Source of the DNA: an uncultured archaeon
GTDB lineage: Archaea > Aenigmatarchaeota > Aenigmatarchaeia > CG10238-14 > SCSR01
DNA length: 54,474 nt
Direction of reading: 5' to 3'
Assembly: GCA_964581305.1 (NCBI GenBank)
Contig: CAZONC010000001.1
Span: 1-54,474, forward strand
In this document: piece by piece, positions 1 to 54,474 of the stretch
How positions within the stretch are numbered: position 1 is the stretch's first letter
Layout: every line of letters starts with the position of its first letter
Made by a program: the position numbers and the translations under genes
The notes under the pieces: generated by a model
Told to the model about the DNA's origin: nothing
Seen by the model: only the letters and a program-made list of their open reading frames with translations
The model's database searches: none

Positions 1-49
1 CCATATTACTCTTTTTTATTATTTATTTTAATTATTTTATTAAGAGAAT

Positions 50-2371
50 ATGAAATTTAAACCTAAGTTAGAGGAAAAAAGATGGAACATAATTTTAGAA
101 AAAAAAGTGAGGGATGGTTGGATAAAAGATAAAATATACAGTTTCAATACAAAATCCAAAAAGATATTTAGTATCGATACACCTCCACCATATCCCTCTG
201 GCAGACCTTGGCATATTGGAGCGGTTGCGCATTATTCACAAATAGATATGATTGCTAGAACTGCAAGAATGAAAAAATTTGATGTATTTTTTCCTATAGG
301 AATAGATCGAAATGGCTTGCCTGTTGAGATGTACACAGAAAGATTGTATGGAATAAAAATGCATGATGTGGGAAGGGAAAAATTTATGAAACTATGCCAA
401 AATGCGCTCGATGAACTAGAAAAGGAAATGCTCGAAATAATGAAAATGGTTGGTCTATCATGCGATTTTGATAACTACTATCGAACTGATAGCAAAGAAT
501 TCAGGACGCTTACTCAAAGCACATTTATTGAGCTTTGGAAAAGAGGATTAATTTATGAGGCAACACGACCAAACAATTTTTGCCCAATATGCAAAACTAC
601 AATAGCAGATGCAGAAGTTGTTTATGAAGAAATGCCAACACAACTTGTTTATATTAAATTCAGTGTGAAGGAGACTGGTGAAGAAATTACCATAGCCACA
701 ACAAGGCCGGAATTGTTATGTGCATGTCAAGCTGTTATAGTTAATCCAGAAGATAAAAGATATGTACATCTTCATGGTAAAAATGCTATTATTCCTATTT
801 ATGAACGTGAAGTTCCTATTATCCCACACCCATATGCTGATCCAAAATTTGGAACTGGAATAGTAATGATTTGTAGTTATGGTGATTATTCCGATGTTCG
901 ACTTTTCAGAGAGCTCAAACTTAAGGAAATAATTGCAATCAATGAAGAAGGCAAAATGACAGAAGCAGCCGGTCCTTATGCAGGACTATCAATTGAAGAT
1001 GCAAGAAAAAAAATTATTGCTGATCTTAGTGAGCGCGAACTTATAGAAAAAAAGGAAACAATAACTCATAATATACCAACATGCGAAAGAAGTGGAAATG
1101 CAATAGAAATTATTCCTATGAAAGAATTTTATCTTAAACAATTAGAATTTATACCAACAATGAAAAAAATTGCGAAAAAAATAACTTTCTTTCCGGAGCA
1201 GCATCGCCAACTTCTTATTGATTGGATAAACTCGGTTACAATCGACTGGCCAATTTCACGAAGACGATTTTATGGAACAGAAATTCCAATCTGGTATTGC
1301 AAAAAATGTGGAAATATAAATTTACCTGAGCCAGGCAACTATTATCAACCGTGGCGAGAGAAACCACCATTTAAATGTCAAACGTGTGGTGGAAATGATT
1401 TTGTAGGTGAGGAAAGAACGTTTGATACGTGGATGGATTCGTCCATAACACCACTATTTATTTCCAAATATTATAAAGATAAGAAATTCTTTAGAAAAAT
1501 ATTTCCGAATACCATTAGACCACAAGGAAAAGAAATCGTCCGCACATGGTTATATTATACACTACTTAGATGTTATCAGTTAACAAAAAAACCTGCTTTT
1601 AAATATGTATGGATAAGTGGTCTTGGTTTAGATGAAAAAGGAGAAAAGATGTCAAAAAGTAAGGGGAATGTAATTGATGTGGTACCGATACTTAAAAAAT
1701 ATGGTGCAGATTGTTTTCGATTTTGGAATGCCGCAGAAGCATCACTCGGCTCTGATTTTAGATGTTCTGAACAACGAATAGCTGGTGCAGCAAAGTTTTT
1801 AACAAAATTGTGGAATGTTGCACGATTTGTTTCTTCATTTCCTCAACCGAAAAATGCTAAGCTAACAACAACCGATAAATGGATTTTGGCGGAATTGAGT
1901 AAACTTATCGATGAATGCTTGACAGGATATAATAACTTTAATTTTTTCATTCCCGCAAATAGAATAAGAGAATTTGTTTGGAATTTATTTGCGCCACACT
2001 ATATTGAAATGGTAAAAGCTAGAGCATATGGGAAAGGTTCTAAAAATGAACAACGCTCGGCATGGTTTACACTACACACATGCCTAAAAAATATTTTGCT
2101 TTTGCTTGCACCCATTACACCTTTTATTACTGATTTTATATGGCAATCACTCTATAGCAAGAAATCTATCCACTTGGAGGCCTTCCCAAAAACAAAATGG
2201 AAAAATAAAAAACTATTGGCACTTACACCTTTACTTGTTAAATTTAATTCGAATATTTGGTCTATGAAAAAAGCAAAAAACATTTCTTTAACACAACCAA
2301 TAGAAGTTAAAATACCAGAGAAATTAAAGCAGTTTGAAAAAGATTTAAGAAATATGCATAACATAGTTTGA
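50..2371 (+). CDS. valS: valyl-tRNA synthetase (class I aaRS)
   Basis: 773-aa ORF. HIGH-region PPPYPSGRPWHIGAV followed by the archaeal ValRS-like GIDRNGLPVE. KMSKS loop (KMSKSKGN). Length and the internal editing-size insertion fit a compact ValRS rather than LeuRS or IleRS. Confidence 0.8.
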   Translation: MKFKPKLEEKRWNIILEKKVRDGWIKDKIYSFNTKSKKIFSIDTPPPYPSGRPWHIGAVAHYSQIDMIARTARMKKFDVFFPIGIDRNGLPVEMYTERLYGIKMHDVGREKFMKLCQNALDELEKEMLEIMKMVGLSCDFDNYYRTDSKEFRTLTQSTFIELWKRGLIYEATRPNNFCPICKTTIADAEVVYEEMPTQLVYIKFSVKETGEEITIATTRPELLCACQAVIVNPEDKRYVHLHGKNAIIPIYEREVPIIPHPYADPKFGTGIVMICSYGDYSDVRLFRELKLKEIIAINEEGKMTEAAGPYAGLSIEDARKKIIADLSERELIEKKETITHNIPTCERSGNAIEIIPMKEFYLKQLEFIPTMKKIAKKITFFPEQHRQLLIDWINSVTIDWPISRRRFYGTEIPIWYCKKCGNINLPEPGNYYQPWREKPPFKCQTCGGNDFVGEERTFDTWMDSSITPLFISKYYKDKKFFRKIFPNTIRPQGKEIVRTWLYYTLLRCYQLTKKPAFKYVWISGLGLDEKGEKMSKSKGNVIDVVPILKKYGADCFRFWNAAEASLGSDFRCSEQRIAGAAKFLTKLWNVARFVSSFPQPKNAKLTTTDKWILAELSKLIDECLTGYNNFNFFIPANRIREFVWNLFAPHYIEMVKARAYGKGSKNEQRSAWFTLHTCLKNILLLLAPITPFITDFIWQSLYSKKSIHLEAFPKTKWKNKKLLALTPLLVKFNSNIWSMKKAKNISLTQPIEVKIPEKLKQFEKDLRNMHNIV

Positions 2372-2380
2372 TTGATTTGA

Positions 2381-4582
2381 ATGGAAGAGGAATTACTAAA
2401 AATTAAAAAAATAGTAAAGGAACTAGAAGATGTTAGAGGTAGACATACCGAATTGGTTACAGTATATATTCCTGCAGGTGCCAATCTACAGGAAACCATA
2501 AACATGCTTCGACAGGAATATTCACTTGCGCAGAATGTTAAAGATAAAACTGTGCGAAAAAATGTTATGGCTGCTCTAGATAAAATAATTTACCATCTGC
2601 AGTTTTACAAAGTAACTCCTAAAAATGGATTGGCTGTTTTTTGTGGAAATGTCTCGAAAAAAGAAGGTGTAAGTGATATAAGGCTGTGGTCCATCGAGCC
2701 GCCAGAAAAGCTAACTACAAAAATTTACCGTTGTGATCAGGTCTTTATACTCGAACCACTCAAGGAAATGTTGACAGAAAAAGATGTTTTTGGTCTAATA
2801 GTTTTGGATGCAAACGAAGCAACCATAGGTTTACTTAGAGGAAAGGCCATTACAGTTGTGAAAAAGTTGGAATCAACTGTTCCAGCAAAAACAGTAAAGG
2901 GAGGTATGTGTGTCAGCGAAGATACACTAATCCAGTTAGAGGATGGTAACATTATACCGATAAAAGATCTTACCAATAATAAAAAAATTCTTTCATATTC
3001 TTTCGAAAAGTTTGAGCCAGTTTTTACAGATTCATTTGAAATTTTTAAAAAAAAGGTTAAAAAAAGTTATAAACTGATTTTTGAAGAGCCTTCAACAACA
3101 TTAACACTTACGCCAGAGCATTTGGTTTTTGTTATTAGTAAAAATGGTATAGAAGAAAAGGCTGTGGAAAAAATAAATGTAGGCGATATGCTGCTATTTC
3201 TTCATACAGTATGTCCAAAATGTAAAGACGATTCGACAATTAGTAGTGTTTTATCACAACTGCTAGGTTATTTTCTTGGTGGCGGAACGATTGATGGTAA
3301 TAGAGTAATATTTTATAATAAAGATTTGCAACTTTTAGATGTCTATAAAAAACTTGCTGAAAAAGTAAGCGGTAAAAAAACAGTAATTTATAAAAAAGGT
3401 GGTTCTTACGAATTAAGACTTTATAAAAAATCTTTTGTCGACTTTCTATTGACTAATTTTCCAAAAATTTCAAAACCGCGAAGAGAAAAAGATATAGATG
3501 AAAAAATATTGCATTTACCAAAAAATAAACTAAAACATTTTATTAGAGGGTTATTTGATGCTAAGGGATATGTTGATCAAGCAGGAATAGTCCTAAGAAT
3601 GACTAATGAAAATATCATGAAAAAGCTTCAGCTACTTTTAACGCGTTTTGGTATAGCATCAAGCTTGAGTGGCCCAGATAAATTTGACCGATATGAATTG
3701 CGGATTACAAATGTTTTGTATATCAGCAAATTCAAAAAAGAAATTGGATTTTCTTCTCAGAAAAAAGCTACAAAACTTAATATGGTAATTAAAAAATATA
3801 AAAGTGGATTTGCAACTCGAGTTCCAATATCCGGAATTCGAAAATTAATAGAAAATGCAGGACTGAAAAAGGAAGATTTAAATAAGTACATAGAGAAAAT
3901 TTATGGCTCAAACCTAATTGCACTCAAAGTTAAGGAAAAAATAAAATTGACAACAAACAGTGAATTTTATGATCTGTTCGTTCCTAAATTTAATTGTTTT
4001 GTTGCAAATGGTATACTTGTGCACAATTCACAAAAAAGGTATGATCGCCTTCGTGAAGATGCGCTAAACGAATTTTTCACAAAAGTTGGTGAAACAGCTT
4101 CACAAATATTTTTGCAACAGCCAGAATTGAAAGGAATAATTATAGGTGGGCCTGGCCCAACGAAAGAAAGCTTTGCTTCTAGTGCATATCTTCATCACGA
4201 AATACAGAAAAAAGTTCTGGGTATAAAGGATGTAGGATATACAGATGAATATGGACTAAGCGAACTTGTAAAGAGATCGTCTGATCTTATAGAAAAAGCA
4301 ACTGTGGTGAAAGAGCGAGAATTGGTGGAAAAATTTCTTACAGAGCTACAGAAAGAAGGGAATGTTGTTTATGGCTTAAATGAAACTCTACAAGCACTCG
4401 AGCAAGGTGCAGTAGATACTCTTTTAATCTCCGAGGCAATGGATTTGGCCGAAATAGAAAAATTAATGGAAAAAGCAAAAAGCTATGGCACGCGAGTTGA
4501 ATTAATATCTACTGATACGCCAGAAGGTGTACAATTCAAAGAACTTGGCGGAATAGGTGGATTTTTGCGATATAAAGCCTAA
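2381..4582 (+). CDS. prf1: peptide chain release factor aRF1, interrupted by an in-frame intein
   Basis: N-terminal part has the aRF1 layout (GRHTELVTVYIP, YRCDQVF = YxCxxxF, LIVLDANEATIGLL). C-terminal part has RYDRLRED..FF, IIIGGPGPTKE and GGIGGFLRY. The 733 aa exceed an aRF1 by about 370 aa because of the insert at KGGM|C...HN|SQ. Confidence 0.9.
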   Translation: MEEELLKIKKIVKELEDVRGRHTELVTVYIPAGANLQETINMLRQEYSLAQNVKDKTVRKNVMAALDKIIYHLQFYKVTPKNGLAVFCGNVSKKEGVSDIRLWSIEPPEKLTTKIYRCDQVFILEPLKEMLTEKDVFGLIVLDANEATIGLLRGKAITVVKKLESTVPAKTVKGGMCVSEDTLIQLEDGNIIPIKDLTNNKKILSYSFEKFEPVFTDSFEIFKKKVKKSYKLIFEEPSTTLTLTPEHLVFVISKNGIEEKAVEKINVGDMLLFLHTVCPKCKDDSTISSVLSQLLGYFLGGGTIDGNRVIFYNKDLQLLDVYKKLAEKVSGKKTVIYKKGGSYELRLYKKSFVDFLLTNFPKISKPRREKDIDEKILHLPKNKLKHFIRGLFDAKGYVDQAGIVLRMTNENIMKKLQLLLTRFGIASSLSGPDKFDRYELRITNVLYISKFKKEIGFSSQKKATKLNMVIKKYKSGFATRVPISGIRKLIENAGLKKEDLNKYIEKIYGSNLIALKVKEKIKLTTNSEFYDLFVPKFNCFVANGILVHNSQKRYDRLREDALNEFFTKVGETASQIFLQQPELKGIIIGGPGPTKESFASSAYLHHEIQKKVLGIKDVGYTDEYGLSELVKRSSDLIEKATVVKERELVEKFLTELQKEGNVVYGLNETLQALEQGAVDTLLISEAMDLAEIEKLMEKAKSYGTRVELISTDTPEGVQFKELGGIGGFLRYKA
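2909..4027 (+). mobile_element. class 1 intein with LAGLIDADG homing-endonuclease domain (373 aa) inside aRF1
   Basis: Starts with Cys (CVSEDTLIQLEDG, block A). Block B is TLTPEHLVFV. Two LAGLIDADG-like helices (LLGYFLGGGTIDG, FIRGLFDAKGYV). Ends FVANGILVHN followed by +1 Ser. The insert is 1119 nt and in frame. Confidence 0.85.
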
Positions 4583-5331
4583 ATTTGTAAGTTAAAAAAT
4601 TTTACTGCATTTTCTGTCGTTTGTCTATCAACCTCTTCGAAAGATAACTTTTTTATTTCTGCAATTTTTTCTATGACTACTCGGACAGAAGTTGGATCAT
4701 TTCGCTTTCCACCACCAAGCCATGGAGAATCCGTTTCTGTAAGAATTTGTTCTATTGGCGCATCTCTAACAATTTTCTTTATTTTTTTGCTTGCAAGCAG
4801 TGTGGTATTAACAGAAATATACCATCCATTTTCTACTATTTTTTCAAAAAGCTCTTTTGCTGTAAAAAAATGCATCAAAACGGCTTTTGCACCACAATCT
4901 TTTAAAATTTCAATTGCATCAGCAAAAGCGTTGCGTGCATGAATCACAAGTGGTTTATTCAATTTTTGTGCCAAAGAAATAAATTCGATAAATAGCTCTC
5001 TCTGTTTTGCTCTCCATTCTTGCTCTTTAACCCAGCTATAATCAAGTCCAACTTCTCCTATCCCAACAATTTTATCTTTATTCGCTTCCATCAATTTTAA
5101 AAAATCGCTTTTGCATTGGTCAGAAATTTCTTTTATATATTCTGGGTGAATGCCAACTGTGGCAAAAACAAACCCATTATATCTTTCAACTAATCGCATA
5201 GTTAAATCAAAATCTTTTGGATGGGCGCAAGATGTTATTATCGCTTTTAGCTGCTGCCTGCATTTTTCTATTATTTCATTCCGATCGTCATCGTATTCTT
5301 TTTGCTCAAGATGGCAGTGACAATCGATCAT
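4579..5331 (-). CDS. tatD: TatD-family metal-dependent hydrolase/DNase
   Basis: N-terminal DCHCHL, GEVGLDY, a HARNA-type His and C-terminal TETDSPW, the typical TatD metal ligands. 250 aa. Confidence 0.8.
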   Translation of the reverse strand: MIDCHCHLEQKEYDDDRNEIIEKCRQQLKAIITSCAHPKDFDLTMRLVERYNGFVFATVGIHPEYIKEISDQCKSDFLKLMEANKDKIVGIGEVGLDYSWVKEQEWRAKQRELFIEFISLAQKLNKPLVIHARNAFADAIEILKDCGAKAVLMHFFTAKELFEKIVENGWYISVNTTLLASKKIKKIVRDAPIEQILTETDSPWLGGGKRNDPTSVRVVIEKIAEIKKLSFEEVDRQTTENAVKFFNLQI

Positions 5332-5401
5332 AATTTTTTATTCTAAAATTCAAATAAATAAAGTTCATAATCAGTTACCATTTCACGCTGTCTTCAAATC
5401 C

Positions 5402-5467
5402 AAATGGAATTTCACAGGAAGAGGCAAAAACCGCTTAAAACATTTTGGTGCTAATGAAATTCCATTT
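5402..5467. repeat. 13-bp perfect inverted repeat (AAATGGAATTTCA / TGAAATTCCATTT) with a 40-nt spacer
   Basis: Read directly at 5402-5414 and 5455-5467. It lies inside the 274-nt divergent intergenic region between tatD and the CaCA gene. Confidence 0.6.
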
Positions 5468-5605
5468 TTCCAAAATATATTTCATTTTAGCCCACTAAGT
5501 TTAGCCGAATTGTTAATAACTTTTGGTCTATCTTCTTCTGTGCTATGGCTCGGCAAACTATACAAATATCTTCGCTATAAATTATAAATTCGATTATAAT
5601 TTATT

Positions 5606-6529
5606 ATGGAACTATTGATCCAGTCAATTATACTATTGGCTTCTTTAGCTATTCTTGGAAAAGCCGCACATATCGTAACGGATAAAGCATACGAAATTGC
5701 CAAAATTACAGGATTGGGTGGAATTATGATAGGATTTGTACTACTATCTATCATTACAAACTTGCCAGAGCTAAGCATTGCATTTTCTTCGATTGTTCTT
5801 GAACAGGAGGATGTGGCATTAGGTAATATTTTTGGCTCCAACATTGCCAACTTAACTTGGAATATCGGTCTAATTGCCATTTTTTTTCCTATAATAGTTT
5901 ATAAAAAAACATTTCGTGAACTCTCGCAAATGATTCTTATCGCCTCGATAATACCTTTTGTGCTGCTAACAGGAATTTATATTCAACAGATTTTGGGCGC
6001 AGTACTTATTATTGTATTTTTACTCCTATGCTATTACTGCTACTCTGAACGAAAAGGTATAAAAATAAAGCAAGAGAGAAAGAAAATTGGTCCCACAACA
6101 ATTTTTTATTTTGCGTTGGCCTTTGTTCTTATTTTAGCTTGTGCAAAATTTGCTGTAAGTTCTGCTGCAAAAATTGCAACCCTTTTAGATATTTCAAAAG
6201 CGACTATCGGTGCAACTATTATAGCAATTGGTACAACGTTGCCCGAGTTCGCTGTTGGATTTGTTGCAGCTAAAAAAGGCTATGTTAGCTTGGCTTTGGG
6301 AGGCATTCTAGGTGCATTCGTATCAAAAACAACCTTTGTTTTAGGTCTTTTTCTTTTATTCTCGACTATGCAACTCAATTTTCCAATATATTTGGTTTTG
6401 GCCGCATCCATGATGGGATCAGCAACTTTAACATGGTTTTTATTAAGAAAAAGAAAAGTTACTCGTGTTGATGGAATTTTACTAATTTTATTCTATACCT
6501 TTTTCTTATTCATAATTTTAGGAATTTAA
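5606..6529 (+). CDS. Na+/Ca2+ exchanger family (CaCA, YrbG-like) membrane protein
   Basis: Polytopic membrane protein with two alpha-repeat signatures: GNIFGSNIANL in the first half and GTTLPEF in the second. Confidence 0.75.
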   Translation: MELLIQSIILLASLAILGKAAHIVTDKAYEIAKITGLGGIMIGFVLLSIITNLPELSIAFSSIVLEQEDVALGNIFGSNIANLTWNIGLIAIFFPIIVYKKTFRELSQMILIASIIPFVLLTGIYIQQILGAVLIIVFLLLCYYCYSERKGIKIKQERKKIGPTTIFYFALAFVLILACAKFAVSSAAKIATLLDISKATIGATIIAIGTTLPEFAVGFVAAKKGYVSLALGGILGAFVSKTTFVLGLFLLFSTMQLNFPIYLVLAASMMGSATLTWFLLRKRKVTRVDGILLILFYTFFLFIILGI

Positions 6530-6556
6530 TTTCTAAATGTAATTTATTTAAGCTTT

Positions 6557-6823
6557 TTGGCTCATTTTCTATTTATGGTTGACTATTATATCTATATGCT
6601 TTCATATACAGTACCTGAGCTGGAAAAAGAACTAAAAGTAGTAAAAGAGAGAAATTTGAAAAAATATAAACACTGGAATGGTGACATTAAATTAACCAAC
6701 GAGCCAGCAATCTATTTTGATGTTGGGAATTTGTTAATTAGAGAAAGGCATGAAATAGATAGAGAGATAACAAATGTTTTAAAAAAATATAAAATTCCAT
6801 ATGAATTTACATCTGCAGGATAA
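6557..6823 (+). CDS. hypothetical small protein (start uncertain: TTG at 6557 or ATG at 6575/6596)
   Basis: Only an open frame filling the gap between the CaCA gene and the convergent rps8e. No motif recognised. Confidence 0.35.
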   Translation: MAHFLFMVDYYIYMLSYTVPELEKELKVVKERNLKKYKHWNGDIKLTNEPAIYFDVGNLLIRERHEIDREITNVLKKYKIPYEFTSAG

Positions 6824-7204
6824 CTACTCGATCAAAACAGCATTCACTATACCGTGTTGAGAAGGTCTAGATGTTACTTTTGCGTTTCCTATTTCAGTTT
6901 TTATTATACACCCTTTTGTTATTACATTTTGCCGTGCTAAAAATGGATGCGATGGGGTTGAAACTACTGTTATGATTTTAACTTTTTTTGTTTGTTTAGT
7001 TTTTGGATCTAGCACATTTGCCCATTCCGCAAAAGAAAGCTTAACTTTTGTACCTCCACCTTTTGTTCTTTTAATTATTCTTTTCTCCTTTCCCAACTTT
7101 GTATGGAGGGGTAATGAACCCAACTCATATTTTCTTTTCTTTCTTGCTAATTTTATAATTCCCCCTGTTGCCTTTCTTCCACGTTCGCCATGCCAAATTG
7201 CCAT
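6824..7204 (-). CDS. rps8e: 30S ribosomal protein S8e
   Basis: MAIWHGERGRKATGG N-terminus and a basic 126-aa protein, typical of archaeal S8e. Confidence 0.9.
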   Translation of the reverse strand: MAIWHGERGRKATGGIIKLARKKRKYELGSLPLHTKLGKEKRIIKRTKGGGTKVKLSFAEWANVLDPKTKQTKKVKIITVVSTPSHPFLARQNVITKGCIIKTEIGNAKVTSRPSQHGIVNAVLIE

Positions 7205-7440
7205 ATTTAATATTTAAAATGTGATTAAATTTATAAACACAAATATAAGTTACAAAATTAAGGAAATTAAAAAATCAGAAGGAGGGCGACCTAATTTTTA
7301 TTAAAACTGATAGTGATGCTAATTTATTAATTGGTCATTAAGAGTATTTTTTCTCGATACCTAGAGGCTGTACTTTTGCGAGAGGGAATCAATTTTGGTA
7401 CAAAAATTCGTGAAATTTTAGACTTTTTTGCAGTAAAAAG

Positions 7441-7456
7441 TTAAATATATAAATAC
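7441..7456 (+). promoter_or_regulatory. candidate TATA box/BRE region for the Sm-L37e unit
   Basis: TTAAATATATAAATAC lies about 30-45 nt upstream of the ATG at 7485, and GTGAGTGA (SD-like) lies just before the ATG. TATA-like strings are common in this AT-rich DNA. Confidence 0.3.
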
Positions 7457-7484
7457 AAAATTCAGTTAATAATCAAGTGAGTGA

Positions 7485-7706
7485 ATGAGCGACAGACCAA
7501 TTGATGCACTAGATAATGCAAAAGGGAAAAAAATATTAATAAAGTTAAAAAATGGAGAAGAAATAGTTGGAATACTCAAAGCACTTGATTTGCATTTAAA
7601 CCTCTGGTTGGATGAGGCAGAAGTGCAGAGAAGTGAAACAAAAATAAGACTCGGTACGGTTTTAGTTAGAGGGGATACAATAGTTTATGCTTCTCCGGTT
7701 GTTTAA
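7485..7706 (+). CDS. archaeal Sm-like (LSm) protein
   Basis: 73 aa. Sm1/Sm2 pattern (ILIKLKNGEEIVGILKALDLHLNLWLDEAE ... VLVRGDTIVYASP). The conserved archaeal Sm-L37e gene pair is present. Confidence 0.9.
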   Translation: MSDRPIDALDNAKGKKILIKLKNGEEIVGILKALDLHLNLWLDEAEVQRSETKIRLGTVLVRGDTIVYASPVV

Positions 7707-7718
7707 TAAAGGAATTAT

Positions 7719-7904
7719 ATGGTAAAAGGTACTCCTGCTTTTGGGAAAAAAATTGGCACAAAACATATCCGTTGTCGAAGATGTGGTAGAAGGAGTTATC
7801 ATGTTTCTAAAGGATATTGTGCAGCCTGTGGATATGGCCGTTCAGCAAAAATAAGAAAATATGCATGGCAGACACGTGATTTAAGGCGAAATAGAAAATA
7901 TTAA
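7719..7904 (+). CDS. rpl37e: 50S ribosomal protein L37e
   Basis: [11 protein letters not shown]... followed by a [10 protein letters not shown]...CAACGYG zinc ribbon. 61 aa. Confidence 0.95.
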
Positions 7905-7932
7905 AATAAATTGGATTTCTGAATATTAGTAT

Positions 7933-8038
7933 GGGCCTGTAGCTCAGCATGGTAGAGCAGCGGGCTTTTAGCATTTGCGAAAAAGCTCTGATCGATGAAG
8001 AGACCCGTTGGTCGAGGGTTCAAATCCCTCCAGGCCCA
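7933..8038 (+). tRNA. tRNA-Lys(UUU) with a 32-nt intron at canonical position 37/38 (intron about 7971-8002)
   Basis: Acceptor GGGCCUG/CAGGCCC. D arm GCUC..GAGC. Anticodon stem GCGGG/CCCGU. Loop CU-UUU-A|intron|A. T arm GAGGG-UUCAAAU-CCCUC. Discriminator A, no encoded CCA. Nt 32-35 CUUU can pair with intron GAAG placed 2 nt before the 3' splice site (BHB-like). Confidence 0.85.
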
Positions 8039-8102
8039 CATTTGCTCTTTCTAGAAAAGTTGATAAACTTTATGCTTTTATATGTATAACATTAATTAAG
8101 GA

Positions 8103-8288
8103 ATGTATAACATGAAAAACAAGAAAATAATGGCATTCAGGTTGCCTGAGCAAATAAGGCGAGAAATAGAAAGGGCTGTTGAAGAAGGTATATATAGGGA
8201 TTATACAGAAGTGGTTACAGATGCACTAAGACAATTCTTTAATTTGAAAGTAAATTCAAATATAAAATCTAAAAGGGTGAAGAAATGA
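8103..8288 (+). CDS. small ribbon-helix-helix (CopG-like) protein
   Basis: A beta-strand (IMAFRLPEQ) followed by two helices (IRREIERAVEEG, YTEVVTDALRQFF). The stop overlaps the smc ATG (ATGA). The true start may be an internal ATG. Confidence 0.55.
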   Translation: MYNMKNKKIMAFRLPEQIRREIERAVEEGIYRDYTEVVTDALRQFFNLKVNSNIKSKRVKK

Positions 8289-10774
8289 CACGAATTACAA
8301 AAATCACTTTGCAAGGATTTAAAAGTTTTAATAAAAAGATTTCCATACCTTTTGTTCCTGGTGTCAATATAATTTGTGGGCCAAATGGATCAGGAAAAAG
8401 TAATATTGTAGATAGCATTTGCTTTGTTCTTGGTCGAACATCTGCAAAATCTTTACGTGCCGATCGTTTGCATGAACTAATATTTCATGGTGCGGGTATA
8501 AAAAAGCCGGCTGATTACGCGTCTGTAACGCTTTATCTTGATAATTCGAAAAAAACTTTTCCGTTTGATGACCCAGAAATTTCTATAACACGAAAAGTTA
8601 ATAGAAAAGGTGTTTCGGTTTTTAAAATAAATGGAAAAACAACAACACGTGAAAAAATTTTAGAGTTATTATCTTCTGCACGAATCTATCCAGATGGTCA
8701 CAATATAATTTTGCAGGGTGATGTAACTAATATAATTGAAATGAATCCTATAGAGAGAAGGCAAATAATAGATGAAATATCGGGTATAGCTGAATATAAT
8801 GATAAAAAAGAAAAGGCGAAAAGAGATTTGGAATTTGTAGAGCAAAAGTTGAAAGAAGCAGAAATAATAATTTCGCAAAAATATGACATATTTAAAAAAT
8901 TAGAGGAAGAAAGAAATGCAGCTATTAAATATCAGGATTTACAAAAGAAGTTGCTAATTCTTAAAGCATCTTATGCTTATAAAAAAATGAAAAATTGTGA
9001 AGCAGAACTTGAAAAATTAGAAGTTGGGTTATTTACAAAGGAAGAACAAATTAAACGAAATGATGAAGATATAAGAAAAATAGAGGAAGAATTGGAAAAA
9101 AAAGAAAATGAAATAAGAGCGATTGCTAATCGTGTTGTTGAAATTTCAAAAAAGATAAAAATTGAAAAAAAACTTTCTGAATTGCGATCGCAAATTTTAC
9201 TTAAAAAAGAGCGAATTTCATCGAATTTACGTGAAATTGAGCGAATTGATAGTTTAATAGAAAAACTCGAAGCACTGATAGCACAAAAAACAGAATTTTA
9301 CGAATTGCCACGAGCAGTTGCGGCTATTCTTGATTTAAATCTAAAAGGGGTTTATGGAATTGTAAGAGATTTAATTAATGTTCCTGAAAAGTATAAAGTA
9401 GCAATTGAAGTTGCAGCAGGCCCACATTTATATGATATTATTGTTGAAAATGAGGATGTTGCAACATATTGTATAGAATATTTAAAAAAAGAAAAAATAG
9501 GACGAGCTGTATTTTTGCCGCTAAATAAAATAAAACCTATTCTTTTTAAAGATAATGAGCTATTAAATAAAAAGGGTGTAATTGGAATTGCATCAGGGCT
9601 TATTAAATATCCTACGAAATTTATGAATGCAATAGAATTTGTGTTTGGAAATACACTAGTTGTTGAAAATCTTGATGTGGCTAAAGAGCTTATTGGCAAA
9701 GCACGTGTTGTTACACTAGATGGTGAATTAATTGAGAAATCTGGTGCAATTATTGGTGGATACTATGCAAAGGTTCACTCTGCGACTATTGAAAATGTAA
9801 AAAAGGAGATAGAAAATTATATAAAGATAAGAAAAAATTTGCAGATTGAAACGGAAAAGCTTAGGGCCGAAGTGGCTGAATTGGAAAAAAGAATAGCAGA
9901 TTTTGAGCTTCTGCCAGAAACAAAAGAAATAATAGATCTGGAAAAAATAAGGATTGTTTCTGAAAAGGAAATCGAAGAATTAAAACAAAGAAGAAGAATT
10001 GCATATGAAAAAAGAATAAAATTGCAAAGTGAGATTGATAAAATAAGAATGGAAAAAGCACGACTCGAAGCAGAGCATAATATAGCTATGTCTGAAGTTC
10101 AGCAATATGGTGAAGTAAAATATATTGATGAAAAGTTAACTGTTCTTGGAAATCTAATTCAAAAAGTTATAAAAGAATTGAACGCGATTGGACCTGTAAA
10201 TTTGCGTGCGATAGAGGAATATGAAAAATTTGCTCAAGAATTCGATGAGTATAAGAAAAAATATGAGAAAATTTTAGAAGAAAAGAAGGCTGTTCTTAGA
10301 ATGATCGAAGAAATTGAGGCAAAAAGAAAAGAAACATTTTATAAATGTCTCGAGCGTGTTAATGAAGAATTTAAAAAAATATTTTATGAAATGCTGAAAG
10401 GTAATGCTAATTTGGAACTTGAAAATCCGATGGATATTGAAAGTGGATTACTTATACAAGCAAATCCAAGAGGAAAAATGCTACTAAACATTGATACAAT
10501 GTCTGGTGGGGAAAAAACATTAACTGCGCTAGCATTTTTGTTTGCTATACAAAGCTATAAACCAGCACCATTTTATATTTTAGACGAAATTGATGCGGCA
10601 CTAGATAAAGAAAATACAAAAATAATGGCTGAATTAATTAAAAGACATTCAAAAGATGCACAATTCATTGTTATAACTCACAATGATCAAACAATAAAAT
10701 ATGGTGATGTTGTTTATGGGTGTACAATGGTTGATGGCGAAACAAAAATATTAGGATTGAGGTTGCCAGCATGA
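8285..10774 (+). CDS. smc: SMC chromosome segregation ATPase (compact, 829 aa)
   Basis: FKSF..GPNGSGKSN Walker A. Long Glu/Lys coiled coils flank a hinge (GVYGIVRDLI...). Signature LSGGEKTLTALAFLFAIQ and Walker B FYILDEIDAALD. Confidence 0.9.
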   Translation: MTRITKITLQGFKSFNKKISIPFVPGVNIICGPNGSGKSNIVDSICFVLGRTSAKSLRADRLHELIFHGAGIKKPADYASVTLYLDNSKKTFPFDDPEISITRKVNRKGVSVFKINGKTTTREKILELLSSARIYPDGHNIILQGDVTNIIEMNPIERRQIIDEISGIAEYNDKKEKAKRDLEFVEQKLKEAEIIISQKYDIFKKLEEERNAAIKYQDLQKKLLILKASYAYKKMKNCEAELEKLEVGLFTKEEQIKRNDEDIRKIEEELEKKENEIRAIANRVVEISKKIKIEKKLSELRSQILLKKERISSNLREIERIDSLIEKLEALIAQKTEFYELPRAVAAILDLNLKGVYGIVRDLINVPEKYKVAIEVAAGPHLYDIIVENEDVATYCIEYLKKEKIGRAVFLPLNKIKPILFKDNELLNKKGVIGIASGLIKYPTKFMNAIEFVFGNTLVVENLDVAKELIGKARVVTLDGELIEKSGAIIGGYYAKVHSATIENVKKEIENYIKIRKNLQIETEKLRAEVAELEKRIADFELLPETKEIIDLEKIRIVSEKEIEELKQRRRIAYEKRIKLQSEIDKIRMEKARLEAEHNIAMSEVQQYGEVKYIDEKLTVLGNLIQKVIKELNAIGPVNLRAIEEYEKFAQEFDEYKKKYEKILEEKKAVLRMIEEIEAKRKETFYKCLERVNEEFKKIFYEMLKGNANLELENPMDIESGLLIQANPRGKMLLNIDTMSGGEKTLTALAFLFAIQSYKPAPFYILDEIDAALDKENTKIMAELIKRHSKDAQFIVITHNDQTIKYGDVVYGCTMVDGETKILGLRLPA

Positions 10775-11451
10775 AAAGCCAAGAAGAAAATATTTTGCAA
10801 ACTATAATTGAAAAAGAAAGTTGGGAGGAGATAATTTACCATATTGTCAGCCTTGAACATTTAGACCCATGGGACATTGATTTAGTAAAATTGACAGATG
10901 GCTTTTTACAATTTATAAAAAATGCAAAAGAACTTGATTTTCGTATACCAGCAAAAATTGTTTTTGTTGCAGCAATTTTATTAAGACTTAAGTCAGAGTA
11001 TCTATCATTTTTTAGTGAAAAGGAGGAGACAGAAAAGGAAGAAAAAGTATTTGAAAGTTTAGATATAGATCCGAATTTAATTCAACTTGGTCATCCAATA
11101 AAGAGAATACCTAAGCGACAAGTTACACTCGATGAATTAATTCATTCATTAAAAAAAGCGCTGGCTGTTAAAGAAAAAAAATGGGAAAGGAAAAAAATAT
11201 GGGAAAGAAATTTACAATCAGTAATCTCTGAAGAGGATATAAGTGAACGGATTAATAAAGTTATGATTGAAATTGAAAAACTAATGGCTAAACTTAAAAA
11301 AGATAAAATAGAGTTTAGTCGAATAGTTAAAAAATGGGAAAGAAAACATATAATTGAAATCTTTATTCCACTTCTACATTTAGAGCAGGACCAAAAAATT
11401 AGAACAGAGCAGGAAGATTACTTCAAAGAAATTTTTATAAGCAAGATGTAA
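10771..11451 (+). CDS. scpA: segregation and condensation protein A (kleisin)
   Basis: DPWDIDLVKLTDGFLQFI N-terminal ScpA motif. ATGA overlap with smc. Confidence 0.8.
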   Translation: MKSQEENILQTIIEKESWEEIIYHIVSLEHLDPWDIDLVKLTDGFLQFIKNAKELDFRIPAKIVFVAAILLRLKSEYLSFFSEKEETEKEEKVFESLDIDPNLIQLGHPIKRIPKRQVTLDELIHSLKKALAVKEKKWERKKIWERNLQSVISEEDISERINKVMIEIEKLMAKLKKDKIEFSRIVKKWERKHIIEIFIPLLHLEQDQKIRTEQEDYFKEIFISKM

Positions 11452-11968
11452 GTTGCTTATTACATTTTGCTTCCGCAACCTTTTGTTTATAATTTTTGCT
11501 TTCTTCATCAATCCATGTTTGAACATTAAAATTTATAATATAGCCGTCTGCACGTTTTGTAATAACATTTGTTATTCCTGCGTTGATTAATACACGCCGA
11601 CATCTTGGGCAAGGTAACCCCTCACAAACCTCATTTGTTTTTGCATCTTCACCGTATAAATATAAAATTCCACCCAGCACCTTTGCACCATATCGCGCAG
11701 CATTTATTATTGCATTTTCTTCTGCATGAACACCTATACAATAATCATATCCGCTAAAATGTGGTGCACCAACCAAATCTTTTAGACAGCCTATTTCTGA
11801 ACAATTGACAACGCCTCGCGGTGCGCCATTATAGCCTGTAGATACAATAACATCATCTTTCACAACTACTGCGCCATAGCGTCTTCTAAGACACGTTGAT
11901 CTTTCTGAAACCGCTTTTGCTATATCAAGATAATATTCATTTTTTGACGGTCTTTTCATTTCTTCCAT
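11435..11968 (-). CDS. dCMP deaminase (CMP/dCMP-type zinc deaminase)
   Basis: HAEENAI and PCPRCRR zinc-ligand motifs plus the STCLRRRYGAVVV core. Confidence 0.85.
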   Translation of the reverse strand: MEEMKRPSKNEYYLDIAKAVSERSTCLRRRYGAVVVKDDVIVSTGYNGAPRGVVNCSEIGCLKDLVGAPHFSGYDYCIGVHAEENAIINAARYGAKVLGGILYLYGEDAKTNEVCEGLPCPRCRRVLINAGITNVITKRADGYIINFNVQTWIDEESKNYKQKVAEAKCNKQLTSCL

Positions 11969-12040
11969 TATATAAAGAAAAAAAAGTAAAAATATTTAAA
12001 ATTAAGTGAAAAAAATAAAGAAGGAAAACAAATTATTTTT

Positions 12041-12538
12041 ATGAACAAAAAGGCTTTACTTGAAGCTGCACTATTTGTTTCTGATAAACCACTAAGTTTA
12101 GAAATGCTTTCAAGTATTGTTGATGCACCTTTAGATGAGGTTGAATCGTTGCTTAAAGACTTAAAGTTAGAGTTGGAAAAAGATGATCGTGGAATTGAAT
12201 TAGCCCAAACGCCAAATGGATTTGAGCTAAGAATTAAATCAAAGTATAGAGATAAGGTAGCAAAAATTGCTCCTTTAGCCGATCTAAGTGATGGGGTAAT
12301 GCGAACTCTTGGTATTATAGTTATGAAACAACCAGTTAAACAATCACTAATTGTTAAATATCAAGGGAATAAAGCCTATGGGTATATAAAAAATCTAGAG
12401 GAGCGTGGGTTGATAAAAACAGAAAAAGCAGGTAAAACAAAGATTTGTACAACAACGCCAGAATTCGAAAAATATTTTGGAAAAAGTGCTGATGAAATAA
12501 AAAAATATTTAGAAAAAAGTTTGGAGAAAAAAGTGTAG
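12041..12538 (+). CDS. scpB: segregation and condensation protein B
   Basis: ALLEAALFVSDKPLSLEML start and two winged-helix-size halves. Located next to smc/scpA. Confidence 0.8.
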   Translation: MNKKALLEAALFVSDKPLSLEMLSSIVDAPLDEVESLLKDLKLELEKDDRGIELAQTPNGFELRIKSKYRDKVAKIAPLADLSDGVMRTLGIIVMKQPVKQSLIVKYQGNKAYGYIKNLEERGLIKTEKAGKTKICTTTPEFEKYFGKSADEIKKYLEKSLEKKV

Positions 12539-12540
12539 AT

Positions 12541-13269
12541 ATGGAAAAAATATTGGGAAAAAGATCTTTTGTGAATTTTATTTTAGAATTAGAAAAAGAA
12601 AGAAGTGATGCATATGATATGATCTCTGCGTATATTACAAACCTATCTACAATTGATAAACTGAATGTAGAAACAGAGGTTAAGGAAAAAATAATTGAAC
12701 AATTTAAAAAAAGCGCATTTGGAATAGTACTTTTTTACTGGGAAAGAGGAGGAAAAAAAATAATAATATTTCCACCATTTCCACTTTTAAGAGAAGAGAT
12801 TTTTTATAGAAACACATTTGTTACGGAGCAGATAAGAGAAATTCTAACGAAAAAACATGTAATTGGTGTAATATTATTACACATAGGACAATATGCTGTT
12901 GGAATTTTTGAAAATGAAAAATTAATAAGTTCGAAATGTGGCAAACATTTTGTGCTGAGAAGACAGAAAAAGGGCGGTTCAAGTGCTAGAAGATTTCAAA
13001 GAATAAGAGAAAAGCAAATAGAAAGTTTTTTTAATGAAGTTTATGATGTAGTAAAAGAAAAGTTCGGTCCGCATATAGATAAAATAAACTATATTATATT
13101 TGGTGGGCCAAAATTAACTATTAAGAAGTTTCAGCAAAGGAATCATTTTATGAAAAAAATTATGGAGAAAACACTTAAAAAAAATATTGTTATAAGAGAA
13201 GCAAATAGAGAAAATTTGGAAAAAAGTTTGGCAGAAATATGGAAAACGAGGATTTGTGAATTGATATGA
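12541..13269 (+). CDS. eRF1-middle-domain paralog (Vms1/ANKZF1-like, VLRF1-type putative peptidyl-tRNA hydrolase)
   Basis: IGVILLHIGQYAVGIF...RRQKKGGSSARRFQRIREKQIESFFNEV...IIFGGPKLT runs parallel to the aRF1 M domain in this same window (LIVLDANEATIGLL...KTVKGGM/SQKRYDRLREDALNEFFTKV...IIIGGPGPT). It has no aRF1 N (codon-reading) domain. Confidence 0.65.
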   Translation: MEKILGKRSFVNFILELEKERSDAYDMISAYITNLSTIDKLNVETEVKEKIIEQFKKSAFGIVLFYWERGGKKIIIFPPFPLLREEIFYRNTFVTEQIREILTKKHVIGVILLHIGQYAVGIFENEKLISSKCGKHFVLRRQKKGGSSARRFQRIREKQIESFFNEVYDVVKEKFGPHIDKINYIIFGGPKLTIKKFQQRNHFMKKIMEKTLKKNIVIREANRENLEKSLAEIWKTRICELI

Positions 13270-14108
13270 TATATGTAATAAAATTTGATGGTAGTAGGCA
13301 ACCATTTGAAAAAACAAAAGTTGTGCGCACATGTGTAAATTTAGGTTTGAGCCAGTCTGAAGCCAAGCAAATCGCTGATAAAGTTGAAAGCGAATTGTAT
13401 GATGGAATTTCTACAAAAAAAATTTTGCAACTGATTTTTAATTATGTAAAGGAATATAAACCTGAAATTGCACATATTATCGACTTAAGAGATGCAATAA
13501 GTTTATTGAGGCCAAAACCAGATTTTGAACTTTTTGTTCAAATGCTTCTAAGAGAAATTGGATATGATGTTATACCAAACCAAATTGTACGTGGTGCATG
13601 TATAGAACATGAAGTTGATGCGATTGCTAAAAAAAATGGAAAAAATATTTTTGTGGAAATTAAACATCATATTCAGCCTCATACATACACAGGTGTCGAT
13701 GTTTGCTTAGAAACTCAGGCAAGACTGGAGGATCTAAAAGAAGGATATAAAATGGGTAAAACAGAAATAAATTTTGACCATGCATTAATTGTTTGCAATA
13801 CAAAATTTTCCGAACATGCAAAACAGTATGCAGCATATAAAAAAATAGAACTACTTGGCTGGCGATGTCCTGAAAATAGAGGGATAGAAAAAATAATTGA
13901 AGAAAAAAAATTCTATCCTATAACGCTCATAAAGGAGTCGGAAGTATTTGATGGTATAGTGAGAGGGCGGTTAGTAGATAGTGGAATTATTCTTTTAAAA
14001 CAATTAGTAAAAGCAGATTTGAATGAGTTGGCAAAAAAAACAAAAATTGGTATAGGTAGATTAGAAAAAATTGTACATACGGCAAAAGAAATTCTAGGTA
14101 CTAGTTGA
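13266..14108 (+). CDS. ATP-cone domain fused to a PD-(D/E)xK (Mrr-like) restriction-endonuclease fold and a C-terminal HhH
   Basis: N-terminus VIKFDGSRQPFEKTKVVRTCV...ISTKKI resembles the ATP-cone. The middle part has EVDAIAKKNGKNIFVEIKHH (D...ExK). The C-terminus LNELAKKTKIGIGRLEKI is helix-hairpin-helix-like. ATGA overlap with the upstream gene. Confidence 0.65.
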   Translation: MIYVIKFDGSRQPFEKTKVVRTCVNLGLSQSEAKQIADKVESELYDGISTKKILQLIFNYVKEYKPEIAHIIDLRDAISLLRPKPDFELFVQMLLREIGYDVIPNQIVRGACIEHEVDAIAKKNGKNIFVEIKHHIQPHTYTGVDVCLETQARLEDLKEGYKMGKTEINFDHALIVCNTKFSEHAKQYAAYKKIELLGWRCPENRGIEKIIEEKKFYPITLIKESEVFDGIVRGRLVDSGIILLKQLVKADLNELAKKTKIGIGRLEKIVHTAKEILGTS

Positions 14109-14757
14109 TAGGATAGTCCTTCACATATATATCATAAGTTATACCATCCGAATTAGCAAATAGTGTCAAAAAATATCGGCCATTTTCTGTAACAGATTGT
14201 GCAAGTGGATTGCTTGTATACGGATCTGCGCCTTTTGCATATACATAAATTTCTATATCATCAAGTGGTTCTGATGTTAATGCATCAAAAACGTATCCAG
14301 ATATTGTTGCGTTTCCTTCTTTTTTCTGAACAATAACTGTTAGATACGCTTTTGTGCCATAGTATGTTATATTTACAATTTGATCTCTCACATCTTCATA
14401 TTTATCCAAATTAATCACATCCACAAATGCTATTGAGTCAATAATTTTTCTATCAAGTACTAAGTAAGCTTTGCCATTTGTAACTTGATTTATAATGCTT
14501 ATTTCGTTTTTATTTTGATCTTTCAAAGTAATGATGACATCTGTATCATTAAAAGTTAGATCATTTCCATCATAGCTATATCTAAATCGCACTGTAAGAT
14601 TGTAAAACTTTCTTATTGTTATATTTTGTTCATATGTTGTATTAACAATCACTGTTTTTGTAAAGGCCTTGTAAAAAGAACTATTCGTTGCAAGTGTAAG
14701 TGTGGCAACTAATGCTATAAAAATTATAGTAGTTAAAAGCGCTATCAGATTTTTCAT
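14101..14757 (-). CDS. secreted/anchored hypothetical protein with a carboxypeptidase-regulatory-like beta-sandwich
   Basis: Likely start is MKNLIALLTTIIFIALVATL (signal/anchor). C-terminal ISGYVFDALTSEPLDDIEIYVY. The ORF-track start at 14835 is a TTG extension. Confidence 0.5.
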   Translation of the reverse strand: MKNLIALLTTIIFIALVATLTLATNSSFYKAFTKTVIVNTTYEQNITIRKFYNLTVRFRYSYDGNDLTFNDTDVIITLKDQNKNEISIINQVTNGKAYLVLDRKIIDSIAFVDVINLDKYEDVRDQIVNITYYGTKAYLTVIVQKKEGNATISGYVFDALTSEPLDDIEIYVYAKGADPYTSNPLAQSVTENGRYFLTLFANSDGITYDIYVKDYPIN

Positions 14758-14859
14758 AAATTTTAAATTAGAAAAAAACGATATAATTCTAAAAAACTTA
14801 ATATAGTTGTTGATTTGAAAAAAAATTACAACCAAAGGTAGTTTAATTATAGTGATAGA

Positions 14860-17664
14860 ATGGTTTTTGAATTACTCGATCAAAAATTACAAAAAATTAT
14901 AAAAAAAAGATTTTCAGAACCAACACTACCTCAAATCCTTGCAATACCAAAAATTTTGGAAGGAAAAAATGTTCTTATTATTGCACCTGTTGCTTCAGGA
15001 AAAACAGAAGCGGCATTACTCCCTTTACTAAGCAAATTATTGGTTGAAAAAAATCCACCAATAAGCATATTATACATTTCTCCGCTAAAATCGCTCAATA
15101 GAGATCTCCTTGAGCGATTAATGTGGTGGAGTAATGAGGCTGGTATTGAAGCAACTATTCGACATGGTGATACAACACAGTATGAAAGAAAATTGCAATT
15201 AGAATTTCCACCTGATCTTTTAATTTTAACATTAGAAACCCTCCAACCAATTCTTACGGCAAAAAAATTCAAAGAACATCTTAAAAATGTAAAATATGTT
15301 ATAGTTGATGAGATACATGAGATTGTTAATTCAAAACGAGGTGTACAATTAACACTGGCTTTAGAAAGACTGAGAGAACTGTGTGGAAATTTTCAGCTAA
15401 TAATGTTATCTGCAACAGTTGGTGATCCAGAAAATATAGCAAAATTTTTTTCTGGCAATCGGCCGGTTGAAATTATACAAGCAAGTTTTGCAAAACAGAT
15501 GGATATAAAAGTAATTAATCCAAAACCAGAAATTAAAGATAGAAAAATTGCAGAAAAAATATTTTCTTCACCAGAAACGGCAGCACGACTTCGAACAATA
15601 ATTGAACTCATAAAAAATTCACATTCTACCATAACTTTTACTAATACAAGAGAATTCGCCGAAATACTTGCAAGTCGAATTAAAACTTTGGATAAAGATT
15701 TACCAATTGGTGTTCATCATTCAAGCTTAAGCAAAGAAATTAGAGAAAAAACTGAAAGGGAATTGAAGGAAGAAAAAATAAAATCGATAATAGCAACAAG
15801 TTCTTTACAACTAGGAATAGATATCGGATCGGTTGATTTAGTTATTCAATATATGAGCCCACGCCAAATAACTCATCTTATACAAAGGGTTGGGCGAAGC
15901 GGTCATGCACTCGGAAAAGTTAGCAGAGGTGTTATTATCACAACCGACGAGGATGATATATTCGAATCTGCAGTTATTGCTCGGCGTGCAATGGCTGGCG
16001 AATTGGAAAAAATAAAATTTCATGAAAATTCTTTGGATGTTCTTGCTCATCAAATTGTGGGACTGAGTCTTGATTATTGGAATTTAAATTTAGAAAGAGC
16101 CTACGAAATTGTTAAAAGAGCATATCCTTATAGAAATTTAAACTATAAGACCTTTCTGGGTGTGTGTGAACAACTACAAGATGCAGGACTAATCTTTTTT
16201 GATACAACTATAAGAAAAAGACGAAGAGGATTTGAATATTATTTTTCGCAACTTAGTACAATTCCCTCTCTTAAACAGTACAAAGTTATAAATGTAGTTG
16301 ACAATTCGTTTGTTGGTACTTTAGACGAGGAATTCGTTGCACTTCATGGCGAAATAGGAACAACTTTTATAGTGAAGGCTGAAGCATGGCGAATACTGGA
16401 TATAAAAGAAAACAAAATTTTCGTTGAACCTGTAGTAGATATAGAAGCTGCTGTACCTGCCTGGGAGGGTGAACTAATACCAGTACCATATGAAGTTGCA
16501 CAGGAGGTTGGTAAACTTAGATTTTTCATTAGTAATTTGCTTAAAAAGAGTAACGAATCAGATGTTATAAAAGAGATACAAAAAAACTATCCTTTGGATG
16601 AAAATTCAGCGAAAAAAATGGTAAATCTGATTAAAAGACAGATAAAATTCGGTGTAGTTCCTGATCATGAAAAAATTTTGGTAGAAGATTATGATAATCT
16701 GATAATATTGCATGCATGTTTTGGAACACTGGTTAATGAAACGCTTGGAAGATTTATTTCTTCATTATTAACAGCTAGGCTTGGCCATTCGGTTGGCTTA
16801 AAAACAGACCCATACCGGATTATAATTCAACTTCAGGAAAAAAATATGGAAATAGTAAAAGATATTTTGCTAAATACAGATCCTGAATATTTGAAAAATT
16901 ATATTGAATTGAGTTTAGCAAAAAATGAGCTTTTCGAATGGCGATTTATTCACGTGGCAAAACGTTTTGGTATAATTGCACCAGATGCAGAATATGGTAA
17001 AATACAAATAAGAAGAATAATAGAAGATTATGCTGGTTCACCTGTTTATAAAGAAACATTGAACGAATTGGAAACTGAAAAACTTGATATAGAAAAAACA
17101 AGAGAGATACTGAAACGGATTCAAAATGGCGAAATTAAAATAATTTTTAAAAATGGTCTTTCTCCACTCGGAAAAATAGGTGTAAAACACAAATATGCTG
17201 AAATAATAGGGCCAGAAAGAGCAGAAAAGGAAATATTCCAATTATTTAAGAAACGTTTACTTAACACTGATGTGCGTCTTGTGTGCATTAATTGTGGGCA
17301 GTGGGACAAAATTTTTAAAGTAAAAAGCCTACCAAAAGATGTTAAATGTAAAAAATGTGATGCACGATTGCTTGGTATTGTTAGGCCAAAAAATTATGAA
17401 ATTATACGATTGATTAAGAAAAAAATAAGAGGACAGCCGTTGAGTAATGAGGAAAAGAAAAAATATGAAAAAGTAAGTCGAACAGCTGACCTTTATCTTA
17501 CTTACAAATATAAAGCAGTACTTTGTCTGGCTGCTCATGGTGTTGGGCCAGAAAGCGCCATAAGAATTCTTTCAAAATATCATAGAAATGATGAAGAGTT
17601 ACTTAAAGACATTTTTGAGGCTGAGAAACAGTATATAAAAACACGACGTTATTGGCAAATATAG
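14860..17664 (+). CDS. lhr: Lhr-family superfamily 2 ATP-dependent helicase with a C-terminal zinc ribbon
   Basis: Motif I APVASGKT, motif II VDEIHE, motif III SAT, motif VI QRVGRSGH. Large Lhr-type C-terminal extension. CINCG...CKKCD ribbon. Confidence 0.8.
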   Translation: MVFELLDQKLQKIIKKRFSEPTLPQILAIPKILEGKNVLIIAPVASGKTEAALLPLLSKLLVEKNPPISILYISPLKSLNRDLLERLMWWSNEAGIEATIRHGDTTQYERKLQLEFPPDLLILTLETLQPILTAKKFKEHLKNVKYVIVDEIHEIVNSKRGVQLTLALERLRELCGNFQLIMLSATVGDPENIAKFFSGNRPVEIIQASFAKQMDIKVINPKPEIKDRKIAEKIFSSPETAARLRTIIELIKNSHSTITFTNTREFAEILASRIKTLDKDLPIGVHHSSLSKEIREKTERELKEEKIKSIIATSSLQLGIDIGSVDLVIQYMSPRQITHLIQRVGRSGHALGKVSRGVIITTDEDDIFESAVIARRAMAGELEKIKFHENSLDVLAHQIVGLSLDYWNLNLERAYEIVKRAYPYRNLNYKTFLGVCEQLQDAGLIFFDTTIRKRRRGFEYYFSQLSTIPSLKQYKVINVVDNSFVGTLDEEFVALHGEIGTTFIVKAEAWRILDIKENKIFVEPVVDIEAAVPAWEGELIPVPYEVAQEVGKLRFFISNLLKKSNESDVIKEIQKNYPLDENSAKKMVNLIKRQIKFGVVPDHEKILVEDYDNLIILHACFGTLVNETLGRFISSLLTARLGHSVGLKTDPYRIIIQLQEKNMEIVKDILLNTDPEYLKNYIELSLAKNELFEWRFIHVAKRFGIIAPDAEYGKIQIRRIIEDYAGSPVYKETLNELETEKLDIEKTREILKRIQNGEIKIIFKNGLSPLGKIGVKHKYAEIIGPERAEKEIFQLFKKRLLNTDVRLVCINCGQWDKIFKVKSLPKDVKCKKCDARLLGIVRPKNYEIIRLIKKKIRGQPLSNEEKKKYEKVSRTADLYLTYKYKAVLCLAAHGVGPESAIRILSKYHRNDEELLKDIFEAEKQYIKTRRYWQI

Positions 17665-18210
17665 CTATTTGGCAATTTGTTTTATGTATAGTACATTTTC
17701 TGTTTGATCAATTACAGTAAATTTAAAAATATAAAGTTCGCCGGGAATGAGGCAAGGTGAAATGCTAATATACCATTCACCGTTAAAGAAATTTGTTGAG
17801 TTAGTTTCATTTGCAACATTGACATAAATTTTGCCATTAGCTGGTGTTCCATTGATATTAATTGCACTGCCTGAAAAATACCATGTTTTTCTCACACAGC
17901 TCTGCATTTGTTTTGCAAAATCGCCAAAACCAATCATTAATTGTGTATAACCTGTTTTGTTGTTTGCTTTAGCAAAAATACCAATAGTATATTTATTTTT
18001 TAAATTCAATTCGGGTAAATTAATTGTAAAAAACCCATTAGTTATATTACTACTCGTTGAGTTTCCTGTTTCTTTAACTATAGCTACTATATTTCCGCTT
18101 GGTATAATTTCGCCTGATCTGCTAATAACATAACCAGAAATAGAAGATGCACTAACAGTTATACCTAAACATAACAGCACTATAATTGATCCTACTAAAA
18201 TGTATTTCAT
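17665..18210 (-). CDS. secreted hypothetical protein (beta-sandwich-like)
   Basis: MKYILVGSIIVLLCLGITVSASS signal followed by ISGYVISRSG. The ATG overlaps the stop of the upstream membrane-protein gene (ATGA). Confidence 0.5.
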   Translation of the reverse strand: MKYILVGSIIVLLCLGITVSASSISGYVISRSGEIIPSGNIVAIVKETGNSTSSNITNGFFTINLPELNLKNKYTIGIFAKANNKTGYTQLMIGFGDFAKQMQSCVRKTWYFSGSAININGTPANGKIYVNVANETNSTNFFNGEWYISISPCLIPGELYIFKFTVIDQTENVLYIKQIAK

Positions 18211-19433
18211 AAAAATCTCACCATCCAAATAAATAAAACTAAACCGGCTAATAAAATTATTGAAAATATTTTTCCGGTTTCTTTTCTAATTTTCTTATTT
18301 CCAAACCAACATACTAATAATTTTGTAACTGTATTTGCAATGCCAGCTAATAATATTCCACTAGCTGCAAATGGTGACGCACTTAAAGCTAGAGAAGCTG
18401 TTATAGCATCGACCTCTATAAGCCCAGCAAAAAATGAAAATAGATAAATTGCCTCGAAATGTGCTTTAATAAAATTCGTAATTAGAAGAACTGCAACAAA
18501 AATTGCTGTAAATTTGATCGCCACATCAAATGTTAGCGGTGAGGTTACCTTAACCACAGCATGCTCCTTTTTTGTTTTTTTCCAAATAGAATAACTATAA
18601 ATGAAACCAATTGCAGCTAAAATAAGAAGAGAAGATAAGGTTGGTAATAAATTAAAATTAAAAATTGATGCAATGATTAGCTGACGCAAAAACATGGTTG
18701 AGGATGCAATAACTATAGCAAAAATAGCAGAATAAATAATATTTTTTTCTTTTGATTTTTTTACCATCACAGCTGTTACTGCCATTGAACTAAATAACCC
18801 ACCAAAAAAACCAGTTAGCGCCAGACCTTTTTTGCTACCAAAAATTTTCATTGCTATATAGCTAATAAAACTTATCCCTAAAATAAAAATCATTACTTTC
18901 CATATTAATTGTGGATTAAGAACATTCCATGGGTCGATAGGATAATTTGGTAAAATCGGTAGAATAACAAATGCTAAAAGAAAAAATATTACCGCGCTTT
19001 TTATTTCTTTTTTGGAAAGATGTTTAGCAAATTTGTGTAAAGATTCTTTTGACAGTAATATGAGTGTTAATAAAATTGTTAACGAAACAGGAAGAAGATA
19101 TGGAAAAGATTCGAAAAATACTAAAATGCCTATAACATAGGTTATTATAAATGCAATCTCTGTTGTCAATCCAACAGATTTTGTTTTATAATATCGAATA
19201 ATATAACTGGATATAGTTAGTGCACTAACTGTTGCTAATCCAATATAAATTGGTGCAAAGCTTGCCAAAATTTGTGAAAAATATCCAACTAAAAAACCGA
19301 ATAAAGAAATTAACATAAAAGTTCTTATTCCTGCAAAAAGTTCGCCCTTCAATCTTCGCTCTCTCTCTAACCCAACAAGTGCGCCTAGCGCTAAAGCTAG
19401 TAGCATTTCAAAAAAAAATGATAGTTCATGCAT
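18207..19433 (-). CDS. MgtC/SapB-family N-terminal domain plus DUF4010-type polytopic membrane protein
   Basis: LALALGALVGLERERR MgtC signature followed by about 10 further TM helices. 408 aa. Confidence 0.7.
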   Translation of the reverse strand: MHELSFFFEMLLALALGALVGLERERRLKGELFAGIRTFMLISLFGFLVGYFSQILASFAPIYIGLATVSALTISSYIIRYYKTKSVGLTTEIAFIITYVIGILVFFESFPYLLPVSLTILLTLILLSKESLHKFAKHLSKKEIKSAVIFFLLAFVILPILPNYPIDPWNVLNPQLIWKVMIFILGISFISYIAMKIFGSKKGLALTGFFGGLFSSMAVTAVMVKKSKEKNIIYSAIFAIVIASSTMFLRQLIIASIFNFNLLPTLSSLLILAAIGFIYSYSIWKKTKKEHAVVKVTSPLTFDVAIKFTAIFVAVLLITNFIKAHFEAIYLFSFFAGLIEVDAITASLALSASPFAASGILLAGIANTVTKLLVCWFGNKKIRKETGKIFSIILLAGLVLFIWMVRFL

Positions 19434-19437
19434 AAAA

Positions 19438-19954
19438 TTAATTTGTTTTAGGATTATATTTTATTTTAGCAATTTTTTTTACTTCATTAAAAGCTTTCTC
19501 AGTCGTTTGATTTCCGTCCACAATAACTATTTTCTCATCTCGCAATATTTTCGGAAGGACCAAGAAATTTTTTCTAACTTTACTAAGAAATTCCACATCT
19601 TCAAACTTAACTTTTTTGGCTTTGCTTTTTCAACCTTTTAATACATTCGTTGGGTGAGGTGCTAATTATTATTGTTAAGTCTGGTTTAGGAAAATATTTG
19701 TTTAATTCTAATAACCAACTCAACTCTAGGCCATAAGCATTTTGATATGCTAATGAGGAATGATAAGTATCTATCTGAAATAACTATTTTTCCTTGTTCC
19801 AAATAAGGAAGAATTACATTTTTCAAATGTTCTTTGCGAAAAGAAGAGCATCTGTCTTTTGGATAGCCATTTGATTTAAGCCAATTGAAAAGTAATGCTG
19901 CTTGAGTGGATTTTCCAGAACCATCGCCTATTCTATTACAATAATTTAAAAAAA
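19438..19954 (-). pseudogene. tmk: thymidylate kinase pseudogene (at least two frameshifts, an internal deletion, no start codon)
   Basis: Three reading frames each carry consecutive Tmk pieces. Frame 1: GDGSGKSTQAALLFNWLKSNGY...GKIVISDRY. Frame 2: SLAYQNAYGLELSWLLELNKYFPKPDLTIIISTSPNECIKRLKK. Frame 3: KVKFEDVEFLSKVRKNFLVL...IVIVDGNQTTEKAFNEVKKI, then stop at 19438-19440. Confidence 0.75.
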
Positions 19955-20039
19955 TGGGTCCGGCCGGATTCGAACCGGCGACCTTCGCCATTTTGCTTCG
20001 CACGTCAAGGCGACGTCATACCAGCTAGACCACGGACCC
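19955..20039 (-). tRNA. tRNA-Val(GAC) with a 12-nt intron at 37/38 (about 19991-20002)
   Basis: Acceptor GGGUCCG/CGGACCC. D arm GUCU..GAC. Anticodon stem UCGCC/GGCGA. Loop UU-GAC-G|UGCGAAGCAAAA|U. T arm GCCGG-UUCGAAU-CCGGC. Discriminator A. Confidence 0.85.
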
Positions 20040-20040
20040 A

Positions 20041-20157
20041 CGCTGGAGCGGGGATTTGAACCCCGACGGTCTTACGACCACCAGCTATCCACATTTTAAT
20101 CCAGGTTAGCAGATTCGTCCTTTATCTGGCGCCTTAACCTGGTTCGGCCACTCCAGC
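20041..20157 (-). tRNA. class II tRNA, best read as tRNA-Ser(GCU), with two intervening sequences (12 nt at 20114-20125; 20 nt at 20087-20106)
   Basis: Acceptor GCUGGAG/CUCCAGC with discriminator G. D arm GCC..GGC. Long variable arm U-GGUC-GUAA-GACC-GU. T arm CGGGG-UUCAAAU-CCCCG. The 117 nt are about 32 nt too long. Removing ATAAAGGACGAA and ACCTGGATTAAAATGTGGAT gives stem CCAGU/GCUGG and loop CU-GCU-AA. Confidence 0.7.
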
Positions 20158-20190
20158 GTAATTGCCACTCCAGCAATAATTAAAAGATAA

Positions 20191-20200
20191 TTTATATAAT
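20191..20200 (-). promoter_or_regulatory. candidate TATA box for the tRNA-Ser/tRNA-Val unit, possibly shared with the divergent PRC-barrel gene
   Basis: ATTATATAAA on the minus strand, 34-43 nt upstream of the tRNA-Ser 5' end. The two tRNAs are 1 nt apart, so one transcript is implied. Confidence 0.3.
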
Positions 20201-20231
20201 AAAAACTTTTATTATATTTAAGGGAAGAAAC

Positions 20232-20531
20232 ATGGCAATAACAGTAAAAGATATAGCAGATATGTTTGGTAAAGACGTTTTTACAAGCAAAGGATCCTAT
20301 TGTGGAAAAGTATCTGATTTAGATTTTGACCTCTCCAGATTTAAAATACGCTCTTTAGTTGTTGAAGCGACACGTGAAGGTATATTTGGAAAATTAATTG
20401 GCAGTAAAAAAGGTGTGATTGTACCTTATCAGGCTGTTCAGGCGATTGATGACATAGTAATAATAAAACATGTGGTAACACAAGGATTGCCAGAAAAATC
20501 AGAAATAAAAGAAGGAGAGGAAAAATCGTAA
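20232..20531 (+). CDS. PRC-barrel domain protein
   Basis: 99 aa. VFTSKGSYCGKVSDLDFDL..FKIRSLVVE...IVPYQAVQAIDDIVII matches the PRC-barrel pattern. Confidence 0.7.
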   Translation: MAITVKDIADMFGKDVFTSKGSYCGKVSDLDFDLSRFKIRSLVVEATREGIFGKLIGSKKGVIVPYQAVQAIDDIVIIKHVVTQGLPEKSEIKEGEEKS

Positions 20532-20785
20532 TGGAAGGTAAAAAGCCTCTAAAAAAAGAGTTGAAGTGGAGTAAAATTGGAGATGTCTATTTATTAACAA
20601 ATGAAGGTAAAACGTATACTATAGATGCTGTATCATTTCTTGTTTGGATTCAGTGTGATGGAAAAACAGATGTGGAACAAATAGTAGATGTTTTTTCTGT
20701 AAATGGAAATAGAGATATAGTTAAAGCCGCAATTATTGGTATTTTGGAAAAATTAGCTAAAAAAGAACTAATTACATGGATCTGA
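20531..20785 (+). CDS. PqqD-family (RiPP-recognition-element-like) small protein
   Basis: 84 aa. YTIDAVSFLVWIQCDGKTDVEQIVDVF......IVKAAIIGILEKLAKKELI follows the PqqD winged-helix consensus. One-nt overlap with the PRC-barrel gene. Confidence 0.6.
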   Translation: MEGKKPLKKELKWSKIGDVYLLTNEGKTYTIDAVSFLVWIQCDGKTDVEQIVDVFSVNGNRDIVKAAIIGILEKLAKKELITWI

Positions 20786-20816
20786 TTTTTAAATTTAAAA
20801 GAAAAATTCTTTTAAT

Positions 20817-21737
20817 ATGATTGATAAAAAAATTATCGAGGAACTTAAAAAAATAAATGCAAAGCGTGTTTTAATTCAGTTTCCTGAAGGTTTAACACTT
20901 AAAATACAGGAAATAGCAAAAAAATTGGAGAAAAACGGTTTTGAAACTGTTATATGCATGGAAAAAACATTCGGAGCATGTGATGTACGAGACGTGGAAG
21001 CTAAAAGAATAGGATGTGATGTTATTTTACACATTGGCCATGAAAAATTTGTAGAAAGTACTGATATTCCAGTGGTTTATTGGGAATATTTTATTGATGC
21101 TGATCCTATTCCTATTCTTAAAAAAGAAATTGGAAAATTGGAAAAAATGGAAAAAATAGGTTTAATAACAAGCATACAATTTGTGAAAACAATACCTGTG
21201 GTAAAGAAGTTTTTAGAAAAAAATGGAAAAAAAGTATATGTTCATAAATCACTTCATTATCCAGGACAAGTTTTGGGTTGCAACCTAGAGGCAGCTAAAG
21301 CAATAGAGGATAGTGTAGACTGCTTTCTTTGTATTTCTGCTGGGGAATTTTATGCAAATGGTATTGTTATGATAACTAAAAAACCTGTTCTAAACTTAGA
21401 TATGGAAAAAAGAGAAATTTACAATCTTGAAGATCTGAGAAAAAGGGTTGAAAAAACAATTATATGGAATTTATCAAATTTGGAGGATGCGAAAAGAGTT
21501 GGTATTTTGATAAGCTGGAAAAAAGGACAGATATATCATAATTATTTTGATTTAAAGAAAAAATTGGAAAAAAGTGGTAAAGAGGTTTTTATACTTGCAA
21601 TGGATGAAATAACTCCAGAAAAAATTGAAGGTTTAAAACTTGATGCGCTAATAAATTGTGCTTGTCCCAGAATCGGAATAGATGATTTAAAAAGATATAA
21701 AGTACCAATAATAAATATTAATTTTATTAGTGATTAG
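20817..21737 (+). CDS. dph2: diphthamide synthesis protein Dph2 (2-(3-amino-3-carboxypropyl)histidine synthase)
   Basis: VLIQFPEGL start, three-domain size (306 aa), conserved Cys including CACPRIGIDD. The conserved archaeal dph2-rpoL neighbourhood is present. Confidence 0.85.
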   Translation: MIDKKIIEELKKINAKRVLIQFPEGLTLKIQEIAKKLEKNGFETVICMEKTFGACDVRDVEAKRIGCDVILHIGHEKFVESTDIPVVYWEYFIDADPIPILKKEIGKLEKMEKIGLITSIQFVKTIPVVKKFLEKNGKKVYVHKSLHYPGQVLGCNLEAAKAIEDSVDCFLCISAGEFYANGIVMITKKPVLNLDMEKREIYNLEDLRKRVEKTIIWNLSNLEDAKRVGILISWKKGQIYHNYFDLKKKLEKSGKEVFILAMDEITPEKIEGLKLDALINCACPRIGIDDLKRYKVPIININFISD

Positions 21738-22013
21738 ATGGAACTGAAGATAGTGCAAGAGGGAGAAAAAAATATTACAGTGGAAATAAAAGAGGAGAGC
21801 ATAACATTTGCAAATTTAATTAAAGAAACGCTATGGCAGGATTCCTCTGTTACCGAAGCTGCTTGTATAAAAGAACACCCGTATTTGGCCGAACCAAAGG
21901 TTTTTGTAAAGGTATCTAAAGGTGATCCTCTGACAGCACTTCAAAAGGCAGCAGAGAGAATTGCTACACAAATAGATGAATTTGGACAACAGTTCAAAAA
22001 AGCCATCAAATAA
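21738..22013 (+). CDS. rpoL: DNA-directed RNA polymerase subunit L (Rpo11)
   Basis: 91 aa. ITFANLIKETLWQDSSVTEAACIKEHPYLAEPKVFVKV...ALQKAAERI has the RpoL pattern. Confidence 0.8.
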   Translation: MELKIVQEGEKNITVEIKEESITFANLIKETLWQDSSVTEAACIKEHPYLAEPKVFVKVSKGDPLTALQKAAERIATQIDEFGQQFKKAIK

Positions 22014-22027
22014 TTCTTTTAATATTA

Positions 22028-22116
22028 AAAAAATAAGTAAAAAATATGGGAAAGGGAGTATCAACTATAATTGCTGTAATTATTATGCTTTTGATAACAA
22101 TTGCTTTAGCAGGTTT
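22028..22116 (+). repeat. copy 1 of the duplicated promoter/RBS/signal-peptide segment of the tandem pilin genes (copy 2 at about 22460-22549)
   Basis: AAAAAATAAGTAAAAAATATG(G/A)GAAAGGGAGTATCAACTATAATTGC occurs identically at both sites. Similarity then decays through the hydrophobic helix. Confidence 0.7.
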
Positions 22117-22447
22117 AGCTTATATGATAATAACAGGACTATTAACTACTCACACTGGAAAATTTATTGAACTCTTTGGTGATATAGTATGTAGAAGTGG
22201 AACTCCAGGAACCTATACTATTTCTATTAAAAATGCAGGTTCAGAAGTAATTAATGTAAATGAGCTGTCAATTTTTATTGGTGGTACAGGATCTGCCTAT
22301 TTAAAAACATGTACATGGACAAATACAACTTTATCGCCTGGAGGAACAACCACCTGCACAATTCAAGAAAACATATCACCCGGTATCTATGCATTGCGAA
22401 TAGTTGGTCCGGCAAATATAATAACTGGTAGCATTGCCTGTCCATAG
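22046..22447 (+). CDS. archaeal type IV pilin-like protein (class III signal peptide)
   Basis: MGKG|VSTIIAVIIMLLITIALAGLAY N-terminus. The variable C-terminal domain contains Cys. Confidence 0.75.
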   Translation: MGKGVSTIIAVIIMLLITIALAGLAYMIITGLLTTHTGKFIELFGDIVCRSGTPGTYTISIKNAGSEVINVNELSIFIGGTGSAYLKTCTWTNTTLSPGGTTTCTIQENISPGIYALRIVGPANIITGSIACP

Positions 22448-22477
22448 CATTTTATATTTAAAAAATAAGTAAAAAAT

Positions 22478-22867
22478 ATGAGAAAGGGAGTATCAACTAT
22501 AATTGCAACTATTCTTATGCTTTTAATAACACTTGCTTTAGCAGGATTTCTTTACACTTTTTTGATGGGTACGGTTAAAGTCCAAACACAGGGTATAGAA
22601 GTATTGGATATTTATTGTAGCAATAACATAGTTTATATTGCTATTAAAAATATAGGAACAGATTCAGTTTCGAATATTACATGTTTACAAACAACACCAA
22701 CTGGTGATACATGCAGTTTTACTGGCTTAGCATCGCCTATTGCACCAGGAACTAGCACAGGTTACCTTCAATTAGATACCTGCACAGGTAGTGGATCGAG
22801 ATATTGTCAATATAGATTAGTTCCAAATATCGGAAAACCAGTTCCGGTTACAGTTGGGTGTACCTAA
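22478..22867 (+). CDS. archaeal type IV pilin-like protein, tandem paralog
   Basis: MRKG|VSTIIATILMLLITLALAGFLY N-terminus. The 5' flank and first ~25 codons are nearly identical in DNA to the upstream paralog. Confidence 0.75.
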   Translation: MRKGVSTIIATILMLLITLALAGFLYTFLMGTVKVQTQGIEVLDIYCSNNIVYIAIKNIGTDSVSNITCLQTTPTGDTCSFTGLASPIAPGTSTGYLQLDTCTGSGSRYCQYRLVPNIGKPVPVTVGCT

Positions 22868-24087
22868 ATTATTTTTCCATATCCAATAAGTTGCCATTTT
22901 CCATGAATTTGCCGTGATATAACGATCCTATCATTTTCTTCTGCACAAACAGGTATTTTCAATTTCACTTCTATCATTCTATTTTTTATTGACGTTATCA
23001 CACCGATGGAACGTGCTGTACCCACATTAACAAGTATATTCTCACCAACTTTTAACGATGTTGTTTTTTCTTCTGTGTTAACTAACCGCTCTAAGAAGTT
23101 TATTTCAAATGTTAAAAATTCTTTTACGTTAGGCAACTTTCCGGGTAAACCAACTAAATTTCCAACTAATGCATCAGATTTAGTCAAAGATGGATCTAGC
23201 AAAGTGAGTACTCCAAGTAACCCACCTGCCGATGCCTCCTCCACATCTATTCCACCTTTTTTTAGCCCAACAATCCGGGTAAATAATGGTGTGTATTTTT
23301 CTCCAATTTTTACTCCTGGCCGTATTTCTATTTCATCTCCAACACGAAGTTTGCCTTCCACTATAGCACCACCCAGAACACCACCAACCATTTTACTTGG
23401 ACTTATTCCTGGTTTATTTATATCAAAACTACGTGCAACCAACATTTTTGGATTTTTTTCCAAATCTCTTTTTGGAGTTGGTATATATTTTTCTATAGCT
23501 TCAATAACGGCATCTATATTTGCTCTTTGCTGAGCAGAAACTGGGATGATTGGCGCATTTTCAAACGATGTTCCTTGGATAAATTTTTTTATTTCTTCAT
23601 AATTTCTAATTGCCTCTTCCTCCGTTACCAAGTCAATTTTATTTTGTACAATTATTACATTTTTTATTCCCACAATCTCGAGTGCTATTAAATGTTCGCG
23701 TGTTTGCGGTTGCGGACATTTTTCATTCGCAGCTATGACCAGAATTGCTCCATCTATTATTGACGCACCAGTCAAAACTGTTGCCATTAGCGTTTCATGG
23801 CCTGGTGCATCGACAAAACTAACTGTTCGCACAATTTCACAATCAGAAAAACAGTAAGGACATTTTTTATTTGTGTTATATCTTCCACAATTTTTACATT
23901 TATAAATTGTGCAATCAGCATAACCAAGCCTTATTGTAATTCCTCTTTTTAATTCCTCAGAATGTGTAAGAGTAGATTTGCCTGTTATTGCTTCAACTAA
24001 CGTTGTCTTTCCATGTGCAACATGTCCAACTGTTCCTATGTTGCATTCTGGAATTAATTTTTCATGAACTAGTTTTCTCACCCCCAC
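22864..24087 (-). CDS. eif2g: translation initiation factor aIF2 gamma subunit
   Basis: NIGTVGHVAHGKTTL G1 motif, zinc knuckle CKNCG...CPYC, DAPGH, NKIDL. 407 aa. Confidence 0.9.
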   Translation of the reverse strand: MGVRKLVHEKLIPECNIGTVGHVAHGKTTLVEAITGKSTLTHSEELKRGITIRLGYADCTIYKCKNCGRYNTNKKCPYCFSDCEIVRTVSFVDAPGHETLMATVLTGASIIDGAILVIAANEKCPQPQTREHLIALEIVGIKNVIIVQNKIDLVTEEEAIRNYEEIKKFIQGTSFENAPIIPVSAQQRANIDAVIEAIEKYIPTPKRDLEKNPKMLVARSFDINKPGISPSKMVGGVLGGAIVEGKLRVGDEIEIRPGVKIGEKYTPLFTRIVGLKKGGIDVEEASAGGLLGVLTLLDPSLTKSDALVGNLVGLPGKLPNVKEFLTFEINFLERLVNTEEKTTSLKVGENILVNVGTARSIGVITSIKNRMIEVKLKIPVCAEENDRIVISRQIHGKWQLIGYGKII

Positions 24088-24505
24088 TTTTACTTTCTAC
24101 TTTTTCCTTCTCCTCTTTTTTACTCTTCACAGGAATTAATTCTTCAATTGGTTTTTCGCCTTTTACCACAATTTTACAGTTAATTTGCATTATGTCCTCG
24201 CTAATTGTATTACCACGAACTGTTTTTCTTTTTCTCTGTCCTTTTATCTTTGGATGGAAACATGGTTTTCCTGAAAGTAAAACTTTTTTTCGTCCGATTC
24301 CTTCTACAGATGGATGCATAGGAAAGCCGTCTTTATCAGTTCCGCCAGTTATTTTTAAAGTGTATTTTGGCAATCCTATTATTTCCCCATTAAATTCATC
24401 ACCAATTTTTTTCCCTATTATTCCAATGGCTTTGCTTTGCTCAATCTCCAATTGATACGATTTTCTTGTTTCTGGATCTGAAATATTAAATTTAAATACT
24501 GCCAT
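24062..24505 (-). CDS. rps6e: 30S ribosomal protein S6e
   Basis: MAVFKFNISDPETRKSYQLE start (the ORF-track start at 24532 is an upstream extension). KGEKPIEEL and a Lys/Glu tail. The 3' end overlaps the aIF2-gamma start. Confidence 0.85.
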   Translation of the reverse strand: MAVFKFNISDPETRKSYQLEIEQSKAIGIIGKKIGDEFNGEIIGLPKYTLKITGGTDKDGFPMHPSVEGIGRKKVLLSGKPCFHPKIKGQRKRKTVRGNTISEDIMQINCKIVVKGEKPIEELIPVKSKKEEKEKVESKSGGEKTSS

Positions 24506-24552
24506 AATACCACTGTATATATTTGAAAACATTTTAAAAATAAATATAGATT

Positions 24553-25671
24553 ATGGTAGAAAAATTCATTGTAACACCGTGGGAAGTACGAGGAAGGGTA
24601 AATTATAACAGGCTAATTAAGCAGTTTGGACTTGTACCAATAACTGATGAGTTATTAGAAAAAATAAAAAAATTTACACATGATCTTCATTACTTTTTTA
24701 GGAGAAAAATAGTATTTGCACATCGCGATATAGATTGGATTTTAAGTGAATATGAAAAAAAGAATCAATTTTATCTTTATACGGGTCGCGGTCCATCTGG
24801 CTATACTCATTTGGGCCACCTTATACCATGGATTATAACAAAATGGTTGCAAGATAAATTCAACGCTAAATTGTATTTCCAAATAACGGATGATGAAAAA
24901 TTTCTTTTTAAAGAAAGCATTTCTCTAGAAAAAATTAAGGAGTTTGCATATGATAATATATTAGATATAATAGCTCTTGGTTTTGATCCAAAAAAAACAA
25001 GAATATTTTTGAATACAGAATATGCAAAAACATTATATCCAGAAGCAATAAAAGTTGCACGCCATATAACTATTTCTACTGCTAAAGCTGTATTTGGTTT
25101 TAAAAATGATTCCAACATAGGAAAAATATTTTTCACATCAATGCAAGCAGTGCCTGCATTTCTTGAATCGAAAAAAATGGGGAGAAATGTACCTTGTTTA
25201 ATTCCATTGGCAGCCGACCAAGATCCGCATTTTCGCATAGCAAGAGATGTTCTACCAAAACTTGGGTATTACAAACCAGCAATACTTCATACAAAATTTT
25301 TACCAGGACTTGGTCCTGAAGGCAAAATGAGCACGAGTGAACCAGAAACGTGTATATTTACCATAGAAGATCCCAACTTAGCAGCAAAAAAAGTCATGAA
25401 TGCATTTACTGGAGGTGGTGCTACAGAGAAGGAGCAAAGAGAAAAAGGAGGGAATCCAGATATATGTTCAGTATATCAATACTATTTATTTTTATTCGAA
25501 CAAGATGATGAAAAGTTAAATCAAATAGCACAAGAATGCAAAAATGGAAAAAGAATTTGTGGAGAATGTAAGCAAATACTTGCTGAAAGAGTTAAAAAGT
25601 TTTTAATCGAGCACCAAGAAAAAAGATCTGCTGCAAAGGATGTTTTAGAAGATTTTATGTTAAGAGATTAA
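24553..25671 (+). CDS. trpS: tryptophanyl-tRNA synthetase (archaeal/eukaryotic type)
   Basis: VTPWEVRG...LIKQFG start. YLYTGRGPSGYTHLGHLIPWIITKWLQDKFN closely follows the eukaryotic/archaeal TrpRS HIGH region. KMSTS loop. Confidence 0.85.
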   Translation: MVEKFIVTPWEVRGRVNYNRLIKQFGLVPITDELLEKIKKFTHDLHYFFRRKIVFAHRDIDWILSEYEKKNQFYLYTGRGPSGYTHLGHLIPWIITKWLQDKFNAKLYFQITDDEKFLFKESISLEKIKEFAYDNILDIIALGFDPKKTRIFLNTEYAKTLYPEAIKVARHITISTAKAVFGFKNDSNIGKIFFTSMQAVPAFLESKKMGRNVPCLIPLAADQDPHFRIARDVLPKLGYYKPAILHTKFLPGLGPEGKMSTSEPETCIFTIEDPNLAAKKVMNAFTGGGATEKEQREKGGNPDICSVYQYYLFLFEQDDEKLNQIAQECKNGKRICGECKQILAERVKKFLIEHQEKRSAAKDVLEDFMLRD

Positions 25672-25686
25672 GCCAAATTGATTTTT

Positions 25687-26946
25687 ATGTATCGACTTAC
25701 AGATGAAGGAAAAATGTATTTGGAAAAAGGACTGCCAGAAAAAAATCTAGTAAATGCTTTACTTAGGGGTCCGCTTTCGATTGAAAAAGCGCAAAAGGAA
25801 GTGGAAAATTTAGCGATAGCTATTCAGTGGGCAAAAAAGAAAAATTGGATAAAAATTAAGAATAATAACTTGATTCTAATCGAATATCCAAAAGAAATTC
25901 CTGAAGAGGAAGCACTTAGAAAAATTGATAGAGGGGAGGAAGTTGACGAAAGCATTCTTAAAATTTTAATTCAGAGAAAGCTTGTTCGAAAAATAACTGA
26001 AGTTTATAAAAAAACAGAGGAGGAATTGAAAAAAAGAGGTAATGTTATTGGTAGAATAACTCATGATATACTATTAACTGGGTTGTGGAAAGGTAAAAAA
26101 TTTGATCCCGTGAATATTGAAAATGTGAGTAAAATAGAAAAAAAAGTATATGGAAAATTACAGCCATATAGTCAATTTCTATGGGAAGTGCGACAAAAAC
26201 TTGTTAAATTGGGTTTTAAGGAAATGAACGGACCAATTATTGAGACTGAATTTTGGAACTTTGACGCATTATTTCAGCCACAAAATCATCCTGCACGCGA
26301 TTGGACACAAACTTACCAACTAAAATGGCCGAAATATGGCAATCTTCCGAGCCAAAAAATTGTAAAGAATGTGCAACGCGCGCATGAAAAGGGTATTGCA
26401 GGAAGTTGCGGATGGCAATATAAATGGGATCGAAAAAAGGCTTCACAACTTATGCCAAGAGCACATGCAACATGCCTTTCTGGTCGGACCCTTGCATCCA
26501 AGCCACAAATTCCTGGAAAATATTTTGCTATAGTGCGATGTTTTCGCCCAGATATTATCGATCCCACACATAGTGTGGAGTTCAACCAAGTAGAAGGAAT
26601 TGTTATTGGAAAAAATATGAATTTCAAAAATCTTTTAGGAATATTAAAATTGTTTGCAAAAGAATTTGTGGGAGTGAGAGAGGTAAAGTTTGTGCCTGGA
26701 TTCTTTCCATTCACAGAACCATCATGCGAATTGCATGTAAAACATCCAAAATTTGGTTGGATAGAGGTTGCGGGTGCAGGAATCTTTAGGGAGGAATTAA
26801 CTGTGCCGCTTGGTATAAATGTGCCAGTATTAGCATGGGGAATAGGTATAGACCGTCTTGCTATGCTTAAATTAGGCATTAATGATATAAGAACACTTTT
26901 TACGCGCGATCTGATGTGGTTAAAGGGGGTAGTATGCCAACAATAG
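25687..26946 (+). CDS. pheS: phenylalanyl-tRNA synthetase alpha subunit
   Basis: FQPQNHPARD (motif 1/2 region), FRPD, and the GAGIFREE...AWGIGIDRLAM motif 3 region. ATG at 25687 preferred over TTG at 25678. Confidence 0.9.
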   Translation: MYRLTDEGKMYLEKGLPEKNLVNALLRGPLSIEKAQKEVENLAIAIQWAKKKNWIKIKNNNLILIEYPKEIPEEEALRKIDRGEEVDESILKILIQRKLVRKITEVYKKTEEELKKRGNVIGRITHDILLTGLWKGKKFDPVNIENVSKIEKKVYGKLQPYSQFLWEVRQKLVKLGFKEMNGPIIETEFWNFDALFQPQNHPARDWTQTYQLKWPKYGNLPSQKIVKNVQRAHEKGIAGSCGWQYKWDRKKASQLMPRAHATCLSGRTLASKPQIPGKYFAIVRCFRPDIIDPTHSVEFNQVEGIVIGKNMNFKNLLGILKLFAKEFVGVREVKFVPGFFPFTEPSCELHVKHPKFGWIEVAGAGIFREELTVPLGINVPVLAWGIGIDRLAMLKLGINDIRTLFTRDLMWLKGVVCQQ

Positions 26947-28592
26947 AAATCTCGTATAAAGATCTTTGCAATATGGTTGGTAAAGAAATTGAAAATAGAG
27001 AATTAGAGAATTTACTTGGATATGCAAAATGTAGTGTTGAAGAAATAGATGGCGATGTGATAAAAGTTAAGGCAGAAGATACAAATAGACCAGATTTATG
27101 GTCAGTTGAAGGTATAGCGAGAGAAATAAAAGGCAGGTTAATGAAAGATACTGGTTTGCCAAAATATGAGGTTGAACAATCAAATATTACAGTCAATGTA
27201 GATAAAAAAATTCGAAAGATTAGACCATTAATAGCATGTGCAGTGGTTAAAAATTTAACAATTGATCAAAATATTTTATCTCAAATTATTCAGTTACAAG
27301 AAAAAGTTGCAGGAACTTTTGGTAGAAACAGAAAAGAGGTTGCAATTGGTATTTACGATTTGGAGAAAATTCAACCACCGATAAAATATACAACTGTTCC
27401 ACCTAATGGAATAAAATTTGTACCTCTTGATTTTTCAGAAGAGTTGACACCAAAAGAAATTTTAGAAAAACACCCAAAAGGAAAGGAGTTTGGCCATCTA
27501 CTTAAAAATTGCAAAGAATATCCAATTCTTATTGATGCTAAAGGCAATGTTCTTTCTCTACCGCCAATTATAAATTCCAATTATACAGGAAAGGTTACAG
27601 AAATGACAAAAAATGTTTTTATTGAATGCACAGGGTTTAATTTTAAATTCTTGCTTCCTGCTCTTAATGTAATAGTTTGTGCACTTGCTGATAGAGGTGG
27701 AAAAATCGAAAATGTAAAGATAATTTATCCAAACAAAACAATTATCACACCAGATCTGAAACCGAAAAAAATTGTTGTTAATATCGATTATATAAGAAAG
27801 ATTTCTGGTTTGAAATTGAGTGGAAGAGAAATTTGTAGCCTACTTACACAGGCAAGGTATGATGCTTATTTGAAAGGGAAAAAAATTGAATTGTTTTATC
27901 CTGCCTATCGCCAAGATATAATGCATCAAAGAGATGTTGTTGAGGATGTTCTCATATCTTATGGATATAACAAAATTAGACCAATCTATCCTAGAATAAA
28001 AACAAAAGGTGCTGCTGATAAAAAAGAAATCTTTTCAAGAAAGGTTGCACAAATAATGATCAGTCTAGGTTTTCAAGAAATTTTATCTTATATATTAACA
28101 AATAGAGAAAATCTTTTTAGAAAAATGAATTTAAAGGAAGGAAAAGTGATTGAAATAGCAAACCCCATATCCTCAAGCTGGAGTGTTTTTCGTAATTGGT
28201 TACTTCCAAGTTTAATAGACTTTTACTGTCACAATAAACATGTAAAATATCCGCAAAAGATTTTCGAAATTGGTGATGTTGTTCTTTTCGATAAAAACAT
28301 GGAAACAAAGACTAAAAATCCGAGAAAATTGGCAGTTGCTATTTCCGATTCGGAAGTTGGTTATGCAGACATAGCTGCAGTTTTGGATGCACTCCTTTCA
28401 GAACTTAAAATAAAATACAAATTAAAAAGAATGAGACATCCAAGTTTCATTGAAGGACGAACTGCTGGGATTTTTGTGAATAAAAAACTAGTTGGTATAA
28501 TTGGTGAAATTCACCCTCTAGTTCTTGACAATTGGAACTTAGATATGCCTGTAGCGGCGTTCGAAATTGATTTAGACCAATTATTTGCCTAG
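26934..28592 (+). CDS. pheT: phenylalanyl-tRNA synthetase beta subunit (archaeal type)
   Basis: MPTIEISYKDL start preceded by AAGGGGG (SD-like). About 550 aa and follows pheS with a short overlap. Confidence 0.85.
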   Translation: MPTIEISYKDLCNMVGKEIENRELENLLGYAKCSVEEIDGDVIKVKAEDTNRPDLWSVEGIAREIKGRLMKDTGLPKYEVEQSNITVNVDKKIRKIRPLIACAVVKNLTIDQNILSQIIQLQEKVAGTFGRNRKEVAIGIYDLEKIQPPIKYTTVPPNGIKFVPLDFSEELTPKEILEKHPKGKEFGHLLKNCKEYPILIDAKGNVLSLPPIINSNYTGKVTEMTKNVFIECTGFNFKFLLPALNVIVCALADRGGKIENVKIIYPNKTIITPDLKPKKIVVNIDYIRKISGLKLSGREICSLLTQARYDAYLKGKKIELFYPAYRQDIMHQRDVVEDVLISYGYNKIRPIYPRIKTKGAADKKEIFSRKVAQIMISLGFQEILSYILTNRENLFRKMNLKEGKVIEIANPISSSWSVFRNWLLPSLIDFYCHNKHVKYPQKIFEIGDVVLFDKNMETKTKNPRKLAVAISDSEVGYADIAAVLDALLSELKIKYKLKRMRHPSFIEGRTAGIFVNKKLVGIIGEIHPLVLDNWNLDMPVAAFEIDLDQLFA

Positions 28593-29357
28593 AATCCATT
28601 TAACTATCCTTTCTAAAAGACCCTGTGGTTTTTGTATTTCTTCCTTGAATTCTTTTCCAATTAACAAGTGTGCAAGTCTTCTTATTTCTATGGAAGCAGG
28701 CGAAATCGGATTAAACATAACAAGTGGTATTTTTAATGTTACACTTTTAGCCATGTTTTCATCTTCTGGTATTTCAACTAGAACTGGTAGACCTAACATT
28801 TCCTCTATTTCTCTTTTTTTGAGTTCATGCCATTTTCCAGTAACTCGATTTACCACAACCCCCAATATTTTCTTATTCAAATTTTCAGCTATTTTTATAG
28901 TTCGTAAAGCATCGACTACACTAGGCAATTCCGGATTTGTTATTATCAAAATCTCATCTGCTGCATTTATAGCTGAAAGTGCTTCACGCCCGAGACCGGC
29001 GGCAGAATCAATAAGTATAAAATCCGATTTTCCTGTAAGTGCCAAAGCAACCTCTGGTAGCCTTCCCGCATCCACATCTTTTAAATCGTAAATGTTCATG
29101 CTTCCTGGTATAACTTTAAACCCTGCAACATACGGATAAATTGAATTATTAATTGTGCTTTCACCTTTTAATAGGCTGTGCAAACTATTTGGTGTTAAAT
29201 GAATTCCTAAATGTATGCCAAGATTTGGCGTTGTTAAATTAGCATCTATGGCAATTACCGATGCACCAAGCTGCGCTAAAGCACATGAAAGGTTTGATGC
29301 TAAAGTGCTTTTCCCTATACCACCTTTTCCACCAATTATAGCGATTGTTCTAGTCAT
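28581..29357 (-). CDS. minD: MinD/ParA-family P-loop ATPase
   Basis: Deviant Walker A IIGGKGGIGKST. DSAAGL Walker B region. 258 aa. Confidence 0.8.
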   Translation of the reverse strand: MTRTIAIIGGKGGIGKSTLASNLSCALAQLGASVIAIDANLTTPNLGIHLGIHLTPNSLHSLLKGESTINNSIYPYVAGFKVIPGSMNIYDLKDVDAGRLPEVALALTGKSDFILIDSAAGLGREALSAINAADEILIITNPELPSVVDALRTIKIAENLNKKILGVVVNRVTGKWHELKKREIEEMLGLPVLVEIPEDENMAKSVTLKIPLVMFNPISPASIEIRRLAHLLIGKEFKEEIQKPQGLLERIVKWILGK

Positions 29358-29381
29358 TTTACCTAATTAATATTTACCTAA

Positions 29382-30431
29382 TTAATATTTAATTTTACAT
29401 ATCACTGTGTACTTACCTTTCTTTTTTATCTTTACCATTTTAACATCTGATAAATGTAATAAGTGTTCACGAAATGCTCTTTCTGTTAAAGCTTTAGAAA
29501 CTTTTTTACTATACTCTTCATACAATTTTCCGAATGATAATTTTTTTTCTCTATCTAAAATTTCAAGTATAATTTTTTCCGTATCGTTAATTTTTTCTTT
29601 TATGATTTTTGGTTTAATTGCTTTTACTTCATGTAAAACCTTTTTTACATGTTCAACCTCAATTTTTTTTGCTCTTTCTTGTTCAGCCAACCTGCCAGCC
29701 TTAAGAAAACATTCTAGACCAATCCTTACATCACCACCATTTTTGATAGCATGATTGGCTATAAGTATCAATACCCCTGGTGTGATAACACCAGTATGAA
29801 AAGCTTCTTTGACTCTTTCATTCAAAATATCTTTCATTTCCTGCAAGCTATACGGCTTAAATTCTATTTCTTCTATGTTTAAACTACTTTTTATTCTTGG
29901 ATCGACTTTTGAAAAAATGTAAGGGTTATTAGAAATAAAAATTATTCCAAAAGGATTTTTCAGATATTGATTTATGCGTAAAAAGTCATATAGTATTTCT
30001 TGATTTTTAAAAATCAATTGATCAACCTCATCTAAACAAATTATTACCCCTTTGTCAGATTTTTTCACAAGCTCAATCAATTTTCCAAGCATTTCATCTT
30101 TTGCAAGTCCACGCCTTGGAATTGGCCATCCAAGTTCAATGATAATTTTGGATAATACTGCTGAAGGTGTATTCAGATCCCAACAATTTATATAAATGTT
30201 TTTTACATTTCCAAATTTTTCATCCATCTCGCGAAAAATAAATTTCACACATGCAGTTTTTCCCACACCTGGCGGACCATAAATGAATGTGTTCTGTGGT
30301 CTTCGGCCTTCAGCTGCTGGATAACAATTACGAGCGATCTGTTTAATTTGTTCCTCACGATGTGGAAGTAAAGGTGGTAAATACTCTGGATAAAGAATTT
30401 CTTCATTTTTAAAAATTTTTGAGATTTCCAT
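29382..30431 (-). CDS. cdc6: Orc1/Cdc6 replication initiator
   Basis: LPHREEQIKQIA, Walker A GPPGVGKTA, Walker B ICLDEVD, sensor region, C-terminal winged helix. ATG at 30431 preferred over the GTG at 30437. Confidence 0.85.
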   Translation of the reverse strand: MEISKIFKNEEILYPEYLPPLLPHREEQIKQIARNCYPAAEGRRPQNTFIYGPPGVGKTACVKFIFREMDEKFGNVKNIYINCWDLNTPSAVLSKIIIELGWPIPRRGLAKDEMLGKLIELVKKSDKGVIICLDEVDQLIFKNQEILYDFLRINQYLKNPFGIIFISNNPYIFSKVDPRIKSSLNIEEIEFKPYSLQEMKDILNERVKEAFHTGVITPGVLILIANHAIKNGGDVRIGLECFLKAGRLAEQERAKKIEVEHVKKVLHEVKAIKPKIIKEKINDTEKIILEILDREKKLSFGKLYEEYSKKVSKALTERAFREHLLHLSDVKMVKIKKKGKYTVICKIKY

Positions 30432-30433
30432 AA

Positions 30434-32005
30434 TCACTTAATTGCGTTTTTTAATTTTTTAATAACATCAGATTTTGCAGCAATTAAATATGGCCCAAGT
30501 CGTGGTCCTTTTTCAATCCCAAAAATTATTTTGTACAAAATTTTAAAAAATTCGGCTGGAATTAAACCATACGACTGTGCTATTTTGAATATTTTTGTTT
30601 GTAAAATCTCTCCTTCAGTTTCCTTTTCAATCTCTTTCACGAGATCGGCAATTGCTTTTCTTTCATTTTCAGTTAATTTAATCTCAACGGCTTTCGGTTT
30701 TAGAAAATCTTCATAATATTTTTTCACAAGTGCTAATTTTCTTTCAATTTCGGTTTGTGCTTTTTCTCCAGCTTCTACATATCCCATTTCTTTCAATTTT
30801 TTAATTGCAAATTCTAACTGACCGCTCTCTGGAAGAATTTTCACAATTTCAAGCAAAACATTAAATGGTATTTGTATAGATCTTTTTGGTTTTACAACTG
30901 CTAGTAAATATGCGCGCTTGTAATTTTGATCCTTCCTTTTATTTTTCGTACTTTCTATCCCGAAAAATATTCTTTCTGCCTTATCAAACTCTTTGAAAGT
31001 TTGGGGAACTAGTTTTGACAAAACTATGTTTTTTGCTATAGTAAGTCTTCCTTGAAATAGCCAGTATCTTAATTGTTGTGGTGTCATATATTTCAGCATA
31101 TCTGAAACTGTTATCACATTTCCAAGTGATTTAGACATTTTCTGTCCATTAACTAAAAAATGCTCATAAACAACCGGATATGGCGGTTTCCAACCAAGAA
31201 GCTTAACAATTTTTTTCCCAGTATCCCAACTTCCACCAGCAGCTGCATGCTCCTTTCCAAATGGTTCACATGTTGTTTTAAGAAAAACCCAACGAGCAGG
31301 CCATTCCACGCGCCAAGTAAGTTTTGCATGACCATTTAAAATAGATACCTTACCTACATAACCACAGCCAGAAATTGCATATTTTTTATGCAAAATCTTT
31401 TCACTTTCACTACAAACATATTCTGCCTCTCCGTTTTCATATGATAAAATTTTTGTTGTAGAAATTTTCCCACAATTTTCACAAATAATATTGACTGGGT
31501 ACCATTCTTTGGGTAGTGGCTGAGTTCGATATTTATTTAGAATTTTTGCTATTTCTTGTCTTTTTTCCATTGCAAGCAATATCATTTCATTATACATTCC
31601 TTTTTTATACATTTCATTTCCTAGAAGTATTTTTGGCTTAGTCAAAAGTATCTTTAGCTCTTCAATAAATTTATCCTCAAAATGCGCAGTAAAACTTTTA
31701 TGACAACCCCAGAAATCTGGAATGTTGCAAGCAGGGATGCCTAAATAATTTATCAGTTCCTTTGGCATATCAGCAGGTACAGATCTAAAAGGATCCATAT
31801 TATCTGAAATCCAGATTAAATCGACCTTTGCACCTATATTAACAAGAGCCAGTCTTATTGCATCAGCCCTCACAACATCATTGGCACTTCCTATGTGCGG
31901 TTCGCCGGACATTGATGTACCGGTTGTAATAACTTGCTTCTTAACTTTCCATTTTTTTACCAATTCCTTAGCTATTTTATCTGGCCAGAATTCATATTCT
32001 TGCAT
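30434..32005 (-). CDS. lysK: class I lysyl-tRNA synthetase
   Basis: SGEPHIGSANDV HIGH-type motif and KMSKSLGN. The 523-aa size and architecture fit archaeal class I LysRS. Confidence 0.75.
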   Translation of the reverse strand: MQEYEFWPDKIAKELVKKWKVKKQVITTGTSMSGEPHIGSANDVVRADAIRLALVNIGAKVDLIWISDNMDPFRSVPADMPKELINYLGIPACNIPDFWGCHKSFTAHFEDKFIEELKILLTKPKILLGNEMYKKGMYNEMILLAMEKRQEIAKILNKYRTQPLPKEWYPVNIICENCGKISTTKILSYENGEAEYVCSESEKILHKKYAISGCGYVGKVSILNGHAKLTWRVEWPARWVFLKTTCEPFGKEHAAAGGSWDTGKKIVKLLGWKPPYPVVYEHFLVNGQKMSKSLGNVITVSDMLKYMTPQQLRYWLFQGRLTIAKNIVLSKLVPQTFKEFDKAERIFFGIESTKNKRKDQNYKRAYLLAVVKPKRSIQIPFNVLLEIVKILPESGQLEFAIKKLKEMGYVEAGEKAQTEIERKLALVKKYYEDFLKPKAVEIKLTENERKAIADLVKEIEKETEGEILQTKIFKIAQSYGLIPAEFFKILYKIIFGIEKGPRLGPYLIAAKSDVIKKLKNAIK

Positions 32006-32041
32006 AACTAATAATTTAATTTCAAATTTAAAGAAGGTGAG

Positions 32042-32140
32042 TGGGCCAGGAGAGATTTGAACTCTCGACCTCTCGCTTGCTTAGCCGCCTTATAAGGCGA
32101 TTAAGCACAATTGCGCTCCACCAGGCTAAGCTACTGGCCC
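32042..32140 (-). tRNA. tRNA-Ile(UAU) with two introns (12 nt at 32101-32112 in the anticodon stem, position 27/28; 13 nt at 32078-32090, position 37/38)
   Basis: Acceptor GGGCCAG/CUGGCCC, discriminator A. D arm GCUU..GAGC. T arm GAGAG-UUCAAAU-CUCUC. Removing AATTGTGCTTAA and AGGCGGCTAAGCA yields a perfect stem CUCGC/GCGAG, loop CU-UAU-AA and a 74-nt cloverleaf closely resembling archaeal tRNA-Ile. Confidence 0.7.
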
Positions 32141-32196
32141 ATATATACTTATAAACACAGCATTTATATTTTACTTTCCAAAATATATACGATAAT

Positions 32197-33105
32197 GTGC
32201 TCAATAAATATTTTTTGGTTGAAAAAGTAGTTAACAGCTTAGAAAAAAATCAGTTCGATTTTTTATTTACAAGAGGCTGTTTTGATATTGTAGCAAGAAG
32301 AGAAAAGTTATTTTTACTAAAAATTCTTTTAAACATTGATGGATTAAATGCTGAACAAGCACAAAGTCTAAAGGTGGCATCCTATTTTCTATCTGCCCAG
32401 CCATTTATCATTTCGCTTAAAACAAATAGAGAATTCCTAAAAGATGGGGTTGTTTATTCACGGTTTGGACTGCCCATTATTACTCAAAAATTTTTTGAAA
32501 ATATACTAGCCGGAGAGATGTTTGCAATCCAATCATCAAAAGGAAAATATACAGTTCCTATAAATACAGAAATTCTAAGAAAAAGGAGGAAGGAATTAAA
32601 TTTAACTTTAGAAAAACTGTCAAAAATTGTTGGTATCTCGAAAAAGGCTCTATATGAAATTGAAAATAAAAGAGTTGATCCGATGTTTACTACTGTGCGT
32701 AAATTGGAAACTGTGTTAAATGTTAATTTAAGAGCACCATATAAAATGAAAAGCTATGAACCGATTTATTTAAAGCCAAAAGATTCTTTTCAAGAAAAAA
32801 TCAGTAACGAGTTTTTAAGAATTGGAATAGAAAATTCACCTATTAGCTCTGCACCATTCAAAATTGTGGGAAAAAAAGATTTTTGCATAACTGTATATTT
32901 ATCTAAAAATACTGCACAAATAAAAAAAGTTGATATGATTAAAAAAACATCTTCGTTACTTTCCTCAAGAGCACTATTCGTTACTAAAAATCTGGAAAAA
33001 GATAATATAGATGGTGTACCGGTTATAAGTGAATCGGAACTGTCAGAAATAGATTCGACGGATGATTTTATAAGAATTATAAAAGAGAAAGAAGCACAAA
33101 ACTGA
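32197..33105 (+). CDS. archaeal HTH (XRE-type) transcription regulator, COG1395-like
   Basis: Central LNLTLEKLSKIVGISKKALYEIENKRVDP helix-turn-helix. N-terminal GCFDIVAR...LLKILLNID region. GTG start. Confidence 0.7.
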   Translation: MLNKYFLVEKVVNSLEKNQFDFLFTRGCFDIVARREKLFLLKILLNIDGLNAEQAQSLKVASYFLSAQPFIISLKTNREFLKDGVVYSRFGLPIITQKFFENILAGEMFAIQSSKGKYTVPINTEILRKRRKELNLTLEKLSKIVGISKKALYEIENKRVDPMFTTVRKLETVLNVNLRAPYKMKSYEPIYLKPKDSFQEKISNEFLRIGIENSPISSAPFKIVGKKDFCITVYLSKNTAQIKKVDMIKKTSSLLSSRALFVTKNLEKDNIDGVPVISESELSEIDSTDDFIRIIKEKEAQN

Positions 33106-33166
33106 ATTAAACTAAGTAATATTTATATACCCATATACACATTAATTATTTTAGACCAGTGATAAA

Positions 33167-34807
33167 ATGGCCAACGGAAAAGCACTAATTGGAAATCTTG
33201 GTGGACAACCTGTACTAATTTTACCTGAAGGTACTTTACGTGCTACTGGAAGGGATGCTCAAAGAAATAACATTGCTGCTGCAAAGGCAGTTGCTGATGC
33301 TATAAGAACAACTCTTGGCCCAAAGGGAATGGATAAAATGTTGGTTGATTCTGTTGGTGATATAGTAATTACCAATGATGGCGTAACTATTCTAGAGGAA
33401 ATGGAAATTGAACATCCTGCAGCCAAGATGATGGTTGAGGTTGCAAAAACACAAAATGAAGAAGTAGGTGATGGTACCACTACAGCTGTAATAATTGCAG
33501 GTGAGTTGCTGAAAAAAGCCGAAGAACTTCTAGATCAAGAAATTCATCCAACAATTATAACAAAAGGATATAAATTGGCTATGGAGGAGTCGTTAAAAAT
33601 TTTGGATGAAATATCAAAACCAATAACAATTGATGATACGGAAACTTTGAAGAAAATAGCTATGACAGCAATGGCTGGAAAGGGAGCAGAAAGAGCATCA
33701 CCACATCTAGCTAATTTAGTAGTGGAAGCTGTAAAGGGTGTTGCAAAAAAAGAGAAAGGAAAGATTGAAATTAACACAGATGACATAAAAAGAGAGAAAA
33801 GACATGGTGGTGTTGCTGAAGATACAGAACTTATTAAAGGTATAGTAATTGACAAGGAAGTTGTTCACCCTGGAATGCCGAAAAAAATAGAAAATGCAAA
33901 AATTGCTTTGCTTGATGTTGCACTGGAAGTGAAGGAAACAGAGACTGATGCCGAAATAAGGATAACCTCACCAGAACAGATGCAGGCATTTATTGAACAA
34001 GAACAAAGAATGCTTAAAGAAATGGCTGAAAAAATTGCCCAAAGCGGTGCAAATGTCGTTTTCTGCCAAAAAGGAATTGATGATTTAGTCCAGCACTATC
34101 TTGCTAAAAAAGGGATAATGGCTGCACGCAGAGTTAAAAGTAGTGATATGGAAAAACTAGCGAAAGCAACCGGTGGACGAATAGTCTCAAACCTGGAGGA
34201 TTTGGAAAAAGAGGATCTTGGATTTGCCAAATTGGTTGAAGAAAAGAAAGTTGCTGGCGAAGCAATGATATTTGTTAGGGAGTGTAAAGATCCTAAATCC
34301 GTTACTATTTTGGTACGTGGTAGTACTGAACATGTTGTTGATGAAATTGATAGAAGTATCGAAGATGCTATAGGTGCTGTTGCGTCGGCATTGGAAGTTG
34401 GAAAAATAGTTCCGGGCGGAGGTGCTCCTGAAATAGAAATTGCACGAAGATTGAGAAAATTTGCAGAAAAATTCTCTGGTCGCGAGCAACTTGCAATAAA
34501 AGCATTTGCAGATGCATTGGAAATTGTACCAAGAAGTTTAGCAGAGAATGCTGGTTTAGATCCTATAGAAATACTTACAGAGCTTCGTGCAGTACATGAA
34601 AAAGGGCAAAATTATGGCATTGACATAAATTGTGGAAAGGTTATGGATGTGGAAATGTCTGGAATTATTGAGCCATTAAAAGTAAAAAGCCAAGCGATTA
34701 AATCTGCAACCGAGGCAGCTGAACTAATTCTACGAATTGATGATGTAATAGCAGCAAGTAAATTGGAAAAAACTCCTTCTCCACCTCCAAGCGAAAGTGA
34801 AGTCTAA
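33167..34807 (+). CDS. ths: thermosome subunit (group II chaperonin)
   Basis: [39 protein letters not shown]. 546 aa. Confidence 0.95.
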
Positions 34808-34846
34808 ACTTTAAACTATATTATTTTATAAACCATAAATGATATT

Positions 34847-35317
34847 ATGGTAGATGAAGAATTCGAAATGGTTTCTTTATCACCGATAAGAAGACTGGAA
34901 AAAAGAGTAGAAAAACTAGAAGCCTCTACACCAACTGTTGCAGTAAAAGAATTTTTACAAGAGATAATTGACATAATAAAATTGAATCAGCAATTGGTAG
35001 ATCAATTGGTAAAAGCTAATGATGCACTAAGAGTGGAGTTATCAAGACTGCCAGCAAGAATAGAAAATCTGACATCTAAAATTGATGAATTATTGGAATT
35101 AATTAAAGCTGCAGCAAAGGAAGAAGTTATTGGTCCAGAAACATTTAAATCACTAATAGAAAAAATGGAACAATTAATAGAAACAAATAAGAAAATTGCA
35201 GAAAGTAATGAAATAGTTCTTTCAACACTTGAAGAACTAGAAAAAAGATTAAAGAAACCACCACTTCCACTAACTTTTAAAACTTCTCCACCAATGCAAA
35301 AGCCTATACAAAAATAA
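34847..35317 (+). CDS. coiled-coil hypothetical protein heading the pilus locus
   Basis: Heptad-rich Glu/Lys/Leu sequence with a Pro-rich C-terminal tail. Only 2 nt from the next gene. Confidence 0.5.
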   Translation: MVDEEFEMVSLSPIRRLEKRVEKLEASTPTVAVKEFLQEIIDIIKLNQQLVDQLVKANDALRVELSRLPARIENLTSKIDELLELIKAAAKEEVIGPETFKSLIEKMEQLIETNKKIAESNEIVLSTLEELEKRLKKPPLPLTFKTSPPMQKPIQK

Positions 35318-35319
35318 TA

Positions 35320-35946
35320 ATGATTGATATGAAAGGACAGGCTGAGATAATTTCAGCAATTATTATAATCCTTATTGCTTTAAGCCTAGTTGGTGCAGCA
35401 TATTTATGGGGCTTTCCTTTAATTGAAAAAAGACAACATGAAGCTGTAGCTAAAAGGGTTGTGAGCTATTTTGATCAAGAAAATGTAAACTCTTTACCAA
35501 GCCGAATAGAATATATAGCACGATTTGGTGGCACAGAAATTTTTACCATAGATGCAAATGGTATATGGACTATTAATACTACAGAAAATTCCATTTATTT
35601 TACATTTTATAGTAAAGCAACACCAATTGGCTATGATGTAGGTTGGATATCAACTGAATGCAATTCCACAACAGGCGAGGTTATTAATAAAATCGGCCAA
35701 ATTGGAATAGATAAAGCGTCTGTTGTTTGTGCCAAAGCTGACAAACTTGGCGATGGTTTCAATATAACCTATAAAGTGGTTTATAGAGAACTTATCGATA
35801 ATACTACTGGAAGGATAAATAAAATTGAACTTGTGCCACAATATAATATGTTAAGCTCTACCACAAAAACACTTCAAATAAGACGTGGTGCCATCAAATC
35901 CATAGGAACAAATATTACTATAGAAGTAGAAATTGTTTTTAGATAG
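35320..35946 (+). CDS. pilin-like protein with class III signal peptide
   Basis: M(ID)MKG|QAEIISAIIIILIALSLVGAAYLW N-terminus. Confidence 0.6.
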   Translation: MIDMKGQAEIISAIIIILIALSLVGAAYLWGFPLIEKRQHEAVAKRVVSYFDQENVNSLPSRIEYIARFGGTEIFTIDANGIWTINTTENSIYFTFYSKATPIGYDVGWISTECNSTTGEVINKIGQIGIDKASVVCAKADKLGDGFNITYKVVYRELIDNTTGRINKIELVPQYNMLSSTTKTLQIRRGAIKSIGTNITIEVEIVFR

Positions 35947-35948
35947 CA

Positions 35949-36392
35949 ATGAGCAAAGGGCAGACATTAATTGTTCAGTTTATAATTTTTTTCTTAGTTG
36001 GACTGTCGCTTTTTACAATTATAGGCAGTTTTTTTAAATTTCAAACAGACATTTTTAGGGAAGATGTAGCCAACGATTTTAGAAAATTATCGAATAGTTA
36101 TATATCAGCGATAGCAATAACTTTGTTTGACACGTGTAAAATGTGCGATAATGTAAATATAAGCGTAAAAATTCCTACTATGGCAGCCGACTATTTCCAC
36201 GATTTTGAAGTAGTGAATAATACCCTAAAAGTTACAAGCCGTCCTGGCGAAAATGCTATTACCACATCACTTCATAATTTAAATTGGACCATAAACCTAT
36301 CTGGTGGTGCACCATCAGCAAAGATAATAGTTTTAACAATAGAAAATAAAAATAAATTATTGAATATAAGCTGGCTTGAGCCAAAAAAATAA
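35949..36392 (+). CDS. pilin-like protein with class III signal peptide
   Basis: MSKG|QTLIVQFIIFFLVGLSLFTII N-terminus. Confidence 0.6.
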   Translation: MSKGQTLIVQFIIFFLVGLSLFTIIGSFFKFQTDIFREDVANDFRKLSNSYISAIAITLFDTCKMCDNVNISVKIPTMAADYFHDFEVVNNTLKVTSRPGENAITTSLHNLNWTINLSGGAPSAKIIVLTIENKNKLLNISWLEPKK

Positions 36393-36401
36393 TGTGAAAT
36401 T

Positions 36402-38153
36402 ATGGAAGCGGCAAAAAAAATATTTAAAAAATTCGTAAAAGGATATAAAATTTTATCAACCCCGCCAGAGAAAAAAATATCGCCAATTCCTGTGGAAATT
36501 GAAAAAATAAAACCACCTCTAAAGGTCCCTGAGGAGCCAAAAGAAAAGATTGAAAGAAAGATAAAAGAAATAAAGGCACTTGAAGGTGTGGAAATTCCTG
36601 AAGTAGAAGTAAGAAAAATAAAAATAATGCCAGAAATGGAAGCTGAGGAAAAACCACAATTTCTTATAACATATCCTCTCATACCTAGAAAACCGGCAAA
36701 AGGAGAGCCAATTTTTGCTTATGCAAGAATATCATGGGACCCAAGAGCTAGTCGATTTATATATGAAGTGGTTGAACCTGAATTAACACCTTATATTAGA
36801 AGCATCTTACAAAAAATAAAAGATCTACTCGAACAGAGATTGGATATTGACATTTCAAAAATGAAAAAAGTTGAGGCGACCGAATATCTAAACAAACAGA
36901 TATCAGAAATAATTAGTTATTTTGGTTTTAAGCTTACAGAAACAGAGCAAAAAATAATTAGATATTATATTGAAAGAGATTTCATCGGTCTAGGAAAAAT
37001 AGAACCACTTATGCAAGATCCACAAATCGAAGATATAAATTGCGATGGTGTAAAAATACCAATTTTCGTTTATCATAGAGATCCTAGATTGGCATCCATA
37101 ATAACAAATGTAAGTTTTGATGATGCAGATGAGCTTGATTCTTTCATAACGCGATTGGCCCAAATTTGTGGAAAGTCAATTTCTGTTGCACAACCGCTAC
37201 TTGATGCTACACTTCCGGATGGTTCAAGATTGCAAGCAACCTTGGGAACGGATATAGCGCGACGCGGAAGTAATTTCACTATAAGAAAGTTTACAGAGGA
37301 ACCACTTACACAAACTCACCTTATGAAATATGGTACTATTGATGCAAAAACACTTGCATATCTTTGGCTTTGTGTAGATTATGGCCGCAATATTTTGGTT
37401 TCAGGTGGAACTGCAAGTGGTAAAACGACTCTACTTAATGTTCTTTCGCTTTTCATCCGACCTGAAAAGAAAATAATCTCAATTGAAGATACAGCAGAAC
37501 TTCGCCTTCCACATCCGCATTGGGTACCAATGGTTGCACGAGCACCAATTTCTGTAGAAGGGAAAATTGGTGAGGTAGATATGTTTGATCTTCTGCGAGA
37601 AAGCTTTAGGCAAAGACCTGAACATCTAATAGTTGGTGAGGTAAGGGGAAGGGAAGCATTTATTCTATTTCAGCAAATGGCAACTGGTCATGCAGGCTTA
37701 GCAACTATACATGCCGAAAATATGTCAAAACTACTAGATAGGTTAATTACACCTCCAATATCACTTCCACCTAGCTTAATTACATCTGTGGATGTTATAG
37801 TTTTCCTAATGAGAGGACGATATAAAGACAGATTTGTCCGAAGAGTTAGCGAAGTACTTGAAATAGTGGATTATGATCCAAAAACAAAATTACCGATAGT
37901 TAACACAGTTTTTCGATGGAATCCTGTAAATGATAAAATAGAGGTTGTTGATAAAAGCATTGTGCTTAAGAGAATTTCAGAAGCAACCGGTATATCAGTA
38001 AACGATCTTGCTGAAGAAATGAGAAAAAGAACAATGATATTAAATTGGATGAGAGAAAAAAACATCCTAAATTATCAGGATGTTTATAAAATAATTAATA
38101 CATATTATCATTATCCACAAAGACTTCTTGCTGCAATAATGGGGGAAATGTAG
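36402..38153 (+). CDS. type II/IV secretion family ATPase (FlaI/TadA/VirB11-like pilus assembly ATPase)
   Basis: Walker A GGTASGKTTLLN, Asp box SIEDTAEL, Walker B LIVGEVRG, His box ATIHA. Lys/Glu/Pro-rich N-terminal extension. Confidence 0.85.
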   Translation: MEAAKKIFKKFVKGYKILSTPPEKKISPIPVEIEKIKPPLKVPEEPKEKIERKIKEIKALEGVEIPEVEVRKIKIMPEMEAEEKPQFLITYPLIPRKPAKGEPIFAYARISWDPRASRFIYEVVEPELTPYIRSILQKIKDLLEQRLDIDISKMKKVEATEYLNKQISEIISYFGFKLTETEQKIIRYYIERDFIGLGKIEPLMQDPQIEDINCDGVKIPIFVYHRDPRLASIITNVSFDDADELDSFITRLAQICGKSISVAQPLLDATLPDGSRLQATLGTDIARRGSNFTIRKFTEEPLTQTHLMKYGTIDAKTLAYLWLCVDYGRNILVSGGTASGKTTLLNVLSLFIRPEKKIISIEDTAELRLPHPHWVPMVARAPISVEGKIGEVDMFDLLRESFRQRPEHLIVGEVRGREAFILFQQMATGHAGLATIHAENMSKLLDRLITPPISLPPSLITSVDVIVFLMRGRYKDRFVRRVSEVLEIVDYDPKTKLPIVNTVFRWNPVNDKIEVVDKSIVLKRISEATGISVNDLAEEMRKRTMILNWMREKNILNYQDVYKIINTYYHYPQRLLAAIMGEM

Positions 38154-39022
38154 TGGGTTTTTATACAAAACTAGCCTTTCGATTGCTTGGTCCGGTGAGT
38201 GAAAGACTTGTCCCTTTTTTTGTAGATATAAAAAACGATTTAAGAAAAGCGAGAATGAAAACTTCTCTCCAAGAATATATATGCGTATCACTTCTCACAT
38301 CATTCATAATTTTTTTAGTTGAAACTCCCTTACTAACCTTTATTTTTTCTATATTGCTAAAAAATTTTCTGCTGGCGTTTTCCACAGCCATTACACTATC
38401 GATTTTTCTATCAATTGCATTTTTCTATTTTTTCCTCAATTATCCAAAAGCAATAATTAGAGATAGAAGTAAAAGATTAGAAGCAGAGCTTCCGTTCACT
38501 ACTTTGTATCTTTCAACAACAGCAGGATCAAAATTGCCACTTCATAAAATTTTTGAAATTTTTTCACGATTCAGCGGGTATAAAGAAACGGTGGAAGAAA
38601 TTAATTTAATCAATCAAGATATAAATGTTTTTGGATTTGATATAATTTCTGCGTTGGAAAGAGCAAGTGAAAGATCTCCTTCTAAAAAATTTACTGAATT
38701 GTTATGGGGCCTGCTCGCCACAACAAGAACAGGTGGTAATCTAGCTACATACCTTAAAGAAAAATCAAAGAATTTCATTGAAGACTACAGGAGAAAATTG
38801 TACGAATTTTCACACACTTTAACTATTTATATAGAAGTTTATTTGACTGCAATAATTTTAGGTGCCCTGTTCTTCATAATACTAACAGCAATTGTTTCTG
38901 GGATGGGAGGGGCACCAGTCAACATAATTTTCCTCCAATATTTTCTAACTTTTGTATTCATCCCCCTTATTTCCATATTGTTTATAATTATGGTAAAGGC
39001 ATCAGCACCAGGTGGTGAATAA
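38153..39022 (+). CDS. T2SSF-domain platform protein (TadB/FlaJ half)
   Basis: Polytopic protein with one cytoplasmic helical T2SSF-like domain (LPFTTLYLSTTAGSKLPL...ALERASERSPSKKFTELLW). GTG start overlaps the ATPase stop. Confidence 0.65.
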   Translation: MGFYTKLAFRLLGPVSERLVPFFVDIKNDLRKARMKTSLQEYICVSLLTSFIIFLVETPLLTFIFSILLKNFLLAFSTAITLSIFLSIAFFYFFLNYPKAIIRDRSKRLEAELPFTTLYLSTTAGSKLPLHKIFEIFSRFSGYKETVEEINLINQDINVFGFDIISALERASERSPSKKFTELLWGLLATTRTGGNLATYLKEKSKNFIEDYRRKLYEFSHTLTIYIEVYLTAIILGALFFIILTAIVSGMGGAPVNIIFLQYFLTFVFIPLISILFIIMVKASAPGGE

Positions 39023-39951
39023 TGCAAATTGAAGTATCGAAAGAAATGAAAACTCTTCTGACAACATTAGCCATATCTGCAGTCTTAATTGCAATTGGAA
39101 AATTAAGTGGTCAAATTGGTGTGCTAGGAAATATGATAATTCTTTCTGTTCTTATTATTACAATTCCCCAATTTTTCATGGTATATATGCGATATAGGGA
39201 TATACGCGAAATGGAAGAACAATTCCCCCATTTCCTAAGAGACCTAACAGAAAATATTGCATCCGGCATGCCACTTTCCAAAGCAATCACAGTTGCAAGT
39301 AAAATTAGATATGGTGCGCTTTCAAAAGAAATAAAGAAAATGGCGAACCAGATAAGTTGGGGGATGAGTACAGAAAAGGTGCTAGATCAATTTGCTGAAA
39401 GAGTTAAAAAAAGTAATCGGCTTTTTACAGCTACACGAATAATAAGAGAGTGTTATACTTCCGGGGGAGATATTGTTTCTATTCTTGATTCGGTTGCGGA
39501 TTCGTGTGTGCTACTTCAAGAATCACAAAAAGAAAGAAAAATGATTTTAAATCAATATACAGTAATAATATATGCTGTGTCCATAATCTTCCTCATAATC
39601 ATTGCTGCGTTAAATAGATTTCTTATACCAATTTTCAGAATGCCAATTGGTGAGGCTAGTATGGGTTTAACAAATCCGTGTGCGAGTTGCTTTGGTATAG
39701 CATGTTCTTTTTGTGGATTGAATGAAGCCGTTGCACATAATATATTTGGAGTCGATCCACATTCAATTGGTGCCTATTATTTATCACTATTTTTCTTTAT
39801 CGCGCTCGTTCAATCATTTTTCGGTGGATTAATTGCTGGCCAAATAGCAGAAGGCTCTTTAACTGCAGGATTAAAACATAGCATGATATTGGTTGTTATA
39901 GTTTTTGGTGCATTTAGTATTTTTGTTCAACTAAAGCTGGTTGGTGTATAA
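39022..39951 (+). CDS. T2SSF-domain platform protein (TadC/FlaJ half)
   Basis: FPHFLRDLTENIASGMPLSKAI...VLDQFAERV is T2SSF-like. Flanking TM helices. TAATG overlap with the previous gene. Confidence 0.65.
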   Translation: MQIEVSKEMKTLLTTLAISAVLIAIGKLSGQIGVLGNMIILSVLIITIPQFFMVYMRYRDIREMEEQFPHFLRDLTENIASGMPLSKAITVASKIRYGALSKEIKKMANQISWGMSTEKVLDQFAERVKKSNRLFTATRIIRECYTSGGDIVSILDSVADSCVLLQESQKERKMILNQYTVIIYAVSIIFLIIIAALNRFLIPIFRMPIGEASMGLTNPCASCFGIACSFCGLNEAVAHNIFGVDPHSIGAYYLSLFFFIALVQSFFGGLIAGQIAEGSLTAGLKHSMILVVIVFGAFSIFVQLKLVGV

Positions 39952-40439
39952 TGAAAGGTCAACTTCCGCTAGATTATGTAATTGCTTTATTACTATTTAT
40001 TATGTTTATCGGATTTATTTTTATTCAATCAAGAACTTATACACCGACTTATCTCCGAGAATTAAGATTGCAAAAATTGCGGGCCGAGGCCTATCAAATA
40101 TCTGAAATGTTAATTAATGATCAGGGTGAACCATCTAATTGGGAAAGTAGCCAGGATGTAAAGAGAATTGGTTTTGCTTCCAACAGTTATCAATTAAATA
40201 ATTTATCAATGGCAAAAATAAGAAAATTCAACACCATTTGTAAAGGCTTTAATGGATATGCTAATGCTACATCATTAATTGCCACAGAAAACGATTTTGC
40301 TCTTATAATAAGAAATGAAACGACGGTTTTAGTTAATTGCACATCTCCAAACGCACCAAAAGCTTTAGCGGCTGAAATTGTTCGAATCGTTTATTTCGAT
40401 GACCGCACATACGGAATGCTTTCACTCAAAATATGGTGA
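39951..40439 (+). CDS. pilin-like protein with class III signal peptide
   Basis: MKG|QLPLDYVIALLLFIMFIGFIFI N-terminus. TAATG overlap with the upstream gene. Confidence 0.6.
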   Translation: MKGQLPLDYVIALLLFIMFIGFIFIQSRTYTPTYLRELRLQKLRAEAYQISEMLINDQGEPSNWESSQDVKRIGFASNSYQLNNLSMAKIRKFNTICKGFNGYANATSLIATENDFALIIRNETTVLVNCTSPNAPKALAAEIVRIVYFDDRTYGMLSLKIW

Positions 40440-40443
40440 TAAA

Positions 40444-41313
40444 ATGAAAGGACAAATGGGGATAATAGAAATGATAATTTCGGCTGTGGCATTACTAGTT
40501 GCACTTACTATTTTATTTCCCGTTTTCTCTTATTCAACAAGATGGCCAGATGCGCTTATTATGCTAAAAGGCAGGGATATTGTTTCGACAATCTATCGTC
40601 TTGATAAACTTTACAACTATTCGTTCAATGATGCAGAACTAAGGGGTTTTTTAGAAAAAGTTAATATAACGAATCTCATATACTTTTCAGAGATAAGTGG
40701 AACTTTCAATTCACAAATTTATGTTGGTTTCAATTGTACAAAAGAAGAGGTTGATGCACGAAATCTAAAAAATTTGACAAAAAATATAAACGTAAATGGA
40801 AGAACAATTAATCTCGAATTTGGCTATAATTTTGGGCTGATAAATATATCTGAATGGGTAGATGTACTTTTTATCTGTAATCCGGTTGAGCCATCATATG
40901 AAATTAACGAAAGCCTGAAAAATTACATTAAAAGTGGCGGTGGTATTATAAGTGATAATTTATCTAATCTAAACATATTTAAAGAATTATTTGGCAATGA
41001 AGAAGAAGATACAAGCCCAGGAACTGTTAAGTATTTGGCGTGGAAAGTTTATAACAAAATTCTAAATGGTACTTACAATATTTCACAATTTAACTCATCT
41101 ACACATGTACTTAAAAATGCACCTATTGGCTTATCAAATAATAATAATATAACAGTTTCTCTCCTTCTTGCAGCCAGCAAAAAAGAATTTTACGTTTTAT
41201 CCCCAGAAATAGCAAAATTAAAAATCGGTTATATAACTTCCTATATAAATGTTGAAAATAAAAACATGTTCGAAATTTATCAATTTAGGCTTGGTCTTGG
41301 CTATCCATTTTAA
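40444..41313 (+). CDS. pilin-like protein with class III signal peptide
   Basis: MKG|QMGIIEMIISAVALLVALTILF at ATG 40444. The ORF-track start at 40378 is an extension overlapping the previous gene. Confidence 0.6.
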   Translation: MKGQMGIIEMIISAVALLVALTILFPVFSYSTRWPDALIMLKGRDIVSTIYRLDKLYNYSFNDAELRGFLEKVNITNLIYFSEISGTFNSQIYVGFNCTKEEVDARNLKNLTKNINVNGRTINLEFGYNFGLINISEWVDVLFICNPVEPSYEINESLKNYIKSGGGIISDNLSNLNIFKELFGNEEEDTSPGTVKYLAWKVYNKILNGTYNISQFNSSTHVLKNAPIGLSNNNNITVSLLLAASKKEFYVLSPEIAKLKIGYITSYINVENKNMFEIYQFRLGLGYPF

Positions 41314-43191
41314 TTATCTTAGCCGTATACTCTCTAAATTTTTAGGTGCCACAGTTTCTATTCTGAAAAATTTATGAATGGCTTTCGCAAGATCGATTGC
41401 TTTTTGATTTTCACCATGAACCACAATTATTTTGCTTGGTTTTGTTGAAAGTCGATTAATATAACTTAATAATTGATTTCGATCGCTGTGACCCGATAGA
41501 CCATCAATGGTTACAACTTCCATATTTAGATTTACCGTCGTCATTTTTCCATTTTCTAATTTCACAGGAATTTCTTTCCACCCTTTTTGAATGCGACGAC
41601 CAAAAGTCCCTTCCGACTGATAACCAACGAATATCAAAGTACTTTTTGGATCTTCAGCTAACCATTGCAAATAATTCATTGCTGGCCCACCAGTTAACAT
41701 CCCACTTGTTGAAATTATAACACATGGTTTTTGATCAATAACCTTTTCCCTGTCTGGTGCCGATGCAACCCTTTTAAATATTTCACTTTTGAATGGGTCC
41801 TGTCCGCTAAAAATTTTTCTTTGCATAGAGTGAGAAAGATATTCTGGGTAGGCAGTATATATTCCTGTGGCATCCCAAATCATTCCATCTATAAAAACTG
41901 GATACTGAAAATTATTTTCTACAAGAATTGCCATCACATCCTGTGCTCGCTCAACTGCAAATGATGGAATTAGGCATGCTCCACCCCTTTCCATAGTTCT
42001 ATTAATTACATCCACTAGTTGTTGTTCTGCCTCCTGTCGAGGTGGCATTATATCGTTCGTACCACCATATGTTGACTCGATTATAAGTGTTTCCACACGC
42101 TGAAAATTTGTAAAGGCGGGGTCAAGCAAAGTTGTTCGACCATACTTTATATCAGATGCATATACTATGTTATGTAGCCCCTCACCTATATGTAAATGTA
42201 TTAATGCAGAACCCAAAATATGTCCTGCATTTTGAAAAGTTAGTCGAACATCTGGCGCAATATCCGAAACTTCACCATATTCCAATGCTACTGAGCGCTT
42301 AACAGCTTCTTTCACGCCCTTAACAGTAAAAAATGGCTCTATCCCGCTTCTTTGCATAACATCAATGTAATCAAGCCATAACAATGTTGCGAGATCTATT
42401 GTTGGTGTCGTAAGATAGAGCGGTCCACTAAATCCTCTTTCATATAATGCTGGAACGAAACCCAAGTGATCTAAATGTGAATGGGAAACAACTATCGCAT
42501 CTAACTCCGTATAATCAAATTCCTTTGTAGTAAGTATGGGATAAACACCTGAGTTGCTGCCACCAACATTCACCCCACAATCTATTAATATTTTCGATTT
42601 TGGCGTTTCAACCAAAAAACAACTTCTTCCAACTTCTCTGCATGCACCAAACCCTATGACGCGTATCCAATCTCGTGGTGTTTTGCGTTCAGAAAAAATA
42701 TTTTTACCTATTTCATTTAAAAATTCCTTTCTAAATTTAACCTCTGTATGCAAAACTTTTCTTATACCCTCGATAATATCAGACTTTATCGGTGGTACTC
42801 GCTCTATTCTGGGTACCCAAAACGTTTCTGAACGAATTTTTCTAAATGTTTCCCCACCTTTTCCTATTACTAATCCTGGCTTTTCAGCTGCAATTATGAC
42901 TATGCTTCGTTCAGGCTCAAAATAAATATCTTTTATATTTGCATCTTTGGGAACTATCTCCAAAATTTTTTCTTTTGTTTTTTCTTCATCAAGCATTAAC
43001 TCAATATCTGGCCTTATTTCAATTCTTTTCTTAATTTGCTCTACAACACCCCTTACCACATCTTCATGTGTTCTGAAAAATTCTCTATCTTTTGTATAAA
43101 CAATTATTTCCGAACCTTCCAATTCTATCCTACTTACAACTCCACTTGGCAAAAGATTTTTTACTTTTTCTAGAATTTCCATTTTTTTCAC
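41314..43191 (-). CDS. fttA: aCPSF1/FttA beta-CASP ribonuclease with N-terminal KH domains
   Basis: Two KH-like segments (GLVIGKGGETFRKI), the metallo-beta-lactamase motif HSHLDHLG and beta-CASP motifs. 625 aa. Confidence 0.9.
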   Translation of the reverse strand: MKKMEILEKVKNLLPSGVVSRIELEGSEIIVYTKDREFFRTHEDVVRGVVEQIKKRIEIRPDIELMLDEEKTKEKILEIVPKDANIKDIYFEPERSIVIIAAEKPGLVIGKGGETFRKIRSETFWVPRIERVPPIKSDIIEGIRKVLHTEVKFRKEFLNEIGKNIFSERKTPRDWIRVIGFGACREVGRSCFLVETPKSKILIDCGVNVGGSNSGVYPILTTKEFDYTELDAIVVSHSHLDHLGFVPALYERGFSGPLYLTTPTIDLATLLWLDYIDVMQRSGIEPFFTVKGVKEAVKRSVALEYGEVSDIAPDVRLTFQNAGHILGSALIHLHIGEGLHNIVYASDIKYGRTTLLDPAFTNFQRVETLIIESTYGGTNDIMPPRQEAEQQLVDVINRTMERGGACLIPSFAVERAQDVMAILVENNFQYPVFIDGMIWDATGIYTAYPEYLSHSMQRKIFSGQDPFKSEIFKRVASAPDREKVIDQKPCVIISTSGMLTGGPAMNYLQWLAEDPKSTLIFVGYQSEGTFGRRIQKGWKEIPVKLENGKMTTVNLNMEVVTIDGLSGHSDRNQLLSYINRLSTKPSKIIVVHGENQKAIDLAKAIHKFFRIETVAPKNLESIRLR

Positions 43192-43207
43192 TAAAAAAAT
43201 ATTTAAC

Positions 43208-43831
43208 TTATAGCTCGTGTCGTGTAATTTTAATTCCTTCTTTTGTTATTGTAGCAACATCAATTGCTTTCCCTCCAGATGCTATATCTCGCTCAATTGC
43301 AGCCTTTATGGCCTTTATAGCAAGTTTGACTCCTTCTGCAACTGATATCCCATCTTTATAATCACTTTCTAACACACCTAAAGCTATAGGTGAACCTGAT
43401 CCTGTGGAAAAGAATTTTTTCTCTTCTTCAGTTCCACCGATTGGGTCTAGTGTAAATATTGATGGACCAGAATCGTCGTACCCAGCCAAAATTAATTGAA
43501 CATAAAAAGGAAATATTTTGCTTCCTTGCAAAATATTTGCAAGCAATGTTGCTGCACCTCGTACAGAAATTTTTCTCTTATTTTGAATTGAAAATAACTT
43601 TAGCTCGGCTTTCATGTATCTTGCCAGTATCTGTGCATCACCTTCTGCACCGGCTGTTGTCATTGCAATATGATCTTCAAGTGGATATATTTTTTCAGAT
43701 TCCTTGCTAGCAACAAGATACCCAATAGTAGATTTTTTTTCTGCAGCTAAAACAACACCATCTTTACAAATTATTCCTACAGTTGTTGTTCCGCTTTTCA
43801 ATATTTTTGGTTCGCCTTTTGTCATAATCAC
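43208..43831 (-). CDS. psmB: proteasome beta subunit
   Basis: Propeptide followed by the active-site GTTTVGI. 207 aa. Confidence 0.9.
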   Translation of the reverse strand: MIMTKGEPKILKSGTTTVGIICKDGVVLAAEKKSTIGYLVASKESEKIYPLEDHIAMTTAGAEGDAQILARYMKAELKLFSIQNKRKISVRGAATLLANILQGSKIFPFYVQLILAGYDDSGPSIFTLDPIGGTEEEKKFFSTGSGSPIALGVLESDYKDGISVAEGVKLAIKAIKAAIERDIASGGKAIDVATITKEGIKITRHEL

Positions 43832-43876
43832 CAGAAGGATAATTTAATTTATGCAATTTAGTTTAAATATCTTTTG

Positions 43877-45334
43877 TTAGTACTCCTTTGCTATATAAAC
43901 AACTTGATTTGCTTTTTGGCCACACCAAATGCACTTTCCAAAAACTTTTTCTTTTTTCCCGAATAATGTTCCCCTTATTTTCCCACCTTCAGTTTCAGAC
44001 TTAATATAATCAGCACATTCTTTTCTGCCACACCAGTTTACTTTTATTAACCCACCTCTTTCATTCAGAATTTTTTTCACTTCATCAAATGTCTTTGCTT
44101 GATAAATGTTCGATTTGAAAAATTCATCTGCTTTTTCTACTAATTTTTTTTGTATATCGTCAAGTGTTTTTTTGGCTTTATTTACAATATTCTTTCGCTC
44201 TACTTTTATTTTGTTTTTCTCATCACGCCGTACAAAAATAACTTGTCTTTTTTTCACATCATCCGGCCCAACCTCTATTCTTAGTGGAACGCCTTTTAAT
44301 TCCCAGTAATTGTATTTCCATCCAGGTGTAAATTCTTTTCTTAGATCAACATCTGCTCTTATTCCATTTTTCTCAAGTTCTTCTTTGATTTTTTTACATT
44401 CATTTACAACTCTCTTTTCTTGGGTTTTTGTATAAAATATTGGTATGATAATTATTTGAATCGGCGAAACTGCAGGTGGAAGTATAAGGCCTTTATCGTC
44501 GCCGTGTAATGCCACCATTGCACCAAAAATTCTCCAAATACATGGTCCATAGCAAGTTTGCCAAACATATTTTTCTTTATTATCCTTATCAGTAAATTTA
44601 ATATTAAAAGCGCGGGAAAAGTTTTGACCCAGAAAATGTGTTGATGGTAATTGTATCACACGACCATCCGGCATTATGGTATCTGCTGCAAACGTACTTA
44701 CCGCGCCTTTAAATTTATCATGTTGTGGCCTTTCGAAAAATAGAAATGGTATACCAAATTTTTTATGCATTATTTCTTCTGTAATTTCCATATCTTCTTT
44801 AACTTGTTGAAGCGCTTCTTTTTCAGTTGCAAAAACATCGTGCGCTTCAATCCAGTAAAATTCACGCCCTCTAATAAAAGGTCTTGTATAACTTTCATAT
44901 CTCCATACCTGACAGCTTTGATATGTTTTAAAAGGCAAATCACGCCAACTTCTAATCCACAACGAAAATATGCTGTACATTGCAGTTTCTGATGTTGGGC
45001 GAAGTGCAAGTTTTTCCTCTAATTTTTTATAATCGCTTCCGCCTTCTGTTACCCAAAAAACCTCAGCTGAAAATTCTGCATGCTCGCGCTCTTTTTTCAA
45101 AAATGACTCGGGAATTATTGATGGAAACCAAACCGGTTCATGCCCTCTTTTTTCCAGTTCATTTTCAAAAAAATTATACATATTTTTCATTGTTCGCACA
45201 GCCCATGGCATGTGTACTAAAAAGCCCTTTACATTATAGCGAATATCAGCTAATTCGGCCTTTTGTATAACTTGTGTATACCATTCCGAAAAATTCTCTG
45301 ACTTTTTAACTGTAATTCCTTCTTCTACAGCCAT
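43877..45334 (-). CDS. proS: prolyl-tRNA synthetase (archaeal/eukaryotic type)
   Basis: FSEWYTQVIQKAEL...VKGFLVHMPWA start, class II motifs, C-terminal Cys-rich zinc domain ending in Tyr. Confidence 0.9.
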   Translation of the reverse strand: MAVEEGITVKKSENFSEWYTQVIQKAELADIRYNVKGFLVHMPWAVRTMKNMYNFFENELEKRGHEPVWFPSIIPESFLKKEREHAEFSAEVFWVTEGGSDYKKLEEKLALRPTSETAMYSIFSLWIRSWRDLPFKTYQSCQVWRYESYTRPFIRGREFYWIEAHDVFATEKEALQQVKEDMEITEEIMHKKFGIPFLFFERPQHDKFKGAVSTFAADTIMPDGRVIQLPSTHFLGQNFSRAFNIKFTDKDNKEKYVWQTCYGPCIWRIFGAMVALHGDDKGLILPPAVSPIQIIIIPIFYTKTQEKRVVNECKKIKEELEKNGIRADVDLRKEFTPGWKYNYWELKGVPLRIEVGPDDVKKRQVIFVRRDEKNKIKVERKNIVNKAKKTLDDIQKKLVEKADEFFKSNIYQAKTFDEVKKILNERGGLIKVNWCGRKECADYIKSETEGGKIRGTLFGKKEKVFGKCIWCGQKANQVVYIAKEY

Positions 45335-45392
45335 AATTATTATTTGATTCTATTCACAATTTAAATAAATTTAATGCAATATTATACTACGT

Positions 45393-46619
45393 ATGCGAAT
45401 TGCTGTTTTATCCGATTTCCATTTTGGATTTGCACCACATCCAGAACTGGAAAATGATTGCTTTGATAATGCAAATGAAGCTATAGAGAAAGCACTTAAT
45501 ACAGATCTAATTTTACTTGCAGGAGACATTTTCGACTCGCGTGTACCAAAAACTAATGTTTGGGCTAAGGCTATACAAATTCTCGTTAAGCCTCTGCTAA
45601 AGAATTCAACTGTGCATTATGTAAGCTGCACAAAGGACCTAAAAGAAATTTCACAAAGAACATTATCCCATTTACCAGTTATTGCAATACATGGTACACA
45701 TGAAAGAAAGGGTAAAGATGATTTAAATGTAATTGAGGCACTAGAAAATGCGGGAATTCTTATTCATTTGCATTGTCAAACCATTATTTTTGAAAAGAAC
45801 GGTGTGAAAGTTGCAATACATGGCATGAGTGGTGTACCGGAAAGGTATGCTAAAGATATTCTATATCAGTGGAATCCACAACCAATAAAAGACTGTTTTA
45901 ACATTCTGCTTCTTCACCAAAGTATAGAGCCATACGTATATTCGCCACTTGAACGACCTAGCTTAAATCTATCAAATCTTCCCAAAAATTTTGACCTAAT
46001 AATTGATGGGCACGTTCACACATCTTTTTATGATAAAATTGGAAAAACGCCAATTTTGTTTCCAGGAAGCACCATCACCACACAATTTGAATTAAAGGAA
46101 GCCCAAACAGAAAAAGGATTTTTTGAAATAGAAATAGACTCCAACAAAAATGTAAATGTTAAATTTATTCCATTACAACAAAATAGAAAATTCATTTATG
46201 ATGAAATACTTATTCAAAAGAATTTGCCATTTAAAGAACAAATTGAATTAAAAATAAATCAAATTTTAGAAAAAATAAAATCGCCCAAGCCGCCCATTGT
46301 TAAAATAAAAATTGTGGCAAAAGAAATAGAAATTCAAGACCAAGATCTACGAACTATAGAAAAAAAATATTCTGATAAAGCAATTTTGATTTTTACTAAA
46401 GAGCTGGAATCGCCAGAAATAACTCAAAAAGTTGAATTTCTAAAAAATTTACGTGATCAAAAGCTATCACTCGAAGAAATTGGACTGCAACTACTAAGAA
46501 AAAATTTAGAAAATTTGAATTGTGATCCCAAACTTGATTATGAAAGTATTTTTATGCATTTGGCCAATGGTGAGATTGAACGTGCATTTGCACTTTTAAC
46601 TGAACAGGTGAAAGGATGA
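45393..46619 (+). CDS. mre11: Mre11 double-strand-break repair nuclease
   Basis: Phosphoesterase motifs LSDFHFG, GDIFD, HGTHE, GHVH. Confidence 0.85.
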   Translation: MRIAVLSDFHFGFAPHPELENDCFDNANEAIEKALNTDLILLAGDIFDSRVPKTNVWAKAIQILVKPLLKNSTVHYVSCTKDLKEISQRTLSHLPVIAIHGTHERKGKDDLNVIEALENAGILIHLHCQTIIFEKNGVKVAIHGMSGVPERYAKDILYQWNPQPIKDCFNILLLHQSIEPYVYSPLERPSLNLSNLPKNFDLIIDGHVHTSFYDKIGKTPILFPGSTITTQFELKEAQTEKGFFEIEIDSNKNVNVKFIPLQQNRKFIYDEILIQKNLPFKEQIELKINQILEKIKSPKPPIVKIKIVAKEIEIQDQDLRTIEKKYSDKAILIFTKELESPEITQKVEFLKNLRDQKLSLEEIGLQLLRKNLENLNCDPKLDYESIFMHLANGEIERAFALLTEQVKG

Positions 46620-48982
46620 TAACTAAAGTTATATTAAAAAATTGGCGTTCGCATTTAGAATCAGAATTCAACTTCTCGAATGGCACGAATGCACTAGTCG
46701 GACATATAGGAAGTGGAAAGACGAGTGTTCTTGATAGTATTTGTTTTGGACTATTTGGTACTTTTCCTATGTTACAATCAAAAAAAATAAAGTTGGATGA
46801 TGTGATAATGAACAAACCTGTGCAAAAGGATAGAGCAGAGGTTGAAGTTCATTTTGTAGTAAATGGAAAGAACTATTCGGTTAAGCGAATAATCGATAGA
46901 AAAAAAGGAACGAGCTATTCGGAAATAAAAGAAAATGGAAAAATAATCGAAGCGCCAAATTCCCAAAGAGTAACTGAAACTGTGGAAAACATAATTAAGG
47001 TAAATTATGATCTTTTTAGCAAAGCTATTTATTCTGAACAGAATGCATTGGACTATTTTTTAACTATACCTCGTGGACAAAGAATGCGAAAAATCGATGA
47101 GCTTCTAATGATAGATAAATTTGAAAAGGCGAGATCTGGCATTGTTACTCTAACGAATCGAATTGCTGAGAGAAAAGCTGCCAAGGAAAGCATTATAGAG
47201 CAGGTCAAAGTAGATGAGCTACAAAAAAATATATCTGAGCTAAATGCTTTTTTGGCAAAATCACTATCTGAAAGGGAAATTTTACGTGAGGAACTGGAAA
47301 AGGTAACAATAAAAAAAGTTGAACTCGAGAATGAGTTAAATGAATTAAAGAGAGTTAAAGAGGCATTGGATGAACTTAAAATAAAAGAACAGGGGATTGT
47401 TAGTTCTGCTCAGGAAGCAATGCTTATTATAGAAAACTTGGAAAGAAATTTGAAAAATTTGGATAAAGGCTTTGTTGAAAAAAAATTGATGGAAGTTAAT
47501 CGTTTTATAAAAACTTTCGAGGAGCTAATTAGTGAGAAACAAAAGGAATATATGAAAATTCAGGAAAAGTTATCTCGATCTAAGGCCGAAGCTGAATTTT
47601 TAAAGAAAGAAAAAATTGAAAAATTGAAGAAAGAGATTGAAAACAAGCTAAGGGCCAAAGATATGGTTGAAAAATTGAGAGCAATTGTCGGTAAGGATGA
47701 AAATAAAAAAATTGAGGAAAAGAAGAAGATTATAGAAAAGTTTGTTGGACAGATAGAAGCAGCAAAATCGAAAATAGTGGAATTACAGGAAATGGTCACA
47801 CAATTAGCGAGCGTTAAGGGCAAATGTCCGATTTGCGAATCGAAACTTACAAAATTGAAAAAGGAGGCGCTCATAAAACAGAGAAAAGCGGTGATAAAAA
47901 AACTGAAAAAAGAATTGGAGGAAATGGAAAAGAAAAAGAAATTGGCCCAAGAGGAACTTGAAGATCTGGAAAAGGCGGTTGATCGACTTCACCAGCTATT
48001 GTTAGAAATTAAGGATTTGGATGAATTGAACATTGAACTTGAAAATTCGCAAAATATTCTTACAATTGCAGAGGAAACGAACCAAAAATTAAGCAATGAA
48101 CTTGCTGCTATGGAGTCAGAGCTGCAAAATTTACAAGAAAAATTTAAAATTGCTCACGATGATAAGCAAAAACTGGAGACGCTCTTATACCAGTTTAGGG
48201 AATACGAAGAAAGAAAAAGTAGAATAAGTGAACTGTTAATTGAAAAAGAAAATGTGAGAAGGGAAATTGAGCGACTAAGTGAGATATTGAGAGGAAGAAA
48301 AATTGATGTACAAGAGAAAATGCTAATGGATTTAATTGCTAAGGAAAAAGAAATAGCAACAAAAATAACAGGTTTGGACACAATTGTTAATGAAAAAATG
48401 GTAAGAATGAAGGAACTTGAAGGAATTCTTGGAAATATTATGAAGGAAAAGGAAGAGGCACATCGTCTGGAAAAGCTAATTCAGGAACTTAAAATTTTTG
48501 AAAAAGCACTTGAACTTACGCAAATTCAATTAAGAAAAGAATTTATCGAAGCAGTAAATTATACAATGAATAAAATATGGCTGACGCTCTATCCGTATCA
48601 GGATTTTGTTGGCATAAAGCTGGAGGTTGAGGGTGGAGATTATTTACTACAGCTACAAGACCGATTTGGCAGATTTGTAAATGTGGAAGGGATGGTAAGT
48701 GGTGGTGAACGTAGCTTGGCATGTCTTGCTCTTCGAATTGCATTTGCACTTGTTATGGCACCTGCTCTCCGCATTTTAGTTTTGGACGAGCCAACGGCAA
48801 ACCTTGACAGCACAAGTGTATCCGTTCTTGCAACAACCCTTAGAGAACGAATCCAGGAATTTATTGATCAGTGCTTTATAATTACACATGATCCAAATTT
48901 AGAAGAGGCAGTAACGGGAAATGCCTATCGATTAGAGAGAGATAAAAGCAGGGATGGTGTAACAAAAGTAGTTGCATTATAA
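46616..48982 (+). CDS. rad50: Rad50 ATPase (compact, 788 aa)
   Basis: Walker A GHIGSGKTS, long coiled coils with a central CPIC zinc hook, signature SGGERSLACLALRIAF, Walker B LVLDEPTANLD. ATGA overlap with mre11. Confidence 0.9.
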   Translation: MITKVILKNWRSHLESEFNFSNGTNALVGHIGSGKTSVLDSICFGLFGTFPMLQSKKIKLDDVIMNKPVQKDRAEVEVHFVVNGKNYSVKRIIDRKKGTSYSEIKENGKIIEAPNSQRVTETVENIIKVNYDLFSKAIYSEQNALDYFLTIPRGQRMRKIDELLMIDKFEKARSGIVTLTNRIAERKAAKESIIEQVKVDELQKNISELNAFLAKSLSEREILREELEKVTIKKVELENELNELKRVKEALDELKIKEQGIVSSAQEAMLIIENLERNLKNLDKGFVEKKLMEVNRFIKTFEELISEKQKEYMKIQEKLSRSKAEAEFLKKEKIEKLKKEIENKLRAKDMVEKLRAIVGKDENKKIEEKKKIIEKFVGQIEAAKSKIVELQEMVTQLASVKGKCPICESKLTKLKKEALIKQRKAVIKKLKKELEEMEKKKKLAQEELEDLEKAVDRLHQLLLEIKDLDELNIELENSQNILTIAEETNQKLSNELAAMESELQNLQEKFKIAHDDKQKLETLLYQFREYEERKSRISELLIEKENVRREIERLSEILRGRKIDVQEKMLMDLIAKEKEIATKITGLDTIVNEKMVRMKELEGILGNIMKEKEEAHRLEKLIQELKIFEKALELTQIQLRKEFIEAVNYTMNKIWLTLYPYQDFVGIKLEVEGGDYLLQLQDRFGRFVNVEGMVSGGERSLACLALRIAFALVMAPALRILVLDEPTANLDSTSVSVLATTLRERIQEFIDQCFIITHDPNLEEAVTGNAYRLERDKSRDGVTKVVAL

Positions 48983-49005
48983 ATAAACAATGTTAAATAA
49001 AAAAT

Positions 49006-51036
49006 ATGGGAAAGAAAATAGTTTTTTTATTGTTTTTTTGTTTATATTTTATAATTTATTGTAAAAATGCAGATGCAGCAACGATAATATTGCGACCCAA
49101 CTCAGCTGGCACATATCAAGAGTGGACCTTAGTTGATTCTACTCATTGGAATGCAACGTCTGATCAATCGGATGCAACCTACGTAGAAGTAACAGGCTCG
49201 ACCACATTTAGAGAAACGCTGAATCTGCAAAACTCCAACCTAACATATCCTATAAATTCAGTTACAGCTTATATGCGGTGCAAAGCTATAGGAGGCGCTG
49301 CACCAGAAAAGGCAAATATTCTTTGGCGAACTTACGGGACAAATTATGAAAGTGCGGCATTAATTATAGGTAGAAATGTTTTTGCTGATTATTCAGAAAT
49401 TCGAACTACAAATCCATATACAGGTTTGGCTTGGACATGGGATGAGATAAATTCTTTGGAGATTGGAAGTAGAGCTTCCGTTCTTGGTGGAGGTGAAAAA
49501 ATTCAGTGTTCAGAATACTGGATAGTCGTCAACTACTGGTCCCCGGAAGAAAATATTACAGATTGCACAGTATTAAATGCAAACGGGGTAACTTACTATT
49601 TAGTAAATGACATAATAGACAGTTCTGCAGCTAGATGTATAGAAATAACAGCAACGAATGTTACTTTAGATTGTCAAGGTCATGTAATAGATGGAATTGA
49701 TGCTGTTGATAGTTATGGAATTTATCATTCCTCTGCTACTGATATTGATGCGAAGAATGTAATTAAGAACTGTGTAGTGAGAGATTGGTATAACGGAATA
49801 TATTTTCGCAAATCGCATAACAATACTGTTACAAACAGCATAATTATCTCAAACAGCTATGGCATTCGACTTAATAGCGTTAGTTCAGCTCGAATCTATA
49901 ATAATCTACTGAATAATACGAACAATTTTTATTTTGAAGGTGTGTTATATACGAATAGTTGGAATGATACAAAAAAGATCGGAACAAGAATATATTCCCC
50001 TGGTATAGGCATAGGTGGAAACTACTGGACTAACCCAACCGGCACAGGTTATTCAGATACATGTACAGATAACAACACAGATGGTTTTTGCGATATTCCA
50101 TACACGCTAACTACAAACAATACAGACTATCTACCACTAAGCAATAAATTTGCACTGAAACTGGATGTGAACACAAATCAAAGCATTTACATAATAGGGC
50201 AAACTGTACTGGTGAGTGGTCTATTGCATGATGGTGGCGGGCTGGCGATACCAAATAATAATGTAACAATACGCTTTGCCTTTCCAAATGGCACAATAAT
50301 AAATGAAGAAAATGTGAGTACAAATTCATCCGGACAATATAGCACAACGCTTTTCCTTAAATTAACATTTCCTGGAGGTACATATACGGTAAATGCCACT
50401 AGCTATTATAATTGTTCAACTTTGACAGGTAACTATTTACTTAATGCAAGCAACAGTACAACTTTTGCTTGTGAATCGCTTTTTTTTGTAAAATATAAAT
50501 TGACCTATAGATTGGGTACAACAAAAGTAAATGATATTTATAGGATTGGAAATTACAGCGAAACAGTTGATAATTTAACTGTTACAAGGACACTTTATCC
50601 GTCTGATCTTATTCATGCGTACGTCTGCACATACGATAATACAGAATATTTAAATGGCCAACTGCTGGCGCTAATTCATTTTTACAAAAAAGAAAATTTG
50701 ATTTTCCTCAATTTTTCTGCCACTGAGACAAATGATAATTATACCATTGAACTAAAACAACAAATAAACAGTAAGTCATTGCTATCATTCACTAAAGGCA
50801 CTTGCCAACTTATAGATCAAAAAATGTATTTGATTGAGAATCAACAAATTCCAAGATCATTTGCAACTCTGGAATATGGCTTGCCAAAAGGACAAATTAT
50901 CCAAATAAGATTACAAAATGATCGGATAAAAATAAATGGCACAGACCGATTTGCAAAGGGAACTTTTAGAATTTGCATAGAATATCAGGGCCTAAGTGAG
51001 GATAAAAAACCAATAATATGGGTGAGAGAATGTTAA
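49006..51036 (+). CDS. secreted right-handed beta-helix (NosD/CASH-like) surface protein
   Basis: Signal peptide MGKKIVFLLFFCLYFIIYC. Parallel beta-helix repeats (NVIKNCVVRDWYNGIYFRKSHNNTVTNSIIISNSYGIRLNS...). Very many N-x-S/T sequons. Confidence 0.65.
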   Translation: MGKKIVFLLFFCLYFIIYCKNADAATIILRPNSAGTYQEWTLVDSTHWNATSDQSDATYVEVTGSTTFRETLNLQNSNLTYPINSVTAYMRCKAIGGAAPEKANILWRTYGTNYESAALIIGRNVFADYSEIRTTNPYTGLAWTWDEINSLEIGSRASVLGGGEKIQCSEYWIVVNYWSPEENITDCTVLNANGVTYYLVNDIIDSSAARCIEITATNVTLDCQGHVIDGIDAVDSYGIYHSSATDIDAKNVIKNCVVRDWYNGIYFRKSHNNTVTNSIIISNSYGIRLNSVSSARIYNNLLNNTNNFYFEGVLYTNSWNDTKKIGTRIYSPGIGIGGNYWTNPTGTGYSDTCTDNNTDGFCDIPYTLTTNNTDYLPLSNKFALKLDVNTNQSIYIIGQTVLVSGLLHDGGGLAIPNNNVTIRFAFPNGTIINEENVSTNSSGQYSTTLFLKLTFPGGTYTVNATSYYNCSTLTGNYLLNASNSTTFACESLFFVKYKLTYRLGTTKVNDIYRIGNYSETVDNLTVTRTLYPSDLIHAYVCTYDNTEYLNGQLLALIHFYKKENLIFLNFSATETNDNYTIELKQQINSKSLLSFTKGTCQLIDQKMYLIENQQIPRSFATLEYGLPKGQIIQIRLQNDRIKINGTDRFAKGTFRICIEYQGLSEDKKPIIWVREC

Positions 51037-51749
51037 AGGGTGTAAGTCCGTTAATAGGAACAGTAATTGTAGTTTTAATTACTGTTGGTGCTGTTTCGCT
51101 TGTACTAACCATTGGCAAGCCTGTTATTGAAAGATCGCGTGAATATGGCATCATATCTGAGGCTTTGCAGAATATGCAAACTTTTGATACATTAATAAGA
51201 GAAGTTGCTTCTGAGGGTGTGGGTGCACTAAGAACTGTACAGCTCAAAGTTAGCGGTGGGGAATATAAAATCAATCAACAAACAAATAGTATAGATTTTA
51301 CTTTTGCAGCTTTATACCCACCTTATTCGCCTGGAACTGTTATAAAGGAAGGCAATTTATTAATTTCCAGCGAAGCGAATGCAAAAGCATACGAGACCGA
51401 GAACGAACTAATACTTGAAAATGAAGTTCTAAAAATTTCAATTCAGAAGGTAGGAAATGAAACGAATCATCAGCCTATAAATACGAGTGCAAACATAAGA
51501 TCGATAACTTTTAAAAATAATAATGCAACTATTTATCCAGAAGATTCCTCGGTAATAATCAATGACCTGCCTTCTTCTTCGTATGGAACTGGCTATTCAA
51601 AGTTGGTAAAGATAGGCGATAATCTGCCACAAGCAGAAGCAATAGTTTATGTAAATTCAACTTTGATTTCATATGAAATTCTCTATTCTTTGCCTAGTGG
51701 TGCTGACTTTATCATTGTTAAAATACAAAAGTATATTATAAGTGATTGA
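51030..51749 (+). CDS. pilin-like protein with class III signal peptide
   Basis: MLKG|VSPLIGTVIVVLITVGAVSLVL N-terminus. An ATG at 51018 is the alternative start. The gene overlaps the end of the beta-helix gene. Confidence 0.65.
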   Translation: MLKGVSPLIGTVIVVLITVGAVSLVLTIGKPVIERSREYGIISEALQNMQTFDTLIREVASEGVGALRTVQLKVSGGEYKINQQTNSIDFTFAALYPPYSPGTVIKEGNLLISSEANAKAYETENELILENEVLKISIQKVGNETNHQPINTSANIRSITFKNNNATIYPEDSSVIINDLPSSSYGTGYSKLVKIGDNLPQAEAIVYVNSTLISYEILYSLPSGADFIIVKIQKYIISD

Positions 51750-51878
51750 ATGGTAAGTATAAAAAAAAGATTTCGTGGTTTGAAACAGCATTTGAAAATG
51801 TTTAAGCCGCGATGGCAAAAAGATATAGTGCAAAAATGGTGGTGGAAATACTATAAATTGAGAAAGAGAGTAAAATGA
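51750..51878 (+). CDS. unlisted 42-codon ORF encoding a Lys/Arg/Trp-rich peptide (MVSIKKRFRGLKQHLKMFKPRWQKDIVQKWWWKYYKLRKRVK)
   Basis: The ATG directly follows the TGA of the pilin-like gene. Its TGA overlaps the ATG of the radical SAM gene (ATGA at 51875-51878). It fills the whole otherwise non-coding gap, with no stop for 42 codons in stop-prone AT-rich DNA. Confidence 0.45.
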   Translation: MVSIKKRFRGLKQHLKMFKPRWQKDIVQKWWWKYYKLRKRVK

Positions 51879-52942
51879 TTGGGGCTATTAATGATCCTCT
51901 AGTTAAATTAGCACTTCCACGCTATGTTAATGTTGTAAATGATAAATTGCCGGCATTATTTTTAATTGCTAAACGCATAGAAGCTAAATTTTCTAAAAAA
52001 TTTTTAAATTCGCAACTATGGAATTTGCATGACCATCTCATGAAAAAATTTGAGATGATTAGAGAGAAAATTGATAAAGGAGAGATTGCAATTGAGGATT
52101 TGCCTATACAAAAGTGCTCGCTTCTTGACCTTAAGATTGAATTAGCAAAAAAAATTCTTCAATCATGTGAGTTTTGTGAAAGGAGGTGTGGTGTAAATAG
52201 ATTAAAAGGTGAGACTGGTTTTTGTAAGGCCGGACTAGAATGGAAAATTTTCGGTGCACATGCACATTACGGCGAAGAGCCTGAGTTGGTTCCTTCTGGT
52301 ACAATTTTTCAGGCTGCCTGTAGCATGGCTTGTGTTTATTGCCAAAATGCACCTGAAAGTATAAATCCTGATTTAGGTGAAACATGGAAGGTAAATGAGA
52401 TTGTAGGTTGGATTGAAAAAGCAAAGGAAAAAGGAATTATTAATATAAATTGGGTTGGCGGAAGTCCAACATGTTGGCTTTTTAATATTCTTAGCGCACT
52501 TAAGCACACAAATGTAAATATAGCACAAATTTGGAACTCCAATTCATATTATTCAGAAAAAACAGCTAAATTGATTAATGGTGTGATCGATCTTTATTTA
52601 CTCGATTTCCGATATTTTTCCAACAATTGTGCAGTACGACTAAGCAGTGCACCCCACTATGTTGAAGCGGCAAAAAGAAATCATTTAATGGCAAAGAGGG
52701 CTGGAGAACTTATAATACGAATTTTAGTAATGCCAAATCACATCGAATGCGATGCAAAACCAATTTTGAAATGGATAAAAGAAAATTTGGGAGAATATAC
52801 AAGAATAAATATTCTTTCGCAATACAGACCGTGCTGGAAAGCATTCGAATATAGAGAAATTGCTAGACCGCTTCGTTACGAAGAATGGGCAAATGTAGTC
52901 GAATATGCAAAAAAAATAGGTCTAAAAAACCTAATATTATAA
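51875..52942 (+). CDS. radical SAM protein, PflX-like (pyruvate formate-lyase activase homolog family)
   Basis: CxxxCxxC cluster motif ACSMACVYCQN. An upstream Cys cluster CEFCERRCGVNR...FC. 355 aa. Confidence 0.75.
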   Translation: MIGAINDPLVKLALPRYVNVVNDKLPALFLIAKRIEAKFSKKFLNSQLWNLHDHLMKKFEMIREKIDKGEIAIEDLPIQKCSLLDLKIELAKKILQSCEFCERRCGVNRLKGETGFCKAGLEWKIFGAHAHYGEEPELVPSGTIFQAACSMACVYCQNAPESINPDLGETWKVNEIVGWIEKAKEKGIININWVGGSPTCWLFNILSALKHTNVNIAQIWNSNSYYSEKTAKLINGVIDLYLLDFRYFSNNCAVRLSSAPHYVEAAKRNHLMAKRAGELIIRILVMPNHIECDAKPILKWIKENLGEYTRINILSQYRPCWKAFEYREIARPLRYEEWANVVEYAKKIGLKNLIL

Positions 52943-52958
52943 AAAGCAAATTAATAGT

Positions 52959-53495
52959 ATGGCTAAGAAAAAAGAAAAGCTTCCGCAATTTATTTCCATA
53001 TTTATAGCTGTTGCAGCTGTTATTCTTTTTATACTAATGATTTTGCTGCTTCGTTTTCAGCCAATTGTAATATCAAATTTTACAATACCAGAACTTTCAA
53101 CTGAAGGATACATTCAAGTTGAACCGACTGTTGAGGTATTGGAAGATAAGGGTGTTGTTAATTTGACTGGCGGCTGCTATCAAATTACAGCTTATACCGA
53201 AACTACTCAAGCACAATCAATTGCTGACGGTTTGGCAAAAATAATTCGCACACGGCCGAACACCCACGATCTAATGAAAACTGTTTTTGATAATTTAGGC
53301 ATACAAGTACTAATGGTAAAAATTGTGGATATGCGAAACAACACATATATAGGAAGGCTTATACTAAAACAAGGTAATAACATTCTGAGCATAGATAGTA
53401 GACCAAGTGATGGAATTGCTCTTGCTGTACGAACAAATTCACCAATATACATGAAAGAAGATCTAATGAAAATGTATGGAAAAAATATTTGTTAA
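52959..53495 (+). CDS. bifunctional nuclease (BFN/DUF151) domain protein with an N-terminal membrane anchor
   Basis: TM segment FISIFIAVAAVILFILMILLL, then RPNTHDLM and IDSRPSDGIALAVR, typical of DUF151. Confidence 0.7.
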   Translation: MAKKKEKLPQFISIFIAVAAVILFILMILLLRFQPIVISNFTIPELSTEGYIQVEPTVEVLEDKGVVNLTGGCYQITAYTETTQAQSIADGLAKIIRTRPNTHDLMKTVFDNLGIQVLMVKIVDMRNNTYIGRLILKQGNNILSIDSRPSDGIALAVRTNSPIYMKEDLMKMYGKNIC

Positions 53496-54474
53496 TATGG
53501 AAATGAAATAACATAGACTTTTGTGCCGGTATTATATGGATTGCCTAATGATTGGAAGGTTATTTTGGATATTTTATTGACAGTTGGTGTATAGATAGAT
53601 TGTGCAAGATACGCTATAGCATTTTCTGGTATATTGTTGTCGCCAAATGAAAATCCTCTTATTCGGCCGCCAGAAAGTCCAAAATCACTAAAAACAATTG
53701 TTACATCATCTCCTGATGGCGGACCTATTGGATAATTTACCCTTCTCGCATAGACACTATCTTCTACCCCTAGTAATTCTTGTGTATAATAGTTAGATTC
53801 ATTCATATCATTATTAATCCATACTCTGGCATTGGAATAAGGTCCGGTGGGATTGCCCATAAAAACTATTCTTGCGAATTTTCCGTCTGTAATATTTAGA
53901 TTGTCTATTTCAATTGTGGTGGATGGTTGAGATAGTTCTACTACTTTATCTGGTGAATATGTTATAACATAGACTTTTGTGCCGGTATTATATGGTTCAT
54001 CTAATGCTTCAAATGTTATTTTGGAGATTCTATTGACAGTTGGTGTATAGACAGTTTGGCCAAAATATGTCTCGAAGTTTGAAGGAATATTGCTCAGAGC
54101 ACTTATTGTAAATAATCTTGCTCTGCCACCAGCGAGTGCCATATCCATGAAAGCAATTGTCGAATCCTCACATGGAAATGGACCGAATGGGCCATTCAAT
54201 CTCACGGCTCCAAAATACGATTCAGCTGCAACTAGTACCTGCATATAATAGTTTGATTCGTTTGTATCACCGTTAATCCACATTCTAGCATCGGAGTAGG
54301 ATCCAGGTGTGCCCATAAAAACTATTCTTGCGAATTTTCCGTCTGTAATATTTAGATTGTCTATTTCAATTGTGGTGGATGGTTGAGATAGTTCTACTAC
54401 TTTATCTGGTGAATATGTTATAACATAGACTTTTGTGCCGGTATTATATGGATTGCCTAATGATTGGAAGGTTA
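53492..54474 (-). CDS. 3' part of a large repeat protein (152-aa tandem modules); the gene continues beyond the window edge
   Basis: The frame stays open from the stop at 53492 to the window end. The Met at 54316 listed by the ORF track is the internal FMG of a repeat. Modules share FARIVFMG.P...YS.AR.WIN.D.NESNYY.Q...YTPTVN.ISKITF..L..PYNTGTKVYVI. Confidence 0.7.
   Translation of the reverse strand, partial: TFQSLGNPYNTGTKVYVITYSPDKVVELSQPSTTIEIDNLNITDGKFARIVFMGTPGSYSDARMWINGDTNESNYYMQVLVAAESYFGAVRLNGPFGPFPCEDSTIAFMDMALAGGRARLFTISALSNIPSNFETYFGQTVYTPTVNRISKITFEALDEPYNTGTKVYVITYSPDKVVELSQPSTTIEIDNLNITDGKFARIVFMGNPTGPYSNARVWINNDMNESNYYTQELLGVEDSVYARRVNYPIGPPSGDDVTIVFSDFGLSGGRIRGFSFGDNNIPENAIAYLAQSIYTPTVNKISKITFQSLGNPYNTGTKVYVISFPY
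53508..54474. repeat. tandem repeat with a 456-nt period (at least 2.1 units inside the window), including a 142-nt perfectly identical block
   Basis: ATAACATAGACTTTTGTGCCGGTATTATATGG recurs at 53508, 53964 and 54420. Segment 53854-53995 is identical to 54310-54451. The cores between these blocks are diverged. Confidence 0.85.

What the first reader, a model, noticed from the sequence alone, without database searches (positions are those of the whole stretch)
2909..4027. LAGLIDADG intein inserted exactly in the catalytic GGQ loop of aRF1
The aRF1 ORF is about 370 aa too long. The extra 373 aa start with Cys immediately after ...PAKTVKGGM and carry a TxxH block (TLTPEHLVF) and two LAGLIDADG-type helices. 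They end ...FVANGILVHN followed by Ser, which is the class 1 intein signature. Inteins typically sit in the most conserved catalytic sites of essential proteins. I do not recall the peptidyl-tRNA hydrolysis loop of a release factor as a standard intein site. Translation termination in this organism would then depend on protein splicing.
Basis: partly seen in the sequence, partly recalled or inferred. Interest (0 to 1): 0.6.

Follow-up and report, generated by a model that had tools for sequence, protein, structure and literature searches.

The report
Intein in a glutamine-less release factor
The only translation-termination factor gene (aRF1) of this tiny DPANN archaeon is split at its catalytic loop by a real self-splicing intein whose homing nuclease has decayed; this intein site is common in DPANN archaea, and the loop reads Gly-Gly-Met instead of the "universal" Gly-Gly-Gln.

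Summary
ORF 2381..4582 (733 aa) is an aRF1 precursor with a 373-aa class-1 intein at 2909..4027: Cys1, a TPEH block B, ...VHN at the end, and Ser+1. Pfam and NCBIfam intein models match, and the spliced exteins score 436 bits as aRF1.

1. The loop is GGM, not GGQ. Intein-free relatives read GGMSQ too. In 118 Aenigmatarchaeota genomes the third residue is Q 46, W 41, M 27, Y 2, F 1, A 1. Loss of Gln goes with absence of the Gln-methyltransferase Mtq2: 42/46 Q genomes have it, against 1/72 non-Q genomes.
2. The site is not exotic. 113 of the 120 best database homologs, and 20 of the 118 genomes, carry an intein at exactly this junction, in Q, M and W contexts. The scatter needs about 17 gains or losses. 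I found no paper describing it.
3. This copy's LAGLIDADG nuclease has lost both catalytic acidic residues (D→G, E→K) and about 36 aa, while the splicing residues are intact.

It is the only intein and the only true aRF1 in a 430-kb genome that uses all three stop codons. Termination should therefore depend on splicing; this is inferred, not shown. The intein is an ordinary kind in an undescribed host site. The Gln-less loop is the real surprise.

The parts
2381..4582 (+). aRF1 precursor ORF (733 aa, 83.1 kDa), stop codon included
   Evidence: TIGR03676 409 bits with the intein in place and 436 bits when spliced; Pfam eRF1_1/2/3; AF2 model mean pLDDT 84.6, best PDB fold match aRF1 4af1
2381..2908 (+). 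N-extein (176 aa): aRF1 domain 1 (NVKD in place of NIKS; YRCDQVF) and first half of domain 2, ending ...TVKGGM
   Evidence: TIGR03676 positions 3-172
2900..2908 (+). GGA GGT ATG = Gly-Gly-Met, aligned to the GGQ of solved aRF1/eRF1 structures; Met176 is the intein -1 residue
   Evidence: GGM also in intein-free relatives
2909..4027 (+). Class-1 intein, 373 aa (42.7 kDa): Hint splicing domain with an inserted LAGLIDADG endonuclease domain; G+C 0.291 against 0.362 and 0.378 in the exteins
2909..2911 (+). Cys1 (block A nucleophile)
   Evidence: Cys in 52/52 aligned aRF1 inteins
3110..3121 (+). Block B Thr-Pro-Glu-His (TxxH)
   Evidence: His invariant in 52/52, Thr/Ser in 52/52
3260..3286 (+). LAGLIDADG motif 1, LLGYFLGGG; the catalytic Asp is replaced by Gly (GGC at 3281-3283)
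   Evidence: Asp in 47/52 aRF1 inteins; aligned to the IADG Asp of the TliVMA intein; alignment
3542..3568 (+). LAGLIDADG motif 2, IRGLFDAKG; the catalytic Glu/Asp is replaced by Lys (AAG at 3563-3565)
   Evidence: Glu/Asp in 49/52; aligned to the VCDG Asp of the TliVMA intein; alignment
3790..3915 (+). Region after the endonuclease core where this intein lacks about 36 aa that the 409-aa relatives have; low model confidence here (pLDDT 55-64). The coordinates are approximate.
4013..4027 (+). Block G Ile-Leu-Val-His-Asn: penultimate His and terminal Asn
   Evidence: His and Asn in 52/52; TIGR01443
4028..4582 (+). C-extein (184 aa plus stop) beginning with Ser+1 and Gln+2 (SQKRYDRLRE...): rest of domain 2 and domain 3, without the Cys4 mini-domain of relatives

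Best explanation
The gene encodes the organism's only class-I release factor, aRF1, as an 83-kDa precursor. The precursor is interrupted by a 373-aa class-1 intein placed between Met176 (third residue of the GGQ-equivalent tripeptide, here GGM) and Ser550.

Inferred mechanism is the canonical four-step splicing pathway:
1. N-S acyl shift at Met176-Cys177.
2. Trans-esterification onto the Ser550 hydroxyl.
3. Cyclisation of Asn549, assisted by His548.
4. O-N shift, giving a 40.4-kDa aRF1 with the loop ...KGGM-SQKRYDRL... and a free 42.7-kDa intein.

The insert sits at the tip of domain 2, which must reach the peptidyl-transferase centre, so the unspliced precursor should be inactive and termination should depend on splicing.

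The intein belongs to a family that occupies this same junction sporadically across DPANN archaea and was evidently spread by homing. In this genome its LAGLIDADG endonuclease has lost both metal-binding acidic residues (Asp to Gly, Glu to Lys) and about 36 aa. It is therefore now an immobile passenger kept only by the need to splice precisely.

The GGM loop belongs to the host lineage and was not caused by the intein.

Shown: sequence anatomy, family membership, distribution, and the residue substitutions. Inferred: that splicing occurs, that the endonuclease is dead, and that the precursor is inactive.
For: Boundaries and splice residues were read from the DNA. The spliced extein scores higher on the aRF1 model than the precursor (436 against 409 bits) and aligns colinearly across the junction to 4af1 and 3agk.

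Cys1, block-B His, the His-Asn end and Ser+1 are invariant in 52/52 aligned aRF1 inteins, this one included.

The AF2 model has pLDDT 84.6. Foldseek finds aRF1 4af1 (2e-24) and the homing-endonuclease inteins TliVMA 7qss/7qsu (1e-22, TM 0.64-0.73), PI-PfuI 1dq3 (1e-20) and PI-SceI.

The junction is the same in 113 of the 120 best homologs, with intein sizes from 135 to 573 aa. It is also the same in 20 of 118 Aenigmatarchaeota genomes. On the aRF1 tree this needs 17 gains or losses, and the three nearest relatives of this genome are intein-free.

Intein and extein similarities disagree: P0034 has extein 73% and intein 37%, while P0002 has extein 66% and intein 72%.

The catalytic Asp (47/52) and Glu/Asp (49/52) of the endonuclease are Gly and Lys here, and the intein is 373 aa against 409 aa in relatives. 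The same positions align to the catalytic Asp residues of the TliVMA intein.

The genome has one aRF1 locus and one intein. All three stop codons terminate long ORFs: TAA 213, TGA 96, TAG 72.
Against: The endonuclease core is not more diverged than in relatives (0.64 against 0.65 identity). The inactivation is therefore recent, or the domain is still under some constraint, and a residual or altered activity cannot be excluded.

The genome is a 90.6%-complete MAG, so a second release factor on missing DNA is not strictly excluded.

Whether a GGM aRF1 hydrolyses peptidyl-tRNA has never been tested.
Confidence: 0.85

Rival explanations
1. Domesticated, conditional intein. The endonuclease-dead intein is retained because splicing at the catalytic loop acts as a post-translational gate (redox, temperature or other) on the supply of active release factor.
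For: It is the only intein in a strongly reduced 430-kb genome and sits in the single aRF1. Its endonuclease is inactivated while the splicing residues are intact. The endonuclease core is still as conserved as in relatives. This copy has extra cysteines that relatives lack: a CPKC at 3212-3223 and a Cys in block F, NCFVANG.
Against: The distribution is sporadic, with 17 gains or losses among 118 genomes, and the nearest relatives are intein-free. That is the pattern of a selfish element, not of a conserved regulator. No evidence of conditional splicing exists. An immobile intein cannot be lost without a precise deletion, which explains its retention without invoking any function.
Confidence: 0.08
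2. The intein is still a mobile element with a working homing endonuclease that uses non-canonical catalytic residues.
For: Both LAGLIDADG helices and the overall endonuclease fold are retained with high model confidence. The endonuclease core is not more diverged than in relatives.
Against: Both acidic metal-ligand positions are non-acidic (Gly and Lys), whereas 47-49 of 52 relatives keep Asp or Glu. About 36 aa are missing. From established knowledge of LAGLIDADG enzymes (PI-SceI Asp218/Asp326, I-CreI Asp20), loss of these residues abolishes cleavage.
Confidence: 0.07
3. Splicing-incompetent insertion. The gene is a decaying or non-functional aRF1, and termination is carried out by something else.
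For: The loop lacks the canonical Gln. A second eRF1-fold protein (VLRF1-like) is encoded at 12541..13269.
Against: All splice-site residues are intact. The ORF is open over 2.2 kb. The exteins are 73-74% identical to intein-free aRF1 of relatives, with all invariant aRF1 positions kept. GGM is fixed in all 27 genomes of the sample that carry Met, which are mostly intein-free. The VLRF1-like protein has no stop-codon recognition domain and reads GGSS. No other aRF1 hit exists in the genome.
Confidence: 0.04
4. Assembly or binning artefact that joins an intein from another organism into the aRF1 gene.
For: The intein has lower G+C (0.291) than the exteins (0.362 and 0.378).
Against: The junctions are in frame at exactly the site used by more than 100 independent assemblies. 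Lower G+C is usual for mobile or less constrained sequence. The contig is 54 kb and colinear with neighbouring housekeeping genes.
Confidence: 0.01

Closest known systems
Homing-endonuclease-associated archaeal inteins with solved structures: TliVMA and PhoVMA (PDB 7qss, 7qsu, 7qst), PI-PfuI (1dq3), PI-SceI (1vde, 1lws)
   Same: Class-1 splicing residues (Cys1, TxxH, His-Asn, +1 nucleophile). Hint domain with an inserted two-motif LAGLIDADG domain. Fold match at E 1e-20 to 1e-22 with TM up to 0.73. Sequence match 5e-7.
   Different: The host protein and site differ (aRF1 catalytic loop instead of V-ATPase A, RNR or polymerase). Sequence identity is only about 18-20%. Both catalytic acidic residues of the endonuclease are replaced (Gly, Lys), and there is a 36-aa deletion relative to its own family.
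aRF1 'GGQ-site' inteins in DPANN metagenome assemblies (Aenigmatarchaeota, Woesearchaeota, Pacearchaeota, Nanoarchaeota; database entries such as P0002-P0062, some labelled by JGI 'eRF1/intein/homing endonuclease')
   Same: Identical insertion point GG[Q/M/W]|C...HN|S. The closest members (409 aa) are 60-72% identical to this intein.
   Different: This copy is 36 aa shorter and is one of only 2-3 of 52 that lack each catalytic acidic residue. The family also includes mini-inteins (135-161 aa) and larger forms of 474-573 aa, many of which carry an extra HTH domain (PF01381). No publication was found for the family.
Canonical aRF1/eRF1 (TIGR03676; PDB 4af1, 3agk, 1dt9)
   Same: Three-domain architecture. 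YxCxxxF motif (YRCDQVF). The Gly-Gly of the catalytic loop and the following S..RY.RLR helix. The spliced form scores 436 bits.
   Different: Gln of GGQ is Met. NIKS is NVKD. The domain-3 Cys4 mini-domain is absent (as in Aeropyrum aRF1 3agk). The gene is interrupted by an intein.
aVLRF-1/acVLRF-1 release-factor-like hydrolases with a GGxSQ loop (Burroughs & Aravind 2019, PMC6514570)
   Same: The spliced loop GGMSQ fits the GGxSQ pattern. Gln at +2 accompanies 65 of 72 non-Q aRF1 but only 4 of 46 GGQ aRF1.
   Different: The aRF1 here keeps the codon-recognition domain and the canonical loop length. Seven of the 72 non-Q aRF1 lack Gln at +2, so a shifted catalytic Gln is not a general rule.

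Membership tests
Class-1 intein (Hint superfamily) | Cys/Ser/Thr nucleophile as first residue (block A) | tested here: met
   TGT at 2909-2911; Cys in 52/52 family members; TIGR01445 5e-7
Class-1 intein (Hint superfamily) | Block B TxxH | tested here: met
   TPEH at 3110-3121; His in 52/52
Class-1 intein (Hint superfamily) | C-terminal His-Asn followed by a Ser/Thr/Cys +1 extein residue (block G) | tested here: met
   CAC AAT | TCA at 4022-4030; 52/52; TIGR01443
Class-1 intein (Hint superfamily) | Hint fold | tested here: met
   Pfam Intein_splicing 62.8 bits and Hint 32.3 bits, both over their cut-offs; Foldseek hits to solved inteins at E 1e-20 to 1e-22
Class-1 intein (Hint superfamily) | Removal restores a colinear, conserved host protein | tested here: met
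   Spliced extein scores 436 bits on TIGR03676 and aligns without a gap to 4af1 and 3agk; intein-free alleles exist in relatives
Class-1 intein (Hint superfamily) | Protein splicing actually occurs | not testable with these tools
LAGLIDADG homing endonuclease (two-motif, intein-borne) | Two LAGLIDADG helices in an alpha-beta-beta-alpha-beta-beta-alpha pair of domains | tested here: met
   PF14528 LAGLIDADG_3 2e-19, two stretches; motifs at 3260-3286 and 3542-3568; fold match to PI-PfuI and TliVMA
LAGLIDADG homing endonuclease (two-motif, intein-borne) | Acidic metal-binding residue at the end of each LAGLIDADG motif (needed for DNA cleavage) | tested here: not met
   Gly301 and Lys395 where 47/52 and 49/52 relatives have Asp/Glu; these align to the Asp residues of TliVMA. 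It is therefore a structural member of the family but probably not an active endonuclease.
aRF1/eRF1 class-I release factor | Domains eRF1_1, eRF1_2 and eRF1_3 with a score over the TIGR03676 cut-off | tested here: met
   (436 bits against a 234.7 cut-off)
aRF1/eRF1 class-I release factor | Stop-codon recognition motifs (NIKS-type loop, YxCxxxF) | tested here: met
   QNVKDK (a variant of NIKS; relatives have NIKS or NVKD) and YRCDQVF
aRF1/eRF1 class-I release factor | Invariant Gly-Gly-Gln catalytic tripeptide | tested here: not met
   GGM. This is fixed in the lineage: all 24 genomes of the same family have Met (22) or Tyr (2). The protein is clearly the aRF1 orthologue by every other criterion; the 'invariant' feature is what fails.
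aRF1/eRF1 class-I release factor | Peptidyl-tRNA hydrolysis activity at all three stop codons | not testable with these tools
   Only indirect evidence: a single aRF1 locus, and TAA, TGA and TAG all end long ORFs

The most novel reading that the evidence does not exclude
The 'universally conserved' catalytic Gln of class-I release factors is dispensable in nature. Most Aenigmatarchaeota (72 of 118 sampled genomes) terminate translation with GGM, GGW, GGY, GGF or GGA aRF1 as their only release factor. The substitution travels with loss of the Gln-N5 methyltransferase Mtq2. This suggests that a hydrophobic side chain (Met is close in shape to N5-methyl-Gln) replaces the methylated Gln, and/or that the Gln now found two residues downstream (GGxSQ, as in VLRF1 hydrolases) takes over. 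The intein in this window then splits the motif between the two candidate functional residues: Met at -1 and Gln at +2.
Probability: 0.6. Interest if true: 0.8.

Novelty: new member of a known kind. Interest (0 to 1): 0.55.

Why it matters
For intein biology, this adds a translation-termination factor, at its catalytic loop, to the list of intein host sites. It also shows a whole family (mini, LAGLIDADG and LAGLIDADG+HTH forms) cycling through one junction across DPANN archaea. This window gives a clear example of the late stage of the homing cycle: the endonuclease is dead and splicing is preserved, in an essential single-copy gene of a 430-kb genome.

For translation, the host loop is the more important point. 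GGQ is described as universal, and Mtq2 as present in all archaea (PMC6144793). Here both statements fail together in a large clade. This is a natural experiment on what the Gln side chain and its methylation are for. It fits the view that the backbone amide, not the side chain, does the catalysis (PMC6742477).

In practical terms, annotation pipelines mislabel many of these precursors as 'LAGLIDADG endonuclease', 'HTH domain protein' or 'Dom34'.

Tried and rejected

2. Literature: four searches for an aRF1/eRF1 intein or a GGQ variant in DPANN found nothing relevant. Shaw & Green 2007 (PMC2175178), wanted for Gln-mutant kinetics, is not held. Statements about Gln mutants therefore rest on PMC6742477 and on my own knowledge.

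3. Phylogenetically corrected test of the Q-to-Mtq2 link: on the aRF1 tree only 1-4 independent Q/non-Q transitions exist, so the independent-pairs sign test has no power. The raw Fisher p of 4e-26 must not be read as independent evidence.

4. Independent replicate in Nanoarchaeia/Woesearchaeota with GGF (L024, L075, L078): the result is ambiguous. One genome has no Mtq2 and two have a borderline hit of 86-87 bits.

5. 'Shifted catalytic Gln' as the sole explanation was rejected as a general rule. Seven of 72 non-Q aRF1 have no Gln at +2: five SAN, one SAS and one SAR.

6. Relaxed selection on the endonuclease core was not seen: 0.64 against 0.65 identity.

7. The second eRF1-like hits in the genome were considered as alternative release factors and rejected. 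C1:12757-13179 is a VLRF1-like protein without a codon-recognition domain. C5:15236-15382 is a 23-bit match to the domain-3 part of the model only.
Full report
**1. The observation**

The window has one long ORF at 2381..4582 (+), 733 aa. It lies between a valyl-tRNA synthetase gene (50..2371) and a convergent TatD-like gene. Read from the DNA, the key codons are:
- GGA GGT ATG (Gly-Gly-Met) at 2900-2908.
- TGT (Cys) at 2909-2911.
- GTG CAC AAT (Val-His-Asn) at 4019-4027.
- TCA (Ser) at 4028-4030.

Profile matches confirm an intein:
- Pfam Intein_splicing 4e-17 over residues 184-549.
- Pfam Hint 9e-8.
- Pfam LAGLIDADG_3 2e-19.
- The three eRF1 domains.
- NCBIfam intein N-terminal and C-terminal models (TIGR01445, TIGR01443), plus weak matches to many intein-containing proteins.

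With the insert removed, the 360-aa product scores 436 bits on TIGR03676 aRF1 (cut-off 234.7), against 409 bits with the insert. It aligns colinearly across the junction to the solved aRF1/eRF1 structures 4af1, 3agk and 3j5y.

An AlphaFold2 model of the precursor, built on 52 homologs, has mean pLDDT 84.6. Its best fold matches in the PDB are aRF1 4af1 (2e-24) and the homing-endonuclease inteins TliVMA 7qss/7qsu (about 1e-22, TM up to 0.73), PI-PfuI 1dq3 (1e-20) and PI-SceI.

**2. The intein**

In an alignment of 52 aRF1 inteins, Cys1, the block-B His (TPEH here, 3110-3121), the penultimate His, the terminal Asn and Ser+1 are each present in 52/52, this copy included. All residues needed for canonical class-1 splicing are therefore in place.

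The endonuclease part is different:
- The acidic residue ending LAGLIDADG motif 1 is Asp in 47/52 but Gly here (LLGYFLGGG; GGC at 3281-3283).
- The acidic residue ending motif 2 is Glu/Asp in 49/52 but Lys here (GLFDAKG; AAG at 3563-3565).
- These two positions align to the IADG and VCDG aspartates of the solved TliVMA intein.
- This copy is 373 aa, whereas its 31 closest relatives are 408-412 aa. About 36 aa are missing after the endonuclease core, and model confidence drops there.

From established knowledge of LAGLIDADG enzymes, loss of these metal ligands abolishes cleavage. The rest of the endonuclease core is no more diverged than among relatives (0.64 against 0.65 identity), so the inactivation looks recent.

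The intein is AT-richer (G+C 0.291) than the exteins (0.362 and 0.378).

**3. How common the site is**

A search of about 5.8 billion proteins returned 620 hits. Of the 120 best, 113 carry an intein at exactly the same junction, GG[Q/M/W]|C...HN|S. These inteins range from 135-aa mini-inteins to 573-aa forms, many of the larger ones with an added HTH domain. Seven hits are intein-free 403-aa aRF1.

Source names are Aenigmatarchaeota, Woesearchaeota, Pacearchaeota and Nanoarchaeota. JGI already labels some 'eRF1/intein/homing endonuclease', while others are mislabelled as LAGLIDADG endonuclease, HTH protein or Dom34.

In an even sample of 121 genomes of the window's phylum, 20 of 118 readable aRF1 genes are split at this point, spread over 10 families. 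On an aRF1 tree, intein presence needs 17 changes for 20 carriers. The three nearest relatives of this genome (74% identical exteins) are intein-free.

Intein and extein similarities are discordant. P0034 has extein 73% and intein 37%; P0002 has extein 66% and intein 72%. This is the signature of a mobile element with repeated gain, loss and replacement.

Four literature searches found no paper on an aRF1/eRF1 intein. A 2023 survey of archaeal inteins covered only two DPANN genomes.

**4. The host loop is not GGQ**

The alignment to solved structures puts Met176 opposite the Gln of GGQ: KGGmSqkRY against KGGQSAQRF. This is neither an error nor a side effect of the intein.
- All seven intein-free relatives among the top hits read GGMSQ.
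- Of 80 intein-free aRF1 loci from species-representative DPANN genomes, 77 were readable: GGQ 37, GGW 23, GGM 14, GGF 3.
- In the 118-genome phylum sample the third residue is Q 46, W 41, M 27, Y 2, F 1, A 1.
- All 24 genomes of the window's own family have Met (22) or Tyr (2).

The intein occurs in M (10), Q (6) and W (4) contexts, so it tolerates the -1 residue.

Non-Q loops are usually followed by Ser-Gln (65/72, against 4/46 for GGQ loops). This gives GGxSQ, the pattern reported for VLRF1-type hydrolases (PMC6514570). Seven non-Q loops lack that Gln.

**5. Link to the methyltransferase**

The archaeal Gln-N5 methyltransferase Mtq2 methylates the aRF1 GGQ Gln in Haloferax and is stated to occur in all archaea (PMC6144793).

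In this genome no Mtq2 (TIGR00537) hit exceeds 28.9 bits (cut-off 87), and no Trm112 hit passes its cut-off. The four control genomes that pass the TIGR00537 cut-off correspond in number to the four archaeal controls.

Across the phylum sample, Mtq2 is over the cut-off in 42/46 GGQ genomes and in 1/72 non-Q genomes.

Caveat: on the aRF1 tree Q/non-Q needs only 1-4 changes, so these are few independent events and the contrast test has no power. The Q-bearing genomes nested among W genomes do carry Mtq2 or an 80-bit Mtq2-like hit (G007, G079, G034, G110).

A second sample showed that GGQ can persist without Mtq2 (5 of 24). It also showed that the GGF Nanoarchaeia/Woesearchaeota are ambiguous.

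**6. Consequences in this organism**

- The genome (430 kb, 21 contigs, 90.6% complete) has one true aRF1 locus and one intein.
- TAA, TGA and TAG all terminate long ORFs (213, 96 and 72), so an omnipotent release factor is needed.
- The other eRF1-fold gene (12541..13269) is VLRF1-like, lacks a codon-recognition domain and reads GGSS.

I infer three things. The precursor is inactive, because a 43-kDa insert sits at the tip that must enter the peptidyl-transferase centre. Splicing is obligatory for termination. The dead-endonuclease intein persists because only an exact deletion could remove it.

**7. Verdict**

The intein is a real, standard class-1 intein with a decayed LAGLIDADG nuclease. 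Its host site is abundant in DPANN databases but, as far as I could find, undescribed in the literature. It is therefore a new member of a known kind.

The more surprising fact at these coordinates is that the 'catalytic GGQ loop' is GGM, as part of a clade-wide replacement of the 'universal' Gln that goes with loss of Mtq2.

Earlier notes of this scan report the same two phenomena in other genomes. I reached and tested them independently here. Those notes are not evidence.

Noticed in passing
window 12541-13269 (+): 242-aa stand-alone eRF1-domain-2 protein of the VLRF1 type (PF18859 3e-20). Its loop reads KKGGSSARRF, so it has neither the GGQ Gln nor the GGxSQ Gln reported for aVLRF-1. Both eRF1-fold proteins of this genome therefore lack the canonical Gln.
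   Followed up: partly
window 4028-4582 (C-extein), compared with P0063 and P0111: This aRF1 (360 aa spliced) lacks the roughly 43-aa Cys4 (CxxC...CxxC) mini-domain of domain 3 that most relatives (403 aa) have. Some relatives (P0012, G014, G048, G050) also lack it, as does Aeropyrum aRF1 (3agk).
   Followed up: partly
whole genome G000: 430 kb in 21 contigs at 90.6% estimated completeness, G+C 0.332. This is the smallest of the 121 Aenigmatarchaeota genomes sampled; the others are listed at about 0.5-1.9 Mb (sizes rounded).
   Followed up: no
window 3212-3223 and about 3992-3994: This intein has a CPKC motif and a Cys in block F (NCFVANG) where its closest relatives have no Cys (…EPKSND…, NSFVANG). 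A possible redox sensitivity of splicing is pure speculation.
   Followed up: no
loci L024, L075, L078 (Woesearchaeota/Nanoarchaeia genomes): Intein-free aRF1 with GGFSQQRY. This suggests that loss of the GGQ Gln also occurred outside Aenigmatarchaeota. Mtq2 status there is ambiguous (none, 86.3 bits, 87.4 bits).
   Followed up: partly
genomes G041 and G067, loci L029 and L062: aRF1 with GGQSQMRYQR (or GGQSAQ in G067) but no Mtq2 hit. These are possible intermediates in which the methyltransferase was lost before the Gln.
   Followed up: no
G135:C4:67979-68506: An Mtq2 match of 112 bits contains an in-frame TAA. It may be a pseudogene or a sequencing error in a GGQ-bearing DPANN genome.
   Followed up: no
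proteins P0031, P0038, P0048-P0056 and others: Larger aRF1 inteins (474-573 aa), many of which carry an XRE-type HTH domain (PF01381) in addition to the LAGLIDADG domain. Several of these precursors are annotated only as 'helix-turn-helix domain-containing protein'.
   Followed up: no
G000:C5:23759-24157 (-): Weak (13.9 bits, E 0.007) partial Intein_splicing match inside a 390-aa ORF. It is probably not an intein.
   Followed up: no

What the first reader, a model, noticed from the sequence alone, without database searches (positions are those of the whole stretch)
2534..4033. Predicted spliced aRF1 lacks the universal GGQ glutamine (GG-M|S-Q) and has NVKD instead of NIKS
With canonical junctions (Cys1 at 2909, HN|S at 4025-4030) the ligated extein reads TVKGGMSQKRYDRLRE. 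Archaeal aRF1 normally reads ..GGQSQRRFERL.., so the alignment is residue for residue except Q->M (ATG at 2906-2908). The codon-recognition motif reads QNVKDKT (2534-2545) where aRF1/eRF1 has NIKS. TAA, TAG and TGA all terminate confident genes in this window (for example rpl37e TAA, dph2 TAG, smc TGA), so the genetic code looks standard and a fully functional RF is needed. Possible explanations are a catalytically unusual RF, a register shift that uses the Gln two residues downstream (MSQ), a second aRF1 elsewhere, or a consensus error.
Basis: partly seen in the sequence, partly recalled or inferred. Interest (0 to 1): 0.8.

Follow-up and report, generated by a model that had tools for sequence, protein, structure and literature searches.

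The report
Archaeal release factor without GGQ glutamine
The protein that ends translation in this DPANN archaeon, and in a whole lineage of its relatives, has methionine where every textbook release factor has its catalytic glutamine, so the "universal" GGQ motif has natural exceptions that look functional.

Summary
ORF 2381-4582 is an aRF1 gene split by a 373-residue intein (2909-4027). Splicing gives a 360-residue aRF1 that reads ...KGGM|SQKRYDRLRE, with NVKD in place of NIKS.

It is not an assembly error. Two independent metagenome assemblies carry the same ATG. All 120 closest database homologs, mostly intein-free Aenigmatarchaeota proteins, read GGM (a few GGW or GGF).

It is not a spare paralog. 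GGM, GGW, GGF and GGQ versions all occupy the same ValRS-aRF1-TatD locus, and no genome appeared twice among 80 species representatives.

Across 342 archaeal aRF1 sequences the glutamine was replaced by Met, Trp, Phe, Ala or Ser at least about nine separate times. Eight of those nine origins have Gln two residues downstream (GGxSQ), against 19% of GGQ proteins (p about 1e-5). GGxSQ is the published catalytic motif of the Vms1-like aVLRF-1 and acVLRF-1 release factors.

My best reading is a functional, sole aRF1 with a remodelled catalytic loop in which Gln178 probably replaces the lost glutamine. However, 13 relatives lack both glutamines, so catalysis without the glutamine side chain remains a real rival.

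NVKD is minor variation, and all three stop codons end genes in the window. I found no published description. This is a new variant of a known kind.

The parts
2381..4582 (+). aRF1 precursor ORF (733 aa including the intein; TAA stop at 4580-4582)
   Evidence: ORF list. Pfam eRF1_1, eRF1_2 and eRF1_3, and NCBIfam TIGR03676 at 436 bits, on the spliced product.
2381..2908 (+). N-extein (residues 1-176), ending in ...TVKGGM
   Evidence: Aligns to aRF1 and eRF1 structures.
2534..2545 (+). NVKD, the NIKS-equivalent stop-codon recognition motif (N and K conserved)
   Evidence: 24 sequences with NVKD form one subclade inside the GGM clade.
2726..2746 (+). YRCDQVF, an intact YxCxxxF codon-recognition motif
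   Evidence: Y, C and F are invariant in alignments A1 and A3.
2900..2908 (+). GGM, the position of the canonical GGQ; the Met codon ATG is at 2906-2908
   Evidence: GGM occurs in 132 of 342 aligned aRF1s.
2909..4027 (+). 373-residue class-1 intein with a LAGLIDADG domain, inserted inside the catalytic loop. It has Cys1, TPEH (block B, 3110-3121) and a terminal HN.
   Evidence: Pfam Intein_splicing, Hint and LAGLIDADG_3; NCBIfam intein_Nterm and intein_Cterm. 68 of 390 aRF1s carry a homologous intein at the same site.
3260..3289 (+). LAGLIDADG motif 1 (LLGYFLGGGT). The catalytic Asp, read as GDG in the 13 homologs that keep the motif (P0121 is itself degenerate), is Gly here.
   Evidence: Alignment with 14 homologous aRF1 inteins.
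3539..3571 (+). LAGLIDADG motif 2 (FIRGLFDAKGY). The catalytic acid, read as DAEG or DADG in homologs, is Lys here.
4028..4579 (+). C-extein, starting SQKRYDRLRE. Ser+1 is at 4028-4030 and Gln178 of the spliced protein is at 4031-4033.
   Evidence: Gln at this position is the only site that co-varies with loss of the GGQ Gln across independent origins.
50..2371 (+). Valyl-tRNA synthetase-like gene immediately upstream (conserved synteny partner)
   Evidence: ORF. tblastn synteny across loci. tRNA-synt_1 plus Anticodon_1 calls at the same position in L084-L088.
4579..5331 (-). TatD-family hydrolase gene, convergent with aRF1 (conserved synteny partner)
   Evidence: Pfam TatD_DNase, 239 bits. 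Synteny.

Best explanation
This is the single, orthologous class-I release factor (aRF1) of an Aenigmatarchaeota (DPANN) archaeon. An intein sits inside its catalytic loop. The intein has intact splicing motifs and should excise itself, joining Met176 to Ser177 to give a 360-residue aRF1. That protein recognises all three stop codons through a normal N domain: HTE, E46, N-V-K-D and YxCxxxF. Its peptidyl-tRNA hydrolysis loop reads GG-M-S-Q instead of GG-Q-S-x. This is a selected, lineage-wide state, not damage. The canonical glutamine has been replaced by a hydrophobic residue (Met here; Trp or Phe in sister lineages). I infer that this residue keeps the backbone NH and fills the packing role of the methylated Gln side chain in the peptidyl-transferase centre. 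I also infer that Gln178, at the N-terminus of the following helix, takes over the polar, water-coordinating role, as in the GGxSQ catalytic motif of the Vms1-like aVLRF-1 and acVLRF-1 factors. Shown here: the sequence, the junctions, orthology, lineage-wide conservation, the recurrent Q-to-hydrophobic change, and its coupling to Gln at +2. Inferred: that the protein is catalytically active, and which residues do the chemistry.
For: The identity as aRF1 is solid:
- TIGR03676 scores 436 bits and all three eRF1 domains are present.
- PDB aRF1 hits reach E=4e-75.
- The AF2 model has mean pLDDT 87.9 and matches aRF1 and eRF1 structures (TMq up to 0.87).

The Met is real:
- The ATG is identical in the independent assemblies L081 and L082.
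- All 120 best homologs read GGM, GGW or GGF.

The gene is the ortholog:
- ValRS lies directly upstream in 8 of 9 GGM loci. The same holds for 18 GGQ, 2 GGW and 1 GGF loci, with TatD downstream in many GGM and GGQ loci.
- The 80 species-representative loci come from 80 different genomes.

The change is recurrent and coupled to +2 Gln:
- Among 342 sequences there are GGQ 170, GGM 132, GGW 30, GGF 7, GGA 2 and GGS 1.
- Non-Q forms are followed by SQ in 159 of 172 cases, against 32 of 170 for GGQ.
- Fitch parsimony needs at least 15 state changes. Nearest-neighbour checks support about nine independent losses of Gln.
- Eight of those nine origins have SQ (binomial p=1.2e-5).
- Position 178 is the only discriminating column that also holds in the independent origins.

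There is a precedent: aVLRF-1 and acVLRF-1 carry GGxSQ as their catalytic motif (PMC6514570).

The code is standard and the factor is needed: all three stops end full-length core genes.

The intein looks splicing-competent: blocks A, B, F and G are intact, and intein-free relatives read GGMSQ.
Against: Thirteen relatives have no Gln at either position (GGM-SA, GGM-SS, GGW-SA, GGS-SA). Two of these (P0005, P0031) sit in the same ValRS-aRF1-TatD locus, so Gln178 cannot be strictly required. The VLRF-1 loop is described as longer than the classical one (PMC6514570), whereas this loop has the classical length, so the geometry may differ. No complete genome could be scanned, so a second aRF1 is not formally excluded. 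No biochemical data exist. The field's mutational data on GGQ come from bacteria, yeast and human, not from these ribosomes.
Confidence: 0.6

Rival explanations
1. Catalysis without any glutamine. The aRF1 is the functional sole release factor, but no Gln side chain takes part. The backbone NH of residue 176 and hydrophobic packing by Met, Trp or Phe are enough, and Gln178 is only a permissive or historical neighbour.
For: 13 sequences lack Gln at both 176 and 178. P0005 and P0031 among them occupy the orthologous locus. Published structural work assigns the Gln side chain a 'packing role' and has the main-chain NH coordinate the water (PMC5799190). A cited study title states that mutating the Gln in human eRF1 does not abolish activity (reference B52 in PMC2613156).
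Against: It does not explain why 8 of 9 independent losses occurred on an SQ background (p=1.2e-5). It also does not explain why 178 is the only co-varying site, or why Gln178 is kept in 92% of non-Q proteins.
Confidence: 0.25
2. The GGM aRF1 is catalytically dead or specialised, for example a stop-codon binder or rescue factor. Peptide release is then done by another protein encoded elsewhere in the genome.
For: The canonical Gln is described as essential and universal (PMC6144793; PMC2613156). The rest of the genome could not be searched. The window does encode a second aeRF1-superfamily protein (12541-13269).
Against: The gene is the positional ortholog of GGQ aRF1s. Each genome gave one hit among the top 80 loci, including a complete 742-kb chromosome and 0.77-0.79-Mb contigs. 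No GGQ protein shared a contig with a GGM protein; the single contig-length match proved to be two different contigs. The codon-recognition and C-terminal motifs are fully conserved. The VLRF1-like ORF has no codon-recognition domain and itself reads GGSSA.
Confidence: 0.08
3. Sequencing or consensus error, or a decaying pseudogene.
For: None beyond the prior expectation that GGQ is invariant.
Against: Two independent assemblies have the same ATG, one of them with a synonymous difference three codons upstream. 132 GGM sequences come from many projects. The reading frame is intact through 733 codons, and the conserved motifs and intein splicing blocks are intact.
Confidence: 0.01

Closest known systems
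Canonical archaeal/eukaryotic class-I release factor aRF1/eRF1 (TIGR03676; structures 4af1, 3agk/3vmf, 1dt9)
   Same: It has the three-domain architecture and a gap-free alignment through the catalytic loop. YxCxxxF, E46, the N and K of NIKS, the R180/R183 helix and the C-terminal G(F/I)LRY are conserved. It lies at the orthologous genomic position. Like A. pernix aRF1, it lacks the domain-C insertion.
   Different: The glutamine of GGQ is Met (Trp or Phe in sister lineages). NIKS reads NVKD. The G-Q-X3-R context preferred by the Mtq2/HEMK2 glutamine methyltransferase (PMC10804810) has no Gln, so the usual N5-methylation target is absent.
aVLRF-1 / acVLRF-1 (Vms1-like release factor clade of the aeRF-1 superfamily)
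   Same: The catalytic loop motif is GGxSQ, as reported for these families (PMC6514570). The window's own VLRF1-like family reads GG[YFS]SQARF in 6 of 7 members, which closely parallels the GG[MWF]SQxRY of these aRF1s.
   Different: The protein here is a full aRF1 with the stop-codon recognition N domain and the C domain. It scores far higher on aRF1 models: 436 bits on TIGR03676, against 36 bits on NF041024 acVLRF1 (cutoff 125). VLRF-1 proteins act in ribosome rescue, not codon-dependent termination, and are described as having a longer catalytic loop.
Pelota/Dom34
   Same: It is an aeRF1-superfamily member that lacks the catalytic Gln.
   Different: Pelota lacks the whole GGQ minidomain as well as NIKS and YxCxxxF (PMC2613156). 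Here all of these are present. The TIGR00111 pelota score is 109 bits, below its cutoff of 177.65.
Inteins in conserved active-site loops (class-1 intein with a LAGLIDADG homing endonuclease)
   Same: It has Cys1, TxxH, a terminal HN and Ser+1, with Hint and LAGLIDADG domains. It is inserted at the most conserved functional site of an essential gene.
   Different: Both endonuclease catalytic acids are substituted. I found no open-access paper that mentions an aRF1 intein, although 68 of the 390 aRF1s collected here carry one at this site.

Membership tests
aRF1/eRF1 class-I release factor | Three domains (eRF1_1, eRF1_2, eRF1_3) and a score above the curated equivalog cutoff | tested here: met
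   Pfam 66, 140 and 91 bits. TIGR03676 436 bits against a cutoff of 234.7. Foldseek top hits are aRF1 and eRF1.
aRF1/eRF1 class-I release factor | GGQ tripeptide at the tip of domain M | tested here: not met
   It reads GGM, and Met176 aligns to the Gln of 4af1, 3agk and human eRF1. The protein is an aRF1 by descent (orthology) but fails the motif-based functional definition. I therefore file it as a variant, not a standard member.
aRF1/eRF1 class-I release factor | NIKS stop-codon recognition motif | tested here: inconclusive
   It reads NVKD. N and K are kept and I to V is conservative. S is known to vary to L, N or D (PMC2613156). NIKD, NVKS, NVKN and NIKL occur in GGQ-type archaeal aRF1s.
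aRF1/eRF1 class-I release factor | YxCxxxF motif and the conserved Glu (human E55 equivalent) | tested here: met
   YRCDQVF at 2726-2746. E46 is present in 339 of 342 sequences.
aRF1/eRF1 class-I release factor | Single-copy, orthologous gene in the genome | tested here: inconclusive
   Shared ValRS-aRF1-TatD synteny and one locus per genome among 80. Whole genomes could not be scanned.
aRF1/eRF1 class-I release factor | Stop-codon-dependent peptidyl-tRNA hydrolysis activity | not testable with these tools
   This needs an in vitro release assay or genetic complementation.
VLRF-1 clade (aVLRF-1/acVLRF-1) | GGxSQ catalytic loop motif | tested here: met
   GGMSQ. The motif definition comes from PMC6514570.
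VLRF-1 clade (aVLRF-1/acVLRF-1) | VLRF-1 domain architecture: no eRF1 N-terminal codon-recognition domain, and the best profile match is to VLRF-1 models | tested here: not met
   The eRF1_1 domain is present. NF041024 acVLRF1 scores 36 bits against a cutoff of 125. It is not a VLRF-1 member and only resembles one in the loop motif.
Class-1 intein | Cys/Ser1, block B TxxH, terminal His-Asn, and a +1 Cys/Ser/Thr | tested here: met
   C177, TPEH at 3110-3121, HN at 4022-4027 and S at 4028-4030. Pfam and NCBIfam intein models match.
LAGLIDADG homing endonuclease (active) | A catalytic acidic residue at the end of each of the two LAGLIDADG motifs | tested here: not met
   GGG replaces GDG and DAKG replaces DAEG, compared with 14 homologous inteins. 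The domain fold is present (PF14528, 72 bits), but the nuclease is probably inactive.

The most novel reading that the evidence does not exclude
The 'universally conserved' catalytic glutamine of class-I release factors is not universal. Much of the phylum Aenigmatarchaeota (the GGM and GGW lineages; other members keep GGQ), and several other archaeal lineages independently, would terminate all translation with a sole aRF1 whose GGQ Gln is replaced by Met, Trp or Phe. Most of them would use a Gln relocated two residues downstream, and some would use no loop Gln at all. If so, the Mtq2-dependent N5-methyl-Gln modification is dispensable in these organisms. The hydrophobic residue may stand in permanently for the methylated side chain.
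Probability: 0.7. Interest if true: 0.85.

Novelty: new variant of a known kind. Interest (0 to 1): 0.78.

Why it matters
GGQ is repeatedly described as universal and essential in all three domains of life (for example PMC6144793, PMC5799190 and PMC2613156). The exact job of its glutamine, and of the conserved methylation, is still debated.

Natural, selected replacements give that question a ready-made experimental series: Met, Trp, Phe, Ala and Ser, with and without a downstream Gln. They arose about nine times in the factor that is apparently the cell's only release factor.

They also link classical release factors to the GGxSQ loop of Vms1-like rescue factors. They predict lineage-specific loss or retargeting of the Mtq2 methyltransferase. 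They caution annotation pipelines and genetic-code predictors against using 'GGQ present' as a test for a functional release factor.

Tried and rejected
- **Exact look-up of the 733-aa precursor.** It is not on record. I used the neighbouring VLRF1-like protein P0271 instead to find independent assemblies.
- **Taxon names for the independent non-Q proteins via cluster members.** No taxon names were returned.
- **Co-occurrence test by matching 'longest contig' lengths between GGM-type and GGQ-type hit lists.** The single match (22,536 bp, P0119 against P0365) proved to be two different contigs. The look-ups did reveal the shared synteny.
- **Search for an Mtq2/HemK-like methyltransferase** ([ND]PP[YFW] plus a SAM motif) in the window and 88 loci. 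It found only a METTL5-like ORF in L070, so loss or retention of Mtq2 remains untested.
- **Suppressor-tRNA check.** The window has four intron-containing tRNA genes, and none is predicted to read a stop codon. Anticodon calls are unreliable because of the introns.
- **A possible in-frame stop in aIF2-gamma.** Rejected: the ORF is a full 407 aa with a GTG start.
- **A different splice junction that restores GGQ.** Rejected: intein-free relatives read GGMSQ.
- **Literature searches.** Searches for GGQ with DPANN phylum names, for GGM/GGW/GGF with release factor, and for an aRF1 intein found nothing relevant. PMC60236 and PMC2175178 are not held.
- **Methionine sulfoxide as a Gln mimic.** Considered only as a thought. 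The Trp and Phe variants at the same site argue against it.
Full report
**What is there**

ORF 2381-4582 (+) encodes 733 residues. Removing residues 177-549 leaves a 360-residue protein.
- That protein matches Pfam eRF1_1, eRF1_2 and eRF1_3. It scores 436 bits against NCBIfam TIGR03676 'peptide chain release factor aRF-1', whose cutoff is 234.7.
- The removed segment matches the Intein_splicing, Hint and LAGLIDADG_3 models and the NCBIfam intein N- and C-terminal models.
- Coordinates: GGM 2900-2908 (ATG 2906-2908), intein 2909-4027, Ser+1 4028-4030, Gln 4031-4033, NVKD 2534-2545.

**Is Met really at the GGQ position?**

Yes. phmmer alignments to solved structures are gap-free through the loop and place Met176 on the glutamine:
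- 4af1 aRF1: vpgkqrkggQsaqrfarlr
- Aeropyrum pernix aRF1 (3agk): vpgkhkmggQsqrryeri
- human eRF1: lpkkhgrggQsalrfarlr

An AlphaFold2 model built with 60 homologs has mean pLDDT 87.9. It shows residues 165-177 as a loop, with the long helix starting at Gln178. Foldseek returns aRF1 and eRF1 structures first, with TMq up to 0.87 to eRF1 in 5lzt.

**Is it an error?**

No.
- The same locus was assembled independently from JGI sample 3300022546 (L081, 100% identical over the gene) and from SRR7539614 (L082, 99.85% identical). L082 has a synonymous ACA to ACG change three codons upstream. Both assemblies have ATG followed by TGT.
- All 120 best database homologs read GGM, with a few GGW or GGF. Most are intein-free, and the named ones are Candidatus Aenigmatarchaeota MAG proteins.
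- The closest relatives (P0001-P0003, 74-76% identical) have no intein and read KGGMSQ(A/G)RYDRLRE. This also validates the predicted splice junction.

**How far does it extend?**

I combined the 50%-identity representative search with one locus from each of 80 GTDB species representatives. A 342-sequence alignment of the complete sequences gives these counts:

| Motif | Sequences |
|---|---|
| GGQ | 170 |
| GGM | 132 |
| GGW | 30 |
| GGF | 7 |
| GGA | 2 |
| GGS | 1 |

- Within Aenigmatarchaeota, species representatives split into GGM, GGW and GGQ groups. The GGW group includes the complete chromosome CP070804.1.
- Two Nanoarchaeia genomes have GGF.
- Woesearchaeota, Pacearchaeota, Thermococcus and the others have GGQ.
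- A neighbour-joining tree with Fitch parsimony needs at least 15 state changes at this residue.
- Nearest-neighbour identities support roughly nine independent losses of Gln:
  - one at the base of the large Aenigmatarchaeota clade;
  - four separate changes to Trp (P0244, P0202, P0167, P0228);
  - two to Phe (P0176, and L042/L044 with P0131);
  - one GGA pair;
  - one GGS.
- For example, the GGFSQ proteins L042 and L044 are 70% identical to the GGQSQ protein L024, but only 54% identical to any GGM protein.

**The coupled residue**

- Non-Q proteins are followed by Ser-Gln in 159 of 172 cases (92%). GGQ proteins are in 32 of 170 (19%).
- Counting origins rather than sequences, 8 of 9 have SQ (binomial p=1.2e-5).
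- I scanned all 360 positions. Position 178 is the only column that separates non-Q from Q proteins and also holds in the independent origins (0.9). Position 181 (Tyr) is weaker (0.6). Every other discriminating column is clade-specific.
- The window itself encodes such a protein (12541-13269; Pfam acVLRF1, 73 bits). Its six database homologs read GG[YFS]SQARF.

**Ortholog or extra copy?**

- In the window, aRF1 lies 10 nt downstream of a ValRS-like gene and converges on a TatD gene.
- A ValRS gene sits directly upstream on the same strand in 8 of 9 GGM loci. The same holds for 18 GGQ, 2 GGW and 1 GGF loci. TatD lies downstream in many GGM and GGQ loci (gene calls).
- The 80 loci come from 80 different genomes, including 0.74-0.79-Mb chromosomes or contigs.
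- A search seeded with a GGQ-type Aenigmatarchaeota aRF1 found no protein sharing a contig with a GGM-type protein.
- The window has no other full aRF1.
- The GGM gene is therefore the positional ortholog of ordinary aRF1. I could not scan whole genomes, so a second copy is unlikely but not excluded.

**Does the cell need a fully competent release factor?**

Yes. The 54 long ORFs end in TAA (28), TGA (13) and TAG (13), including ATGA overlaps. Core genes show full-length profile matches up to their stops. These include PheRS alpha and beta, ProRS, LysRS, the thermosome, Dph2, SMC and aIF2-gamma. None of the four intron-containing tRNA genes is predicted to be a suppressor, although the anticodon calls are uncertain.

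**NVKD**

- The 24 NVKD sequences form one subclade inside the GGM clade.
- N and K are essentially invariant across the 342 sequences. NIKD (28 sequences, 25 of them with GGQ), NVKS (11), NVKN and NIKL also occur.
- A. pernix aRF1 has NIKL.
- Atkinson et al. already noted that the S of NIKS can be L, N or D, and that Tetrahymena eRF1 has NIKD (PMC2613156).
- E46 and YxCxxxF are intact.
- NVKD is therefore ordinary variation in a factor that evidently serves all three stop codons.

**Mechanism**

Shown here:
- the intein has Cys1, TPEH, HN and Ser+1, and these align with 14 homologous aRF1 inteins;
- 68 of 390 aRF1s carry an intein at this exact site, whatever the -1 residue is (Q 47, M 12, W 6, F 2, S 1).

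Inferred:
- splicing restores the loop;
- the backbone NH of residue 176 and the hydrophobic side chain supply the positioning and packing that published structures attribute to the (methylated) Gln (PMC5799190);
- Gln178 supplies the polar group, as in GGxSQ factors.

Gln178 lies in an S-Q-K-R-Y-D context. That does not fit the G-Q-X3-R preference of the human Mtq2 homolog (PMC10804810), so methylation is probably not involved.

**The main caveat**

Thirteen relatives have no Gln at 176 or at 178. Two of them (P0005 and P0031, both GGM-SA) are in the orthologous ValRS-aRF1-TatD locus. Either Gln178 helps but is not essential, or hydrolysis in this lineage no longer needs a Gln side chain at all. 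I keep that as the main rival.

**Comparison with what is known, and novelty**

- By descent this is an aRF1. It fails the motif that is used to define class-I release factors functionally.
- Its loop resembles VLRF-1, but it is not a VLRF-1: it has the N domain, and its acVLRF1 score is far below cutoff.
- The literature I could read calls GGQ universal in a/eRF1 and proposes Gln methylation for archaea in general.
- Five full-text searches found no report of GGM, GGW or GGF release factors, of GGQ variation in DPANN archaea, or of an aRF1 intein.
- The library is open-access only, so prior notice elsewhere cannot be excluded.
- I rate this a new variant of a known kind, of high interest to the translation-termination field.

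Noticed in passing
window 12541-13269 (+); motif at 12973-12987: A second aeRF1-superfamily gene lies directly after scpB. It is VLRF1-like (Pfam acVLRF1, 73 bits). Its catalytic loop reads GGSSARRF, with no Gln at all, whereas its six database homologs read GG[YFS]SQARF, the published GGxSQ motif. Only 7 proteins were found for this family at E<=1e-5.
   Followed up: partly
window 3260-3289 and 3539-3571 (inside the intein, 2909-4027): Both LAGLIDADG catalytic acidic residues are substituted. GDG has become GGG and DAEG has become DAKG, compared with 14 homologous aRF1 inteins. All splicing blocks are intact, so the homing endonuclease looks inactive while the intein is retained.
   Followed up: yes
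proteins P0220, P0225, P0229, P0254: Some archaeal aRF1s appear to carry a second intein, inserted just before the Cys of the YxCxxxF codon-recognition motif (...VHN|CDDHF). Some have inteins at both sites, with lengths up to 1452 aa. The GGx|S intein site itself is very common: 68 of the 390 aRF1s collected.
   Followed up: partly
window 7933-8038 (+), 19955-20039 (-), 20041-20157 (-), 32042-32140 (-): Rfam finds four intron-containing tRNA genes. Default ARAGORN finds only one, and gives it a 2-base anticodon. Two of the genes abut head to tail at about position 20040. With the intron option the anticodon calls (Phe-AAA, Tyr-ATA) look unreliable, which suggests non-canonical intron positions. 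The 101-aa ORF 19686-19991 is a spurious read across one of these tRNAs.
   Followed up: partly
window 4310-4400 region of aRF1 domain C (alignment A1, columns about 330-380): The window aRF1 and several close relatives (350-365 aa) lack the roughly 40-residue CxxC...CxxC insertion in domain C. The 400-aa Aenigmatarchaeota aRF1s have it. A. pernix aRF1 (373 aa) is similarly short.
   Followed up: no
window 50-5331 and loci L001-L088: The gene order ValRS, then aRF1, then a convergent TatD is conserved across Aenigmatarchaeota. The ValRS-aRF1 adjacency extends to many Woesearchaeota, Pacearchaeota and Nanoarchaeia genomes.
   Followed up: yes
window 13266-14108 (+): This ORF overlaps the VLRF1-like gene by 4 nt (ATGA). 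It combines an ATP-cone, an Mrr-type restriction-endonuclease fold and an AF1548-like C-terminal domain. It may be functionally linked with the rescue-factor-like gene.
   Followed up: no
window 8285-10774 (+): The SMC protein is only 829 aa yet matches the head and hinge profiles end to end. This implies unusually short coiled-coil arms. It is followed by scpA and, after a deaminase gene on the opposite strand, scpB.
   Followed up: no

What the first reader, a model, noticed from the sequence alone, without database searches (positions are those of the whole stretch)
32042..32140. tRNA-Ile with a genomically encoded UAU anticodon and two introns, one at position 27/28
After removing AATTGTGCTTAA (27/28) and AGGCGGCTAAGCA (37/38), the gene folds into a perfect 74-nt cloverleaf with loop CU-UAU-AA and strong similarity to archaeal tRNA-Ile. 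Both introns have good bulge-helix-bulge geometry. For the 37/38 intron, CUUA pairs with UAAG between 3-nt bulges UA|A and CA|A. For the 27/28 intron, GAGC pairs with GCUU and GGUG pairs with CGCC between bulges GC|A and AA|U. Most archaea read AUA with an agmatidine-modified CAU tRNA made by TiaS. To my recollection only a few reduced lineages, such as Nanoarchaeum and Korarchaeum, use tRNA-Ile(UAU). This predicts that TiaS is absent here and raises the question of how AUG misreading is avoided.
Basis: partly seen in the sequence, partly recalled or inferred. Interest (0 to 1): 0.65.

Follow-up and report, generated by a model that had tools for sequence, protein, structure and literature searches.

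The report
Two-intron isoleucine tRNA with UAU anticodon
This is a real, conserved isoleucine tRNA gene of a DPANN archaeon (Aenigmatarchaeota), interrupted by two short introns, that reads the very common AUA codon directly with a UAU anticodon; that solution turns out to be widespread in this group rather than a rarity.

Summary
Window 32140->32042 (minus strand) is a 99-nt tRNA gene (Rfam 42.4 bits). Removing 12 nt after position 27 and 13 nt at 37/38 gives a perfect 74-nt cloverleaf with anticodon UAU. Both cut sites have a 4-bp helix between two 3-nt bulges and a 4-bp outer helix. The inner helix is at most 1 bp, so the motifs are relaxed, not strict, bulge-helix-bulge.

Orthologs settle the exon junctions. 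The same gene sits upstream of class-I LysRS in other Aenigmatarchaeota. Some lack the 27/28 intron, and one (L059) has the predicted spliced anticodon arm uninterrupted. Three GTDB genomes share the two-intron layout. Across 71 distinct spliced archaeal sequences, 99.5% of stem cells pair and 16 of 21 pairs covary.

AUA makes up 45% of Ile codons here and aligns with Ile/Val in distant homologs.

A pattern scan found this tRNA type in 96 species genomes: 7 bacterial labels, the rest archaeal and mostly DPANN.

TiaS absence could not be tested. There is none in the 54 kb, and the rest of the genome is not available.

Verdict: new member of known kinds; modest interest.

The parts
32042..32140 (-). 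Complete tRNA-Ile(UAU) gene (99-nt pre-tRNA body; discriminator A73 at 32042; CCA not encoded)
   Evidence: Rfam RF00005 42.4 bits. Spliced form is called tRNA-Ile(tat) by ARAGORN. Orthologs found in 96 species genomes.
32113..32140 (-). Exon 1: acceptor 5' strand, D-arm, G26, C27
   Evidence: Sequence reading; cloverleaf; alignment A2.
32101..32112 (-). Intron 1, 12 nt AAUUGUGCUUAA, between positions 27 and 28. Its GCUU pairs with D-stem GAGC(22-25). Bulges are GC|A and AA|U. Outer helix is GGUG(18-21)/CGCC(29-32).
   Evidence: It is the only excision that restores a perfect anticodon stem. BHB score H=4, h=4, h'=1. Homologous introns at 27/28 occur in L057, L010 and L066, including a GCUU->GCUC change that turns a G-U pair into G-C. 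It is absent from L001 and L059, whose sequence is the predicted junction.
32091..32100 (-). Exon 2: U28-C31 of the anticodon stem plus C32 U33 U34 A35 U36 A37
32092..32094 (-). Anticodon UAU (positions 34-36), genomically encoded
   Evidence: CTTATA is a fixed part of the search pattern, so its presence in every hit shows nothing; what the orthologs show is that it sits in loop register in every spliced one.
32078..32090 (-). Intron 2, 13 nt AGGCGGCUAAGCA, at the canonical 37/38 site. Its UAAG pairs with C32-A35. Bulges are UA|A and CA|A. The outer helix is the anticodon stem.
   Evidence: BHB score H=4, h=4, h'=1. Similar 13-nt introns occur in L056 and L057. A 37/38 intron is present in all Aenigmatarchaeota-labelled orthologs found.
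32042..32077 (-). Exon 3: A38, anticodon stem 3' strand, variable loop, T-arm, acceptor 3' strand, A73
32162..32170 (-). AATATAAAT, a possible archaeal TATA box centred about 26 nt upstream of G1 (inference only; the genome is AT-rich)
   Evidence: Sequence reading; not tested.
30434..32005 (-). Class-I lysyl-tRNA synthetase gene, 36 nt downstream on the same strand; conserved neighbour of this tRNA
   Evidence: Pfam PF01921, 2.3e-111. Thermosome - tRNA-Ile(UAU) - LysRS synteny in Aenigmatarchaeota MAGs.

Best explanation
A functional gene for tRNA-Ile(UAU) in an Aenigmatarchaeota (DPANN) genome, the decoder of the abundant AUA codon. The roughly 99-nt precursor carries two short introns. The archaeal splicing endonuclease is expected to remove them at relaxed bulge-helix-bulge motifs. 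The 13-nt intron at 37/38 is presented by the anticodon stem plus a CUUA/UAAG helix. The 12-nt intron at 27/28 is presented by an alternative fold, in which the D-loop and the D-stem 3' strand (GGUG-GAGC) pair with CGCC(29-32) and with intron GCUU. Both folds use C29-C32, so the introns must be cut one after the other, with refolding in between. RtcB-type ligation and CCA addition would then give a 74-nt tRNA. Shown here: the gene, the exon junctions, the geometry of the motifs, conservation, and that AUA means Ile. Inferred: cleavage by a broad-specificity EndA, charging by IleRS, and the state of U34 (unknown; either modified as in eukaryotes or unmodified as in Mycoplasma mobile).
For: tRNA model hit. 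Perfect cloverleaf after the two excisions. Unique solution for intron 1. BHB geometry falls exactly at the two required junctions, 2 of only 4 qualifying sites among 2286. Orthologs: L001 and L059 lack intron 1 and show the predicted junction; L057, L010 and L066 share the two-intron layout. In 71 distinct spliced sequences 99.5% of stem cells pair and 16 of 21 pairs show compensatory change, against 31-51% paired in slid controls. Synteny with LysRS and thermosome is conserved. AUA is 47.9 per 1000 codons and 45% of Ile codons. AUA positions in LysRS align with I (31%) and V (22%) in 42 distant homologs, like AUU and unlike AUG. DPANN EndAs with the L3 loop are linked in the literature to disrupted and multi-intron tRNA genes (PMC5829648).
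Against: There is no expression, splicing or aminoacylation data. The inner helices of both motifs are 0-1 bp, so a strict-specificity endonuclease would not cut them, and the EndA of this lineage was not examined. The minimum-free-energy fold of the precursor is a different structure, driven by an 8-bp match between intron 2 and the D-arm. For the few orthologs with an intron in the 5' strand of the anticodon stem, I chose the splice point to maximise stem pairing, which is slightly circular.
Confidence: 0.85

Rival explanations
1. The gene is functional but not the sole AUA decoder: the genome also encodes TiaS and a tRNA-Ile2(CAU), so tRNA-Ile(UAU) is an additional or redundant isoacceptor.
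For: Only 54 kb was visible. Absence of TiaS from the window says little about the genome. The TiaS family is large, with 1054 representatives at 50% identity, of which I could see only the best 150 and could not assign them to lineages.
Against: The literature reports tDNA-Ile(TAT) in place of CAT in the archaea that lack tiaS, N. equitans and K. cryptofilum (PMC3575796). No DPANN-labelled TiaS appeared among the 240 best hits of two searches, though these were biased toward other lineages. No TiaS term occurs in the supplementary gene tables of an Aenigmarchaeota genomics paper; these are partly HGT-only tables, so this is weak.
Confidence: 0.2
2. Splicing of the second intron occurs elsewhere in the loop, so the mature anticodon is not UAU (AGC, UGC or UAC are arithmetically possible), or a single-intron fold applies, such as ARAGORN's 'tRNA-Tyr(ata)'.
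For: Enumeration shows three other 13-nt excisions that keep a perfect stem and U33. ARAGORN in intron mode reports Tyr(ata) i(33,14) on the unspliced gene.
Against: Only the 37/38 cut has the 4-bp helix between two 3-nt bulges. No single excision gives a perfect anticodon stem. In orthologs with unrelated intron sequences the intron always follows CUUAUA, and intron-less orthologs read CUUAUAC.
Confidence: 0.03
3. It is a decaying pseudogene; the two insertions are disruptions rather than introns.
For: Standard tRNA finders fail on it or mislabel it.
Against: All 21 stem pairs are intact after splicing and the T-loop and D-loop are canonical. The same gene, in the same genomic place, is kept in many species, with compensatory changes. 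The insertions fall exactly at BHB-compatible sites. AUA is a major codon that needs a decoder.
Confidence: 0.03

Closest known systems
tRNA-Ile(UAU) of Nanoarchaeum equitans and Korarchaeum cryptofilum (archaea lacking tiaS)
   Same: A genomically encoded UAU anticodon for AUA in an archaeon. N. equitans is also DPANN. The literature links a TAT-anticodon tDNA-Ile to absence of tiaS (PMC3575796).
   Different: Different phylum (Aenigmatarchaeota). This gene has two introns, one of them in the 5' strand of the anticodon stem. Absence of tiaS is not shown here. AUA is a major codon here (45% of Ile codons).
Multi-intron archaeal tRNA genes with relaxed BHB motifs (Thermoproteales; DPANN lineages with L3-loop, (alpha-beta)2 or epsilon2 EndA)
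   Same: Short introns at a canonical plus a non-canonical position, each with a 4-bp helix between 3-nt bulges and one flanking helix missing. Orthologs carry up to three introns (PMC4033280, PMC5829648).
   Different: Aenigmatarchaeota were not among the DPANN genomes surveyed in PMC5829648. I could not check whether position 27/28 had been catalogued before. The EndA type of this lineage was not examined.
Eukaryotic cytoplasmic tRNA-Ile(UAU)
   Same: A UAU anticodon reads AUA. The gene carries a 37/38 intron that pairs with the anticodon. In eukaryotes U34 is modified to pseudouridine (PMC3575796, introduction). From my own knowledge, that modification is intron-dependent in yeast.
   Different: No evidence here for any U34 modification. 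All four tRNA genes in this window have introns, so the intron is not specific to this tRNA.
Mycoplasma mobile tRNA-Ile(UAU)
   Same: A prokaryote that lacks the cytidine-modifying enzyme decodes AUA with a UAU anticodon (PMC3575796).
   Different: Bacterial, no introns, bacterial-type IleRS. It offers one precedent for how AUG misreading might be limited, but nothing here tests it.

Membership tests
tRNA (Rfam RF00005) | Covariance-model score above the gathering threshold | tested here: met
   42.4 bits against a threshold of 29 on the unspliced gene.
tRNA (Rfam RF00005) | Four-stem cloverleaf supported by covariation | tested here: met
   99.5% of cells paired; 16 of 21 pairs with changes on both sides in 71 spliced orthologs; slid controls 31-51%.
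Archaeal BHB (bulge-helix-bulge) tRNA intron | Central 4-bp helix flanked by two 3-nt bulges on opposite strands, each cut after its second nucleotide | tested here: met
   Both introns have H = 4/4 at exactly the junctions required by the cloverleaf.
Archaeal BHB (bulge-helix-bulge) tRNA intron | Outer flanking helix h (2 bp or more) | tested here: met
   4 bp for both introns.
Archaeal BHB (bulge-helix-bulge) tRNA intron | Inner flanking helix h' (needed for the strict hBHBh' form) | tested here: not met
   At most 1 bp for both introns. This makes them relaxed hBH / BHL-like, which the literature says needs a broad-specificity EndA (PMC5829648, PMC4033280).
Archaeal BHB (bulge-helix-bulge) tRNA intron | Cleavage by the splicing endonuclease and ligation | not testable with these tools
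   No EndA or RtcB gene lies in the window. No RNA data.
tRNA-Ile(UAU) AUA decoder of TiaS-less archaea | UAU anticodon encoded in the DNA | tested here: met
   Window 32094-32092 on the minus strand.
tRNA-Ile(UAU) AUA decoder of TiaS-less archaea | AUA is used and means isoleucine | tested here: met
   709 AUA among 14790 codons. AUA positions align with I/V in distant LysRS homologs.
tRNA-Ile(UAU) AUA decoder of TiaS-less archaea | No tiaS gene in the genome | tested here: inconclusive
   None in the 54-kb window or in about 800 kb of related loci. Lineage-level searches were uninformative.
tRNA-Ile(UAU) AUA decoder of TiaS-less archaea | No tRNA-Ile2(CAU) in the genome | not testable with these tools
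   The window holds only four tRNA genes, none with CAU.
tRNA-Ile(UAU) AUA decoder of TiaS-less archaea | Aminoacylation with Ile | not testable with these tools
   IleRS is not in the window; the 773-aa class-I enzyme at 50-2371 is ValRS.

The most novel reading that the evidence does not exclude
Aenigmatarchaeota, and perhaps most DPANN lineages, have given up the agmatidine/TiaS system altogether and decode a very abundant AUA codon with tRNA-Ile(UAU), as eukaryotes do. On this reading the near-universal 37/38 intron that pairs with C32-A35 would be needed, as in yeast, for an intron-dependent modification of U34 (for example pseudouridine) that prevents AUG misreading.
Probability: 0.1. 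Interest if true: 0.7.

Novelty: new member of a known kind. Interest (0 to 1): 0.3.

Why it matters
Textbook and review accounts say archaea read AUA through agmatidine-modified tRNA-Ile2(CAU), and that UAU anticodons are lost in prokaryotes apart from a few reduced species. This gene and its orthologs in 96 species genomes, all but 7 of them archaeal, suggest that direct UAU decoding of AUA is the common solution across DPANN archaea, where AUA can be nearly half of all Ile codons. If absence of TiaS is confirmed genome-wide, DPANN would be a large natural group in which to ask how a U34 tRNA avoids reading AUG. The gene also shows how intron-rich Aenigmatarchaeota tRNA genes are: all four in this window are interrupted. 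Standard finders mislabel or miss them, which affects tRNA-complement and completeness estimates for such MAGs.

Tried and rejected
1. ARAGORN on the raw window misses the gene. In intron mode it calls it tRNA-Tyr(ata) with one intron. I rejected this because no single excision gives a paired anticodon stem.

2. The look-up of encoding contigs with the window LysRS and its 100%-identical hit P0001 found nothing on record.

4. TiaS:
- The A. fulgidus sequence I recalled from memory was validated as identical to PDB 4RVZ.
- tblastn against the window plus loci found nothing.
- The homolog search returned only Archaeoglobi.
- The exhaustive representative search gave 1054 family members without names.
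- Cluster look-ups of the ten most AT-rich representatives gave almost no names.
- A profile of AT-rich TiaS returned Methanococci, Nitrosopumilales, Bathyarchaeia and Heimdall.
- The contig of P0327 gave no taxonomy.
None of this can show presence or absence in Aenigmatarchaeota.

5. Literature and supplement searches for TiaS, agmatidine or K06932 in DPANN papers gave no hits. The KO table in PMC8407114 seems to list only HGT candidates, so its lack of K06932 is weak evidence.

6. The count of BHB-like sites in the precursor is not above shuffled expectation (4 against a mean of 2.8). What is informative is that they coincide with the required junctions.

7. PMC1852824, the catalogue of multi-intron tRNAs, is not held, so I could not check whether position 27/28 was reported before.

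8. I did not compare this tRNA with a tRNA-Ile(GAU) of the same lineage, because none was in the window or the loci.

Full report
**What is there**

The Rfam tRNA model matches window 32042-32140 on the minus strand (42.4 bits, threshold 29). The 99-nt sequence is:

GGGCCAGUAGCUUAGCCUGGUGGAGCGC | AAUUGUGCUUAA | UCGCCUUAUA | AGGCGGCUAAGCA | AGCGAGAGGUCGAGAGUUCAAAUCUCUCCUGGCCCA

With both marked segments removed, ARAGORN draws a perfect 74-nt cloverleaf, tRNA-Ile(tat), with loop CUUAUAA and discriminator A73. CCA is not encoded.

I enumerated all 3690 ways of removing one or two segments from the 42-nt anticodon region.
- Only one placement of the first segment (12 nt after C27) restores a perfect 5-bp stem with U33.
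- No single-intron solution exists. That disposes of ARAGORN's 'Tyr(ata)' call on the unspliced gene.
- The second excision is arithmetically ambiguous. It gives UAU at 37/38, or AGC/UGC/UAC if placed inside the loop.

**Splice motifs**

I scored the archaeal rule: a 4-bp helix H between two 3-nt bulges, each cut after its second nucleotide.

| Intron | Central helix H | Bulges | Outer helix h | Inner helix h' |
|---|---|---|---|---|
| 1 (27/28, 12 nt) | GAGC(22-25) / GCUU | GC\|A and AA\|U | GGUG(18-21) / CGCC(29-32), 4 bp | 1 bp |
| 2 (37/38, 13 nt) | CUUA(32-35) / UAAG | UA\|A and CA\|A | UCGC / GCGA, 4 bp | 1 bp |

Among 2286 possible site pairs in the precursor only four have H=4 and h>=3. 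Two are exactly the proposed introns. One is a 1-nt-inward variant of intron 1 that would not give a cloverleaf. One comes from an 8-bp match between intron 2 (GGCUAAGC) and the D-arm (GCUUAGCC). Shuffled sequences give a mean of 2.8 such sites, so the count itself is not significant. The coincidence with the required junctions is what carries weight.

They share C29-C32, so they are mutually exclusive and splicing must be sequential with refolding. According to the literature, relaxed motifs need broad-specificity endonucleases, and DPANN EndAs with the L3 loop go together with disrupted and multi-intron tRNA genes (PMC5829648; PMC4033280). No EndA gene is in the window.

**Host and context**

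The window is archaeal with about 33% G+C. It encodes:
- class-I LysRS, thermosome, Cdc6, eIF2-gamma, PheRS alpha and beta, a TrpRS/TyrRS-family class-I synthetase, ProRS, ValRS, FttA and a proteasome subunit;
- an intein-containing aRF1.

LysRS, 36 nt downstream of the tRNA, has its best named homologs in Candidatus Aenigmatarchaeota at about 66% identity. The arrangement thermosome - (HTH regulator) - tRNA-Ile(UAU) - LysRS recurs in Aenigmatarchaeota MAGs.

**Orthologs**

- L001 (GCA_038998585.1) carries the same tRNA upstream of LysRS. It has an uninterrupted 5' anticodon stem and one 23-nt intron at 37/38.
- L002 has an extra intron in the position 8-10 region.
- A pattern scan of one genome per GTDB species (D-arm ... 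CTTATA ... T-loop) returned 96 genomes. Seven have bacterial labels (CPR, Nostocales, one unclassified). Most of the rest are labelled DPANN or 'uncultured archaeon'.
- L057 (10 nt + 13 nt) and L010/L066 (15 nt + 21 nt) share the 27/28 + 37/38 layout. Their intron 1 is homologous: the ...GUGCUYAA 3' end is conserved, and a GCUU->GCUC change improves pairing with GAGC.
- L031, L080, L087 and L096 have an intron at 29/30 instead. L096 probably has three introns.
- Iainarchaeum-type genes have no intron and read CUUAUAC.
- L059 has GCUCGC-CUUAUA...AGCGAG uninterrupted on the 5' side, which is exactly the junction predicted for the window.
- All 98 genes that could be parsed (the window's own among them) splice to 74 nt.
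- In 71 distinct archaeal sequences, 99.5% of stem cells form standard pairs and 16 of 21 pairs show changes on both sides. No shuffle out of 500 reached the observed percentage paired, number of covarying pairs or covariation score. Slid controls paired 31-51%.
- One caveat: for the roughly eight genes with an intron in the 5' stem, I picked the junction that maximised pairing.

**Function**

AUA is not a rare codon here. It occurs 709 times in 14790 codons (47.9 per 1000) and makes up 45% of Ile codons. In LysRS, the 19 AUA positions align with I (31%) and V (22%) in 42 homologs of 35-43% identity. That is the same profile as AUU, and unlike AUG (M 21%). So AUA means Ile and needs an efficient decoder, and the conserved UAU tRNA is the obvious one.

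How U34 avoids AUG is open. Known precedents are pseudouridine-34 in eukaryotes and an unmodified U34 in Mycoplasma mobile (PMC3575796).

**TiaS**

- No scanned window ORF has a TiaS domain.
- The A. fulgidus TiaS sequence, checked as identical to PDB 4RVZ, finds nothing by tblastn in the window or in about 800 kb of related loci.
- That is only a few percent of each genome, so it is uninformative.
- Attempts to learn whether Aenigmatarchaeota have TiaS failed for technical reasons.
By analogy with N. equitans and K. cryptofilum I think absence is more likely than not, but that is inference.

**Comparison and novelty**

Each ingredient is known:
- tRNA-Ile(UAU) in archaea that lack tiaS (PMC3575796);
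- multi-intron tRNAs with relaxed BHB motifs, including in DPANN (PMC4033280, PMC5829648).

This gene is a new member of both kinds, in a phylum not covered by those surveys. The more notable by-product is the breadth of the UAU solution across DPANN in public genomes, at odds with review statements that UAU is lost in prokaryotes (PMC8007984). That is a lead rather than an established result, because the co-occurrence with TiaS was not measured.

Noticed in passing
L004-L099 (genome-contig loci): tRNA-Ile(UAU) genes of this type occur in 96 GTDB species genomes spanning Aenigmatarchaeota, Woesearchaeota, Nanoarchaeia, Iainarchaeum, Micrarchaeota, Undinarchaeales and Haiyanarchaeum. Reviews, in contrast, state that UAU is lost in prokaryotes. 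The pattern was restrictive, so this is a lower bound.
   Followed up: partly
window 20041-20157 (-): A class II tRNA with discriminator G73 and about 32 nt of insertions in the anticodon arm. ARAGORN calls it Leu(taa). Enumeration plus BHB scoring favours tRNA-Ser(GCU) with two introns: 12 nt at 30/31 and 20 nt at 37/38. Ser(GGA) is not excluded.
   Followed up: partly
window 19955-20039 (-) and 7933-8038 (+): tRNA-Val(GAC) with a 12-nt intron lies one base from the class II tRNA, as a tandem pair. tRNA-Lys(UUU) has a 32-nt intron at 37/38. All four tRNA genes in the window are interrupted, and ARAGORN mislabels the Lys gene as Phe(aaa).
   Followed up: partly
window 2381-4582 (+): The aRF1 gene (eRF1 domains 1-3) is interrupted by an intein with a LAGLIDADG homing-endonuclease domain.
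   Followed up: no
window 32078-32090 versus 32124-32131 (-): Intron 2 (GGCUAAGC) is perfectly complementary to the D-arm (GCUUAGCC). This gives the precursor a very stable non-tRNA minimum-free-energy fold (-47.7 kcal/mol) that competes with both splice motifs.
   Followed up: partly
L002/L003/L051/L018, L028, L047, L096: Orthologous tRNA-Ile(UAU) genes carry further introns in the position 8-10 region or inside the acceptor stem (about 2/3). L096 seems to have three introns. So intron positions turn over quickly within the phylum.
   Followed up: partly
L021, L023, L036, L043, L054, L072, L078, L079, L062, L082: Contigs labelled 'uncultured Methanosarcinales', 'Methanobacteriota' or 'Acidobacteriota' carry intron-containing tRNA-Ile(UAU) genes like those of Woesearchaeota and Undinarchaeales. 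The labels may be wrong or the bins mixed.
   Followed up: no
L030, L037, L042, L073, L076, L081, L093: Intron-less tRNA(UAU) genes with the same D-arm and T-loop occur in CPR bacteria (Paceibacterota, Yanofskybacteria, Andersenbacteria) and in Nostocales cyanobacteria.
   Followed up: no
window 12541-13269 (+): A 242-aa protein with an eRF1-domain-2 / VLRF1-like release-factor domain lies next to the SMC-ScpA-ScpB genes.
   Followed up: no
window 30434-32005 versus L010, L057: The loci that share the 27/28 intron and the HTH gene (L010, L057) have LysRS only 31-39% identical to the window's. Loci without that intron (L001 group) have 65-74% identity. Either the intron was lost in the L001 group or LysRS has a different history.
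   Followed up: no

Follow-up and report, generated by a model that had tools for sequence, protein, structure and literature searches.

The locus and its genes

The window, as we call the entire stretch of 54,474 nucleotides analysed here, carries a co-directional string of genes that opens with a NosD-like surface protein and closes with a bifunctional-nuclease-domain (BFN) protein (Table 1). Within this string, a small open reading frame (ORF) takes up all the space between a pilin-like gene and the gene of a PflX-like radical SAM (rSAM) enzyme; it runs for 42 codons from its ATG to the TGA at 51876–51878 and encodes MVSIKKRFRGLKQHLKMFKPRWQKDIVQKWWWKYYKLRKRVK. The small ORF abuts the pilin-like stop codon on one side and runs into the rSAM start codon on the other. 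Lysine and arginine account for 16 of the 42 residues of its product (38%), which also contains four tryptophans and a KWWWK core. The ORF, the TGA–ATG adjacency, the ATGA overlap and the composition figures had been put forward in a preliminary description of this DNA, and all of them agree with our reading of the sequence.

Table 1. Features of the locus discussed in the text, with positions numbered from the first letter of the window.
Feature	Position	Strand	Basis
PqqD-like ORF, between a PRC-barrel gene and dph2	20531..20785		PF05402, 28.1 bits (cut-off 23.4)
NosD-like secreted beta-helix surface protein, first of the co-directional string	49006..51036	+	PF05048 (NosD), 4e-16
Pilin-like protein with class III signal peptide	51018..51749	+	Weak DUF7289 and arch_flag_Nterm matches
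TGA/ATG junction with zero spacer (pilin-like stop 51747–51749, small-ORF start 51750)	51747..51752	+	
Small ORF, gene of a 42-aa polycationic microprotein, predicted single helix	51750..51878	+	ORF reading, homologues, pN/pS, AlphaFold2
In-frame TAA in the rSAM frame, aligning with the rSAM ATG of contigs L034 and L035	51854..51856	+	DNA alignment
ATGA overlap, small-ORF TGA sharing 3 bases with the rSAM ATG (51875)	51875..51878	+	
PflX-like radical SAM enzyme, 355 aa	51875..52942	+	PF04055, 52.1 bits (cut-off 29.5); PF13353
BFN protein with N-terminal hydrophobic segment, last of the string	52959..53495	+	PF02577 (BFN_dom), 1.2e-26

The DNA comes from a DPANN archaeon whose genome is strongly reduced. 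Its assembly comprises 430 kb in 21 contigs and is about 90% complete, the G+C content around the small-ORF locus is 34%, and the NCBI names attached to homologues of the peptide include 'Candidatus Aenigmatarchaeota archaeon'.

The product of the rSAM gene combines the PF04055 domain with a CX3CX2C motif (C149/C153/C156), as is characteristic of the radical SAM superfamily, and has further cysteines in its N-terminal part (C98-x2-C101-x3-C105...C117). Searches against NCBIfam gave sub-threshold matches to glycyl-radical activases only, no relative was found in the PDB by sequence, and a literature search on PflX radical SAM or COG1313 found nothing.

A conserved microprotein family

Two metagenome contigs whose rSAM proteins are 72–74% identical to that of the window (L034 and L035) each have a 37-codon ORF immediately in front of the rSAM gene, with the products MRVKKRFRGVKQALKRARAYLDRKWKYWRIYRYWKKK and MRIKKRFHKVRQALKMARAYWSKKWKNWRIYRYWKKK. 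A profile built from the three peptides retrieved small open frames of 35–50 codons in the window's GTDB family, and the homologous products, read from the first ATG, are 35–44 aa long. Of 301 genomes drawn from across the phylum, 25 matched a 21-sequence profile, each with exactly one copy; all of them belong to the window's family, and the other 256 phylum genomes gave no match. The three-peptide profile adds one clear (G081) and one probable (G082) case, which brings the peptide to about 27 of the 70 family genomes; the genomes compared are MAGs of 56–96% completeness and the detection of a 37-aa protein is imperfect across deep divergence, so that 'absent' may sometimes mean 'diverged'. 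Metagenome protein sets contributed 28 further members of 37–64 aa, which are called 'hypothetical protein' where they are named at all and none of which has a Pfam domain. The peptide is dispensable, even within one genus: five of the six g11 genomes do without it, and in these pyrG is missing along with the peptide.

The family consensus reads MVTIKKRFRGVRQNLKRARAYWxRKIYDKFWKxWKREKRIK, in which F8 is invariant and K5, Q13, L15 and R19 are nearly so. Nei–Gojobori counts over 15 pairs gave pN/pS values of 0.00–0.32, and one pair (L129 versus L130) differs by seven synonymous and no non-synonymous changes. By these comparisons the small ORF encodes a protein and evolves under purifying selection; it matters for more than the act of its translation.

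Chance is the natural rival for so short a frame, since the stretch is 44% A, which leaves few stop codons, and 25% of all 42-codon frames across the window are open (genes counted in). In same-composition shuffles of the 129 nt, 1.1% of cases left this frame open and 3.3% left at least one of the three frames open, a result that taken alone is suggestive but short of decisive. Stronger evidence comes from the comparative data, namely conservation as a protein in many genomes at pN/pS 0.0–0.3. More than 50 sequences are conserved at the protein level, pN/pS falls as low as 0, the length is constant and each genome has a single copy; these data already refute the reading as a chance open frame in A-rich intergenic DNA, with no gene in it. 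The preliminary description had suspected a hidden gene packed tightly against the rSAM gene, and protein-level conservation indicates that it is real.

The family has so far escaped annotation almost entirely. When the window's own peptide was used in a word-indexed single-sequence search of a collection of 5.8 billion protein clusters, nothing was returned, which fits the ORF being uncalled; some homologues are already annotated as 'hypothetical protein' in NCBI MAGs. When the three-sequence profile was run with HMMER against a full set of 1.84 billion representatives, it recovered two small proteins and no larger protein with the motif, so the peptide has not been split off as a domain from a larger one. 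Scans of all family members against Pfam, NCBIfam and PHROGs yielded nothing meaningful (in Pfam, no match at E<=10), the family profile matched no PDB chain at E<=10 (hmmsearch), and an Rfam scan of positions 51500–52100 gave no match. The family has no Pfam or NCBIfam model, we found no literature on it, and the few members that have been deposited are listed as hypothetical proteins. We infer a previously undescribed orphan microprotein family, single-copy and confined to one GTDB family of Aenigmatarchaeota.

Gene neighbourhood and the history of the locus

The gene found most often immediately upstream of the small one is pilin-like. Pilin-like proteins of one cluster (c4) are encoded upstream of the peptide in the window's genome (G000), in G045 and in g24, and a beta-helix protein cluster (c3) is conserved upstream of c4; DUF7289/Laminin_G_3 proteins occupy the upstream position in L165 and L166. 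The junction on the pilin side is tight, with a few nucleotides or an overlap, also in g24, G045, L165 and L166. In L034 and L035 the small gene is the first cistron of its unit; a divergent pilin gene and then an A/T-rich stretch resembling a TATA element precede it.

Downstream, the neighbour varies by genus and may be rSAM, pyrG, Ku, BFN, an epimerase or others. The peptide gene directly precedes the rSAM gene in the window, L034, L035 and L165 (rSAM 50% identical). In g24 (six genomes) and G045 the order is adhesin, pilin-like, peptide, pyrG and rSAM; in G023, the case in which the sequence beyond rSAM was examined, Ku comes next. In a number of genera, among them members of families f2 and f4 of the order, pyrG stands directly before rSAM, and the recurrence of this adjacency in several genera and other families indicates that the pair is old. 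The remaining arrangements are pyrG followed by the peptide (g6 and g36), a YchF-like GTPase followed by the peptide and in part by Ku (g19 and L164), pilin-like, peptide and BFN nuclease without rSAM (L166), and pilin-like followed by rSAM across a 20-nt gap, without peptide or pyrG (G010). A BFN gene lies downstream not only in the window and in L166 but also in L034, L035 and L165. Neither pyrG nor Ku was found anywhere in the assembly of the window's genome.

These arrangements may be read as forms of a conserved co-directional block consisting of beta-helix adhesin, pilin-like protein, peptide, (pyrG), (PflX-like rSAM) and either BFN nuclease or Ku, the members of which would have been gained and lost between genera. 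In the window's genome, pyrG would have been lost from between the peptide and rSAM genes, leaving them directly adjacent. The loss of pyrG most simply accounts for the peptide–rSAM adjacency; an ancestral direct adjacency would be the alternative.

In the DNA alignment the boundary between the two genes has shifted locally. The rSAM proteins of the relatives have N-termini of the form MWxLxRPDAxxALEDPLVKK, and they begin at the corresponding position or slightly before it, by a few codons. The window's rSAM, whose first codon lies about seven codons beyond the L034/L035 start, no longer has the conserved MWxLxRPD N-terminus. The tail of the window's small ORF is five residues longer than those of L034 and L035 and overlaps the new rSAM start, whereas in L034, L035 and L165 the small ORF and the rSAM gene are separated by 1–11 nt and the ATGA overlap does not occur. 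A longer rSAM reading with an upstream start was also considered, and is ruled out by the in-frame TAA (Table 1) together with the conserved start of the relatives; the preliminary description had been concerned that a conserved rSAM start might lie upstream in the gap, and the TAA blocks any such extension. The start shift would have let the small-ORF tail extend over the former first seven or so rSAM codons, giving rise to the ATGA overlap. In the window's genome this overlap probably couples rSAM translation to that of the small ORF by termination–reinitiation, and such coupling would be a by-product of compaction, not the small gene's purpose.

The preliminary description had also offered a purely regulatory upstream ORF, the act of translation alone tuning the downstream gene. 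The ATGA overlap with rSAM and the tight junctions elsewhere are what such an element might look like, but the amino-acid sequence is under strong purifying selection, its length and helix pattern are conserved, and the downstream gene differs between genera. Purifying selection and the changing downstream genes disfavour regulation as the sole role, and we regard it as hardly credible.

Relationship to the radical SAM enzyme

The leading proposal of the preliminary description was that the peptide belongs to a streptide-type RiPP system. In this reading the peptide is a RiPP precursor or another dedicated substrate, the PflX-like rSAM crosslinks or otherwise modifies it (for example between Lys and Trp), and the PqqD-like protein possibly acts as a recognition element. 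The genomic clustering is indeed that of a precursor and its maturase, with the peptide gene directly upstream of rSAM in four lineages (window, L034, L035 and L165) and sharing a gene string with it in g24 and G045. The peptide is rich in Trp and Lys, and the genome encodes a genuine PqqD-family protein.

The distribution of the two genes argues otherwise. Of the 70 family genomes, 27 encode the peptide, 28 an rSAM orthologue (E <= 1e-56) and 9 the two together, where independence would predict 10.8. Any PflX-like rSAM is lacking from all ten peptide-positive g6 genomes, several of whose rSAM-less assemblies consist of 3–8 contigs and are >90% complete, and likewise from G048, G016 and G085 (at least 13 genomes together) and from locus L166. 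Conversely, fourteen genera have rSAM without the peptide, as do many archaea outside the family. Where the two genes share a string in g24 and G045, pyrG stands between them. The preliminary description had expected the ORF to be conserved in relatives that retain the rSAM gene; most such relatives do not have it, and the closest ones (L034, L035 and L165) have kept it.

Features of the proteins themselves point in the same direction. The rSAM matches Pfam Radical_SAM and Fer4_12 only, with no SPASM or RRE domain at the Pfam level. The peptide is conserved along the whole helix, most strongly at residues 5–22 and with a variable C-terminal tail, and neither a leader/core split nor a cleavage motif is evident. 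As for the PqqD-like protein, its family assignment in the preliminary description stands, but a function as RiPP helper does not follow: the gene lies 31 kb away and is co-distributed with neither the peptide nor rSAM, its strong orthologues (E <= 1e-26) occurring in about 13 genera with no consistent overlap with either set. The RFRG stretch of the peptide was separately considered as a glycyl-radical motif, which would make the peptide an activase substrate, and was rejected because the Gly is not conserved (G, K or H at that position).

With co-occurrence at chance level, peptide-bearing genomes that have no rSAM, an intervening pyrG and no SPASM or RRE, we consider the RiPP proposal very improbable; its probability is kept above zero, as is that of an optional interaction, because the two genes, when both present, nearly always lie in one string. 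The peptide is probably not a substrate of the neighbouring rSAM and probably has a function of its own that is independent of it. We are highly confident that the small ORF is a real gene, that its product is a conserved, very basic protein predicted to form a single helix, and that its presence is independent of rSAM.

Predicted structure and possible function

AlphaFold2, given a 31-sequence alignment, modelled the peptide as one helix spanning residues 4–41 with a mean pLDDT of 82.6; a Foldseek search with this model gave 0 matches, as expected of a lone helix. Net charge in the family ranges from +11 to +19 (+15 for the window's peptide) and the pI from 10.7 to 12, there are 5–9 aromatic residues and no Cys, and Lys and Arg make up 38–46% of the short members. 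In our own reading of the alignment, a helical wheel suggests a narrow hydrophobic stripe (I4-F8-V11-L15-A18-W22-I26) with a/d-like spacing, the remaining surface being Lys/Arg. Mean Eisenberg hydrophobicity of the family lies between -0.25 and -0.57, which makes the peptide too hydrophilic for a surface-seeking membrane helix, and it has neither a signal peptide nor a transmembrane (TM) segment.

From this composition and fold we tentatively favour the view that the peptide binds polyanions, with structured RNA or the ribosome as the likeliest target and DNA as a possible one. This view rests on a charge density in the range of the smallest ribosomal proteins, on the conserved aromatics, on the low hydrophobicity and on the lack of a signal peptide. 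The Lys/Arg face and the conserved aromatics F8, W22 and W31 would contact RNA (rRNA or another structured RNA) or possibly DNA, and the hydrophobic stripe would provide the contact with a partner protein or with another molecule of the peptide. The reading that we prefer on composition and fold thus corresponds to the alternative listed second in the preliminary description, a small nucleic-acid-binding protein. We put a probability of roughly 0.45 on the explanation as a whole, that is, a real family of cationic helices, gain and loss of members of a conserved block, loss of pyrG in the window's genome, and an rSAM-independent polyanion binder.

The peptide could in principle be a divergent form of a known small ribosomal protein, eL41/eS32 or eL39. 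It matches archaeal eL41/eS32 in size, in charge and, in the model, in its single-helix shape, and canonical eL39 was undetectable in the phylum genomes scanned, as was eL41 in scans of the family. However, the candidate eL41/eS32, suggested by size and shape, was rejected by hhalign, which gave a probability of 0.4% when it compared the family profile with an alignment of eL41, and the peptide's lack of any PDB-chain or Pfam match at E<=10 speaks against both proteins. The scans of the family for canonical eL41 (PF05162) were negative and of low power, the control archaea also falling below the cut-off. The candidate eL39 had come up through a remembered resemblance (IKRF...Q...W). PF00832 (eL39) was unmatched by the peptide, by the 70 family genomes and by 151 phylum genomes, while four control archaea passed the cut-off; eL39 thus goes undetected throughout the phylum, whereas less than half of the genomes of a single family carry the peptide, which is therefore not a family-specific eL39 replacement. 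A divergent known ribosomal protein is, all told, quite improbable. The patchy distribution of the family, which marks the peptide as dispensable, argues against a core ribosomal role. It is unlikely, though worth stating, that the peptide is a new, dispensable, lineage-specific r-protein-like helix associated with the ribosome or RNA and born within the family or, less likely, an optional rSAM substrate.

The gene neighbourhood brings up further considerations. The neighbours are not ribosomal-protein operons, which is a point against the RNA/ribosome reading, and the commonest upstream neighbour is pilin-like or an adhesin, which could hint at a role at the cell surface.

The main rival to polyanion binding is accordingly phrased in terms of adhesins and pilins: a cationic amphipathic helix, directed at the cell surface or at a host, would act on the cell's own or the host's membranes or in pilus assembly. 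In at least five lineages the small gene's start codon adjoins or overlaps the stop codon of a pilin-like, DUF7289 or Laminin_G_3 gene; L034, L035 and L122 have a divergent pilin gene on the upstream side; and a Lys/Trp-rich composition is found in cationic antimicrobial peptides as well. Nevertheless, such a role sits poorly with the absence of a signal peptide and TM segment, with the strongly negative mean hydrophobicity and with the narrowness of the hydrophobic stripe, and in g6, g19 and L164 the gene is found away from pilin genes, adjoining pyrG or the YchF-like GTPase. We consider a surface role unlikely, and polyanion binding remains the reading that we carry forward.

Implications

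With this family, a well-supported, unannotated microprotein is added to a group of uncultivated archaea whose genomes are very small (430 kb in this case) and where each retained gene is informative. It also carries a caution for genome mining: a Trp/Lys-rich small ORF overlapping an rSAM gene resembles a RiPP cassette, yet the comparative data point to the loss of pyrG. If the peptide binds the ribosome or RNA, it would represent a rare case of a recently born r-protein-like factor. If it truly were an optional rSAM substrate, it would be the first substrate for the uncharacterised PflX-like rSAM family.

Comparison with known systems

The resemblance to rSAM RiPP systems such as streptide (StrA/StrB/StrC) and PqqA/PqqD/PqqE lies in a small, Lys/Trp-rich ORF just 5' of an rSAM gene and in the presence of a PqqD-family protein. 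Unlike those systems, the locus has no recognisable RRE or SPASM domain, peptide and rSAM are not co-distributed, and the peptide is kept in genomes that have no rSAM. Leaderless bacteriocins such as aureocin A53 and lacticin Q are likewise Lys/Trp-rich, helical, 40–50 aa long and made without a leader. They are, however, far more hydrophobic multi-helix bundles with dedicated exporters, in contrast to the hydrophilic family described here, with its charge of +11 to +19 and no transporter neighbour.

Short basic helices that bind structured RNA are well known from the arginine-rich motifs of HIV Rev and Tat and of lambda N, and from the basic tails of ribosomal proteins. The peptide may be likened to arginine-rich-motif helices in its presumed mechanism, being a short basic helix with few aromatics. 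Those helices are segments of larger proteins or viral regulators, whereas the peptide is the product of a free-standing, conserved archaeal chromosomal gene.

The closest known look-alike is eL41/eS32, which forms a single helix in ribosome structures. It is a small, basic protein easily overlooked by gene callers (36 aa in Pyrococcus abyssi, PDB 6SW9 chain 0; 36–37 aa in Thermococcales), with about 40–60% Lys/Arg, with Trp and without Cys, and the modelled helix of the peptide conforms to this type, a basic single helix of about 25–40 aa. The peptide differs from eL41/eS32 in that it shows no sequence or profile similarity to it, is patchily distributed in one family and mostly does not lie beside translation genes. 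It belongs, as a small cationic helix, to a well-known general type of microprotein, and is an orphan restricted to one uncultivated archaeal family.

Gene neighbourhood of the radical SAM gene

The pyrG–PflX-like radical SAM (rSAM) gene string, with or without Ku, is old. Relatives in which pyrG (CTP synthase) is found directly upstream of the PflX-like rSAM gene are many and fall into at least three families, other families of the order included (loci L006-L009, L016, L017), and Ku often follows downstream of the rSAM gene in these strings. Neither pyrG (tblastn) nor Ku was detectable in the 430-kb genome assembly to which the window belongs; therefore, its CTP must come from salvage or from a host. 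Within the family, pyrG is present in 45 of the 70 genomes compared, and five of the six genomes of one genus (g11) are likewise without it.

Variation of the rSAM enzyme and the peptide family

The N-terminal MWxLxRPD motif is kept in nearly all rSAM relatives and is missing from the window's enzyme. An in-frame TAA now occupies the ancestral start position, and the first ATG lies about seven codons downstream. Overlapping the small ORF may, as a by-product, have cost the enzyme part of its N-terminus. Among GTDB relatives, locus L002 has the rSAM most similar to the window's (52% identity). Within one family its composition is a striking departure: 60% G+C at the locus versus 24-47% in all other relatives.

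In genomes of another genus, g19, this rSAM is represented only by a shorter, divergent, paralogue-like form (E about 1e-35 to 1e-39, alignment covering residues 78-351), whose gene is unlinked to the peptide gene. Separately, a subgroup of the peptide family reaches 60-64 aa (metagenome proteins P0022-P0027 and the L166 peptide) and shares a conserved additional C-terminal segment, ...LKFYN[LV]KNKKKYNA...; at L166, the peptide gene extends 26 nt into the 5' end of the BFN nuclease gene.

PqqD-family protein

The PqqD-family protein does not track the PflX-like rSAM across the family genomes. Its gene is flanked by those of a PRC-barrel protein and Dph2, one on each side. Some 13 genera of the family have strong full-length orthologues (57-79% identical); in g24 genomes there is, in addition, a divergent second copy.

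Coordinates of the features discussed
Feature	Location	Remark
Stand-alone PqqD-family protein	window 20531-20785	PF05402, above cut-off
rSAM N-terminal region	window 51854-51900	
Closest relative's locus (L002)	G012:C6:12055-16107	
Paralogue-like rSAM, g19 example	G071:C4:11161-12039	
Long-subgroup peptide gene	L166:2272-2466
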